Source: Promethearchaeota archaeon (GTDB taxonomy: Archaea > Asgardarchaeota > Hermodarchaeia > Hermodarchaeales > Hermodarchaeaceae). From it: DNA of 32,000 bases. The position numbers were made by a program, and so were the translations under genes. Below are positions 1-32,000 of the stretch, piece after piece. Location of the stretch: contig JBHLMI010000025.1 of assembly GCA_048938295.1 (NCBI GenBank), positions 11,083 to 43,082 of the forward strand. The letters are read 5' to 3'. Position 1 is the first letter of the stretch. Each line of letters begins with the position of its first letter. The notes under the pieces were generated by a model. That model was not told the DNA's origin, ran no database searches, and saw only the letters and a program-made list of their open reading frames with translations.

Positions 1-2
1 AG

Positions 3-212
3 ATTCCCATTGTGGATGAACGAGCAATTGACAAACTCGGTATCAATAAAGGCTCAGTCGGTGGAACGGTTGAAATGAGGTACCGTGATGGCGAGGAAAC
101 GAAGATCAAAACCTTTCTAGCGGTGGCTAAATACCATCATGCTCTCGTGATTTACAAGGATGAGATGTTCTACATCTTAGCCAATAACACGATTTGGCGT
201 CTATCGACTTAG
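3..212 (+). CDS. 3' end of a hypothetical protein (partial, runs off the window edge)
   Basis: The frame is open from position 3 (IPIVDERAIDKLG...) to the stop at 210-212 and is followed by a pyrimidine-rich stretch. No family recognised. Confidence 0.55.
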   Translation: MPIVDERAIDKLGINKGSVGGTVEMRYRDGEETKIKTFLAVAKYHHALVIYKDEMFYILANNTIWRLST

Positions 213-369
213 GGTACATGAGCTAAATACCATGTAACCCTCTTCCTCTCATTTTCTTCCTTTACTCGCACTCAATGTAGTGCAGAATAGAACTTTCTCC
301 GTAGTGACAAATGGAGTTTCCACTGGTGCCTATAATTTAGTGAGAGCATCTGAAAAAAACGCTGTTAGA

Positions 370-1026
370 TTAGCTCTCAAAGATTTCTTTGATTCGCTTG
401 ATTTCTGCCATCATTTCATTACGCAAACCAGCAATCCCTGGAGCGGCAGCAACAGCGGCTGGAGCAGCAACTGGAGGAGGTGGACTTGTTGTACCTGCAG
501 GCGGTGCGCTGGGTGCAGCAGCTGCGGGTTGAACAGCGGGCATTGCACTCGGAGGACCTGCAGGTGGGGCCTTTGGAGGACCAGCAGGTGGTGCACTAGG
601 GGGTCCTCTTGGCGGTGCACTCGGTGGACCCTTCGGTGGTATAGCAGTTGGAGGACCAGTAGGAATTGCGGTAGGGGCTGCGGTTGCTACAGCAGTGGCC
701 ATAGTGCCCTCTCCGAGAAGAATAGATTCAGCATCGTCACCTGGACCAGCAGTTGTGATGGCGGCCTCATCTCCTTCAAGAAAATCAAATAGTGCGTCAG
801 TTGAGGGGCCTCCTGTACTGGTTTCTGCTTCCATAAGTGGTGTGCTGGCAGCAGTCATCGGTGTGATTTGGGCACTCTTCAAATCGCTACGAATTTTACT
901 AAGGCTGTTCTGAAACTCAGTGACCTCTTTTGCAACGGTATTTAATGCATCAGCTAAGTCGTTGACAGCTTTCGATAAAAATTCGGATACACGAATCAAA
1001 ATGGCTTCCTTGTCTGAGCCTGACAT
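370..1026 (-). CDS. Hypothetical protein: N-terminal coiled coil, acidic linker, Pro-rich repeats, C-terminal amphipathic helix
   Basis: ATG start. Residues ~8-53 have a heptad-like helix pattern. The linker is acidic and contains DALFDFL, followed by 5 GPPxAxP repeats and the C-terminus LRNEMMAEIKRIKEIFES. Confidence 0.85.
   Translation of the reverse strand: MSGSDKEAILIRVSEFLSKAVNDLADALNTVAKEVTEFQNSLSKIRSDLKSAQITPMTAASTPLMEAETSTGGPSTDALFDFLEGDEAAITTAGPGDDAESILLGEGTMATAVATAAPTAIPTGPPTAIPPKGPPSAPPRGPPSAPPAGPPKAPPAGPPSAMPAVQPAAAAPSAPPAGTTSPPPPVAAPAAVAAAPGIAGLRNEMMAEIKRIKEIFES
538..657 (-). repeat. Coding tandem repeat, 5 x ~24 bp (GPPxAxP-x)
   Basis: GPPTAIPPK-GPPSAPPR-GPPSAPPA-GPPKAPPA-GPPSAMP. 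The units differ at synonymous positions, so this is an old protein-level repeat. Confidence 0.85.
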
Positions 1027-1145
1027 TCTTGCTACACCCCGTCATCTGCAGCATGGGGTACTGCAAATTAGGTTGTAATAGGCTTACATATAAACTTTGT
1101 TGAGTCCTATTCACCAACTAAACGAGTTTTGCGGTCCGCTCCACT

Positions 1146-1601
1146 TTAAAGGGCTTTAGACGCTTTGAGGATTTCTCGATGATCGAAGGCAACTTGCTTC
1201 GGCATTTTCACAAAGACCTTGACTTCCAAAGCATCACTACTTGGTTCCATTGAACCACCCACCACTCGCGCATTGAAGGCAATACTCACAACATGTCCCC
1301 GGGGATCACGGGTTGGATCCGAAAACACGCCTATTAACCCACTAGGTACTACCACAAGTCCAGTTTCCTCTTTGACCTCCCGAACTAGGGCTTCCTCAAC
1401 AGTTTCACCGATTTCCACTTTTCCTCCTGGTAGCGCCCAATATTTTTGGAAAGGCGGAAATCGGCGACGAACGAACACAACACCTTTTTTGGCTAGCTGA
1501 ATGACTGCATCCACGGCAAGCACAGGTGATTTTTGCAGTGCAGCGTTCCAATCCGATGGTGACGTGAAATATACCTCCTCTCTTATGAGGTGCAGCTTCA
1601 A
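1146..1601 (-). CDS. NUDIX hydrolase (ADP-ribose pyrophosphatase-like)
   Basis: Intact Nudix box [24 protein letters not shown] plus the typical [16 protein letters not shown] motif. Exact start uncertain. Confidence 0.9.
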
Positions 1602-1641
1602 AAGCCTTAAAAGCCATTGGTACTACGCCACACCGACGACA

Positions 1642-2133
1642 ATGACGGTAGAATCTTGGCGCGAGCCGAAACCCACCATTGCGCAGCTTCGCAGACTGGT
1701 AGAGCGAATAAAATCCTATGCACGGACCAGCCGATTCATGGGATATCTTTCAACTACCATTCTCACTATTCTGATGATCCAATTAGGCATCCTAGTGTAC
1801 AGCTACTTCCTCCCAATTTTCTGGGGAACCTCATTATTTCTACCTGAATGGTTTTACTACGTGATGTTCATAACCTTTGCTTTATCCATGGTCATTTATG
1901 GCGTCACAGGATCCATCAATGCCCGTTTGAACCGCTATATCATCGAATACAAGAAGATCGGGGTCGTCGTCCAACTGCGGTGCGAAGAATGCAACCGGAC
2001 TAGCGAACGGGTCTGGGAAAAAGATGATTACATCTTCAAAAAGGAAGGCACCTGCGCTTGTGGTGGAAAGCAGTTCATCTCCCAGATGTATCTCATGCCA
2101 CTTCCTTTAAAGAAGGACGGAACTGACCTCTAA
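1642..2133 (+). CDS. Two-TM membrane protein with a C-terminal Zn-ribbon-like domain
   Basis: Start moved to ATG 1642 because the upstream part of the ORF-track call overlaps the NUDIX gene. Two hydrophobic segments, then CEEC...DDYIFK..GTCAC. Confidence 0.75.
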   Translation: MTVESWREPKPTIAQLRRLVERIKSYARTSRFMGYLSTTILTILMIQLGILVYSYFLPIFWGTSLFLPEWFYYVMFITFALSMVIYGVTGSINARLNRYIIEYKKIGVVVQLRCEECNRTSERVWEKDDYIFKKEGTCACGGKQFISQMYLMPLPLKKDGTDL

Positions 2134-2177
2134 TTTTCTTTAACAACCTTATCTAACCTTGAACCCTCAACAATCAG

Positions 2178-3962
2178 CTAGTTGGCAGGTTCTAAAACTC
2201 CTCGTAATCGCAGAGTGTCAGCACCAATGCGTTTTTGCCGTGAAATCCGAAACTTTCCAAGAATCCCTGTACGGCTCACATGGGGTCCACTGCAGATCTC
2301 TTTAGACACGTCTCCAACCGAATAGACTTTGACTTGATCCCCGTATTTTTCACCAAAGAACCCTAAAGCCCCCTGCTTTTTAGCCTCTTCCGGCGACATC
2401 GTTTCAAACGTGATCGCCAAATCACGTTGGATGATATCATTAACCCATTTTTCAACCTCTGAAAGCTCTTTGGCTGTTAGTTTCCGGTTCAACTGGACAT
2501 CCAGGCGTAGCCGTTGTTTAGTAATATTACTCCCCTTTTGATGAACATCTGACCCGATAAACTTGCGAAGCGCGGCGTGGAGTAAATGGGTCGCAGTATG
2601 AAGGCGTATTACTTCCTCCGAATGGTCGGCTAGCCCGCTGGTGAATTTCTGTTGAGTGGCCTCACGCGAGATTTGCTGATGCCGTTCAAACTCCTTTCTA
2701 AACTCTGTTAGATTGATCTTTTGACCATTTTCTTCTGCAATTTGTACTGTCATCTCAATGGGGAAACCGTAGGTGGCAAAGAGCATGAATGCATCTTTGC
2801 CAGTTAACTCGCCTTTCTCAGCGAGCGTTTTTTCGGCTATTCGGAGCCCACGACGAACGGTATTACGAAATCGTTTCTCTTCTTTTTCAATCTCGGACAA
2901 CACATGGTCTTTGTTTCGAAGAAGTTCATCGTATTCCTTCCCAAGGACCACAAGAACCGGGGGACCTAATTCACCCAAGAAGAATCGGTCAATTCCAAGT
3001 TGAAGTCCTTGCCGAATTGCGATGCGTAATAACCGTCGTATCACGTACCCCCTTTCTAAATTAGAAGGTACTAAGCCCTGATCATCTGCAAGCGCCATTA
3101 TGGCAGATCGAACATGATCGGCGATAATTCGAATTGATCGGAGTTGGTCTTTGGTTGGTTCTTTGATTTTGGCAATCTCATGGATTTTCTCCACAATGGG
3201 CTTAAAAACATCAGTCTCGTAGACACTCGGCAGCCTGTTCAGAACTTGGAGCGCTCGTTCTAATCCCATTCCCGTGTCGATATTCTTTTTCTTCAACGGT
3301 GTCAGCGATCCATCCTCCCCACGATTATAGGACATGAACACGAGGTTCCAAATCTCAACAAACTTTCCACATCCACAACCTGGACGACACTCCGCTGAAC
3401 ATCTTGGGGTATTAGTATCAACGAAAATCTCTGTATCCGGTCCCTGTGGGCCAGTGTCACCGAGAGCCCACCAGTTATCCTTGTAAGGCAAATAATGGAT
3501 GTGATCAGAGGGAATTCCCAGTGCCTCCCAGGCACGTGCTGCTTCTTTATCTGGTGGCACCTGTTTGTCTCCTTCGAACACTGTGAAGTGTAAGACTTGT
3601 TTTTCTAACCCTAGGCCAATTTTGGGATCAAGGAGAAATTCCATTGCCATGTTGATGGCTTCTTGTTTCCAATAGTCACCTAAGGACCAGTTGCCTAGCA
3701 TCTCGAAGAAGGTCAGATGAAATGTATCACCTACTTCGTCGATATCATCAGTTCTAATGCATTTCTGGACGTTTACTAGCCGTTTGCCTTCAGGATGAGG
3801 TTGGCCAAGTAAATATGGGACCAAAGGCTGCATACCGGCGCTTTGAAAGAGGACGGTGGGGTCTAGCTGAGGAATGAGAGATGCCGAGGGGATGACAGCA
3901 TGACCTCTTTCTTGAAAGAACTTCAAGTAGCGTCTGCGAAGTTCTGTTGCGGTCATTTGCAT
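2178..3962 (-). CDS. alaS: Alanine--tRNA ligase, short form (catalytic, helical and editing domains; no C-Ala)
   Basis: Motifs SAGMQPL, QKCIRTDDIDEVG, HLTFFEMLGNWSLGDY, IDTGMGLER, RGYVIRRLLR, editing HTATHLLH and EICSGPH. ATG 3962 is preceded by GAGGA. Confidence 0.95.
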   Translation of the reverse strand: MQMTATELRRRYLKFFQERGHAVIPSASLIPQLDPTVLFQSAGMQPLVPYLLGQPHPEGKRLVNVQKCIRTDDIDEVGDTFHLTFFEMLGNWSLGDYWKQEAINMAMEFLLDPKIGLGLEKQVLHFTVFEGDKQVPPDKEAARAWEALGIPSDHIHYLPYKDNWWALGDTGPQGPDTEIFVDTNTPRCSAECRPGCGCGKFVEIWNLVFMSYNRGEDGSLTPLKKKNIDTGMGLERALQVLNRLPSVYETDVFKPIVEKIHEIAKIKEPTKDQLRSIRIIADHVRSAIMALADDQGLVPSNLERGYVIRRLLRIAIRQGLQLGIDRFFLGELGPPVLVVLGKEYDELLRNKDHVLSEIEKEEKRFRNTVRRGLRIAEKTLAEKGELTGKDAFMLFATYGFPIEMTVQIAEENGQKINLTEFRKEFERHQQISREATQQKFTSGLADHSEEVIRLHTATHLLHAALRKFIGSDVHQKGSNITKQRLRLDVQLNRKLTAKELSEVEKWVNDIIQRDLAITFETMSPEEAKKQGALGFFGEKYGDQVKVYSVGDVSKEICSGPHVSRTGILGKFRISRQKRIGADTLRLRGVLEPAN

Positions 3963-4021
3963 GGATAGCGTCCTCACTGGGTATGCTCAGAATGAAATAA
4001 TGCTCTTTAATTATTCGGCTC

Positions 4022-4342
4022 TTATCGGCGGCTGTATTTCACCGCTTCATCATAACCTTTCCATCGGATTCGCCGACCTGAAATCCAAAATATCAAAAGA
4101 ATAACAACGATTGCAGGGAGTATAAGCCAGGCGAACTCAACTGCTGCATCAAGTGGCGAGACGATTGTTTGAGATGAAAGGATTTGCGGATCCGTTAGGC
4201 CCTGGATAAATGGGGATGCGGCTCCCATCATATAATGGACTAGGAACGGAAGAATCATCACCGTTATTCCAATTGCTATGCCGGCTAGCAGATACAGGAT
4301 TTGTCGCCGATATCGCTGCTTTACTGTTCCTTTCGACACCAT
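4022..4342 (-). CDS. Small two-TM membrane protein
   Basis: Basic N-terminus, two long hydrophobic stretches, basic C-terminus. Same strand as, and close to, both neighbours. Confidence 0.7.
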   Translation of the reverse strand: MVSKGTVKQRYRRQILYLLAGIAIGITVMILPFLVHYMMGAASPFIQGLTDPQILSSQTIVSPLDAAVEFAWLILPAIVVILLIFWISGRRIRWKGYDEAVKYSRR

Positions 4343-4397
4343 AATTCACCTTTCCTATTGAGTGGATTCAATATTAGACTACGGTTTAGAACACCTC

Positions 4398-4853
4398 TCA
4401 TGGTAGATTCTTGTACGCTCGCCAGGTCTCAAACCAAAACAGAGCCGATGCCGCGCCTCCAAAAAGCCAGGCAGCAAGACTCGCGAAGGTGAGCGGCTGC
4501 GGATATACGAGAAGGTAGATGATGAGTGCCGTCGTGAAGAAAGCAGCATAGAATAGGTGACGTGGTAATGCCCGGCGTCCAACCCAAATGAATTGCTTTA
4601 GTACTCCGACTTGGACCACCTCTTCCACTTCATACTCTCCTCGCTCTCGGCGAACTAGTCCCAATTCTACTAACTTGTCTAGATGATACGCGGCCAGACT
4701 GGGGGAGGATAAGTCCAGTTTCCGTTGTAGTTCCCGTGGTCCCATCGGCTCTTTGGCAGATAAAAGCTCGAAGTACACCCGGAGGGTCCGACCGCGGAGT
4801 TCCGACTCTAAGTCAAACGCACGGCGGCGTTCTTGATCGGGTTCTTGACTCAA
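4398..4853 (-). CDS. Membrane-tethered winged-helix transcriptional regulator
   Basis: wHTH motif GPRELQRKLDLSSPSLAAYHLDKLVELGLV followed by two C-terminal TM helices. GGAGG lies upstream of the TTG start. Confidence 0.8.
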   Translation of the reverse strand: MSQEPDQERRRAFDLESELRGRTLRVYFELLSAKEPMGPRELQRKLDLSSPSLAAYHLDKLVELGLVRRERGEYEVEEVVQVGVLKQFIWVGRRALPRHLFYAAFFTTALIIYLLVYPQPLTFASLAAWLFGGAASALFWFETWRAYKNLP

Positions 4854-5034
4854 GGAAATTAGCCCTCCTGTTTCAGATGGTTTGAGGTCTACTGCTCTTT
4901 TTTCATAACTTATTCATTAATAGGCTGGTTGGCTCCTCTTCTCCCCTTTTTTAACTCGATGACTGTTCTAAAATGTAGTTTTTTGAACCTGTCTTACACT
5001 AATCCTTGTGAAGGATCACAAAGGAGATTACAAA

Positions 5035-5709
5035 ATGACCATACGTCAAAAGATTAGGGAAACTTTACTCCGGATAAGTGGATACCTAGTTCCACTCGTT
5101 CAGCAGATTCCAACACTCGGTATCTATACCGGATTGATGACACTGCCTCTATTAGCTGTTCTTGCTATTCTTTTCACACAGTTTCCAATCAACATTGTTG
5201 GAATGGTTACCGAATTCATTACCATGAATCTCATGTCGATTAGCGTTCTTGTTGCCAATCTAATAACATCTGCTGGGCTTTTACTGACAATTTATTCGGT
5301 CATCTACCTTCTACGCCATAAAAAGGATGGATTGATTACCACAGGACCCTACCGGTTCATCCGCCATCCGCAATACACCGGATTTCTTCTAGTCACCTTG
5401 GGCCTTACCTTATTTAGTTACTGGTGGCTATCCAACACGTTTGGCATCGGTTGGCTCTCCAAGGAAGCAACTGTAGCTATATGGTTCATTCAACTGGGTA
5501 TCTATGTGGCCCTAGCCCTGATTGAAGAATCTCACCTTTTGAAGACATTTGGTGAACACTACACCGACTACAAAAAAACCACATCTTTCTTCGTTCCAAT
5601 TGGAAGAGTCAACCGGTTCGATATCCCGATCTCAATTGGAATTCTAAGCCTCCTCATGTTCTTGCTTATCCTCGTCCAATCAATCGGTAGTCCTTTCATA
5701 TTTTCCTAA
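5035..5709 (+). CDS. Isoprenylcysteine carboxyl methyltransferase / PEMT-like membrane methyltransferase
   Basis: Motif LITTGPYRFIRHPQYTG and the late EE...FG..Y..Y pattern; multiple TMs. AGGAG precedes ATG 5035. Confidence 0.8.
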   Translation: MTIRQKIRETLLRISGYLVPLVQQIPTLGIYTGLMTLPLLAVLAILFTQFPINIVGMVTEFITMNLMSISVLVANLITSAGLLLTIYSVIYLLRHKKDGLITTGPYRFIRHPQYTGFLLVTLGLTLFSYWWLSNTFGIGWLSKEATVAIWFIQLGIYVALALIEESHLLKTFGEHYTDYKKTTSFFVPIGRVNRFDIPISIGILSLLMFLLILVQSIGSPFIFS

Positions 5710-5807
5710 GGAGAAAAAACGAACACACCCAACCATACAGACTTAAGAGTAGTATTCACTATCCCTTTTTCTGAATCTCCCTAATTCACTTATGAGAAGT
5801 GCGAGAA

Positions 5808-6611
5808 ATGCTCGTTAAACCTCCTGAAAAAGTTTCGATCGGCATGATTGGCGGAACGGGTGTGTATGACCCCGAAGTATTCACCAATATCAAAGAATAC
5901 AAGATTTACACGCCGTTTGGTGCTCCCTCTGATAAAATCATGGTAGGTTCTTTAGGAAAGCAACGTGTGGCTTTCATCCCCCGGCATGGTCGAGATCATA
6001 TTTATCCACCACACCTAGTGAATTATAGGGCTAACATTTGGGCCCTCAAAACTATGGGGGTGACACGACTTATCACCATCTCGGCCGTCGGAAGCCTCAG
6101 AGATGAAATCAAACCGGGTGTTCTCTTTATTCCCGATCAAGCCTTTGATTGGACGCGGAGTCGCCCACGAACCTTCTTTGAAGAAGGGGTTGTAGCCCAT
6201 GTCTCCATGGCTCATCCTTTCTGCCCCGATTTGTCTAAATTCATAGCAGACAGGGCTAAAGCGCTCAAACTCCCCCATCATTACAAAGGTACTATTATTA
6301 CCATCGAGGGACCCCAATTTTCTACCATCGCGGAATCCCACTTCTATCGTGCACAGGGGTTTGACATCATAGGCATGACCCTCCATCCTGAAGTATATCT
6401 AGCCCGGGAAGCCCAGCTGTGCTTCACGAATGTATCGATGATTACCGACTATGATGTGTATGCCGAGAAACCCGTCAGCCATGAAGAAGTCCAAAAAACC
6501 ATGGCTGAAAACCTTGGCAAAGTCAAGCAATTACTCACAGACGTAATTCCCAGCATGTCCACTAAGCAAGACAAGTGTGGGTGTGGGAAAACCCTCGAAG
6601 GTGCCGTTTAA
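5808..6611 (+). CDS. mtnP: S-methyl-5'-thioadenosine phosphorylase (MTAP)
   Basis: Motifs IGGTG, TPFGAPS, PRHG..H.YPPH.VNYRANIWALK, SAVGSL, PDQ.FD.T, EGPQFST.AES, GMT..PE..LARE, TDYD. Confidence 0.92.
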   Translation: MLVKPPEKVSIGMIGGTGVYDPEVFTNIKEYKIYTPFGAPSDKIMVGSLGKQRVAFIPRHGRDHIYPPHLVNYRANIWALKTMGVTRLITISAVGSLRDEIKPGVLFIPDQAFDWTRSRPRTFFEEGVVAHVSMAHPFCPDLSKFIADRAKALKLPHHYKGTIITIEGPQFSTIAESHFYRAQGFDIIGMTLHPEVYLAREAQLCFTNVSMITDYDVYAEKPVSHEEVQKTMAENLGKVKQLLTDVIPSMSTKQDKCGCGKTLEGAV

Positions 6612-6686
6612 TCCTCTAGACTGCCAGGACTTCAATGGCTAACAGCCACCTCTAAACTTTTTATGCCATACCTTCTACTCTAATTT

Positions 6687-7685
6687 ATGGAATATCAAAC
6701 TCTTGCTCGTCCTGAGGTATTGGAATGGCTGTTCGAGTCTTCCAATCCTAGCATTCGATACTGGGCACTTCAACTTCTCCTGGGGAAACCACCAACTGAT
6801 TTCGACGTGCTAGCGGCCCGAGAGGCTATCCAGGAATCACCCATTGTGAAGGCCTATCTGGGTGCCCAAACCTCAAAAGGGTATTGGGAAAAGGAGAACT
6901 CTATCTATGCCAGCAAATACAAGGCCACAACCCATGTCCTTCTAATCCTGGCGGAGTTAGGTCTTTCGCGAATCCCTGAAATCGAGAAAGCAGTTGAGCA
7001 TCTGTTCAAATTCCAACTCAATTCAGGCCATTTCAATACCGTCCTGCCCAAAACTGCTCGTGGATATGATAGCACAATCTCCGATACCTGCTGCCTTGAC
7101 GCGAACATCCTCTACTATCTTGCTCGCTTTGATTTCCTTGAAGATCCACGCACCCAGAAAACCATCCAATTCTTAGTTGACCATTATACTGCGGAAGAGG
7201 GTGGATGGAAATGCCGTGCTTACCCCATCAATCCCGATGGAGTCTTCCCCCAAACCTGCTTCATGGGACTCTGCAAAGTGCTCAAAGCATTCTCGGTTTT
7301 CCCCCAACACCATCGTTCAAAGGACATTAACCGAATCATTGATGGAGTAGTAGATGTCATTTTAGAAAATCAAATTTATAAGTATCTTCGCAACCCGGAT
7401 GGCAGTCGAAAAGAAAAGGCTGGGTGGAAACGTTTTGGCTTTCCCCTCTTCTATAACTCAGACATCTTGGATGTCCTTGGGACCCTGACTCGACTTAAAG
7501 TTAAAGACTCCCGAATAACAGATTCAATCAAGGTTGTCATTGATGCCCAACAAGCTGACGGCAAATGGTTACTGAAGACCACTTTCAATGGTAAATTCTG
7601 GCACGATATCGAACAAAAGGGGAAGCCTTCAAAATGGATCACTCTCCGTGCTCTATATGCGCTCAAACATTTCGTAGAGCGCTGA
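6687..7685 (+). CDS. Prenyltransferase/squalene-oxidase-repeat (alpha/alpha toroid) protein, function unknown
   Basis: Repeated QW-like motifs: QTSKGYW, QLNSGHF, EEGGWKC, QQADGKW. Confidence 0.65.
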   Translation: MEYQTLARPEVLEWLFESSNPSIRYWALQLLLGKPPTDFDVLAAREAIQESPIVKAYLGAQTSKGYWEKENSIYASKYKATTHVLLILAELGLSRIPEIEKAVEHLFKFQLNSGHFNTVLPKTARGYDSTISDTCCLDANILYYLARFDFLEDPRTQKTIQFLVDHYTAEEGGWKCRAYPINPDGVFPQTCFMGLCKVLKAFSVFPQHHRSKDINRIIDGVVDVILENQIYKYLRNPDGSRKEKAGWKRFGFPLFYNSDILDVLGTLTRLKVKDSRITDSIKVVIDAQQADGKWLLKTTFNGKFWHDIEQKGKPSKWITLRALYALKHFVER

Positions 7686-7753
7686 TGGGGCTAGACACTT
7701 TTATGGAAGTGCCACCTTGTGGGCAGGTGCTTACAATCTAGGAGCTGTCTTGT

Positions 7754-8419
7754 ATGGTTGAGCCAATCAAATGCCAGTTCGTCGACTTTCAAGAAATCTA
7801 TGATATGTCGAAACAGTTGGCCTTCAAAGTCACTGAATCTGGATACGAACCCGATCTCCTCTTAGCCATAGCGAGAAGTGGCTTTGTACCCGGACGCCTG
7901 ATGTCCGACTTCATGGGCAACTCAAACCTCTATGCCCTTAAAGTTGAACACTGGCTCGATACCACCGCTGAACATCAAGAAGATGCTACCATTCCCGTTC
8001 GGTCCCCGTTACCCGTCAAGGGAAAAAGTGTCTTGATCATTGATGACATCGTAGATACTGGACGATCTGCAATCCAAACTCTCAAGTACATCAACGGGAT
8101 CGGAGCGAAGGAAGCAAAAACCGCAGTAATGCTCTATTTGACGGTTTCAGAATATGAGCCAGATTACTATACGGTGAAGGAATCAGAATGGATCTGGTTT
8201 ATCTGGTTCTGGAATCGATTCGAAGATCTTCGTAACCTCACAATCAAACTCTTTGATAATGACAAAGATCGGACACTAAGTCTAAGAGACATCCTTGCTG
8301 GTCTAAAGAAAAACTTCACCTTGGATGTTGACCAAAAAGAACTTGAACAAGTCTTGTATACCGCAGGGCGTGTTGGAAAACTTCAAGTTGATGACCTGGA
8401 CCGAATCCGTCTTCTTTAG
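7754..8419 (+). CDS. Type I (purine-type) phosphoribosyltransferase
   Basis: PRPP loop VLIIDDIVDTGRS, the IARSGFVPGR motif and a C-terminal WFIWFW segment. Confidence 0.88.
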   Translation: MVEPIKCQFVDFQEIYDMSKQLAFKVTESGYEPDLLLAIARSGFVPGRLMSDFMGNSNLYALKVEHWLDTTAEHQEDATIPVRSPLPVKGKSVLIIDDIVDTGRSAIQTLKYINGIGAKEAKTAVMLYLTVSEYEPDYYTVKESEWIWFIWFWNRFEDLRNLTIKLFDNDKDRTLSLRDILAGLKKNFTLDVDQKELEQVLYTAGRVGKLQVDDLDRIRLL

Positions 8420-8495
8420 TCATCCATCCCTCGGTATAATGGCTCCACTAATAGCAGGTTTCTTCTTCTTTTAACTCTCGAAGGGGGTTTCAGAA

Positions 8496-9449
8496 TTAAG
8501 CCAAGCTCATGCTTAGTAGGAATAAATATAGACCAATAGCCACGAGAGCGCCGATTAAACAAGACACCATGTTGACCATGTGATTGTCCAAGAAATGGCT
8601 ACCACGAAGATAAGTGGCATTTTCTCCACAATGAACTTTCTTTTCGGTTTGCTTACCGCATACACCACAGGCCCAATGTCCCTGAATTGTAGCTCCTAAA
8701 ACACTGTCAACCGTACAGCCAACGATTCCGCCTAGCATTGCGACTAAAACATAGGTGACCGGAGCAATTCCTGCTAGTTCAGGCATCAACATGGTTCCAA
8801 ACCAATTAATCCAGAATGGTGCTACGAGGAGGGCAGCAATCCCGCCAATGAGCAAGGTGCCAAGAAGTGTGGCAAGCTCACCGGCCACAGAGATTCCACC
8901 TGAGGTTCCTGGAGGAACCACCATGCGGAGGTTGGTAATCAGACGTGGAGGTTGTGGATTGAGTAATCCAATTTCTGTAGCTAGTGTGTCTGCTGTGGCG
9001 GTAGCCACTGCACCTAAAAACGCTACAAAGGCCACTGCAATCACTAACGATGCGGGGACCACCATATGACCAACACCGACATCAATCCGTCCATACGCAT
9101 TGCTTTGCCCAAAGAAAAAAATCAGCGAAACCGCAAAGAGCACAATACTGAGTGGCAAACCTCCGTTCGCCAAAACATGGGACCAATCCCTAGCCCCGCC
9201 CTTTTCTTGTGCCGCACCATGCTGATGTTTAATCTTGTATTTGTAATGAGTAAATTGGGCGGTTACCACGAAGAAGATTAGCAGAATTAAAAACCAGGTC
9301 CACGAGGTGAGTAACCACACTGTGATGCCCAAGAAAAAGGCTGCAACAAGTCCTGACTTAGTCACAATGCGCCCCCTGTAAGCTATTACTGCCAAGGTCC
9401 CCATCACAAGGATGGCAATCAGCACACTTACGGGGTCAAATAGCACCAT
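8496..9449 (-). CDS. DUF92 / TMEM19 family membrane protein
   Basis: Motifs EKGGARDWSHVLANG, ATADTLATEIG, PPGTSGGISVAGE, DSVLGATIQ and a CGVCGK.TE...HCG insert. Confidence 0.88.
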   Translation of the reverse strand: MVLFDPVSVLIAILVMGTLAVIAYRGRIVTKSGLVAAFFLGITVWLLTSWTWFLILLIFFVVTAQFTHYKYKIKHQHGAAQEKGGARDWSHVLANGGLPLSIVLFAVSLIFFFGQSNAYGRIDVGVGHMVVPASLVIAVAFVAFLGAVATATADTLATEIGLLNPQPPRLITNLRMVVPPGTSGGISVAGELATLLGTLLIGGIAALLVAPFWINWFGTMLMPELAGIAPVTYVLVAMLGGIVGCTVDSVLGATIQGHWACGVCGKQTEKKVHCGENATYLRGSHFLDNHMVNMVSCLIGALVAIGLYLFLLSMSLA

Positions 9450-9638
9450 GGAATGTCAACTCTGCATCAAATGTCGCATAAATTCTGTTGCGTAGGTTTC
9501 CAGGGAAGAGATTGCGTTGGAACACGTCTGATAGCCGTGTGCCAATACATTCTGATATAAACCTTGCCGTTGAAGAAACAGGAAAGTCGGTGATTGTCGA
9601 AAGATTATAGGGGTATCGACTCGATGGTCACATACTAG

Positions 9639-11588
9639 TTATTGCATTAGATGTTTCTTGAAGAAAGCCACAATCGCCCGATACGCCTTCATCAAGTTCT
9701 CCACCTTCGTGAAGCCGTGGCCTTCATTCTCAAACACAAGGTATTCAACTTCGACTCCCTGTTTACGGAGTTGCTTAGCGACATCAGCGGATTCTGCTTC
9801 GACAACCCGGGGGTCATTACGTCCTTGAATGATTAGCATTGGCGCTTTGACGTTGCTGAAGTGGGTTGCAGGTGATCGCTCGGTTAGAAATTCTTTGTCG
9901 GTGTCTGGGTGTCCTACAGCATGATAGAACCAAGTTCGCCAAGTTTCAGGTAAACGCTCAATGAAAGTAAAGAGGTTATACGGTCCAAACATATCACAGG
10001 ACGCTTTCCAATATTCTGAATAGTTTGCAGACAGCCATAGAGTCATATAGCCACCATAACTACGACCCACGACAGCTCGACGGCTCGAATCAATACGTTG
10101 ATCCTTCTCAAGGAACTTCAATCCTTCGATATGATCCTTTGCGTCACCGCCTCCCCAATCCCGGTCAACAAGTTTCATGTAAGATTGTCCGTATCCTGTA
10201 CTACCACGGACGTTGGGCACAAATACTGCAAATCCATTTAATGTGAAATACTGAATAAGGGGCATGGAAAACCATGTGTAATCTGGGCGCTCTTGACTTT
10301 GGGGACCTCCATGGACATAGAGAATCAATGGATACGGTTTCTTGTATCCCAGTTCCTTGGAGGGCAGGTATAATCGTGCTGAAATCTGTAAGCCATCGAA
10401 ACTTTTGAAACTGGCATCTTCTCCAGGGGCGAGATAGTTTTGGTCAATACCAAGAATACGTTCATTCGAAAGTCGTTTAACCCACTCAGTTTTTGAAGAA
10501 GGGGTTATGAGAAAAATCTGGGAAGGGGATGTGGCCGTTGTAAATGTAGCAACATACTCTACTGCAGGACTTTCCTTTTCGTCAGATATTGCTTCATCAA
10601 TGCCTAAATCAACACCACCATCCAATGGTGGCTTCCCGATGAGAACTTCTTTAAGGTGGAATTGCGGCGCCGTAGGTGTTTCATCTAATTCGGCTTGATA
10701 TACCCAGCTGCAACCATCAATGTTGAATCCAATTATGTACCGGCTGCCTTGGATTTGTCTCATCCAATCCAGTTGGCCCAAGCCTTTATGCTGTATCCCA
10801 GTGACTTTCACCGGATGAACCTTCTTAGGATCTGACAAATCGAGGAATCCAATACCACCTTTATCATCGTGAAGAGTCGTCTTGAAGATGAGTGCTAAAT
10901 CGTCTCGGATAAAATAACAGCGCCCTAATCCTAGCAGTGGATACTCCTTTCCCTTCTCTCGATCCTCTATGGGAGTTCCGAGTAAAAGGGATCGTTGTTT
11001 GTCACCCTTCTTGAAGATATATAATACATCGTCATTTGCCGTGTAGGTGTCTCCGAGGAGGACTTGGTCGTGATTCTGATTATAGCCCACGCAATAGTTC
11101 CCATAAATGCTTGTTCCTAATGATGTGATATCCAGAGTCTCAAGATCCACCTTGATTGTTTCCATGTCAGGGGTTTTTCGATCATCAATTGTAAAATAAA
11201 CCGTGGCTGTTCTCCTATCAAATTCAATGAGCATTAATTGTTGCCCTGCATATCGATCACCGAATATGGGTTTAGGAACCCCTCCAGAAAGCGGGATGAA
11301 ACAAGGCTGATAGTTTTCATCACCATCTTTATCCACCATGACTAAAATTTTCTTGAGTGATGGGATTACCCGGTAATTGTAACCAGCCATTAGGTGGGGA
11401 TTTTGAAGGGCTAAACCCCGTGGAAGGAGTGGTTCCGGGATACTACCCTGCTTATCCATAACGAACAGGCTATACAATCCACTCATATCGCTGATGAAAT
11501 AGATTCTCCCATCAACGAGCTGAGGGGACAATATCCGGCGCGCCGATAGTAGTGATTCGAGAGGAAAGGATTTGCTTTTATCCGCCAT
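9639..11588 (-). CDS. S9 family peptidase (beta-propeller plus alpha/beta hydrolase)
   Basis: Motifs VHGGPQS, NVRGSTGYG, nucleophile GRSYGG, acid GRNDPRV, base EGHGF. GAGGT precedes ATG 11588. Confidence 0.92.
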   Translation of the reverse strand: MADKSKSFPLESLLSARRILSPQLVDGRIYFISDMSGLYSLFVMDKQGSIPEPLLPRGLALQNPHLMAGYNYRVIPSLKKILVMVDKDGDENYQPCFIPLSGGVPKPIFGDRYAGQQLMLIEFDRRTATVYFTIDDRKTPDMETIKVDLETLDITSLGTSIYGNYCVGYNQNHDQVLLGDTYTANDDVLYIFKKGDKQRSLLLGTPIEDREKGKEYPLLGLGRCYFIRDDLALIFKTTLHDDKGGIGFLDLSDPKKVHPVKVTGIQHKGLGQLDWMRQIQGSRYIIGFNIDGCSWVYQAELDETPTAPQFHLKEVLIGKPPLDGGVDLGIDEAISDEKESPAVEYVATFTTATSPSQIFLITPSSKTEWVKRLSNERILGIDQNYLAPGEDASFKSFDGLQISARLYLPSKELGYKKPYPLILYVHGGPQSQERPDYTWFSMPLIQYFTLNGFAVFVPNVRGSTGYGQSYMKLVDRDWGGGDAKDHIEGLKFLEKDQRIDSSRRAVVGRSYGGYMTLWLSANYSEYWKASCDMFGPYNLFTFIERLPETWRTWFYHAVGHPDTDKEFLTERSPATHFSNVKAPMLIIQGRNDPRVVEAESADVAKQLRKQGVEVEYLVFENEGHGFTKVENLMKAYRAIVAFFKKHLMQ

Positions 11589-11670
11589 TATAATTACCTC
11601 GGTCAGACCTTTCAAGCCCTCGTCTTTATAGATTTGATTGTCTAGGACGGATTCGCATATAGACTGCAGG

Positions 11671-12585
11671 TTAACGAAGTTCTAGCGACTCTGAGTCTCG
11701 TACAAGGCTTACTTCTCGGGCTAATAATATAGTTGCACCCATGACAATTGCAGCACCCGCAAGTTGCCAAGGTGTGGGAGGAATCTTGAAAACAATAGCA
11801 TAAAGAGTAAATGTAACCAGCGGTGCTGGAGCGATTAGTGCTGTAGCTTTCCCCAGGTTTATACGACTGATACCTTCATACCATAGACTATGGGCAAGGA
11901 GAATCACGATTGCTTCAATTATGATTATCACCACAACCACCGAGAAGTTGGACGTAAAAAGAATGAGGTCTCCTAGCAATATTCCACTAACCGCCAGGAG
12001 GAGAAGCAATGCCCCCCCAACAAGGTTGCGATATGCTACAGCCGTCCACGAAGATACCCGTTGTAATACTGGTTTGGCAAAGGTATGTCCTGCAGCCCAT
12101 GCCATTGGTGTAATCAGGAGGAGTATGTCACCGATTCCAAGTGCTGTCAATTGGTTTGTCACTACGACAAGTAAGACACCAAAAAACATGAGCGTCATCC
12201 AAGCTAATTGCCGCTTTGAGATTGTTTCATTCAAAAAGAAATATCCAAAGGTTAAGGCGAATACCAATTCAGATCGTAAAATAATGGCCGCATTATTCGA
12301 ACTGGAAAGTTGTACTCCGATAAACAGACAGGTAAAGGCTAAAAAGGTCCCTAAAACTCCAGCCATCATAAGACGACGTTTATCTGATGCTGAGATGCCC
12401 TGGCTAATCTTCGGCGTTGATTTTCGCCTGATGATGAATGCTGTAAGGCCAGCGCCAAGTGCTGCTATGGAGGCAAACACAAGTGGGGCTACCAATAATC
12501 CGCCAAACTCGATGACGACCGGATGAATACCATAGACAAAGAGACCAATGAGGATGAAAAGTGTGCCAAGGTTTTCTTTGTCCAT
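11671..12585 (-). CDS. DMT / EamA family transporter
   Basis: About 10 TM segments arranged as two EamA-like halves (LFIGVQLSSSNNAAII...GYFFLNE; WYEGISRINLGKA). Confidence 0.85.
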   Translation of the reverse strand: MDKENLGTLFILIGLFVYGIHPVVIEFGGLLVAPLVFASIAALGAGLTAFIIRRKSTPKISQGISASDKRRLMMAGVLGTFLAFTCLFIGVQLSSSNNAAIILRSELVFALTFGYFFLNETISKRQLAWMTLMFFGVLLVVVTNQLTALGIGDILLLITPMAWAAGHTFAKPVLQRVSSWTAVAYRNLVGGALLLLLAVSGILLGDLILFTSNFSVVVVIIIIEAIVILLAHSLWYEGISRINLGKATALIAPAPLVTFTLYAIVFKIPPTPWQLAGAAIVMGATILLAREVSLVRDSESLELR

Positions 12586-12697
12586 GTTAAGTCACTTTCT
12601 TGAAGACGCATCTCTGACATTACTGATAGATATAAATGGTATGTCACTAGTGAGTACAATATCCCAACACCTTTCACTCCGCTTGGAGTTCCTTTAT

Positions 12698-13243
12698 ATG
12701 GCTGAATCCTTGCTCGAAATAGAAGTATTAAACCGCATCAAAGCCGAAGCGAAAAAGAACAGCTGTTCTGAGAAAGAGGTCATCCAAGCATATATTCGAA
12801 AAATGAATCAAGATAACCATGATGAATTTCAGAAAACGCCCATTGAGGAGCGGATCGTGCTTGTCCCACAATGTCTCCGCGAATCTGACTGCAAAGCCCC
12901 CCTGGGCGAATATGGCTACATCTGCCAGCACTGCAACCCTGAATGCCAGGTAAATCAGATTTCCAAAGCCGCAGACAAACTTGGGTATAAAGGTGTCTAC
13001 ATCCTACCAGGCGGCAGTATGGCTCAAAAAATCATCGACTTCAGTCAACCCCACGCCATCCTTGGCATCGCCTGTGAAAAAGAAGCCTTGCTGGGTGGAC
13101 TCCTTCTGAAGAAACTTGGAATCATTGGCCGTGCGATTCTACTTTTCCGTGATGGCTGCGTCAACACCTTGGTTAAAGTCGCTGATGTCCTTAAAATCCT
13201 CGGCGTCAAGCTAGACCGCCGGCAAGATGCGAAAGATCGATGA
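12698..13243 (+). CDS. DUF116 family Cys-rich protein
   Basis: Motifs VPQCLR..C, CQHC...C.V, LPGGS, GIACE, GCVNT. Start moved to ATG 12698, which has GGAG upstream. Confidence 0.85.
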   Translation: MAESLLEIEVLNRIKAEAKKNSCSEKEVIQAYIRKMNQDNHDEFQKTPIEERIVLVPQCLRESDCKAPLGEYGYICQHCNPECQVNQISKAADKLGYKGVYILPGGSMAQKIIDFSQPHAILGIACEKEALLGGLLLKKLGIIGRAILLFRDGCVNTLVKVADVLKILGVKLDRRQDAKDR

Positions 13244-13249
13244 ATTAAT

Positions 13250-13657
13250 TCACCCTTCCCAGGTCTTCGCAGGCACCCAACCGTGCATCTCATCTGCCGC
13301 ATTCAGTACTTGGCGAATGTATCGGGATAACTCTTCTGCCGTAAGATCCGTATCAGCAGTCTCTACCACAACAGCCAAGTCTCCATCAGGGTCCAAACAG
13401 AATTTAATGCCATTCCAAGACCACGCCTCCTGGAGCAACTTCGCGTAGAATGCAGTCGTGTCCTTAGCAGAGAGCTTGGGAAATTTCTGCCAGCCCACAA
13501 TGGTGAGCCAGACATCATTAGGGCTAAAAATGAAATTAATAACAAGATTTTCCCATTTGTCGGTTTTCCAGAGGGCGACGACGGTTTCGTCTTTGAGTTC
13601 GTATCTGACTTCAAGTTCATCAAGCAGGCTGGTAATTTCTTCTATTCGTTTTCCCAT
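13250..13657 (-). CDS. YbjN / type-III-chaperone-fold protein
   Basis: 135 aa, acidic. The pattern LLQEAWSWNGIKFCLDPDGDLAVVVE fits this fold. Confidence 0.6.
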   Translation of the reverse strand: MGKRIEEITSLLDELEVRYELKDETVVALWKTDKWENLVINFIFSPNDVWLTIVGWQKFPKLSAKDTTAFYAKLLQEAWSWNGIKFCLDPDGDLAVVVETADTDLTAEELSRYIRQVLNAADEMHGWVPAKTWEG

Positions 13658-13843
13658 TGGTGTAGCCTCAGATTGGTTATAGTGGTTTCGTCACTGTTCG
13701 TGTAACGGTAGAAAAACCTTTTCGAGTTAAGGCTTTGAAGGTGCACGGAGGATGTGTTTTCGTAATGGAGGGGTTCTTTAAAAGACCAGACCCCGGTTAG
13801 TATCGTGGGTTCTCAATAGGCGGCAAGTTTCTGCTATCGTCTA

Positions 13844-14191
13844 ATGAGCCAGTTTACCTATAGGTTGCAGTTATCAAAGGTGTTGAAAGTGACCCAGGAC
13901 AGTTCCATTTACAAACGGACACGTTACGACATCTATGCCATGCTACTCCGCATCATCATAATTCATGGCTATTGCCCCCTAACCCGGGCAGCTCGCTCAA
14001 CGAATCTGCCCGTGGATCGGGCAAAGACCACCCTGGTGTTTCTTGAAGAGCGGGGCCTTGTCGAAGCCATTGAAGAAAAAAATCGGAGGTTATTTCGGGT
14101 CACAGTCCGGGGACGACAGTACCTGGAAATGTATAAGCGTATGATTGGCTTTGTCGGCATGCCCATGCCCGAACCCGTCACACCGTTTTAG
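13844..14191 (+). CDS. Archaeal winged-helix DNA-binding protein
   Basis: Pattern RTRYDIYAMLL...LTRAARSTNL...LVFLEERGLV...FRVTVRGRQYL. Confidence 0.75.
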   Translation: MSQFTYRLQLSKVLKVTQDSSIYKRTRYDIYAMLLRIIIIHGYCPLTRAARSTNLPVDRAKTTLVFLEERGLVEAIEEKNRRLFRVTVRGRQYLEMYKRMIGFVGMPMPEPVTPF

Positions 14192-14238
14192 TGTTATCGC
14201 AATATGAAGGGAATTCCAAAGTGAAATGAGGTTTAGCG

Positions 14239-15195
14239 ATGGGAATCAATTCAAGTGTATATGACACTGTAGTTGTTGGCGGTGGTCCTGCAGGAATCGC
14301 CGCCGCAATGCATTTGGGGTTTCATCAGCGGAGAGTCTTAATCATCGACCGAAAGACAACACCGATGCAATTTGCGAATACTCCAATCCATAATTATCCT
14401 GGTGTGAAACCCCTCGTTGCCCCCACAAAAATCCTTCAAAAGATGAGGAGAGAATTACGTGAGTATAACGTTGAAACCTTTTTTGGTAATGTGATCGGCA
14501 TCACGGGGCAGACGCCAAATTTTCTTATTGACGTCAAATCTGCCCAAGAGACGCTTACAACGGTCACCGCGAAAACCTTGGTCTTGGCAACGGGGATTGC
14601 TCGCAAACATCCTAAGGTCGACGGTGATTGGAAAAAGTGGCTTCCGTTTGCGGGAAAAAATCACACGAGCTATTACTGTCCAGATTGTGATAGTCCACAA
14701 GCTACCGGGAAAGACGTCATCATCGTCAATGCTGGGACAGCCAATAGCGCACTGCACGTGGCTCGGTGCATCAAACCCTTTGCAACGCGCATTCGAATTT
14801 TCATGACCGAAGATGCCTACGCCCCTTACACCAAGGACTCTGAAACAATTCTGAATAAGTCGGGTTTCGAATGGACCCATGGACTCATTAAAGAAATTAA
14901 CATACTAGAACCTGGAAAACGACAGCAGCTTATCACCGCTGATGATCGAACCCTTGAATGCAATATCTTCTTCGTTGCATGGGTTGCTGTTCCACGGAGT
15001 GAGCTTGCGAAACGAATGGGTGTTGATGTGGATACGCAAGGTAATATCATCACTGATCACAAGGGAACTACAAATATCAAAGGGGTCTGGGCTGCAGGAG
15101 ACATCCTACCTATCACCCAAACAGTTGCTACCGCAGTTGGGACAGGTGTATATGCTGGAATCATGATTGCCCACTACTTGTTATCATTTGATTGA
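14239..15195 (+). CDS. Thioredoxin-reductase-like flavoprotein with CxxC and atypical pyridine-nucleotide motifs
   Basis: FAD motifs VVGGGPAG and TNIKGVWAAGD; redox centre CPDC at 14677. The NADPH motifs are replaced by NAGTANSA and MTED. Confidence 0.85.
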   Translation: MGINSSVYDTVVVGGGPAGIAAAMHLGFHQRRVLIIDRKTTPMQFANTPIHNYPGVKPLVAPTKILQKMRRELREYNVETFFGNVIGITGQTPNFLIDVKSAQETLTTVTAKTLVLATGIARKHPKVDGDWKKWLPFAGKNHTSYYCPDCDSPQATGKDVIIVNAGTANSALHVARCIKPFATRIRIFMTEDAYAPYTKDSETILNKSGFEWTHGLIKEINILEPGKRQQLITADDRTLECNIFFVAWVAVPRSELAKRMGVDVDTQGNIITDHKGTTNIKGVWAAGDILPITQTVATAVGTGVYAGIMIAHYLLSFD

Positions 15196-15261
15196 ACTCA
15201 ACAACACAACCATTGGCTAGCAATTTCATCAGCCTGAAAAGATAATAACATCTCAGAGACT

Positions 15262-15537
15262 TCACACAACGACTCTTTCCTCAGCTAGTTCTTTTAACAG
15301 TATTAATCCCCGGTTGATCTTATCTCTCAGTTCCGCAATATCTCCTTCTTCAGCCTTATGTTTATCAAAAAGTACCACTACCGAAAGCTGAAGTCTATTA
15401 AGGGAAAGAAAAATCCGATAACAAGTCTGATGTTCCTCTGGGGTATCAAACGAAAAGGTTACTGGCCAATCCCATTCTTTCGTGATTTGTAAAATGAATT
15501 GCTTCACCCATGAAGAAAGTTTTCTCCTAGATACCAT
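15262..15537 (-). CDS. Small hypothetical protein
   Basis: ATG start, 91 aa, plausible alpha/beta composition. A TATA-like TTTATATT lies on the - strand at ~15573-15580. Confidence 0.5.
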   Translation of the reverse strand: MVSRRKLSSWVKQFILQITKEWDWPVTFSFDTPEEHQTCYRIFLSLNRLQLSVVVLFDKHKAEEGDIAELRDKINRGLILLKELAEERVVV

Positions 15538-15679
15538 TAGTTACGCACAATCCACTATTTGTCGAGTATGAATATAAAAAATGAAGATAGTCGCATCATC
15601 TGACTCCAAACTCACCAATTACTCTCATAATTCGCCTATTTTAAGTTTAAACACTCGTTTTCAAACAAAGTCAGTTTAG

Positions 15680-15726
15680 TTACATTATGTGAATCCAAAA
15701 TGGAGAATTACTCACATATTGTGAGT
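15680..15726. promoter_or_regulatory. Putative operator pair (TCACA-N3-TGTGA)
   Basis: TTACA-TTA-TGTGA at 15680-15692 and the perfect inverted repeat ACTCACA-TAT-TGTGAGT at 15710-15726. The centres are 32 bp apart. Confidence 0.7.
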
Positions 15727-15871
15727 CTCAAAATACCGATTTTTGTATGGCTATATGATAGGACAGACCTTAAGTCCCAGATTACCGTTTTTTGGGTCGG
15801 ATAGTGATGGGACTCGTACTTGGAGAGGTGGAGAAAAAAAGGAGTTGATATTAATGAAAAATTGCTGTAGG

Positions 15872-16366
15872 TTAGCAACAATACCTGAATTGCTGAGGAA
15901 AGTTGTCTCCAATCACCAGGAATTCTCCAGAGACTATAATATTGATGATTGTACGAGCCATAACAACAATTTCGCCTTCAATGTAGCTTATGGCATAGAC
16001 GTTGCCGTATACCCATAGAGTTACATTACACGCACCCACTAGGTCAATCCACCCAGTGTCATACAGGCCAGGTTCAGAAAAGGGAAAAAACGCAATCTGC
16101 TGTTCCGAGGTTCCTATTTCAATTCCTGTTAATGCTGCGGGTACATCGAGGCAAACCAGATCTGAAATTTCAACAATCGCACGCATTTGTGAGTATGGCC
16201 AAGGAACATTCACCTCATAGGTCCATTCAATACCTGGAAGGCCATAAAGTTCAAACTGAGTTGGAGTCAAGATTACAATGGGCATCGAATATATTATAGC
16301 CGTGAAGCCACCCACAATCCCTATCGCTATTAGTAAGGTTATTCCTAGCTTGAAAGGTTTTCTCAC
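15872..16366 (-). CDS. Hypothetical membrane-anchored or secreted beta-rich protein
   Basis: GGAGGT lies 8 nt before GTG 16366. N-terminal basic plus hydrophobic segment MRKPFKLGITLLIAIGIVGGFTAII. Confidence 0.65.
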   Translation of the reverse strand: MRKPFKLGITLLIAIGIVGGFTAIIYSMPIVILTPTQFELYGLPGIEWTYEVNVPWPYSQMRAIVEISDLVCLDVPAALTGIEIGTSEQQIAFFPFSEPGLYDTGWIDLVGACNVTLWVYGNVYAISYIEGEIVVMARTIINIIVSGEFLVIGDNFPQQFRYCC

Positions 16367-16461
16367 CAAAAAGACCTCCAAGGATACTAAGAGAACTCTG
16401 CCTAAACCTTGTATTTAGGAATTTTCACTATATCGTCAATTATTCTTATTTAATGAATGTA

Positions 16462-16505
16462 GTCATATCAAGTGACCCCAAAATAGAGAATTACTCACAT
16501 TATGA
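16462..16505. promoter_or_regulatory. Putative operator pair (degenerate)
   Basis: GTCATA-TCA-AGTGAC at 16462-16476 and ACTCACA-TTA-TGA at 16493-16505, centres 32 bp apart. Adjacent to a - strand TATA-like TTAAATAA at 16446-16453. Confidence 0.6.
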
Positions 16506-16648
16506 AAAAAGGGGGCGCTCTTCTTCTGTGAATGAACTGCCTAAAACCATCTTGCGTTGTAACGCCACTTAGGGTGTTTTTGGATGCCGTCTATCTACTT
16601 ATCAGCTGAAAAATATTTATTGGTTTTACATGTCGCTAGAGAGAAGGC

Positions 16649-16687
16649 AATAAAAAGAAGAAGGGGAGGAAGAGTAGACTCTTCCTC
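16649..16687 (-). terminator. Hairpin plus T-tract terminator downstream of the bPH_2 gene
   Basis: Perfect 10-bp inverted repeat GAGGAAGAGT-AG-ACTCTTCCTC at 16666-16687. On the - strand it is followed by CCCTTCTTCTTTTTATT. Confidence 0.7.
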
Positions 16688-16707
16688 ATGTTCAGGCTTA
16701 GCCACGT

Positions 16708-17445
16708 TTAGCTTTTTTCGAGTTTTCGGGCAATTTCCGAGAGGATCTCACGCATTTCCCGAAGGGTTAGAAGAATCTCATCATCCAACGTGTCGGGGAG
16801 TTTTGGTACTTGTTCCTCTCGGCGCCTTAGAACTTCAGTACCGATCGTATAGGGTGCTCGGAACTTCCGTAACTCTTGAAGAATGAAGTCACGTAATTCC
16901 TCAAAAAATTCAAAACCCTCTAATTTTTCTTCAGGACCTGATTTTTGCCCAGAATATCCGGCAGTTTCTATATTGATATTACCAATACCGAATAGCCTGT
17001 CGAAGGGTCCTGCAGTGGTGCTAATGTTAGTGATAGTTCGGAAAGGCACGTGCTTTCGTGTTATGCTAATAATCCCTTTCCGGACATACACCTCTGGCAT
17101 AGTTTCACCTGACTCCGCAATCACCGAATATTCAATTCTTCCAACATAGATGGGCGTTAAAATCCAGGCTGGAATCAGCCAAATTAGGTTAAAGATCCAC
17201 ATTCCAATGTTCATCGGCATCCACCAGGTTATAAGCCAAAGGAATGCACTTGGATCATCAAGACCAATAATTGTGCCAATCCCCCCGACAAAAATTAAGA
17301 ACAGTACGTAGAAGAATAGAGCTAAAATAACCTGTTGAAGCCACATCTTATTCCGCAGAGCCTTTGATGGTTTAAACACCCGACCGCTGGTGATTTTTTC
17401 GCCTGGAGGCTTAATCACCCGTGTCTCTTCATATTCCTTTCCCAA
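16708..17445 (-). CDS. bPH_2 (YdbS-like) PH-domain membrane protein
   Basis: Two TMs, then YVRKGIISITRKHVPFRTITNIS..AGPFDRLFGIGNINIETAG. The start codon directly abuts the regulator's stop. Confidence 0.85.
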   Translation of the reverse strand: MGKEYEETRVIKPPGEKITSGRVFKPSKALRNKMWLQQVILALFFYVLFLIFVGGIGTIIGLDDPSAFLWLITWWMPMNIGMWIFNLIWLIPAWILTPIYVGRIEYSVIAESGETMPEVYVRKGIISITRKHVPFRTITNISTTAGPFDRLFGIGNINIETAGYSGQKSGPEEKLEGFEFFEELRDFILQELRKFRAPYTIGTEVLRRREEQVPKLPDTLDDEILLTLREMREILSEIARKLEKS

Positions 17446-17946
17446 TTAATCCACACTCCGTTGATACCGGGGTATCTCTTTTGCAGCAAGTTTATTGAAG
17501 AGTGCAATGGACTGCCTTGTCATAGGGAGCTCCTTCTCATCTGATCGCAATGTAATATTATATTCATCAATGATTGCATCAAGGGTTTGTCGACACTCTT
17601 GTTGTTTTGGACACTCTGGGCAAAGCTTACCCGCGTAAGATTCGTGTTTGTACCAAACGATAATGCCCATTTTGATTGTAAAAATGATGTATACTTGGGT
17701 ATTGGCCTGATAGTCAAAACCTATCAGAAGCCCCTTGTAATCTAACAAACTCTCAACATCCAAGCGATGACTTCGAGCATGCTCCTGCAGTACTTTTGCA
17801 ATCTTTTTTCTTGCACGGTTTAACACACGGGATACATACGAAACAGACCAACTCTCCTTTTTGCTAGCACTTGCAATATCGCTAGTTGATTGTCCTTGCT
17901 GAAACTGCTGCCAAACTAGCTCTTCATCAGGAGAGAGAAGTCCCAT
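17446..17946 (-). CDS. HTH transcriptional regulator (sigma70-r4/LuxR-like N-terminus) with a C-terminal CxxCPxxxxC domain
   Basis: LSPDEELVW...GQSTSDIA...SVSYVSRVLNRARKKI, and later LCPECPKQQEC. GAGGA precedes ATG 17946, so the start was moved from the ORF-track call. Confidence 0.8.
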   Translation of the reverse strand: MGLLSPDEELVWQQFQQGQSTSDIASASKKESWSVSYVSRVLNRARKKIAKVLQEHARSHRLDVESLLDYKGLLIGFDYQANTQVYIIFTIKMGIIVWYKHESYAGKLCPECPKQQECRQTLDAIIDEYNITLRSDEKELPMTRQSIALFNKLAAKEIPRYQRSVD

Positions 17947-18113
17947 TGTATATTCCTCGTTTTTCGTTTTTATGTAGCGAATTCCTGTTAATGCCTTCGT
18001 ACAAGATTTTGCCACATGTTTACTAAATATTAGTAAACATTTATAAATTTTTGTTTTGCGGAACACGCCAACTAAACTATTCAAACGAATGAAGGGTAAA
18101 CAAAGTTATCATC

Positions 18114-18147
18114 TTCACAAGTTGTTATTTGAGTCACATTTTGTGAC
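18114..18147. promoter_or_regulatory. Putative operator pair in the divergent regulator / trmO-like spacer
   Basis: TTCACA-AGT-TGTTA at 18114-18127 and the perfect GTCACA-TTT-TGTGAC at 18133-18147. The centres are 19 bp apart. Confidence 0.7.
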
Positions 18148-18193
18148 ACCTTAATGATAATCCTTAATTCACGCTATATAATATCTCATTGCC

Positions 18194-18667
18194 GTGATTC
18201 ATTTGAGCTGGCTTAAATCAATTCATCTCCAACCAATAGGATTCATAGAACGCCTCTCGTCAGATGAGAGAGATTTTAGTGCCATGTCTAAAGTTGTGCT
18301 AAAAAACTCTTTGACAGACGCCCTATTAGGGATTGAGGAATTTTCACATATTTTCATAATCTTTTGGCTACACGAAATGAAAATCAGAGAAGATGTTTCC
18401 TGGATTCATCCGAGCTGCTCAGATAATCAACATTTAGTAGGCTTTTTAGCGACTAGAGCTCCCCTTCGTCCAAATCCCATAGGTCTGACTCTTGTTGAGC
18501 TTGTTAACCATGAAAACAATGTTCTTTGGGTGAAAGGATTGGACGCAGTTGATGGAACTCCTGTTATTGATATTAAGCCATACCCTGATTGGCATACGGG
18601 AGAATGTCAGGTGATTGTTGATTACAAAATTCCTGATTGGTTGAAACAATTACTTGACTCAAGTTAG
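18194..18667 (+). CDS. TrmO/TsaA-like SAM-binding protein (single domain)
   Basis: Motifs LQPIG, HIFIIFWLH, ATRAPLRPNPIGLT.V.L, GLDAVDGTPVIDIKPY. Start uncertain; activity on tRNA not demonstrated. Confidence 0.85.
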   Translation: MIHLSWLKSIHLQPIGFIERLSSDERDFSAMSKVVLKNSLTDALLGIEEFSHIFIIFWLHEMKIREDVSWIHPSCSDNQHLVGFLATRAPLRPNPIGLTLVELVNHENNVLWVKGLDAVDGTPVIDIKPYPDWHTGECQVIVDYKIPDWLKQLLDSS

Positions 18668-18756
18668 GGAATAATCTAGTCAATAGTCTTCGATTTAATT
18701 GACGAGTGTATTGTCGTAAAAGCTGAAGGTTATCGTTCTATTCTATTTTCACTATT

Positions 18757-18803
18757 TTACAAAATGTGAGTAAAGTAACATTATGTGACCCCAAAATGTG
18801 AGT
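18757..18803. promoter_or_regulatory. Triple operator array upstream of the bactofilin-like gene
   Basis: TTACA-AAA-TGTGAGT, GTAACA-TTA-TGTGAC and CCCA-AAA-TGTGAGT, with centres at 18763/18782/18795. A TATA-like TTTTAAAG follows at ~18809-18816. Confidence 0.72.
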
Positions 18804-18862
18804 CCGCCTTTTAAAGTAGGAATCCTTTGCTTCTATCAGCAGAATACTTGGAGGCATGCAAA

Positions 18863-20053
18863 ATGGATGAAAAACTCCGATTCAAAAACGAACACGACCT
18901 CAAATTAGGACACGTCAAAGGTGATCTAGAACTCAACAACTGCCGACATGTCCATCCTGAAAAGGGTGATATTATCGTCGTTGATGGTCGTGTCTCTGTG
19001 CGTGGCGACGTAATATTCGAGGGCTCCTTACAAGCCGAATATTTAGAAATTCACGGCGATAACAGCTCAGAAATTCATGGTGACCTCCTTGTAGCCCGGG
19101 CAGTGAATGTACGACGAGGCCAATTAGCAATTACAGGATCCACAACAGCAAATCGCTTCGAAATAAACGCCGCTTTAAGCGTCGGCAAAGACTTACAAGC
19201 CACCAAAGTTTCGATTGGCGGTGCCCTCAAAGTCGGAGGAAACGCCACCGTTGAAGAGATCAAAGTTGGAGGGGCAGTGAAAATTGAAGGGAAAATCGAT
19301 TCGAAGTCGTTGGAAGTTGGTGGCGCAGCGAAATGTAACACTGGGATAATCGGCAAGGTTGATGTTGGTGGGTCATTCAAAGCCGATGGTGCTGTTGAAA
19401 TTGGTTCGATTGATGTTGGAGGGGCTGTCGTCGTTGGACCTGGCTCTAAGGTAATTAGAATCGATGTTGGAGGCAGTTTCAAGAGTGATGGTGAAGTGAC
19501 GTTTGAAGATCTGGATGTAGGTGGGGCTGCTAAATTTGGTGGGGATGCTATCGGTAAATCCATTGATGTTGGAGGCGCTGTCTCTGGCGAAGGCTCCATC
19601 ACCCTAGCTGAAAAGCTGGATGTTGGGGGTTCGGTGGTCGTTACAAAGAACCTTATCGTTGCTAAAGAAATTGAGGTTGGTGGGTCTTTGAGGGCGGGCG
19701 ACAAGATTGAATCTCCGCGAATCGATATCGGTGGTTTGATTCAGGGAACTCACATCATTGCTGAGCAGTTCCGAATTGGTCGACGGGGCGAAGTCTCTGG
19801 CTTTGTTGAAGCAACTGATATCACAGTCGAAGAAAATGCTCGGGGCGCTTCCTTCTATGGTGATTCCATCCGTGTGGAAGAGCAGGCTCGAGTAAAGAAC
19901 CTTTATGGACGTCAAATCTACATTGAACGTGATGTCAGGGTTGAAGGTGAAGTCCTGTATACCGAGGGATTAGAAACTGAACCTGGAGTCCACTTCAGCA
20001 AGGAACCGGAGCAAGTCAAGAAACTTCCTCGACCCGAAGACCTACTCAAATAG
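18863..20053 (+). CDS. Polymer-forming cytoskeletal (bactofilin-like) beta-helix repeat protein
   Basis: About 11 (I/L/V)-(D/E/K)-V-G-G repeats at 16-18 aa spacing between 19208 and 19735, with similar beta-strand repeats on either side. GGAGG lies 8 nt before ATG 18863. Confidence 0.75.
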   Translation: MDEKLRFKNEHDLKLGHVKGDLELNNCRHVHPEKGDIIVVDGRVSVRGDVIFEGSLQAEYLEIHGDNSSEIHGDLLVARAVNVRRGQLAITGSTTANRFEINAALSVGKDLQATKVSIGGALKVGGNATVEEIKVGGAVKIEGKIDSKSLEVGGAAKCNTGIIGKVDVGGSFKADGAVEIGSIDVGGAVVVGPGSKVIRIDVGGSFKSDGEVTFEDLDVGGAAKFGGDAIGKSIDVGGAVSGEGSITLAEKLDVGGSVVVTKNLIVAKEIEVGGSLRAGDKIESPRIDIGGLIQGTHIIAEQFRIGRRGEVSGFVEATDITVEENARGASFYGDSIRVEEQARVKNLYGRQIYIERDVRVEGEVLYTEGLETEPGVHFSKEPEQVKKLPRPEDLLK

Positions 20054-20071
20054 CCTTAGCCTACAGCAGTC

Positions 20072-20118
20072 GGGTTCGGGAGCACGCTTGGCCTCTCGAA
20101 CCCCCCTTTTTAGTTTTT
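20072..20118 (+). terminator. GC-rich hairpin plus T-tract terminator
   Basis: GGGTTCGGGAG, a 10-nt loop, then CTCTCGAACCC (11-bp stem with one G-U pair), followed by CCCTTTTTAGTTTTT. Confidence 0.75.
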
Positions 20119-20182
20119 CACTTTCAAGGAGCATATAAGCACAAGAAAGGGATAGTTTATACTTCAACCTACGACTTTTCTG

Positions 20183-21220
20183 TTGGTGCTCCGAAACATG
20201 GCTAATGGGAATCCATCACCCAGTGGAGGAATTCAACTTAGTGGTGAATTCAAAATTTTGCCACTTGCAGCTGAAAGCCTTGGTGTCCGTAGCCTTGCCA
20301 CGCAGGTGCAAACAGCAGATGCATCCATTCTCATCGACCCCAATGTTGCCTTGGGTTTCCGAGATAATTTTCATCCACATCCCACCGAATACATCCTCCT
20401 CAAATCATTACGCACACAAATCCTTCAAGTTGCACAGTCTGTAGACCTGATTGTGGTATCCCACTTCCATCATGATCACTTCATGCCTTTCTTCCGGAAT
20501 TATGCCTACTTCTGGTCAAACTCCGATGACGCCGAAACGTTGTATGGTCACAAGAAGGTCTGGTGTAAGGATATCCGGTCCCGGATTAACTACTCACAAC
20601 AAGGACGCGGTTACAATTTCCTGCGGCGCGCTCGAAAAGTAGCTAAAGAGGTCGTATACGCCGATGGCAAGGCGATGAAACTTGGCAACACGCTCATTCG
20701 GTTCTCGCCTGCTGTTCCTCACGGTGAAACCGGAACACGACTTGGATGGGTAATCATGACATCCATTCGATGTGGCGGGTTTTCAATGGTGCATGCCTCT
20801 GATGTTCAGGGTCCAATGGTAAATGAGACGGCTGACTGGATTTTACATCAAAAACCCGATGTTGTGGTTCTGGGTGGACCACCCACCTATCTTGCTCCGG
20901 ACCGAGTATCCCAAGATGCTATTGCAGCAGCTGCAGCAAATCTTAGTCGACTTGGCGAACAAATTCCAATAGTAATTGTGGACCATCACCTCTTGCGGGA
21001 TAAGGAATGGGACAAGTGGTTAGGGCCCATCCAAGAGCATGCCAGCAACCAAGGGAATCAGGTGATGACCGTTGCTGAAGTCTTGGGGCAACCCTATAAT
21101 CAACTCGAAGTACAACGGGAATCACTCTACGAAAGTCATCCTCCCACTGACACCTATGAGGTGTGGATCAAAGCCATCAAGGGCTCTCGAACCCAGATTC
21201 GCCCACCACTGAATCTCTAG
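20183..21220 (+). CDS. UPF0282-type metallo-beta-lactamase-fold hydrolase
   Basis: Motifs AAESLGVRSLAT, LIDP..ALG, SHFHHDH, PHG, SDVQGP, DHHLLRD. The start may be ATG 20198. Confidence 0.85.
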   Translation: MVLRNMANGNPSPSGGIQLSGEFKILPLAAESLGVRSLATQVQTADASILIDPNVALGFRDNFHPHPTEYILLKSLRTQILQVAQSVDLIVVSHFHHDHFMPFFRNYAYFWSNSDDAETLYGHKKVWCKDIRSRINYSQQGRGYNFLRRARKVAKEVVYADGKAMKLGNTLIRFSPAVPHGETGTRLGWVIMTSIRCGGFSMVHASDVQGPMVNETADWILHQKPDVVVLGGPPTYLAPDRVSQDAIAAAAANLSRLGEQIPIVIVDHHLLRDKEWDKWLGPIQEHASNQGNQVMTVAEVLGQPYNQLEVQRESLYESHPPTDTYEVWIKAIKGSRTQIRPPLNL

Positions 21221-21900
21221 AAATCTCCGAAGATTGTTTTCACTGTGGGGGAGGGATGATAAAAGGGACCCTGGACGGGCATGAGCACTTCCTGAAATGC
21301 TTCCGCAAATTCACATCTGCCTTGTAATCCGCGGAGGCGGGCTTTTTGTAGATTAAACGATTGGTAGTAGTCGCTAGTTTTTTCAAGCTGACTCTGGTAC
21401 TCCGCGATTGCCTGGCGTTTCTTGTCTATGCTCTCAGATATATCAACCAAAACCGTAGGTTCTGCTAGAAGGTTGTTGATCTCCATTGTATACAATCGCT
21501 GAGGTCGCCATGCTTTCTCGTGATATTGAGTTGAGTGGCTAGCCCATTCGGCTGCTCGAAGAAACGCCTTATGGGCAACTTGGTGGTCCGGATGGTAGTC
21601 GTTATCACTATGAGATATTATCACCTGGGGTTGGATTTCTTGGATAGTTGGAATGAGGGCATTCGTCACCTCTAAAACTCGAAGGCTCAAATCCTTCTCC
21701 TTCAAGGCAATACTTTTCGCCCCTAGAACCTTACATGCTGCAGTTAATTCTCGTTGACGGCTAGTTGATCCTGTTAGGCAGCATACTGTCACCTCAGTAC
21801 CCCGGTCGACTTCAAGGGCTATTGTGCCACCACACCCAAACGTTTCATCATCAGGGTGTGCTCCAATAACCAATAGCCGTTTAGGCGATGATTTTGGCAT
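21217..21900 (-). CDS. bshB1: PIG-L family deacetylase, probable GlcNAc-malate deacetylase
   Basis: Motifs GAHPDDETFGCGGT and DYHPDH, plus VDISESIDKK..AI..Y.SQ. Divergent from bshA, and the substrate is inferred from that context. Confidence 0.75.
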   Translation of the reverse strand: MPKSSPKRLLVIGAHPDDETFGCGGTIALEVDRGTEVTVCCLTGSTSRQRELTAACKVLGAKSIALKEKDLSLRVLEVTNALIPTIQEIQPQVIISHSDNDYHPDHQVAHKAFLRAAEWASHSTQYHEKAWRPQRLYTMEINNLLAEPTVLVDISESIDKKRQAIAEYQSQLEKTSDYYQSFNLQKARLRGLQGRCEFAEAFQEVLMPVQGPFYHPSPTVKTIFGDF

Positions 21901-22014
21901 ACATACTTGTACCCCGGTTTTCGACCAAAAGGTTTGTGAAAATTAATTTCAACTGCTTTTTTCTGGCAAGGTAACACATATGAACACGAAAGATAGCATG
22001 CCACACGACAGACA

Positions 22015-23121
22015 ATGCGAATCGGTATGACAGTTTATCCTGGGGTCGGAGGCAGTGGATTACTTGGGACTCGCCTCGGTGTTGAACTCGCTAACCGCGG
22101 TCACGAGGTTCGATTCATAACCTATGAAGTGCCCTTTGAGTTACAAGAAGGGCGCTACAAGAATGTGAAAGTTGATCTTGTCGACGTGTTAGAATATCCA
22201 TTATTTCGTTACCCTCCCTATACGGTAGCCCTCGCTTCACGCATGGCACAAGTCGTTCGGAAACACCATCTAGACCTACTACACGTTCATTATGCAATTC
22301 CTCATGCAGTGTCAGCTTTTATCGCTCAGCAAATGACTGGTGTTCCTTATGTAGTGACTTTGCATGGGAGTGATGTTCACACGTTGGGTGCTGACCCCGC
22401 CTATCAGCCTGCTACACGGTTTGCTGTTGAAGCCGCGAATGCAGTCACGTGTGTGACAAAACACATCTGTCAAACTGCTGAAGAAACCCTTGGAGTTAGG
22501 TGCTCCATCGAACCCATCACAAACTTCACAGATCCCACCCTCTTTAAGCCTGATGCCTGCGAATTTACGTTAGGTGAAGGGAAACGGCACTTGTTGCATG
22601 TATCGAACTTCCGCCCCGTGAAACGGGTCAGTGATTTAGTTACTGCTTTTGCGCAGATTGCGGACCAAGTCCCCGATGTGGATCTCCTGCTTATAGGTGA
22701 TGGCCCCACACGACCTGAGGTTGACCGGCTTATCCGAAAATATGAACTTAATAGTCGCATCAAATGCCCTGGCTTCAAACGCGATGTGTATCAATACCTT
22801 CGGTGTGCACATGCTTTTGGCTTAAGTTCCGAATTAGAAGGTGCGCCACTTTCCCTCCTTGAAGCGATGAGTTGTGGGCTTCCCGTGGTTGCGACATCGG
22901 TGGGAGGAATTCCTGAAATCGTTCACGATGGCAGAAATGGCCTCTTGGTGCCCTTCGGCGACATCGATGCTCTTGCCGATAAACTTTATGCGGTTCTTAC
23001 AGATTCCAAGCTGGCAGGAGACTTAGGTCGATCAGCTCGTCAAACTATTCTCGAACATCATACGGCTGAAAAGGTTTTACCCCAGTATGAAGCCATCTAC
23101 GAGAAAGTACTCCAGAGCTAA
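22015..23121 (+). CDS. bshA: N-acetyl-alpha-D-glucosaminyl L-malate synthase (GT4)
   Basis: IGMTVYPGVGGSG, YPLFRYPPY, HVHYAIPHA, TLHGSDV, HVSNFRPVKR and EAMSCGLPVV match the BshA-specific signature blocks as I recall them from Bacillus BshA. Confidence 0.9.
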   Translation: MRIGMTVYPGVGGSGLLGTRLGVELANRGHEVRFITYEVPFELQEGRYKNVKVDLVDVLEYPLFRYPPYTVALASRMAQVVRKHHLDLLHVHYAIPHAVSAFIAQQMTGVPYVVTLHGSDVHTLGADPAYQPATRFAVEAANAVTCVTKHICQTAEETLGVRCSIEPITNFTDPTLFKPDACEFTLGEGKRHLLHVSNFRPVKRVSDLVTAFAQIADQVPDVDLLLIGDGPTRPEVDRLIRKYELNSRIKCPGFKRDVYQYLRCAHAFGLSSELEGAPLSLLEAMSCGLPVVATSVGGIPEIVHDGRNGLLVPFGDIDALADKLYAVLTDSKLAGDLGRSARQTILEHHTAEKVLPQYEAIYEKVLQS

Positions 23122-23161
23122 CCTGCTCCATTTATCTTTAAGCTCGAGAAGATCCCGTCCT

Positions 23162-23689
23162 TCAGGATGGGGTAGTTTGCTCAGTTCTACCAAACTGCTC
23201 CCAGGAAACGATTTCTTTTATGGGAAACCGCGTACTTCGCCTTTTTTGGTCCGGGTATCCTAGGGCGATGGTACAAACGACGGTATAAGACTGGGGAATG
23301 CCTAGAACCTCTTTGAAGTCACTCTCAAAGGCAGCACCACGAACTCCCATCCAACACGTCCCCAATCCTAACCAATGAGCAGTGAGAAGAATGTTTTGAA
23401 CAGCCTGATGAGGATCACACAGGTAATATTTAGGTTGGGCTTCTGGGTTTCCAAGAACAACGATGACCACAGGTGATTGTTTCATGAATCGTCCGTGGGG
23501 ATGAAGTTGTCCTAGTCGGGTCCGCGTCACTGGATCTTGAACGACGATAAAGTGCCATGGTTGTTTGTTTGAAGCCGATGGTGCCCATTGAGCTGCTTCA
23601 AGAATTGTATCGATTTTTTCTTTTTCGACTTTTCGAGGTAGATATTGACGAATGCTTCGTCGGCCTTTAATAATGTCAAGAAGATCCAT
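23162..23689 (-). CDS. Nitroreductase family flavoprotein
   Basis: Motifs RRSIRQY, APSASNKQPWHFIVV, AVQNILLTAHWLGLGTCW, IALGYP. Confidence 0.9.
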   Translation of the reverse strand: MDLLDIIKGRRSIRQYLPRKVEKEKIDTILEAAQWAPSASNKQPWHFIVVQDPVTRTRLGQLHPHGRFMKQSPVVIVVLGNPEAQPKYYLCDPHQAVQNILLTAHWLGLGTCWMGVRGAAFESDFKEVLGIPQSYTVVCTIALGYPDQKRRSTRFPIKEIVSWEQFGRTEQTTPS

Positions 23690-23742
23690 GGTTGTTCATT
23701 TGGGCAAGCAGCTGAGGCCCCTTGAAATAGTCTTACCATGTA

Positions 23743-25512
23743 CTATAATGGTCGATTCTCCTCTTCTAGAAAGAATGTTGCAGATGATGGTGTAAAAGGC
23801 TGGTAATGAGAAACAAGTCGCGTGAAATGCTGCTCTGGACCTATTGACATTGCTGTATCAATCCAGATATAGCTTACTTCTTGACCGAAGCGTTCAGCGG
23901 AGAAGCGACCGAACATTTGAGACAAATAGGTTTGGAGCACTTGCCGGCGTCGGGTCAAATTTCCGATCTGTGCTTGAATCTCCTTTCGATTCGAAGTTTT
24001 AGTTTCTTCGCGTTGACGGGTAATGAGGTTATCTCTTTCCTTTTCGATTTGTGATTCAGCCCTCACGAGCTTCTCAAAGGTTTCAACGATGTACTCTTCG
24101 CTCGCAGCGAAAAGTGATTGAACAACACCCAGGTTCTCTTCGTGGTATCCGTTCTGAATGGCAGACTTGAAGGATTGCAATTCCTGATAGCTTAGAGGAT
24201 TCAGTGCTTCACGTACAAGGCGATGAGCAGTTCGGTTTACCCAGGGATTCTCATAGTATAAGCGAGTGTAACGATAGAAAATTGGCACGATGCTGTTAGC
24301 TGCTCGGAGGGCTGGAGCAACTTGGGCATGGTAACTGGTTTCACCTGCTCCACCTACATGGATGATGACTGGTGCGTAGCTTTGGACAAGAAATGCTCGT
24401 GTGTCGACTCGTGGTGAAAGGAATTGTTCCCAATCAGCTAGATCGGGAGCATTCGCCTTTGTTTCAATTACGTGTGTCGTGTTACATTTTGGACAGGTAG
24501 CAGAGAGGGCGGTATGACCCCGCGACGATTCTGCTGTTATTGTTGGATCAAGGCGTGTTCGATTACAATCTTTTGTAGGGCATTCAAGATGGAAAGGAAC
24601 GTAATCACCCGCTCGTCTACCTATACCCGGTTCATAGCCTAGCTGTTCTAAATTGGCGGCACTTTCATTAAGAGCATGAATTAGGCTTTGCCGATTAGGT
24701 TCAGCAAGCAGAAATTCGAATGCAGGTAGCATTAATTCTCGAATCGCAGAATTGGAAAAAACTTGGAAAAGAATCCCGGTATCCTGCACCCTATTCACAA
24801 TCCGCAACCAAAGATGCGTCGTCCAATCTGAGATGGTGGTTGCTTGGGCATGAGTCGTTTCCAAGGTTTTACAAAGGTCGTTGGCACGTTGTTCATACAA
24901 GTTCTGATTCTTCTTTGTGGATCCAGCTACTAATTCATGATATGTTGCTGATATTTTTTTATTAACTTGTTTCAACCAGTCCTTCGATGGCTTTGGTATT
25001 ACGTGTAAAGGCGACATCCGATATGCTGCAGGAACTCGCAGCGAAAACATCAAGCCACGAGGTCCGGGACTTGGTAGATGAACGACGGTCAATTCCTTTT
25101 GTTCATGATCATGATCACCAACAAACATCACAGGAGTCGCTTGTTGAAGTAGAGCAATTTTTTCAATAGCCGCCATTTTATTTATTACAAACCCAGGTCC
25201 TCCCAAGAGGGCAGGCTGATGTCCCGCCTCAATGACGGCTTCCCGCTCTTCAAGCTTTGTGAGACTCTCCTTAACTTGTGGTGTGACCATCCCGAATTGT
25301 TGGTGGATGGTCTTAATCGCCTGGCATAATTTCTTCAAACGAACTTGGGAGTATAAGGGCTGGTGTTTAGAGTACCTGTCACTTAAAGGCGTGCTCAGAC
25401 TCATGGCTTCCTTGATATTGCGTGGAATGGGTCCCCAAAATTGAAGCGCGGCATCGTTTCCATCAAATATGTAATTGGTAAAGAGTTTACTGGATGGGGG
25501 CTTTGGAGTCAC
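23743..25512 (-). CDS. bshC: Bacillithiol biosynthesis cysteine-adding enzyme BshC-like protein
   Basis: AGHQPALLGGPGFVINK (compare BshC TGQQ.GLF.GP.Y..YK), GDHDHE, SPRVDTR, GGAGETSYHAQ, P.FY and a C-terminal coiled coil. AAGGAGG precedes GTG 25512. Confidence 0.8.
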   Translation of the reverse strand: MTPKPPSSKLFTNYIFDGNDAALQFWGPIPRNIKEAMSLSTPLSDRYSKHQPLYSQVRLKKLCQAIKTIHQQFGMVTPQVKESLTKLEEREAVIEAGHQPALLGGPGFVINKMAAIEKIALLQQATPVMFVGDHDHEQKELTVVHLPSPGPRGLMFSLRVPAAYRMSPLHVIPKPSKDWLKQVNKKISATYHELVAGSTKKNQNLYEQRANDLCKTLETTHAQATTISDWTTHLWLRIVNRVQDTGILFQVFSNSAIRELMLPAFEFLLAEPNRQSLIHALNESAANLEQLGYEPGIGRRAGDYVPFHLECPTKDCNRTRLDPTITAESSRGHTALSATCPKCNTTHVIETKANAPDLADWEQFLSPRVDTRAFLVQSYAPVIIHVGGAGETSYHAQVAPALRAANSIVPIFYRYTRLYYENPWVNRTAHRLVREALNPLSYQELQSFKSAIQNGYHEENLGVVQSLFAASEEYIVETFEKLVRAESQIEKERDNLITRQREETKTSNRKEIQAQIGNLTRRRQVLQTYLSQMFGRFSAERFGQEVSYIWIDTAMSIGPEQHFTRLVSHYQPFTPSSATFFLEEENRPL

Positions 25513-26734
25513 GGTTTGGCTCCTCCTTGGTCGCTCGTCGAACGGCGAGTCCAACGAGAAAGGTTAGGAAGCCTAATGTAAGGATGAGGGCAATTAGTGT
25601 TGCCATATTGGTCACTAAGTATTCGGCATCGATTATGGGTATCGAGCCAAGGGATGTCCATTCTTCCAATTCAATTCGATGAATTTCATAGGTGAATAGG
25701 TCGGCTTCTTCAGCCCGTCGTTGGGCAATATAATCACTGGATATGATCTGCCATAAAGTGACAAATGGTAAAGTTGATGCAAAAAGAGACTGTGTGTAGG
25801 CTTCAATGGGATTTGTTCCCTGTTCTAGAGAAAACAAATCAAATGGTAACCACCCCCATGGTGGGATATACACCATGACCCATCCATGACCTACTGAGTT
25901 AAGGTAATCAACATATCGGTAAGCATTGTCTTCCAATGATCCCCAAATGAAACCACTGGTTCGCGCTCCCTCTTGAAACCAATGCCCTGTCGTCAGATAG
26001 CTGGGAATGCCATAGATGCGTAAAAAGGTTATCAGGAGATTGGATTGGTCATCACAATCACCAATCATGCTAACAATAGTTTCCTCAGGGTATTGGGGCT
26101 CAGTAACTCCACTTGATCGGCTGATATTATCTTGAATCCATTGTATTGCTAAAAGAACAAGCGCTAGTGCATTTTGACGGGGATCCTGCTGTTGACCGGG
26201 AATCTGATCAGCAATAAGTTGTGCAATTTCGATGAGGGTGGCGTTCCCCGTCTTCCATAAGGATGTTCCCCGGGTAAATAGAGAATAATCTTCAGGTTCC
26301 ATAAACCATTGGATATCTCCGATAGTGCCAGACTGGGCAATACTGATGTGTGGAAGCATTGGACGCCGATTGACAACAGTAAAAAGCCATTCTTCATCCC
26401 AACTCAACACTTCTCCAGGCTGCACACGCGAAGAAAGGTTCAGAGTCAAGTGTGGGTTCCCATCAACATCCGCATCGATCTCTATGATCTCAACTGGAGA
26501 CTCATTTAATGTCATTCTAAAAGAGATCTGCTCGCAGGTCTGCCAGGTAGTATTGCCAATGTAACTCCAATAGGGCTCAATTGGCATTGATACATCTCCA
26601 GTTACTTCGAGGGACCCTGAGAAAGACGTCCGCCAATAATGAATATAATTGAATGCTGACACGGGGGGTGGAAGAGTCACTATTACTAATAATAAGAGGA
26701 TTACAGTAATTCGCCATAAACGAAACTTATGCAT
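25487..26734 (-). CDS. Exported, C-terminally anchored transglutaminase-like (Cys-His-Asp) protein
   Basis: Signal peptide ending PPVSA; GDCDD..NLL.TFLR..GIP; GHGWV.VYIP..GW.PFD; C-terminal TM followed by RR. Confidence 0.85.
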   Translation of the reverse strand: MHKFRLWRITVILLLLVIVTLPPPVSAFNYIHYWRTSFSGSLEVTGDVSMPIEPYWSYIGNTTWQTCEQISFRMTLNESPVEIIEIDADVDGNPHLTLNLSSRVQPGEVLSWDEEWLFTVVNRRPMLPHISIAQSGTIGDIQWFMEPEDYSLFTRGTSLWKTGNATLIEIAQLIADQIPGQQQDPRQNALALVLLAIQWIQDNISRSSGVTEPQYPEETIVSMIGDCDDQSNLLITFLRIYGIPSYLTTGHWFQEGARTSGFIWGSLEDNAYRYVDYLNSVGHGWVMVYIPPWGWLPFDLFSLEQGTNPIEAYTQSLFASTLPFVTLWQIISSDYIAQRRAEEADLFTYEIHRIELEEWTSLGSIPIIDAEYLVTNMATLIALILTLGFLTFLVGLAVRRATKEEPNRDSKAPIQ

Positions 26735-27032
26735 ACTGACCAGCCTTGCCCCTATCGCTACTAGCCGAAATCAACTGATATAAGCTCTCTCTTTTTACAG
26801 GGTTCAAATTAGGTTATTGCAAAGGCTCATTGTTCTTGGGTGTTTTCTTCTCGTACAGATGGTATTACCACCTCTTTTAGGCAAGAAAGAAGAAAAGGAT
26901 AGAAATACAATTATCATTTTGAGGGAAGCCAATCTGGATCCAAAGGTTTGCCCACTATTCCAGCGACGCCTTTCAATGAAAAAAGCCACATGGTAACCCT
27001 TGAAATGAAACGGACTGGGCGAGGATATCAAA

Positions 27033-27518
27033 ATGAAGTTAGGCGAGGTAGCTCGACACGTTATTTTATTTCTAAGCGAACATTCTGACCAGGAATTTAC
27101 CGCTAACACTCTCCTGATGTACCTAGGCTTGCCGCTCCAAGAAAAACGACGGCTTTATGATGTCATTGAGGTTCTCAGTTGTGCCGGGCTTGTTTCTATT
27201 CGAAAAGAGGCCCGAAAACGGTACTTTAACTGGACGCCACAACCGTCCATGACGACCACAGACACGATGGACATGGATATGGCACCTGATCCTCTATTTC
27301 AAGAGGCTGGAACAATTCTGCACCTTCTACTGCACTTAAGTCCTGGTGCATTCCAGGAACTCAGCAATGACTCCGCAGTTAAAATGCTTGAGCGAGATGT
27401 TAAACGAACCATCTGGGGTGCGAATGCGGTCAGTGTTGTGAAAGTATCACTCCAAGATAAGGTTGGTCGGATTTTAAAAGAGACCTCAACTGGAGAGGCG
27501 CACGTAGCAGCACATTAG
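27033..27518 (+). CDS. E2F/DP-like winged-helix DNA-binding protein
   Basis: KLGEVARHVILFL...EKRRLYDVIEVLSCAGLVSIRKEARKRYFNW aligns by eye to the E2F/DP consensus SLG.L...F...L...RR.YD..NVL...GL+.K......W. Confidence 0.7.
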   Translation: MKLGEVARHVILFLSEHSDQEFTANTLLMYLGLPLQEKRRLYDVIEVLSCAGLVSIRKEARKRYFNWTPQPSMTTTDTMDMDMAPDPLFQEAGTILHLLLHLSPGAFQELSNDSAVKMLERDVKRTIWGANAVSVVKVSLQDKVGRILKETSTGEAHVAAH

Positions 27519-27585
27519 GTGCCTGATCCAGTTATCCATAGCAGGAAAAAGATGCGGTTCAGAAGGGAGTGAATAGACTCAACAA

Positions 27586-27990
27586 CTAGCTATCCTTGGC
27601 AAGATCCTTCTTGACGGCTTCATAAAAACTGACTTCATCCTCGCCACGGCGTTTCACAGTAATCTTGGGTTCAACGCCTTCTAATTTTCGTTGCACCAAT
27701 ATCACACCAGTTTTCGGAATGCGATTAATCAGCTGCCCACGGAGGTATAAGGCAATTGCCAGATCTTCAATCCGTTCAGCTAATGCTGCTTTAGTTAGTT
27801 TCAACTCCTTAAGGTAGACGACTGCATCAGGAAGAAAGAGCGCTTCTATGATTTTTTCCCGTTCGGTCTCTCGTTGCTTTATCCGTTCCTCGGTTTCGAG
27901 TCTTAGGGCCTGCTGTCGCACTTGCTCCTCCCGTAGCGCCTGCATTTTGCGTTCTCGTATACGTTTGAGATCATCAGCATCTTGGGACAT
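27586..27990 (-). CDS. PDCD5/TFAR19-like archaeal dsDNA-binding protein
   Basis: DLKRIRERKMQAL..., REKIIEALFLPDA..YL..LKL.K..LAERIE...I.L...GQL...I. Start moved to ATG 27990. Confidence 0.75.
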   Translation of the reverse strand: MSQDADDLKRIRERKMQALREEQVRQQALRLETEERIKQRETEREKIIEALFLPDAVVYLKELKLTKAALAERIEDLAIALYLRGQLINRIPKTGVILVQRKLEGVEPKITVKRRGEDEVSFYEAVKKDLAKDS

Positions 27991-28094
27991 TGAAGCCACC
28001 CTACGACGAAAGTGTGGCACCAGTCCAGTACTTTTATAGGTTTCGGGTTTTCTGGATAACGTCCCAGTGAAGTATTCTCAAAAAGGTATGACCT

Positions 28095-29183
28095 ATGAAC
28101 CTTTTACAGTCCCCTCTCTCTACGCGTTTTTCCTTCTCTAGTTTCATCTTGGTGTTCTTCTTACTCCTCGGGTTTGGGGGTGCTTCATTTCAGATCCAAT
28201 CTTCCTCTGCTAACAATGCCATTACACCTGTGCAATATTCACTGGAATTCAATGGCACTCGCGCGTTCACTTACCTTGAAAGCCAATGCGCCTTTGGTCC
28301 ACGACCACCAGGATCAGATAATCTGACTAAATGTGGAGACTACCTCATTGATCTCCTGGAGGCCAAAGACTGGCCAGTGCAGACGCAAACCTGGACTTAT
28401 CAGGAAACTCAGTTAAGGAACATCATGGCTGGAGCAATTGCAGCCCCACAATACGTGTTATTAGCGCATTATGACACCCGTCCAATCGCTGATAGTGACC
28501 CTGACCCTCTCAACCACGCTCAGCCGATTCTAGGGGCTAATGATGGTGCGAGTGGCGTGGCTGCACTCATGGAACTAGCTGGTGTACTTCCTGAACAAGC
28601 CAAAACTGTGACCTTGCTCCTTTTCGTCGATGCAGAAGATTCAGGGAACTACAATGACTGGAACTGGATTGTTGGTTCAACCTATTTCGTTGATTCTCTG
28701 AGTCAGGCTCAGAAATCTAATATTCACGCTGTCATCCTACTCGACATGATGGGCGATGCCGGTCTCCAGCTTCCCCGCGAACGATCATCCACACCAGCTC
28801 TCGTGGATGCCATCTGGCAGATGGCATCGGATCTTGAGTATGATGATATCTTCTTATCTTTATCTGGTCCCTATATTATTGACGACCATCGGCCTTTTCT
28901 TTTAGCCGGGATTCCCGCAGTTGATATCATTGATTTTAGTTATCCATACTGGCACACACTCGAGGATACACCTGACAAGTGTTCTGCCACCTCTTTGGAA
29001 GCTGTAGGGCGCGTTGTTGAAGCCTTTATGGAAACCCAGTTGGTTACACCAACGTTTTTCATCCCCACAGGGCAGCCTTTCACACCCGATCAACTAATCC
29101 TAATCTCAATGATTCCAGTGGTGATTGGTGGATGCATCATTCTACTTGTCTACAAGCTAAAGTTTCAAAAAAACACTAAATAA
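28095..29183 (+). CDS. M28-family Zn enzyme, glutaminyl-cyclase-like, with signal peptide and C-terminal TM
   Basis: Motifs AHYDTRP.AD.DPDP, GANDGASGVA, DAEDSG, LLDMMGD, DDHRPF...GIPAVDIIDF.YPYWHT.EDT. Confidence 0.8.
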   Translation: MNLLQSPLSTRFSFSSFILVFFLLLGFGGASFQIQSSSANNAITPVQYSLEFNGTRAFTYLESQCAFGPRPPGSDNLTKCGDYLIDLLEAKDWPVQTQTWTYQETQLRNIMAGAIAAPQYVLLAHYDTRPIADSDPDPLNHAQPILGANDGASGVAALMELAGVLPEQAKTVTLLLFVDAEDSGNYNDWNWIVGSTYFVDSLSQAQKSNIHAVILLDMMGDAGLQLPRERSSTPALVDAIWQMASDLEYDDIFLSLSGPYIIDDHRPFLLAGIPAVDIIDFSYPYWHTLEDTPDKCSATSLEAVGRVVEAFMETQLVTPTFFIPTGQPFTPDQLILISMIPVVIGGCIILLVYKLKFQKNTK

Positions 29184-29345
29184 ACACTATTCTCCATCAA
29201 GACAAAAAGATTCAGGGATAAAACCAAACACTTTAAAGTTCGTATTAAGGTAATCGACTCTCCTCACCATGTTGCAGGAGGATTCTAATCATTCTGCAAC
29301 ACGTCAAAGGACAACTGGTGAAACCAGTATACAACCAAACTAGAG

Positions 29346-29795
29346 ATGGAGGAAACTCCCAAAATGTCTAAAGAAACAGAATCTGCTGAGACCGTCGAGA
29401 CTGAAGAAGCTAAAGCGAAAGAACCTTCAGCTGAAGAAGAAAAGGGCAAAAAGGCTGCAAAGAAAAAAGAAGCCAAACCTGAAGCAAAGACAGAAGCAAA
29501 GGCGGAGGCTCCCAAGTCACGCCGCGACGAGAGTGTCGTCTTCGTTGGCAGCAAACCGCTGATGAGCTACATCACTGCTTGTGTCACCCAGCTCAACCGA
29601 AATCCCGAGGAACTCGTGATCAAGGCCCGGGGGCGGGCTATCAGTCGCGCTGTAGACGTGGCTGAAGTGCTCCGAAACCGTTTCATGCCTGATCTCATGG
29701 TGCGTCAAATCGATATTTCTACTGAACAAGTCAAGACAGCCGAAGGCAACGTAGCGAACGTCTCAGCGATGGAGATAACGCTGGCTCGTAAATAA
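29346..29795 (+). CDS. albA: DNA/RNA-binding protein Alba with an N-terminal low-complexity extension
   Basis: Core VFVGSKPLMSY...LVIKARGRAISRAVDVAEVLRNRF...VSAMEITL, preceded by ~61 aa rich in E/K/A. Confidence 0.92.
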   Translation: MEETPKMSKETESAETVETEEAKAKEPSAEEEKGKKAAKKKEAKPEAKTEAKAEAPKSRRDESVVFVGSKPLMSYITACVTQLNRNPEELVIKARGRAISRAVDVAEVLRNRFMPDLMVRQIDISTEQVKTAEGNVANVSAMEITLARK

Positions 29796-30011
29796 TCGCC
29801 GAACGACAAAATACCGTATTCTGCTTTGGAACTACGGACCTATCAAGCGATCACAGATCGTTTGGAAAGCCATTCCGGCAGGTGAGAACACCGAGCTACG
29901 TCTAGCACGTGCGTTCACCTTTCCTTCTTTTTGCCGGGCTAGAAGAGAGGATATGCTTATCATCGAATAAGAACAAAGACACAGAGTAGTTTCTGTTGCG
30001 AAGGAAAACAA

Positions 30012-30374
30012 ATGGAACCTCGTATGGGAAAACTTGTGCCAACCGTCCAGCTTTTATCAATTGGTGATGCCAAAGTGGAATTGACCTTCTCATCAGAACC
30101 GAAGATGCCAGAGTTTGGCCGACAAATTGTTGCTTCAGAGTTGACGGTGTGGGCAGCAGGCTCTGCAGCAAATTTCGCACTCTGTGGGGCAGCACTCGGT
30201 GTAAAAACTGGATTCGCTGTTAGTATGTTATCCGGGGCGACGATGGAACATACTGCAGTTTCTGCCAATGCGGTAGCCGCTCTGCATGTGTCCCGACGTC
30301 TGCTAGAATCCTTGTTCCCCAGTTTAGAAGTAACATCTGCCTTCCTGATGCGCCATCGTCCGCTAGAGGCATGA
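30012..30374 (+). pseudogene. PfkB/ribokinase-family kinase with an in-frame internal deletion (N- and C-terminal ends fused)
   Basis: The N-terminal motifs LSIGDA.V and AGSAANFA...AALG..TGF are joined directly to the C-terminal GF...LSG...E.TAVSANAVAALHVSR...FPSLE. The catalytic GAGD motif is absent and the product is only 120 aa. Confidence 0.65.
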
Positions 30375-31922
30375 AAAGACGCGTCGTCCACCCACATATG
30401 TAGCTAACACCTTCACGGTCTTCAGCTCATGAGGAGCTATTTCAAACGGATTCGCTGAAAGCACCACAAAATCCGCTAGTTTCCCTGGCGCTAAGGATCC
30501 TTTTTTCTTCTCATCAAAACTCGCATAAGCTGCATCGATAGTATAGAGACGAATTGCTTCTTCGATACTGATTTGAGTTGCAGGATTTGGGTGTGTTGCT
30601 GCTGAATAGATGCCGTATAACGGGTCCATGGGCATACAATCGGATCCAAAGGCAACTTTGATTCCAACATCGAGGCTGCGTCGGAAATTATTCAGTTGTG
30701 CTGCCCGTTCTGGTCCAAGGCGTACCTCATACATACCATCAGGAAGCCCCCAACGGTGAACGAAATTTGGTTGCTGTAGTAGGAGCATATCCAACTTCTT
30801 GACCCGTTTAATGAGGAGAGGAGTGAGAAACTCAGCATGAATTATGTTATGACGCAACTTCTTCACAAAATCGGAACAACTCGCTTTTTCATGAACGCGA
30901 ATCACAAGCTCAATGGCCCGATCCCCTATTGCATGGGTACTTACCTGTAGACCCAGTTCATTTGCTGTAACAATTAGGAACCGATAATTCTGTTCGTCAA
31001 AAAGCATCAACCCATTGCTTTCAGGTTTATCAAGATAAGGTTGGGAAATCGCAGCGGTTTGAGCTCCAAAGGATCCATCAATAAAGACTTTCACTCCTCC
31101 TAATCGTAGATAATCATCTCCAAGACCAGTTGGTAGTCCAAATGCTGCGAGTAAATCAAACAGCTTGGCTTCGAGATTCACATAAATTCGCACTGTCAGT
31201 TGATCTTTTTGCCGGAGTTTTAGGTACTCGTTGAGGTAGGGAAGCTGTAGCTTGTATAGATTCTCATGTACTGAGGTGATACCTACACTATTGGCATATC
31301 GGCAGCCTTCCTGGAGTGCTTTCGCCAAGTCTTCATCATTAGATTGGAAATTACGAGTATCAATAGGAATATCACGAAGGATCCCCGTGAGTTCCCCACT
31401 TTTTGCATCGCGGTCGATTCCAGGATCATTAGAATCCAACACCAACTGCTTAAGGGTCTCTGAGTTTACACTAATCAGATGACCACATACGCGAATCAAA
31501 ATCACTGGATTCTTCGGTGCAATGGGGTCAAGGTCGTTCTTGGTGATGTATCGGGGCGTTTCCCACTGACTTTCATCCCAATTATACCCGCGAATCAATT
31601 TGCCCTCTGGGGATTTGTTTACCCGTTCTTGGACTAATTGGAGTGCTTCTTCTATCGAGGCAGTATTCCCAAGGTCGAGATGGAGCATTTTTTGACCTAA
31701 ACTCGCAAGATGTGCATGGGTGTCAATAAATCCTGGCAAGATTGTCCGACCATCCATGTCAAGAGTTTCCGTTGCATAGGTCTGAAATACTGCAACTTCC
31801 GCATTGGAGCCTATCGCAATGATATGTTCGTTGCTAATTACCATCGCTTCTGCCTGTGGAATCTGTGAATCCATGGTTCGAATATTTGCATTCAGAATAA
31901 CGAGGTCAACGTGGAAAGGCAT
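30363..31922 (-). CDS. Metal-dependent amidohydrolase (YtcJ-like, Amidohydro_3)
   Basis: Motifs PGFIDTHAH, GHLISVNS, GGVKVFIDGSFGAQTA, THAIGDRA, IIHAE, FGSDC, GSLAPGKLADFVVL. Confidence 0.92.
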   Translation of the reverse strand: MPFHVDLVILNANIRTMDSQIPQAEAMVISNEHIIAIGSNAEVAVFQTYATETLDMDGRTILPGFIDTHAHLASLGQKMLHLDLGNTASIEEALQLVQERVNKSPEGKLIRGYNWDESQWETPRYITKNDLDPIAPKNPVILIRVCGHLISVNSETLKQLVLDSNDPGIDRDAKSGELTGILRDIPIDTRNFQSNDEDLAKALQEGCRYANSVGITSVHENLYKLQLPYLNEYLKLRQKDQLTVRIYVNLEAKLFDLLAAFGLPTGLGDDYLRLGGVKVFIDGSFGAQTAAISQPYLDKPESNGLMLFDEQNYRFLIVTANELGLQVSTHAIGDRAIELVIRVHEKASCSDFVKKLRHNIIHAEFLTPLLIKRVKKLDMLLLQQPNFVHRWGLPDGMYEVRLGPERAAQLNNFRRSLDVGIKVAFGSDCMPMDPLYGIYSAATHPNPATQISIEEAIRLYTIDAAYASFDEKKKGSLAPGKLADFVVLSANPFEIAPHELKTVKVLATYVGGRRVFSCL

Positions 31923-32000
31923 GATATCTAAGACTCCTCATAAACGGACTTGACAGGGATAAGCCACTATTTCAATTGACTTCTCTCTTCATTTTAACTT

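Follow-up and report, generated by a model that had tools for sequence, protein, structure and literature searches.

Putative copies of a Phr/HSR1-type operator at the cassette junctions before a bactofilin-like gene in Hermodarchaeota

In the window, that is the whole stretch of 32,000 nucleotides analysed here, an array of accessory genes lies between a HTH_45 winged-helix gene and a bactofilin-like gene (Table 1). The blocks of this array are the 91-aa gene, the 169-aa gene, the bPH_2 gene together with a HTH gene, and the TrmO_N gene. The 169-aa orphan has distant protein matches only in two relatives, G001 (31%) and G009 (26%). A TATA-like box on the minus strand at ~16445-16453 is plausible. 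The TrmO_N block (18135-18798) is found in altered order in G004, G012 and the metagenome run X5.

Table 1. Genes and palindromic sites of the array region (positions in the window)
Feature	Position	Strand	Remarks
HTH_45 winged-helix gene, conserved left frame of array	13844..14191	+	Pfam, synteny
TrxB-like flavoprotein gene	14239..15195	+	absent here in some relatives; possibly first cassette
91-aa orphan gene (cassette)	15262..15537	-	other neighbours in G004, G012, G013
A0, decayed operator copy AGTCGCATCATCTGACT	15589..15605	.	14.3 bits; ~10 nt from TATA-like box of 91-aa gene (minus strand)
S2 copy (A) AGTTACATTATGTGAAT	15678..15694	.	1 mismatch; 20.9 bits; independent matrix 16.5 bits, genome rank 8
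S3 copy (A), perfect 17-bp palindrome ACTCACATATTGTGAGT	15710..15726	.	exact; 27.0 bits, genome rank 1 (hsp20/htrA-only matrix)
169-aa orphan gene (cassette)	15872..16381	-	0 DNA matches in 30 relatives
S2 copy (B), partly decayed, left edge of bPH_2/HTH cassette	16461..16477	.	15.6 bits
S3 copy (B), left half-site alone retained	16493..16509	.	13.4 bits
bPH_2 membrane protein gene	16708..17445	-	Pfam bPH_2 6.6e-12; directly 3' of HTH gene, zero gap
HTH protein, 166 aa, Tfx/sigma-70-region-4-like, cassette cargo	17446..17946	-	
Perfect palindrome GTTTACTAA-ATA-TTAGTAAAC	18018..18038	.	directly after HTH-gene TATA box 18040-18048 (-)
S1-like weak site (C)	18113..18129	.	1 mismatch
S2 copy (C) AGTCACATTTTGTGACA, joint of bPH_2/HTH and TrmO_N cassettes	18132..18148	.	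20.1 bits, genome rank 4
TrmO_N-domain gene (cassette)	18285..18667	+	Pfam 6.4e-30
S1 (D)	18755..18771	.	kept in genus g1
S2 (D), putative bactofilin-promoter operator and last-cassette junction	18774..18790	.	19.6 bits, genome rank 5
Half-site TGTGAGTCC abutting GCC and TATA box	18797..18805	.	nearly invariant, 14 genomes (ATGAGTCC in one)
TATA box TTTTAAAG of bactofilin-like gene	18809..18816	+	~55 nt before ATG
Bactofilin-like gene, 396 aa, anchor of array	18863..20053	+	Pfam Bactofilin 1.2e-10; syntenic in all relatives
Metallo-beta-lactamase-fold gene	20183..21220	+	always 3' of bactofilin-like gene

Scanning the window with TCACANNNTGTGA recovered all nine TCACA-N3-TGTGA sites listed by the first-pass annotation, at the centres it had given (15686, 15718, 16469, 16501, 18121, 18140, 18763, 18782 and 18795, with 1, 0, 2, 2, 1, 0, 1, 1 and 2 mismatches in this order); a tenth copy, at 15589-15605, is decayed. 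The two perfect dyads that it had named can be read in the sequence, ACTCACA-TAT-TGTGAGT at 15710-15726 and GTCACA-TTT-TGTGAC at 18133-18147. The recurring spacings were also confirmed, 32 nt three times (15686-15718, 16469-16501 and 18763-18795), 19 nt twice and 13 nt once, and they are fixed because the sites are pieces of one polar unit of ~66 nt with the order S1-S2-linker-S3. Six of the seven sites with at most one mismatch in the window are within 15680-18788, the seventh (6837) being inside an ORF; sites with two mismatches number 29 against 17.3 expected, a class that alone is barely above chance. The whole genome (2.52 Mb) holds six exact sites, two of which are in the 15680-18803 stretch. 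In ORF-free DNA (261 kb, 41.9% GC), exact sites number five where 30 shuffles predict 0.23, and one-mismatch sites number 20 where they predict 8.0; this 3.1-kb stretch carries 6 of the 25. The motif is far over chance in the window, in the genome and in ORF-free DNA. Genuine, non-random, promoter-adjacent sites of what appears to be a protein-binding type are supported. The consensus of 17 bp is palindromic and can be written as A(G/C)TCACA-N3-TGTGA(C/G)T or as CT(C/A)AC-N5-GT(G/T)AG, and it is a predicted operator of a single Hermodarchaeota family (Asgard archaea).

The motif had been taken as the mark of a local regulon, but contigs C32 and C57 carry the same operator at loci unlinked to the window. 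A matrix trained on the sites before hsp20-like and htrA genes of the host genome and its relatives, with zero window sites, gave eight genome matches of at least 16.5 bits against 1.75 expected; the window sites took ranks 1, 4, 5 and 8 genome-wide, and the top six matches were all intergenic. The motif also stands at hsp20, htrA and GNAT loci that are unlinked, and genomes with the HTH gene elsewhere have it too. The earlier suggestion of a stress-type regulon fits this wider set, to which an HtrA protease and an Hsp20-like protein also belong. In the intergenic region of the divergent Phr-like/hsp20-like pair, the site on the hsp20 side, placed between TATA box and start codon, is found in 14 g1 and 3 g2 genomes (g1 and g2 being two genera), all of those with this region assembled; it is strong in 16 of these 17 and reaches 14.3 bits in G011. 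A weaker site on the regulator side is present in nearly all of the 17, and the Hsp20-like proteins of g1 and g2 share merely 35-42% identity. The Hsp20-like assignment is weak, the best match being 4RZK, a solved alpha-crystallin domain, with an E value of 8e-4, and the Pfam search gave no match. At htrA, 8-10 nt separate the site from the ATG in all six g1 genomes in which its position is readable, and it is absent from htrA loci of other families (3/3).

The TATA-like box at 18809-18816, noticed in the first reading, is real, as TTTTAAA is invariant in 14 genomes. The bactofilin promoter is ordered as S2 palindrome, half-site 13 nt on, GCC and TATA box. S2, half-site and TATA box are kept in 12 g1 and 2 g2 genomes with diverging flanks, and the S2/half-site/GCC/TATA module is also found at other promoters in both genera. 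The putative operator of the window is part of this conserved promoter of the bactofilin-like gene.

The window palindrome is most likely bound by a Phr/HSR1-type heat-shock repressor encoded on another contig, as judged from sequence comparison. This candidate binder is a winged-helix protein of 178 aa (G000:C32, L002:3357-3893), encoded divergently from the Hsp20-like gene and containing Pfam HTH_20 and HTH_5. Its best match among solved structures is 2P4W, an ArsR-family regulator (E 8e-14, residues 6-89) which we take to be P. furiosus Phr, and the ArsR-type winged helix is recognised through this match. The search for Phr-like relatives returned 16 loci, all of the same family, and no nearby site of this type was found for the sole paralog in the genome. 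Linkage of the regulator to a small heat-shock gene (itself a weak call), with copies at the regulator's own promoter, was found in nearly all 17 genomes, and the operator is of the CTAAC-N5-GTTAG type, some copies being exactly CTAAC...GTTAG. The segment between the TATA box and the start codon is the classic place to block RNA polymerase recruitment. Since the operator is positioned there, downstream of TATA, at the hsp20-like, phr-like and htrA promoters, the regulator probably represses its own gene and its targets; it would block RNA polymerase recruitment until heat or protein-folding stress frees the DNA. At the bactofilin promoter the sites are upstream of the TATA box, unlike those of Phr/HSR1 targets, and repression there would be an extrapolation by analogy; activation or a bidirectional promoter is possible instead. 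The geometry of TFB/TBP-recruiting activators that had been read into the arrays was not supported.

HSR1 of Archaeoglobus fulgidus (Rohlin et al. 2005, via PMC2396416 and PMC9133787) is autoregulated and its operator is CTAAC-N5-GTTAG, downstream of BRE/TATA. According to PMC2396416, PMC9133787 and PMC10746257, Phr stops polymerase recruitment at hsp20; PMC9133787, a secondary source, gives its site as a 29-bp element, TTTA / TGGTAA / AAAA. The operator described here has the same half-site spacing as that of HSR1 with four of five bases identical per half-site (CTCAC-N5-GTGAG here), the palindrome at the regulator's own promoter and the sHsp gene is, by position, likewise downstream of BRE/TATA, and the regulator gene is linked to hsp20, from which arrangement autoregulation would be implied. 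Unlike in HSR1, the putative regulon adds htrA, the bactofilin-like gene and a GNAT locus, with sites upstream of TATA at two of these added promoters, and the operator copies also mark cassette junctions. Phr (PF1790 of P. furiosus, 2P4W), a negative regulator of hsp20 and itself that is bound at the transcription start, is the closest solved homolog of the candidate over the winged helix, but its site is longer. Phr comes from a hyperthermophile, whereas the present host is an archaeon of sediments, and general proteotoxic or envelope stress may therefore act as the signal.

Clustering of the sites in the window is explained by the bactofilin promoter-operator unit, which forms the junction of a shuffled cassette array, and the same sites and spacings recur in four intergenic regions because each array junction carries an S1-S2(-S3) copy; the clustering thus marks cassette junctions rather than a local module that co-evolved. 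This unit is an insertion or exchange point for accessory-gene blocks in Ca. Hermodarchaeum. The array is genus-specific and was seen in sister genomes and metagenome contigs, gene order varies among genus members, and block homologies stop inside S2. Among 12 genomes, a given left flank is found next to different right flanks and vice versa; in metagenome contigs of another study, 18784 is joined to 16472 (at S2 copy B, where block homology in G004 begins at 16454) and the partner switches after 18147 and 18790. At S2 copy C the block homologies overlap over 18135-18150, and the contig that switches after 18147 turns there to the bactofilin promoter. At the S2 crossover the right arm is always TGTGACC, the left arm changes together with the left flank, and the metagenome joint is ambiguous over 11 nt. 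In some genomes and contigs the array is empty, and a single unit stands between HTH_45 and the bactofilin gene. On C32, the array at htrA contains seven copies of a repeat; its core, TACTCACAAA, is the left half of the operator palindrome kept before the bactofilin gene, hsp20 and htrA. Decay is seen in copies A0 and B, and junction copies may therefore be scars without regulatory use. A reading as MITE or IS ends was rejected, as copies genome-wide are too few and the sole link is one TnpB gene beside a unit on C57. The cassettes of these arrays include LRR, Kelch, methyltransferase, nitroreductase and other genes; such heterogeneous cargo does not look like a coherent stress regulon.

We consider it probable that the locus holds copies of a Phr/HSR1-type operator which double as cassette joints before the bactofilin gene. 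The proposal is a specific and testable Asgard regulon, in which a Phr/HSR1-type stress repressor would act through a defined operator of 17 bp on a small set of targets; a literature search, which was not exhaustive, found no description of a transcription-factor regulon in Asgard archaea. The targets, among them a bactofilin-like filament gene, a protease and a chaperone-like protein, would link stress control to a cytoskeletal element. At several loci the same operator units also form the joints of accessory-gene arrays that are reshuffled; the link of cassette repeats to a heat-shock operator is new here and, if more than coincidence, would offer a way to collect and wire new genes without integron machinery. 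A stronger form of this idea, that an integrase-less gene-capture system uses the operator unit for attachment or crossover, is put forward only tentatively, and we regard it as doubtful. Accessory genes would be inserted or exchanged at the operator palindromes of stress promoters (bactofilin, GNAT/R4, htrA), within and between loci, and captured genes would end up under or beside a stress-controlled promoter. Either an unknown enzyme or short-homology recombination seeded by the repeated operators could mediate the exchange.

The locus resembles chromosomal integrons, archaeal ones included (Ghaly et al. 2022, PMC9668308), in its arrays of accessory cassettes, the same-direction repeats, a fixed promoter-bearing site, and a cassette order and content that vary among close relatives. 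Unlike integrons, it has neither IntI or another recombinase at the array nor an attC-type site, its genes are on both strands, with TATA-like boxes of their own, and its repeat is a ~66-nt unit with a transcription-factor-type operator of 7-bp arms around 3 bp. Xer/dif modules (pdif-like; 28 bp, 11-bp arms, 6-bp spacer) alternate in orientation, whereas all copies on one contig here point the same way, and arms and centre also differ. Pure recombination sites of att/attC-like kind, used by an unknown site-specific recombinase and devoid of a transcriptional role, with the hsp20, htrA and bactofilin copies as landing sites, are an unlikely alternative. Such sites would agree with the reassortment joints on S2 in sister genomes and metagenome contigs, the half-palindrome cores of the C32 htrA array, the polar and co-oriented units within a contig and the frequent breaks of relatives' contigs at this place. 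The Phr-like/hsp20 sites, however, are kept in 17 genomes of two genera and insertions are never seen there, positions are fixed between TATA box and start codon, and the motif matches a published repressor operator. The sister genus keeps the bactofilin site, with no array seen in the two bactofilin loci examined, and 7-bp arms around 3 bp misfit tyrosine-recombinase core sites. A recombinase gene is absent in or near every array examined: the genome has only two PF00589 matches (C32:33535 and C33:7539), neither on the array contig, and no serine recombinase, and none was found among the cassette cargo and array genes of the relatives scanned.

That the palindromes are operators of another regulator, either HTH_45 (13844-14191) or some further factor, with the Phr-like protein merely a target, seems quite improbable. 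In both genera, each genome has HTH_45 upstream of the unit and of the bactofilin gene, as do metagenome contigs. However, a comparable site before HTH_45 itself was not found, the motif occurs at loci unlinked to it and differs by one base per half-site from the HSR1 operator, and the Phr-like gene's own promoter has two conserved sites.

The least probable model, to which we give hardly any weight, is the self-contained module of the first-pass annotation, with the HTH protein 17446-17946 binding cooperatively and controlling itself, bPH_2, two orphans and the bactofilin-like gene: the strong site 18132-18148 does lie between the HTH and TrmO_N genes, and cassette-type orthologs have a site ~185 nt (G004, G013, G008) or ~310 nt (G011) upstream, but 18132-18148 is a cassette boundary ~90 nt beyond the HTH gene's TATA box, the nearest site in G014 is ~1.2 kb off, eight orthologs in three genera (seven of 13 and one more distant) have no TCACA-N3-TGTGA within ~1.5 kb, and the motif stands at the unlinked loci given above. 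This protein is cassette cargo with a putative separate operator. Its AlphaFold2 model (14 orthologs) has a mean pLDDT of 66 and is confident solely in the N-terminal three-helix part; Foldseek against the PDB gave no match at E 0.001 or better, and the weak rows (retroviral integrase cores, IS transposase) carry no evidential value. The protein atlas gave leads only, to Sigma70_r4 and Tfx-like clusters. In each of the 13 orthologous promoters that were aligned (two genera), an invariant TATA box directly precedes another palindrome, GTTTACTAA-N3-TTAGTAAAC, of which the host genome has no second copy. The copy at 18018-18038 is probably the HTH gene's own operator, and this gene is re-annotated as a putative Tfx-like autoregulator paired with the bPH_2 membrane protein.

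Each of the nine TCACA-N3-TGTGA sites listed in the first-pass annotation is present at its claimed centre, with 0-2 mismatches to TCACANNNTGTGA, and the two perfect dyads and the centre spacings (three of 32 nt, two of 19 nt and one of 13 nt) were confirmed. The sites are not independent: they belong to one polar unit of ~66 nt, in which S1 is followed after 2 nt by S2, a 15-nt linker starting with CCCCAAAAT, and S3, and this accounts for the fixed spacings. Complete or partial copies of the unit occupy all four intergenic regions of the window cluster, and a fifth, decayed copy was also found. We favour, with some reservation, the reading that the window sites are copies of a Phr/HSR1-type operator, which would stand at the bactofilin promoter and, as further copies, at the seams of a cassette array that shuffles. 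The sites would then cluster in the window because the array seams there carry copies of the unit.

The window holds seven sites with no more than one mismatch, and all but one of them fall in one 3.1-kb stretch. Exact sites number only six in the whole genome G000 (2.52 Mb, 66 contigs, 45.8% GC), in which the window is C26:11083-43082, and the window accounts for two of them. Its ORF-free DNA (261 kb, 41.9% GC) has 5 exact sites where 0.23 are expected and 20 sites with one mismatch where 8.0 are expected; 6 of these 25 sites lie in the 3.1-kb stretch. A motif frequency no higher than that of AT-rich background is therefore rejected.

With a palindromic 17-mer matrix derived from six sites of the window, G000 has seven matches of at least 20.3 bits, the next best dropping to 16.7 bits; three of these matches are not in the window but on contigs C32 and C57 (see table). 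The winged-helix and Hsp20-like genes on C32 form a divergent pair that is syntenic in all 14 genomes of Ca. Hermodarchaeum (g1) and in three of the sister genus (g2). The hsp20-side site is present in all 17 genomes, strong in 16 and of 14.3 bits in G011, while the Hsp20-like protein shares only 35-42% identity with its g2 counterparts; the regulator-side site is weaker and occurs in nearly all of the 17. Towards either gene, the site falls downstream of a conserved TATA-like box and ahead of the start codon. At htrA, the distance from the site to the ATG is 8-10 nt in six g1 genomes, those in which it could be read, and no site was found at three htrA loci of other families. A second matrix was made from hsp20 and htrA sites only, with no window site. 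It gave 8 matches of at least 16.5 bits in G000, where 20 Markov shuffles lead one to expect 1.75, and the window sites at 15710, 18132, 18774 and 15678 ranked 1, 4, 5 and 8, respectively; the window palindromes are therefore the same element as that at the hsp20-like and htrA stress genes. The Hsp20-like protein (L002:4027-4698) has no Pfam match, only residues 144-214 being alpha-crystallin-like, with a long N-terminal part of ~130 aa outside this region, and its gene probably starts at the second ATG, L002:4054. A Lactamase_B_3-type metallo-beta-lactamase-fold gene directly adjoins both htrA (L001:3101-3919) and the bactofilin-like gene (20183-21220), and such enzymes may regularly belong to one regulon with these two genes.

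Coordinates of the operator matches, promoters and related features (bare numbers refer to the window)
Feature	Position	Context
Perfect dyad	15710-15726	
Perfect dyad	18133-18147	
Decayed unit copy	15589-15605	
Operator match	C32:14713	8 nt 5' of the ATG of an HtrA-type protease gene (Trypsin_2 + PDZ)
Operator match	C32:105803	between the 178-aa winged-helix gene and a 223-aa gene (C-terminus alpha-crystallin-like)
Operator match	C57:5312	adjoins a TnpB gene
TrmO_N block	18135-18798	
bPH_2/HTH block	16454-18150	
Perfect 21-bp palindrome, GTTTACTAA-ATA-TTAGTAAAC	18018-18038	directly after the HTH-gene TATA box; only copy in G000
Hairpin, GGAAGAGT-AGA-CTCTTCC	16660-16680	just 3' of the bPH_2 stop codon, minus strand
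R4 promoter	L003:3700-3975 (G000:C57); relatives L028, L029, L033, L048-L052	S2, two further GTGAG half-sites 13 nt apart, TTATATAA

The closest solved relative of the 178-aa winged-helix protein is 2P4W, an ArsR-family regulator (E 8e-14), which we take to be Phr of P. furiosus. Phr represses hsp20 and its own gene by covering their start sites, so that polymerase is not recruited (PMC9133787, PMC10746257). HSR1 of A. fulgidus, a distant Phr relative, recognises CTAAC-N5-GTTAG, which lies downstream of BRE/TATA in the promoters of HSR1 itself and of an hsp20 gene (PMC2396416). Written as CT(C/A)AC-N5-GT(G/T)AG, the window motif has the same spacing and differs in one base per half-site, and several copies have the CTAAC or GTTAG form. 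The sole G000 paralog of the Phr-like regulator has no such site nearby. Together, the Phr homology, the HSR1-like motif and the paralog lacking a nearby site point to the 178-aa Phr/HSR1-type regulator as the putative binder of the candidate operator. The regulon proposed earlier is partly supported: the motif is a genuine stress-type regulon motif, but the regulator was wrongly chosen and the motif is not local.

The protein proposed earlier as the TCACA binder, the HTH protein encoded at 17446-17946, was not borne out in this role, since it has a distinct palindrome of its own and half of its orthologs lack a nearby TCACA site. This 166-aa protein has a confident N-terminal three-helix domain and resembles Sigma70_r4 and Tfx-like archaeal regulators by atlas features, which serve as a lead only. 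Its gene abuts the bPH_2 gene on the upstream side, leaving no gap, and the pair occurs once per genome. An invariant TTTATAAAT box, with GTTTACTAA-N3-TTAGTAAAC immediately behind it, is present in each of the 13 aligned orthologous promoters, which come from two genera, and the palindrome of the window copy is probably the operator by which the pair of Tfx-like regulator and bPH_2 is autoregulated. Cassette-type HTH copies (82-98% identical to the window protein) sit in S2-bounded arrays. In four of five relatives an S2 site is located ~185 to 310 nt ahead of the gene, and in the fifth, G014, the nearest one is ~1.2 kb away. Copies in another context are 71-78% identical, and no TCACA site was found within ~1.5 kb of these, of the g2 copies or of one third-genus copy. 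As the palindrome is conserved and TCACA sites are absent near the HTH copies outside arrays, S2 near the window HTH gene is the cassette boundary and not the operator of this gene. The hairpin behind bPH_2 looks like a terminator.

A DNA search in 30 relatives showed a constant frame, with HTH_45, with or without TrxB-like, on the left and the bactofilin-like and metallo-beta-lactamase-fold genes on the right, and variable gene content between HTH_45 and the bactofilin-like gene. Only a single unit lies there in G006, both examined g2 loci and one metagenome contig. In G004, TrmO_N precedes bPH_2/HTH, reversing the window order, and 3.6 kb of different genes follow. The bPH_2/HTH block and the bactofilin gene are on separate contigs in G013, G014, G011 and G008; the block has a second anchor promoter, R4, immediately next to it in G013 and G008, and in G014 R4 is ~2.4 kb away on the block's own contig. 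The homology of the TrmO_N and bPH_2/HTH blocks stops inside S2, and among 37 S2 copies from 12 genomes one left flank pairs with up to four right flanks, and conversely. In X5, a metagenome contig run from a different study, 18784 is fused directly to 16472, with 11 bases ambiguous, and 18147 runs on into the bactofilin promoter; in run X3, 18790 runs on into R4. Of the 14 g1 genomes, 13 contain the S1-S2 25-mer, with 1-4 copies each and a single direction per contig; it was not found in g2. The cargo in relatives is heterogeneous (LRR, Kelch/fn3, methyltransferase, nitroreductase, DUF998, hydrolase and PNPOx proteins), with no recombinase found among it; G000 has only two tyrosine recombinase genes, both off the window's contig, and no serine recombinase was found in this genome. 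A core, TACTCACAAA, is present in seven copies in a cassette array upstream of htrA on C32, the last being the left half of the htrA operator; sister genomes keep this operator with a different left flank. One cassette type in relatives (L017:4946-4990, L020:3506-3550, L025, L032) opens, immediately behind S2, with a pair of perfect hairpins, CATGGAGAG-TTA-CTCTCCATG and AGCTAG-TCGG-CTAGCT, and was found with four different left neighbours. Nine of 20 stretches from sister genomes have a contig end in or beside the array; the repeated units evidently interrupt assembly, and array sizes in MAGs are therefore underestimates.

Across 12 g1 and two g2 genomes the flanks of the bactofilin promoter diverge, but S2, a TGTGAGTCC half-site 13 nt beyond it, GCC and TTTTAAA are all kept. 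The conservation of this module in g2, where the array was not seen at the loci examined, argues for a transcriptional role. A module of S2, spacer, GTGAGTCCGCC and TATA also heads other promoters in both genera. Read towards the cassettes, the bactofilin module has the hsp20-promoter layout (TATA, half-site, 7 nt, palindrome), and it may thus face the cassettes or act bidirectionally. At R4, a conserved stretch of ~200 nt with a possible 38-aa ORF (MLSSV...KY.YWFACR) lies on the 3' side, followed by a zinc-ribbon GNAT gene, and in G000 a TnpB gene lies on the opposite side of S2.

Follow-up and report, generated by a model that had tools for sequence, protein, structure and literature searches.

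Does the cluster of bsh-type genes carried by a Hermod-type Asgard archaeon specify the biosynthesis of bacillithiol (BSH)? The BshA-BshB1/B2-BshC pathway for this thiol, a sugar-cysteine antioxidant, is known from Bacillus subtilis, B. anthracis, Staphylococcus aureus, Deinococcus and Thermus. Bacillithiol itself has been measured in bacteria alone, and no biochemical detection has been reported for any archaeon (PMC7278568), which agrees with the sequence-only reading of this locus, whose author knew of no archaeal demonstration. The proposal that archaea may make BSH is already in print: a 2020 review by Rawat and Maupin-Furlow recorded 39 archaeal InterPro hits for BshA and the same number for BshC, most of them in Asgard archaea (PMC7278568), and the genes concerned have already been named by NCBI. 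Here, we analyzed a stretch of 32,000 nucleotides (hereafter the window), and we consider it probable, at about two chances in three, that its cluster is the archaeal version of the BSH biosynthetic module. The gene set is the same as that covered by the 2020 review (PMC7278568) and the NCBI PGAP names. The present analysis goes beyond that review in that the archaeal BshC is shown to form a clade of its own marked by a Cys motif, in that the three genes have a common phyletic profile and partly congruent trees, and in that we distinguish two putative Asgard system types as well as lineages with only the BshC-like gene. This adds only so much, since the central proposal had been published, the genes carried NCBI names and the analysis is computational.

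Genomic organization of the bsh locus

Three bsh genes and a nitroreductase gene had been placed within about 4.3 kb, with bshB and bshA diverging across 114 bp, and the ORF coordinates agree, all four genes lying inside 4296 bp of the contig (Table 1). Within the intergenic region that separates bshB from bshA there is a run rich in A+T (aaaattaattt). The longest ORF for the bshC-like gene spans 23743-25554 on the minus strand (603 aa); the start listed in Table 1 is a GTG at 25512 with GGAGGA 8 nt upstream, and the 589 aa counted from this codon fit the lengths of relatives (587-591 aa). Upstream of the bshC-like gene, and overlapping it by 26 bp, lies a transglutaminase-core gene that is probably co-transcribed with it; this gene adjoins bshC in every Hermod-type locus of sufficient length, and was not found beside bshC in the Asgard families f4, f6, f21 and f27.

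Table 1. Features of the bsh locus, with positions given in the window.
Feature	Position	Strand	Basis
bshB-type gene, predicted GlcNAc-malate deacetylase, PIG-L/LmbE family, 227 aa	21217..21900	-	PF02585, TIGR04001
bshB/bshA intergenic region, divergent, 114 bp; presumed promoters	21901..22014		read directly
bshA, predicted UDP-GlcNAc:L-malate N-acetylglucosaminyltransferase, GT4, 368 aa	22015..23121	+	TIGR03999
nitroreductase-family flavoprotein gene, 175 aa	23162..23689	-	PF00881, 119.5 bits
archaeal-type bshC-like gene, putative cysteine-adding enzyme, 589 aa	23743..25512	-	PF10079, hhalign, AF2 model
transglutaminase-core protein gene, 415 aa	25487..26734	-	PF01841, 42.4 bits

The archaeal context of the cluster was borne out. 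Archaeal markers lie on the same contig, which encodes Alba (TIGR00285, 125.6 bits), a PDCD5-like dsDNA-binding protein, and DUF92, DUF116, Sso10a-like and PRK04286-type MBL proteins, and the closest 14 loci come from Asgard MAGs with records titled Candidatus Hermodarchaeota, Promethearchaeota, Thorarchaeota or Odinarchaeota. The GC content of the cluster (0.455-0.485) falls inside the range of the window, and searches of the window for Rfam families and tRNAs gave no matches.

BshA reaches equivalog level and BshB keeps the metal-site motifs

BshA is the only one of the three bsh products to exceed its NCBI equivalog cut-off, with 371 bits against TIGR03999 (cut-off 273.7) over the full model (positions 1-375). 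BshB scores 106.7 bits against the BshB1 model TIGR04001 (cut-off 182.5), and the BshC-like protein 79.9 bits against TIGR03998, far below the cut-off of 265.8. The sequence-only reading had described a complete bacillithiol-type cluster and had proposed these HMM scores as a check; what stands is the presence of all three gene types and the functional link between them, while equivalog-level membership holds for BshA only. BshB and above all BshC represent divergent archaeal branches, and our inference of a complete BSH pathway therefore draws on homology, fold and linkage instead of HMM membership.

No other GT4 in the genome is above the TIGR03999 cut-off (the runner-up has 133 bits). The window protein matches the PDB BshA chains 2jjm/3mbo at E 7e-92 and 5d00 at E 2.8e-81, and its close relatives are named BshA by NCBI and JGI. 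It had been noted that a better score in a different subfamily would speak against this assignment, but the MshA model gives 62.3 bits as compared to 371 for BshA. This equivalog-level similarity suggests that the window GT4 is a BshA with malate as acceptor. A mycothiol-type assignment was rejected, the matches to MshA (cut-off 462.5), MshB (47.5 bits, cut-off 224.35) and also Mca being far below those to the BshA and BshB models. The MshA-MshB-MshC pathway of Actinobacteria resembles the present system in that a GT4 is followed by an LmbE deacetylase and then by the addition of cysteine onto glucosamine, but the predicted cysteine ligase of the window is BshC-like and not a CysRS paralogue.

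Although below its cut-off, TIGR04001 is still the top NCBIfam match of BshB, which has 82.4 bits against PF02585 (cut-off 28.2). The top PDB sequence matches of BshB are BshB1 (6p2t), BcZBP (2ixd) and TT1542, and alignment with 6p2t and 2ixd shows that both metal-site motifs, AHPDDE and HPDH, are kept. The bshB gene is divergent from bshA in all Hermod-type loci (family f1) and in f6; in Bathyarchaeia it forms a cluster with bshA and bshC.

An archaeal branch of BshC

In NCBIfam, Pfam and PDB, no family other than BshC is matched by the BshC-like protein, which scores 68.7 bits against PF10079 (cut-off 27). Alignment with canonical BshC by hhalign gave a probability of 100 (E 1e-49, 492 columns, 15% identity). 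When the AF2 model of the protein (pLDDT 92.7, pTM 0.92) was submitted to Foldseek, the best PDB match was 4WBD, over the whole length (E 1.3e-21, TM 0.63/0.70). By this alignment and this model match, the protein is a full-length homologue of BshC; it has a Rossmann core like that of class I aaRSs, a tail that forms a coiled coil, and an insert resembling a zinc ribbon. The 28 members of the archaeal BshC family are all below the TIGR03998 cut-off (best E-value 1.8e-29), and those that are named are all archaeal. Motifs common to canonical BshC and the BshC-like protein are kept (GxQP...GGP...K, DxD..E and GPGE..Y..Q), whereas a zinc-ribbon-like CX2-4C...CX2C element is present in the archaeal BshC and absent from canonical BshC. 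In the window protein the four cysteines of this element are C325, C330, C354 and C357 (numbering of the 603-aa ORF); within the family C325 and C354 are invariant, C357 is conserved in at least 90%, and all four occur in 19 of the 28 members. The BshC-like protein belongs to a separate family, distinct from canonical BshC.

For bacterial BshC the chemistry of the cysteine-adding step is unresolved, and the reaction has never been reconstituted in vitro (PMC5790435). The archaeal branch offers a fresh candidate for solving this reaction. It is conceivable, but in our opinion quite unlikely, that this branch is more than a diverged BshC, namely the ancestral zinc-ribbon-bearing form of the enzyme, and that its activated cysteine donor or its protein partner is not the one used by bacterial BshC. 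If so, the archaeal protein, as a distinct form with a confident model and a defined metal element, might allow the in vitro reconstitution of the last step, which 15 years of work with bacterial BshC have not achieved.

Distribution and inheritance of the module

BshC is said to have been discovered originally through its co-occurrence and co-localisation with bshA. Among the 301 sampled Asgard genomes, about 130 carry the module, and BshA, the BshB type and the BshC-like protein show one phyletic profile: they were found, in this order, in 15, 16 and 16 of 18 genomes in f1, in 28, 29 and 27 of 29 in f4, in 67, 71 and 69 of 76 in f6, and in 11, 11 and 11 of 11 in f13, while none of the three was found in most other Asgard families of this sample. 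The bshB, bshA and bshC genes are adjacent in 14 of 14 Hermod-type loci, and the genes for BshA and the BshC-like protein are neighbours in at least six Asgard families (f1, f4, f6, f13, f17 and f25). A Bathyarchaeia cluster combines the same BshC type with a PIG-L gene, a GT4 that is 51% identical to the window BshA, a thioredoxin-like gene, two DinB_2 genes and MerR. Partial agreement is seen between the trees of BshA and BshC, both of which contain a clade of f4, f13, f17, f24 and f25 (96* and 98*). The module is old in the archaea, where several Asgard families and Bathyarchaeia have inherited it as one unit; as a coherent set of three genes, it bears on the low-molecular-weight thiol of Asgard archaea. 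A 2025 RefSeq BLAST survey with Chlorobaculum queries, 25% identity and E 1e-20 as thresholds, recorded no archaeon with the pathway (PMC12719100); its conflict with the 2020 review (PMC7278568) is explained by archaeal BshC and BshB sequences that are too divergent for these BLAST cut-offs.

The window BshA lies inside an archaeal clade of the BshA tree, and a constraint that places 34 archaeal BshAs in one clade is not rejected (p-AU 0.382). The horizontal transfer that the sequence-only reading regarded as probable is not supported as a recent event, because the composition is unremarkable, the module is found in some 130 of 301 Asgard genomes and in Bathyarchaeia, and the window proteins fall in an archaeal BshA clade and an archaeal BshC family. 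It is scarcely credible that the cluster is bacterial DNA, be it through mis-binning of the contig or through a transfer into this one genome in the very recent past: the strong similarity of BshA to Bacillus BshA would fit such an origin, but archaeal chromatin and informational genes share the contig, the same flanking genes recur in 14 related MAGs from independent studies, the GC content is normal, and both BshA and BshC group within archaeal clades. Contamination was rejected on these grounds, and a bacterial origin by either route is refuted as far as sequence data can do so. An ancient inter-domain transfer of BshA is possible. The BshA tree names no donor and no direction for it, because its bacterial sequences are of the Bacteroidota/Ignavibacteria type only and include no BshA of Firmicutes or Deinococcus.

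A Heimdall-labelled Asgard family (f27) has a bshC-bshB-bshA operon (locus L042) in the same phylum and with the same presumed pathway. Its BshC is, however, canonical, with 376-386 bits and over the cut-off, whereas the window BshC is of the archaeal type, and its BshA groups with Bacteroidota/Ignavibacteria sequences (98*). Constraining all archaeal BshAs including those of f27 together was rejected (p-AU 0.008). There are two types of bsh system within Asgard, the archaeal type of the window and the bacterial type of f27.

In a further family, f21, the BshC-like protein is present in 19 of 21 genomes that have neither BshA nor the BshB type, which indicates that the BshC-like family is not strictly tied to GlcN-malate. 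No GT4 was found in the f21 genomes even at E 1e-45, and a GT2 as substitute for BshA was rejected, none being located within 6 kb of the BshC-like gene in three loci. The neighbours in these three loci encode an aminotransferase, ArgRS, an LPG_synthase_TM protein and Fe-ADH_2. That this gene is flanked by genes for an aminotransferase and ArgRS, while a GT4 or PIG-L partner is missing, would be in line with a non-thiol role of the three genes, for example in making a GlcN-malate-type solute or an envelope glycoconjugate, the BshC-like protein then being an unrelated ligase; the failure to reconstitute the BshC reaction in vitro, bacteria included (PMC5790435), points the same way. We regard such a role as distinctly improbable, since bacteria that lose BshC no longer make BSH and accumulate GlcN-malate (PMC5790435), the co-inheritance of all three genes is tight, and their context in Bathyarchaeia is thiol-related.

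Proposed pathway and accessory genes

In the BSH pathway that we favor, BshA, as a retaining GT4, would join UDP-GlcNAc and L-malate into GlcNAc-malate, for which its equivalog-level similarity speaks. The PIG-L/LmbE zinc deacetylase would convert GlcNAc-malate to GlcN-malate, as suggested by family membership, metal-site motifs and gene linkage. The BshC-like protein would then add cysteine to the free amine, and the product, Cys-GlcN-malate, would be bacillithiol or a variant close to it; homology over the full length, the fold and co-inheritance argue for this step. The resulting thiol may serve DinB-type S-transferases and general thiol chemistry. The bacterial BSH system, with the structures 2JJM/3MBO/5D00 (BshA), 6P2T/2IXD (BshB) and 4WBD (BshC), has the same three enzyme families and the same order of chemistry; the likeness extends to an equivalog-level BshA, the LmbE motifs kept in BshB, and the shared fold and core motifs of BshC. 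The differences are that the window BshC forms a separate clade with 15% identity and the CX2-4C...CX2C element, that BshB is below its cut-off, that Bdr/YpdA, BrxA/B and BrxC were not found in the genome, and that the host is an anaerobic Asgard archaeon with a predicted pathway. Weighing against the BSH reading are the scores of BshB and BshC far below the equivalog cut-offs, the failure to find Bdr and Brx, and the BshC-like protein that stands alone in f21.

Rather unlikely, in our view, is a related compound with the GlcN-malate scaffold in which the addition is not cysteine, the activated donor is another one, or a further modification takes place, such as the N-methylation known from the product of Chlorobiota. 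The low identity of the BshC-like protein to canonical BshC and its extra four-Cys element would suit such a product, as would the f21 genomes and the canonical partners Bdr and Brx not found in a genome that is 91.6% complete. On the other hand, a BshA above the equivalog cut-off argues for the malate scaffold, the core motifs of canonical BshC are kept, and a thiol would be in keeping with the DinB_2 and thioredoxin-like genes of the Bathyarchaeia cluster.

The search for redox partners that had been recommended came out negative in this 91.6%-complete genome: the best score for YpdA/Bdr (TIGR04018) was 72.4 bits as compared to a cut-off of 339.9, and BrxA/B and BrxC (TIGR04019, PF06491) gave no match. 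A Pyr_redox_2 gene at 14239-15195 was rejected as Bdr, with just 37 bits for YpdA; its 131 bits for TrxR are below the cut-off, too. The nitroreductase, which had been counted as part of the module, has to be removed from it. Its gene is present in 9 of the 14 Hermod-type loci (missing in L023, L026, L031, L033 and L034), and was not found in the f6, f4, f27 or Bathyarchaeia clusters; it was rejected as a pathway member and is an optional passenger. Five DinB_2 genes are above the cut-off in the genome to which the window belongs.

Gene layout and genomic context of the cluster

The sequence-only reading had described a bacillithiol (BSH) gene cluster composed of bshB, bshA, bshC and a nitroreductase gene in an archaeon. 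Our analysis confirmed this observation, and re-reading of the window returned exactly the same ORF positions. The divergent bshB and bshA genes are separated by 114 bp, and bshC is convergent to bshA. For the BshC-like protein we favour a GTG start at 25512, which is preceded by the sequence GGAGGA 8 nt upstream and which yields a protein of 589 aa (relatives have 587-591 aa); the public-record gene call (P0272) uses a later start that gives 515 aa. The start of bshC overlaps the stop of the transglutaminase-core gene by 26 bp. The bshB, bshA and bshC genes occur together in 14 of 14 Hermod-type loci, and the nitroreductase gene is present in 9 of these 14. The pairing of the transglutaminase-core gene with bshC is kept in all Hermod-type loci that are long enough, and it is absent from the other Asgard families.

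Positions of the bsh genes and of other genes discussed in the text
Feature	Position in window	Strand	Remark
Alanyl-tRNA synthetase	2178-3977	-	short form, 599 aa
Small ORF	4022-4342		after alanyl-tRNA synthetase
Small ORF	4398-4853		after alanyl-tRNA synthetase
Sso10a-like gene	13844-14191
Thioredoxin-reductase-like flavoprotein	14239-15195	+	divergent; adjoins Sso10a-like gene
Bactofilin-domain protein	18827-20053	+	408 aa
PIG-L/LmbE deacetylase (bshB type)	21217-21900	-	ORF
GT4 glycosyltransferase (bshA)	22015-23121	+	ORF
Nitroreductase-family protein	23162-23689	-	ORF
BshC-like protein	23743-25554	-	longest ORF; 25512 start favoured
Transglutaminase-core protein	25487-26734	-	upstream of bshC
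Alba	29346-29795	+	149 aa as listed

The window corresponds to G000:C26:11083-43082 (genome and contig in the comparison set) in a MAG of 2.52 Mb that is 91.6% complete. Its contig encodes Alba, a PDCD5-like dsDNA-binding protein, DUF92 and DUF116 proteins, as well as Sso10a-like, E2F/DP winged-helix and PRK04286-type MBL proteins. The 14 closest loci in a species-level genome collection belong to MAGs labelled Candidatus Hermodarchaeota or Hermodarchaeum yapensis, with a few labelled Promethearchaeota, Thorarchaeota or Odinarchaeota, and the GC content of the bsh cluster is ordinary compared to the rest of the window. Together, these data show that the context is archaeal, as had been proposed, and more precisely Asgard, and that the cluster does not stand out as an island by its composition.

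Three other genes in the window deserve mention. The alanyl-tRNA synthetase scored above the cut-off with NF002436/PRK01584 (759.7 bits), and reached 250.7 bits with the archaeal-type model TIGR03683 against a cut-off of 744.7. The bactofilin-domain protein carries this domain at its C-terminus (PF04519, 42 bits) in an archaeal host, and its gene has a conserved position in those Hermod-type loci that reach that far. In the Alba ORF the domain covers residues 62-148, so that either the protein is extended by about 60 residues at its N-terminus or its start lies later than listed.

Family membership of BshA, BshB and BshC

When the three proteins were scored with the NCBI equivalog models, only BshA exceeded its curated cut-off (TIGR03999, 371 bits versus 273.7). 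No other GT4 of the genome does so, the runner-up scoring 133 bits, and BshA matched solved BshA chains with E-values of about 7e-92 (2jjm/3mbo) and 2.8e-81 (5d00). The deacetylase has BshB1 (TIGR04001) as its best model, yet stays below the cut-off (106.7 versus 182.5); it retains the AHPDDE and HPDH motifs, and its nearest solved relatives are BshB1 (6p2t), BcZBP (2ixd) and TT1542. The BshC-like protein likewise scored below the equivalog cut-off (TIGR03998, 79.9 bits versus 265.8) and passed that of PF10079 (68.7 versus 27); its sole sequence match in the PDB is BshC (4WBD).

We searched 1.84 billion cluster representatives exhaustively with the BshC-like protein, using phmmer. This returned a first tier of 42 clusters at E ≤ 1e-30 and, past a gap, a second tier with E-values of 1e-9 or weaker, whose proteins are about 540 aa long. 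TIGR03998 was matched by 26 of the 30 second-tier members sampled (best E 5.7e-178), the first of which scored 376.5 bits and thus above the cut-off; all 28 sampled first-tier members matched it weakly (best E 1.8e-29). Profile-profile comparison of the two tiers gave a probability of 100 and an E-value of 1e-49 over 492 aligned columns with 15% identity. An AlphaFold model based on the first-tier alignment was very confident (pLDDT 92.7, pTM 0.92), and its best PDB match, over the whole length, was Bacillus subtilis BshC (4WBD; E 1.3e-21, TM 0.63/0.70), followed by class I LysRS. The BshC-like protein thus belongs to an archaeal branch that is set apart within the BshC family, and all organism-named members of this branch are archaeal (Promethearchaeota, Thorarchaeota, Heimdallarchaeota, Ranarchaeia, Ca. 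Harpocratesius and Bathyarchaeota). The branch has a CX2-4C...CX2C motif (C325, C330, C354 and C357 in 603-aa numbering), which is located in a four-stranded beta element of the model (residues 321-366); no Cys was found at this region in the canonical BshC set. C325 and C354 do not vary, C357 occurs in 90% or more, and the full set of four Cys is seen in 19 of 28 members. Because some lineages retain just two or three of them, we infer that the element is a zinc ribbon with a structural, not a catalytic, role.

Phyletic distribution of the three genes

Among 301 sampled Asgard genomes, BshA above the cut-off is encoded by a single-copy gene in 134, the BshB type of the window was detected in 131 (E ≤ 1e-25) and the BshC-like protein in 159 (E ≤ 1e-15). 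The three share their presence in several families, and none of them was detected in most other families of this sample.

Numbers of genomes with each gene, by family, in the 301-genome sample
Family	BshA	BshB type	BshC-like	Genomes
f1	15	16	16	18
f4	28	29	27	29
f6	67	71	69	76
f13	11	11	11	11
f25	3	2	3	3
f24	1	1	1
f9	0	0	5	68

By their coordinates, the BshA and BshC-like genes adjoin in f1, f4, f6, f13, f17 and f25. In f6, as seen at locus L043, bshA and bshC run in the same direction as a pair, to which bshB is divergent. In two f6 contigs (G193:C29 and G268:C54) the reading frame that contains the BshC-like match stays open back across bshA, to 975 and 966 aa, the latter containing one TAG. 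Since bshA and bshC of L043 lie in different frames, 15 nt apart, these long frames probably reflect chance openness or an assembly frameshift, and not a fusion.

In family f21, 19 of 21 genomes carry a BshC-like gene; no BshA-like GT4 was detected in this family even at E 1e-45, nor was the BshB type. At three f21 loci (L039-L041; G258:C1, G243:C1 and G210:C52) the neighbours of this gene include a class I/II aminotransferase gene (3/3) and an ArgRS gene (2/3). The presence of BshC-like proteins without the two partners implies that the tie between this protein family and GlcN-malate is not a strict one, and so keeps alive the view that the product is a variant of BSH.

Evolutionary history

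In a quick maximum-likelihood tree of 49 BshA sequences, which leaves out those of Firmicutes and Deinococcus, the window's BshA grouped with f6 and Bathyarchaeia (SH-aLRT 94), f4, f13, f17, f24 and f25 formed a second archaeal clade (96), and the Heimdall-labelled family f27 grouped with bacteria of the Bacteroidota/Ignavibacteria type (98). The BshC tree (60 rows) recovered the same f4, f13, f17, f24 and f25 clade (98), and a long branch separated the archaeal BshCs from the canonical ones including f27 (100). For tree groups that were named after the tree had been seen, and with the quick search alone, a single clade of the 34 archaeal BshAs without f27 was not rejected (p-AU 0.382), whereas one of all 39, with f27, was rejected (p-AU 0.008). 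The sequence-only interpretation, which had favoured horizontal transfer of the cluster, is partly supported: its linkage of three bsh gene types in an archaeon stands, while a recent bacterial import is not borne out. Instead, the module is old, archaeal and inherited as a unit. An ancient exchange of BshA between the domains, in either direction, is possible.

Family f27 has a canonical BshC (376-386 bits, above the equivalog cut-off) in a compact bshC-bshB-bshA operon (loci L042, L069 and L070), and the archaeal BshC and BshB types are absent from it. It represents a second, bacterial-type bsh system within the Asgard archaea, probably derived from a separate inter-domain transfer.

Predicted function and thiol-related genes

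The most likely function of the archaeal-type BshA-BshB-BshC module is the synthesis of BSH or a close variant, to which we assign a probability of roughly two in three. That BSH genes occur in Asgard archaea has already been published: Rawat and Maupin-Furlow (2020) counted 39 InterPro hits in archaea for BshA and as many for BshC, most of them from Asgard archaea (PMC7278568). NCBI names for the proteins in Asgard and Bathyarchaeota MAGs include BshA and 'bacillithiol biosynthesis BshC', and the JGI name for BshC-like proteins is 'YllA (UPF0747)'. The 2025 NmbA paper, which used C. tepidum queries in BLAST searches of RefSeq, found no archaeon with the pathway (PMC12719100), a negative result that we attribute to the sequence divergence measured here. 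The BshC reaction has not been reconstituted, even for bacteria (PMC5790435), and no newer report on BSH in archaea was found in the literature searched. What the present data add is that they define the archaeal BshC branch, reveal a phyletic profile common to the three genes and show that two types of system coexist within Asgard archaea.

A Bathyarchaeota MAG has the gene order PIG-L, Amidohydro_2, BshC-like, Thioredoxin_9, GT4, DinB_2, DinB_2, MerR; its BshC is of the archaeal type as in the window, and its GT4 and the window's BshA share 51% identity. Bacillithiol and mycothiol S-transferases belong to the DinB/MST superfamily. At loci L045-L047 (Bathyarchaeota MAG GCA_018648905.1 and two ENA contigs) archaeal-type bsh genes are accompanied by Thioredoxin_9, Amidohydro_2 and two DinB_2 genes, and by a MerR/GyrI-like regulator gene and two further GyrI-like genes. 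This cluster looks like a thiol-dependent detoxification island.

The genome of the window encodes five DinB_2 proteins above the Pfam cut-off; among control genomes the model matched five bacteria and none of four archaea. In this 91.6% complete genome, YpdA/Bdr (best score 72.4 bits versus a cut-off of 339.9), BrxC (TIGR04019) and BrxA/B (PF06491) were not found. About 6 kb from the bsh cluster lies the gene for the thioredoxin-reductase-like flavoprotein, which scored 131 bits with TIGR01292 (cut-off 343) and 37 bits with the YpdA model, and which is a possible candidate for a disulfide reductase.

Follow-up and report, generated by a model that had tools for sequence, protein, structure and literature searches.

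The E2F and DP proteins have been regarded as eukaryote-specific, and an open reading frame in a Hermodarchaeota (Asgard) genome raises the question whether an archaeon has such a transcription factor, in which form it would act and which genes it might control. The original prediction, made from the sequence alone, assigned an E2F/DP-type DNA-binding domain to its product and proposed it as a candidate prokaryotic ancestor or sister of E2F/DP that may act as a homodimer. The window analysed here is the whole 32,000-nucleotide stretch of DNA that contains this gene. The premise that E2F/DP is eukaryote-specific is not supported, because Eme et al. (2023, Nature 618:992) discuss Asgard E2F/DP homologs in their Suppl. 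4.1.5 and list this ortholog group in their ESP sequence table, with the cluster mapped to arCOG02749. Such homologs were already reported in 2021-2023, and a 2024 review repeats their existence. The entries labelled 'E2F/DP PF02319' in the table of Eme et al. contain KRRLYDVIEVL 17 times and KRRVYDVIEVL three times, and include Hermodarchaeia FT1_005 JAEOUH010000063 (locus L002 of this analysis, 94% identical) and WORB2_22320. The family is thus known already, and the literature on its function in Asgard archaea records only the absence of eukaryotic partner domains. The present analysis adds a lineage-restricted tail, a predicted homodimer, candidate sites at orc1 and ftsZ, and an aCcr1-type box at the promoter of the gene itself. 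The locus combines a soluble 161-aa protein, predicted to homodimerize, with candidate sites that are conserved across a family of uncultured archaea.

Results

Assignment to the E2F/DP family

The reading frame and its translation are exactly those of the original prediction (Table 1). When the 161-aa protein is searched with hmmscan, the best Pfam family is PF02319 (E2F_TDP; E=1.3e-7, 31.7 bits), which is above the gathering cut-off of 25.7 bits, and the runner-up is TrmB (PF01978; E=0.03, 14.6 bits), which is under its cut-off of 25.6 bits. Comparison with generic winged-helix profiles, which had been suggested as a check, therefore favours E2F_TDP and indicates that the winged helix of this type is genuine. 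The match spans residues 3-67 of the protein and positions 5-63 of the 65 positions of the profile. A precomputed PF02319 match is present in all of the 33 homologs found (~160 aa, 51-94% identity), and the distant relatives P0035-37 likewise match this profile; searches for more distant relatives with P0035 and P0038 returned the queries alone. PF02319 matches are detected in 88 of 201 Asgard genomes and in none of 14 control genomes. When the PDB is searched with the family profile, the two highest-ranking matches are E2F8 (4YO2) and E2F4 (1CF7), and among 1.84 billion representative proteins the profile finds only E2F_TDP proteins. Judged from these profile comparisons, the resemblance of residues 3-67 to E2F_TDP is far beyond chance.

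The search for a second paralog, also suggested earlier, gives one PF02319 gene in the host genome (2.52 Mb, 91.6% complete), which is the present one. Two paralogous partners corresponding to E2F and DP are accordingly not found by PF02319 either in this genome or in the majority of the 88 Asgard genomes that are positive, in which there is a single match. Tandem E2F_TDP domains of the E2F7/E2F8 type are not found in the 161-aa protein, which has a single matched stretch. The gene product is probably the sole transcription factor of the E2F/DP family in its genome.

The gene is native. In 12-15 independent Hermodarchaeota MAGs, the genes for BshC-like, transglutaminase-like, E2F-like and PDCD5-like proteins, M28 peptidase and Alba follow one another in the same order, the GC content is even across the window (0.42-0.48), and the E2F-like gene is present in 16 of the 18 genomes of its family. 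The flanking genes had been taken as native archaeal genes, and this synteny and base composition bear that out and give no sign of a chimeric contig.

Table 1. Positions of the E2F-like gene, its protein regions and its upstream elements in the window
Feature	Position	Strand	Evidence
E2F/DP-like protein gene, 161 aa	27033..27518 (stop codon included)	+	ORF list and translation
E2F_TDP winged-helix DNA-binding domain, residues 3-67	27039..27233	+	Pfam PF02319, AF2 model, family profile
Codons of the RRxYD base-contact motif (R39-R40-L41-Y42-D43), recognition helix	27147..27161	+	invariance, alignment
Variable T/D/M/P-rich linker, residues 68-84	27234..27284	+	alignments, AF2 model
Lineage-specific C-terminal domain, residues 85-161, predicted homodimerization module	27285..27515	+	conservation, dimer model
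GGTATTACC palindrome (GGTAWTACC), candidate operator, aCcr1-box match	26861..26869		conservation, published box
T-rich TATA-like box, TCTTTTAGG; CTTTTTAAC in the majority of relatives	26873..26881	+	conserved in 15 loci
Conserved long-range leader helix, 5' strand, UAUCAUUUUGAGG	26912..26924	+	RNAalifold
Leader helix, 3' strand, CCUUGAAAUGAAA	26998..27010	+	RNAalifold
GGACTGGGCGAGGATATC, invariant 18-nt block directly 5' of ATG, with Shine-Dalgarno-like GAGGA	27012..27029	+	12 loci

Winged helix and RRxYD motif

The AF2 model of the DNA-binding domain consists of helices at residues 3-16, 24-31 and 35-50 and strands at residues 54-59 and 62-67, with block pLDDT values of 78-93, and is clearly that of a winged helix. 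All landmarks that had been named for this domain are found: K38-R39-R40-L41-Y42-D43, GL(V) and W67, with the spacing and the terminal Trp kept. The change of Asn to Glu that had been noted is also present, since the protein reads VIEVL where NVL is expected. When the family profile is compared with the PDB, the motif is aligned to the RRIYD and RRLYD motifs of E2F8 and E2F4, and the exact RRLYD ascribed to E2F8 is seen in the 4YO2 alignment, which reads IRRLYDIANVL. The residues K38, R39, R40, Y42 and D43 are invariant across 27 aligned proteins, including Odin-like relatives that are only 23-24% identical, so that the lack of conservation among archaeal orthologs that would have spoken against the assignment is not observed. 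M1, K2, L3, V44, V47 and L48 are invariant in the same alignments. The role of RRxYD in DNA base contact has been described by Morgunova et al. (2015, PMC4686757).

When the whole model is searched by fold (Foldseek PDB, VIA), generic winged helices are obtained with Z values of 9-11.5. The best structural match is Hop2 (Z 11.5, rmsd 1.8, 70 aligned residues), others are Z-alpha, PerR/Fur and ArsR, and no E2F structure is found among the best 50 matches listed. The concern that only ordinary winged helices would be matched is thus borne out for the fold searches but not for the profiles, in which E2F_TDP is above the cut-off. Because the fold searches give generic winged helices, the assignment to E2F is one made by sequence profiles and not by fold.

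C-terminal domain and predicted homodimer

The protein had been described as having a T/D/M linker and a C-terminal domain of ~75 aa, and both are recovered. The linker is the least conserved part of the alignments, and pLDDT is below 50 at residues 72-86. The C-terminal domain has invariant M118, R121, D122, K124, R125 and L140, and reaches a mean pLDDT of 79 when it is modelled by itself. Its HMM matches only the E2F-like proteins of three Asgard families, one Hermod-like and two that include Odin-labelled MAGs. PF16421 (coiled-coil/marked-box) and PF08781 (DP) are not matched at E values up to 10 either by the whole protein or by 24 C-terminal domains, and a Pfam scan of these 24 domains gives one unrelated weak match for each of two members. 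A sequence profile finds no relative of this domain in the PDB, and fold searches give weak generic matches among 48,161 PDB representatives (best Z 2.9) and in the ESM Atlas (TM <= 0.40). The other Asgard E2F-like proteins (24 examples from several families, ~120-200 aa, mostly single-copy) have the N-terminal E2F_TDP domain in common with this protein, and their tails consist of a heptad-rich helix followed by a beta-rich region with the pattern ...LxIRxxSxxGFKxVxxSGxEVIIETxxPG.... At the level of profiles, a relationship of the present tail to this coiled-coil/beta tail was considered and rejected, as the hhalign probability is 0.1% and the HMM gives no match.

A homodimer is expected, because each chain has a single domain and each genome a single gene. 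The homodimer prediction score is 0.49, compared with 0.00 for the best of three controls. Of 30 proteins solved as same-chain pairs, 20 reach the mark of 0.49, as does 1 of the 23 proteins that were solved as single chains; these counts are only a rough calibration because the author's own alignment was used. Three runs have at least 67% of the contacts in common, with partner pLDDT of at least 68. The core of the predicted interface is formed by residues 88-107 and 119-145 of the C-terminal domain, and the contacts with the lowest error involve residues 94-106 and 131-139. The interface also includes helices 1 and 3 of the winged helix. The proposal of a homodimer formed through the C-terminal domain fits the single gene copy and a dimer prediction that passes its controls. 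These models lend moderate support to the view that the protein may act as a symmetric homodimer that is held chiefly by the C-terminal domain.

The part of the winged helix in the predicted interface may echo the solved E2F-DP and E2F8 structures.

Candidate target sites

It has been reported that E2F homodimers bind GGCGCC, and that E2F/DP pairs bind GCGCGC or TTGGCGGGAA (PMC4686757). In 13 of 13 genomes, TTGGCGCCAA, a site of the type that belongs to E2F homodimers, is found without change upstream of an RHH-ftsZ operon; in genome G000 it is at C7:12435-12444. It is located at -437 to -450 relative to the ftsZ ATG as an island amid variable sequence; tens to more than 100 nt are inserted between this word and the neighbouring tRNA-like gene, but not between it and RHH-ftsZ. 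The word is rare, with 1-10 copies per genome, and in one genome (G079) the copy at ftsZ is the sole one.

At orc1/cdc6, a [C/G]GCGCCAAWTGTGAAC block ([C/G]GCGCCAA) is located ~150 nt upstream of the gene, within the ORB-bearing replication origin, in all 14 genomes of the genus, one of which has the exact TTTCGCGCCAAA there; in genome G000 the site is at C47:70995-71004. The sister genus has GCGCGC at this position. In a second family, which has this C-terminal domain as well, the promoters of orc1 contain TTTTTGGCGCG or TTATTGGCGCG plus TCTGGCGCCTAG in 3 of 3 genomes. The site lies within a longer conserved block of ~40 nt, with GTTnACA/TGTGAAC inverted repeats and ORB boxes flanking it, and by this arrangement it could be an origin element or a site for another protein. 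In the Odin-like family f2, no SGCGCS-type core is found up to 600 nt from orc1, and none up to 500-600 nt from it at the orc1 promoters of the E2F-bearing Asgard families f13, f15 and f18.

Throughout the genome, TTTSSCGC, SGCGCS, GGCGCC and WWSGCGCSWW are not enriched in non-coding DNA (9-16% versus 13% of the genome, as scored on a crude home-made ORF map), and any regulon is therefore probably very small. The link of the sites to cell-cycle genes is partly post hoc, because the word was picked after the E2F literature had been read. Both candidate sites, at orc1 and at RHH-ftsZ, are of the TTTSGCGCS/GGCGCC type and may be bound by the E2F-like protein.

Two other GGCGCC sites were considered as targets and not adopted: a flanked one at C1:7451, with an ArsR-like gene and bacA on its two sides, and a second at C41:49894, between convergent genes.

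Promoter and leader of the E2F-like gene

The GGTATTACC palindrome is located just 5' of the T-rich TATA-like box, and GTAnTACCA is invariant at the E2F-like promoter in 15 of 15 aligned loci. The TATA-like box is a putative promoter element, and its position would give a leader of roughly 130 nt. The 9-bp aCcr1-box has been published in a form that can be read as AGTAATACN with alternatives (PMC9976878). GGTAWTACC fits this box and is present in 3-4 copies in the RHH-ftsZ promoter, in which the 60-aa ORF directly before ftsZ encodes an RHH_1 protein. The presence of an aCcr1/CdrS-type box in the E2F-like promoter suggests that the RHH regulator may control the E2F-like gene; the RHH protein would bind GGTAWTACC there. 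GGTAWTACC is mildly over-represented in non-coding DNA, in which 8 of its 21 copies lie, versus 0-30% for control palindromes. It was not accepted as a strongly enriched operator, since this fraction is just mildly above that of the controls.

RNAalifold of 11 loci gives a leader helix of 13 pairs, 7 of which have compensatory changes. When the helix is drawn by eye, 83.5% of the cells are paired, versus 74.7% in shuffles and 35-63% when the strands are slid. The helix is included in the MFE fold of the leader, which is no better than shuffles (z = 0.2). CCUUG of its 3' strand can pair instead with CGAGG of the ribosome-binding site; this alternative helix of 5 bp is weak (94% paired, one compensatory pair in distant loci). 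The proposed alternative pairing with the Shine-Dalgarno region is speculative. GGACTGGGCGAGGATATC is identical in 12 loci that encode 68-94% identical proteins, and occurs once in the genome. It was rejected as coding sequence and lies outside this ORF, because an in-frame TGA is located 8 codons upstream without a later ATG, GTG or TTG. Rfam gives no score near the gathering level for the upstream region.

Neither GGCGCC nor TTTSSCGC is present upstream of the E2F-like gene, and the window contains one copy of TTTSSCGC, at 14650, versus 3.8 expected by chance. Self-regulation through an E2F site is therefore unsupported, because TTTSSCGC is lacking upstream of the gene.

Discussion

Proposed role and alternatives

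The results are consistent with a model in which the protein would be a single homodimeric factor of the E2F/DP family that reads GGCGCC or GCGCGC at RHH-ftsZ and orc1, possibly under RHH control. This model, taken as a whole, may equally well be right or wrong. In the proposed homodimer, the segment of residues 94-102 would pair with that of the other chain in antiparallel orientation, and the two winged helices would also touch through their helices 1 and 3. The dimer would read a palindrome that has GGCGCC or GCGCGC as its core and A/T on the flanks, and its targets would include the division operon of RHH (CdrS/aCcr1-like) and ftsZ as well as the orc1/cdc6 promoter, which lies in the replication origin. 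The RHH regulator may itself act on the E2F-like gene through the aCcr1/CdrS-type box. If the two sites are bound, control of replication and division genes by E2F would be older than eukaryotes, and archaeal RHH cell-cycle regulators would be tied to a factor of eukaryotic type. The further claim that the link between E2F and the replication initiator, a hallmark of eukaryotic G1/S, predates the E2F/DP duplication, by way of an RHH-wired Asgard homodimer on the orc1 and RHH-ftsZ palindromes, is tentative and on the doubtful side. If the sites are not bound, the Asgard proteins have just the DNA-binding fold in common with E2F, which would also be informative.

The protein may be a true Asgard E2F/DP-type protein and the GGCGCC-core palindromes at orc1/oriC and RHH-ftsZ may nevertheless belong to another factor (Orc1 itself, RHH, or a TrmB or Lrp protein) or to the origin architecture, so that its role need not be in the cell cycle. 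This is a serious possibility, although we would not call it probable. It accounts well for an orc1 site that lies beside ORB boxes in a ~40-nt block with its own inverted repeats, for its absence from several E2F-bearing Asgard families and for a motif without genome-wide enrichment, and it is helped by the post hoc nature of the association. It accounts less well for a conserved core of exactly the type published for the sites of E2F homodimers and of E2F/DP pairs, for the invariance of the base-contact motif, for a word that is so rare and yet always upstream of RHH-ftsZ, and for E2F-type sites at orc1 in a second family with the same architecture.

Two further alternatives concern the assignment itself. 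That the protein is an ordinary archaeal winged helix of the TrmB/MarR/ArsR class, in which RRxYD and the Pfam match are convergent or due to chance, is improbable. The generic fold matches, from the best 50 of which E2F is missing, the weak TrmB match, an Asgard relative that scores 25.2 bits for TrmB, just under the cut-off, and a domain of just ~65 aa are all in its favour. However, E2F_TDP is the best family and above the cut-off in every member tested, the control genomes have no match, E2F8 and E2F4 rank first in the PDB with no other family found in the large protein set, and the motif, spacing and terminal Trp are retained. Eukaryotic contamination or a chimeric contig is hardly credible and is refuted by the conserved synteny; the even GC content, the conservation of the promoter and leader, and the presence of the gene in nearly all genomes of its family also argue against it.

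Comparison with known systems

The description of Eme et al. (2023) holds for this protein, in which the DNA-binding domain and base-contact residues are kept and there is otherwise no similarity to eukaryotic E2F/DP. They stated that these proteins have no dimerization domain and left the tails undescribed, whereas the tail is seen here to be conserved in three families and is predicted to homodimerize; they also named no target sites, whereas candidates are given here at orc1/oriC and RHH-ftsZ. The protein resembles eukaryotic E2F/DP (PF02319; 1CF7, E2F4-DP2-DNA; 4YO2, E2F8-DNA) in the winged helix, whose helix 3 contains RRxYD, in the hydrophobic xVLxxxGL after this motif, in the terminal Trp, and probably, according to the dimer model, in the placement of two domains side by side on a GC core. 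It differs from them in that Asn of NVL is replaced by Glu, and in that the eukaryotic proteins work as E2F-DP heterodimers or as tandem E2F7/8, whereas here a single domain is encoded by a single gene. Coiled-coil/marked-box, DP, transactivation and pocket-protein-binding regions are not detected in the 161 residues.

The aCcr1 protein of Sulfolobales and CdrS are of the RHH class, unlike the E2F-like protein, and the comparison with them bears solely on its possible regulation. An RHH_1 gene precedes ftsZ here, as cdrS precedes ftsZ2 in Euryarchaeota, and the candidate box GGTAWTACC occurs repeatedly in the promoter of RHH-ftsZ and without variation in that of the E2F-like gene.

E2F-like domain of the archaeal protein

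The E2F-like ORF encodes the protein quoted in the original prediction. Residues 3-67 match PF02319 (E2F_TDP) in hmmscan with an E-value of 1.3e-7 and 31.7 bits, which is far beyond chance and above the curated cut-off of 25.7 bits, and cover profile positions 5-63 of 65. The second-best family, TrmB, reaches only 14.6 bits, and the NCBIfam scan gives no relevant match. This result indicates that the proposed E2F/DP-type DNA-binding domain is real. A search of 5.8 billion proteins gives 33 homologs with 51-94% identity, almost all of ~160 aa, of which all 33 have a precomputed PF02319 match and those with names are from Asgard MAGs. K38-R39-R40-x-Y42-D43-V44 and V47-L48 are invariant across the homolog alignments, even when three 152-aa relatives with 23-24% identity are included, indicating that RRxYD is conserved among the orthologs.

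AF2 confidently predicts a winged helix for the N-terminal domain, composed of three helices and a beta hairpin (block pLDDT 78-93). Foldseek and a second look with VIA give only generic winged helices among the best 50 matches listed, led by Hop2 (Z 11.5), Z-alpha, PerR/Fur and ArsR/HlyU; E2F is absent among these 50. When the PDB is searched with the family profile, E2F8 (4YO2) and E2F4 (1CF7) rank first. The same profile gives nine matches at E up to 1e-3 among 1.84 billion representative proteins, all E2F_TDP (eight scanned here, one judged by its precomputed match). Thus, the distinction from generic wHTH proteins is made by the profiles, but not by the fold matches: at the level of sequence, profiles do discriminate E2F from other winged helices, and it is on sequence that the assignment rests, because the fold by itself does not decide.

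Positions of the features (G000, the genome of the window; C7, C32 and C47, its contigs; L, loci; positions without prefix are those of the window)
Feature	Position	Strand	Remarks
E2F-like ORF	27033-27518	+	161-aa product
GTAWTACCA	26861-26869		invariant; reads GGTATTACC in the window; directly 5' of T-rich TATA-like box
Leader helix	26912-26924 with 26998-27010		long-range pairing; RNAalifold, independently
Tiny upstream frame	27009-27036		equivalents in L003-L013
PDCD5-like gene	27586-28020	-	dsDNA-binding protein
Alba gene	29346-29795	+	long K/E-rich N-terminal tail
PfkB-family gene	30012-30374	+	between Alba and amidohydrolase genes
Amidohydrolase gene	30363-31922	-	
Conserved gene order			BshC-like, transglutaminase-like (-), E2F-like (+), PDCD5-like dsDNA_bind (-), M28 peptidase (+), Alba (+)
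RHH_1 and ftsZ	G000:C7:12687-14205 (L050:2688-4206)		60-aa RHH_1 (CopG-type) directly 5' of ftsZ
TTGGCGCCAA near RHH_1	C7:12435		~250 nt upstream of the RHH_1 gene
tRNA-like gene	L050:2254-2370	-	ends in CCA; conserved in L078-L090
orc1/cdc6 spacer	G000:C47:70600-71142 (L049:1100-1643)		ORBs (TTCCAGTGGAAA then G-string), repeated GTTAACA/GTTCACA, AT-rich stretches; kept in 14 genomes
TTGGCGCCAA near orc1/cdc6	C47:70995		148 nt upstream of the Orc1/Cdc6 gene
GGTAWTACC, Xer-type	G000:C32:32894 and 33095 (L137)		two copies upstream of tyrosine recombinase gene
GGTAWTACC, Ras-family	G000:C47:7055 (L139)		one copy; abuts small GTPase gene start
Tandem E2F_TDP genes	L047:8001-8621; L048:6425-7045		metagenome contigs of 41 and 73 kb

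Distribution in Asgard archaea

Eme et al. 2023 (PMC10307638; Supplementary Information 4.1.5) report E2F/DP proteins in Asgard genomes "spanning most groups", with the DNA-binding domain and base-contact residues conserved, homology to the eukaryotic proteins limited to this domain, and no dimerisation or regulator-binding domains. A 2024 review restates the existence of these homologs. The present Hermodarchaeial ortholog group appears as "E2F/DP PF02319" in the sequence table of Eme et al., where the FT1_005 JAEOUH010000063 protein corresponds to locus L002 with 94% identity. Therefore, the core E2F interpretation is correct, but the novelty assumed for an archaeal E2F/DP protein is lost, as both the family and the present ortholog group are already in print. 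PF02319 is matched in 88 of the 201 sampled genomes of the phylum, usually once per genome, and in 16 of the 18 genomes of the window's own family; the control genomes give zero matches. The present analysis newly describes a Hermod/Odin-type architecture, in which dimerisation is predicted to use a domain specific to this type, and puts forward a specific and testable proposal: orc1/oriC and RHH-ftsZ would be targets, and an RHH factor would act in cross-regulation.

Small proteins (P0039-P0043; 195-228 aa) contain two tandem E2F_TDP domains each, the layout of E2F7/8. The one examined, P0043, is associated with densely packed contigs of mostly ORFans, plus Kelch and DAGAT genes. The tandem-domain contigs resemble DNA of a giant virus or a protist.

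C-terminal domain and dimerisation

Residues 85-161 match the winged helix in conservation, with M118, R121, D122, K124, R125 and L140 invariant. Modelled alone (mean pLDDT 79), this domain has two helices and a beta hairpin, with an extended segment at its N-terminus. It gives no consistent Pfam match, no significant match in the PDB sequence search, no meaningful structural neighbour among 48,161 PDB representatives (best Z 2.9), and TM-scores of at most 0.40 in the Atlas fold search. Its HMM matches only E2F-like proteins of three Asgard families: the window's own, f20, and the Odin-like f2 with small genomes. Among the three distant relatives from an earlier search, one belongs to an Odinarchaeia-labelled MAG. 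In 24 other Asgard E2F-like proteins that were examined, the tail is different, a heptad-rich helix with a conserved beta-rich end, and is unrelated to the C-terminal domain at the profile level (hhalign probability 0.1%).

The genome of the window contains a single E2F_TDP gene, with no second paralog, which fits the proposal that the protein acts as a homodimer. Homodimer prediction from our own 27-row alignment gives a score of 0.49, as compared with 0.00 for the best of three controls. Among proteins of solved structure, 20 of 30 one-chain pairs and one of 23 single chains reach this mark, counts that are only a rough guide because our own alignment was used. The runs share at least 67% of contacts, with partner pLDDT of at least 68. 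The most confident contacts are symmetric and pair residues 94-102 with the twin segment (100:96, 102:94, 98:98); residues 131-139 are also placed against 94-102. Residues 2-11 (helix 1) and 43-53 (end of helix 3) are also part of the predicted interface, and this part may echo E2F-DP and E2F8 structures already solved. Self-pairing through the C-terminal tail is thus supported, and the homodimer is reasonable, but the model falls short of proof.

Candidate target sites

According to Morgunova et al. 2015 (PMC4686757), the sites are GGCGCC for E2F homodimers and GCGCGC or TTGGCGGGAA for E2F/DP pairs, with minor-groove readout of the A/T flanks. The genome of the window contains six copies of the flanked palindrome TTGGCGCCAA, three of which lie outside the coding regions as crudely mapped from our own ORFs. 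One copy lies upstream of RHH_1-ftsZ, a gene order that is the cdrS-ftsZ2 arrangement known in Euryarchaeota. All 13 genomes of the genus in which the ftsZ locus is found have TTGGCGCCAA unchanged at -437 to -450 relative to the ftsZ ATG, and the flanking columns fall to 30-70% identity. Insertions of tens to more than 100 nt in three genomes split this palindrome from the divergent tRNA-like gene, not from RHH-ftsZ. TTGGCGCCAA is present in 1-10 copies per genome, and one genome has the ftsZ copy alone. The words GGTAATACT, GGTAATACC and GATAATACT are invariant in this promoter. ARAGORN does not call the tRNA-like gene, which seems to have an intron and a long arm; its Rfam match in the tRNA clan is weak (E=6e-7, below gathering).

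Another copy lies upstream of orc1/cdc6, where [C/G]GCGCCAAWTGTGAAC is kept in all 14 genomes of the genus, one of which reads exactly TTTCGCGCCAAA; the sister genus has GCGCGC at the equivalent position. The spacer holds classical ORB boxes, TTCCAGTGGAAA...GGGGGG, and is therefore very likely the replication origin. In f20, which has the C-terminal domain in common, three of three genomes carry TTTTTGGCGCG or TTATTGGCGCG plus TCTGGCGCCTAG in the orc1 promoter, but no E2F-type site is found within 600 nt of orc1 in f2. The rest of the phylum varies. Two f6 genomes have a half-flanked GGCGCC, f13, f15 and f18 show no such core at orc1 within 500-600 nt, and four AT-rich genomes without the E2F-like gene lack it as well. 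In a fifth genome without this gene, which is GC-rich, several such cores lie in an upstream region of 57% GC.

These sites make orc1/oriC and RHH-ftsZ candidate targets, a link that was found post hoc. A serious rival is that the conserved GGCGCC-type sites are an origin element or the site of another protein, and it gains from this post hoc origin and from the lack of enrichment of E2F-type words in non-coding DNA across the window's genome. If the E2F-like protein does read these sites, its regulon would be small, because such enrichment is absent.

Promoter and leader of the E2F-like gene

The 298-nt spacer upstream of the E2F-like gene is alignable across 15 loci, and the position of the TATA-like box implies a leader of ~130 nt. 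GGTAWTACC at this promoter agrees with the 9-bp aCcr1-box published for the RHH regulator of Sulfolobales (PMC9976878), a box described there as similar to the CdrS motif. GGTAWTACC is also invariant, in three to four copies, in the RHH-ftsZ promoter, and shows a mild overall non-coding bias. The sites at the Xer-type and Ras-family genes may belong to one RHH-type regulon with the E2F-like and ftsZ promoters.

In the proposed mechanism, an E2F-like homodimer held by its C-terminal domain would read the palindromes at orc1/oriC and RHH-ftsZ, and an RHH factor would cross-regulate the E2F-like gene through the aCcr1-type box. The chances that this combined explanation holds, with these loci as candidate targets, are about even. 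A full cell-cycle circuit of the E2F-like factor, orc1/oriC, RHH-ftsZ and the RHH regulator is doubtful.

The leader helix has compensatory changes in 7 of 13 pairs (RNAalifold), and the single-sequence folding energy of the leader is unremarkable. Twelve loci share an identical 18-nt block 5' of the ATG. In 10 of 12 loci, a tiny frame (M-D-W-A-R-I-S-x-stop) starts with ATG or TTG, whereas the window and L002 have ACG at the start position. The TGA of this frame and the main ATG overlap in ATGA. The frame might serve as a mini-ORF for translational coupling, or simply result from the invariance of the ribosome-binding block.

Native status of the locus

A scan of the genome collection gives 15 loci with the E2F-like gene, most labelled Hermodarchaeota, and 12-15 of these loci retain the gene order. 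GC content is even throughout the window, whose genome is 2.52 Mb in 66 contigs and 91.6% complete. The flanking genes are therefore native archaeal genes, as was originally argued, and contamination or a chimeric contig can in practice be dismissed. The PDCD5-like gene invariably adjoins the E2F-like gene and the Alba gene is close to it, yet no functional tie is evident from this conserved linkage. The PfkB-family sugar-kinase gene has an in-frame internal deletion: its 120-aa product corresponds to residues 28-96 and 303-355 of the 356-aa L002 ortholog, joined at a repeated GFA motif. The deletion is either real or the product of a collapse in the assembly.
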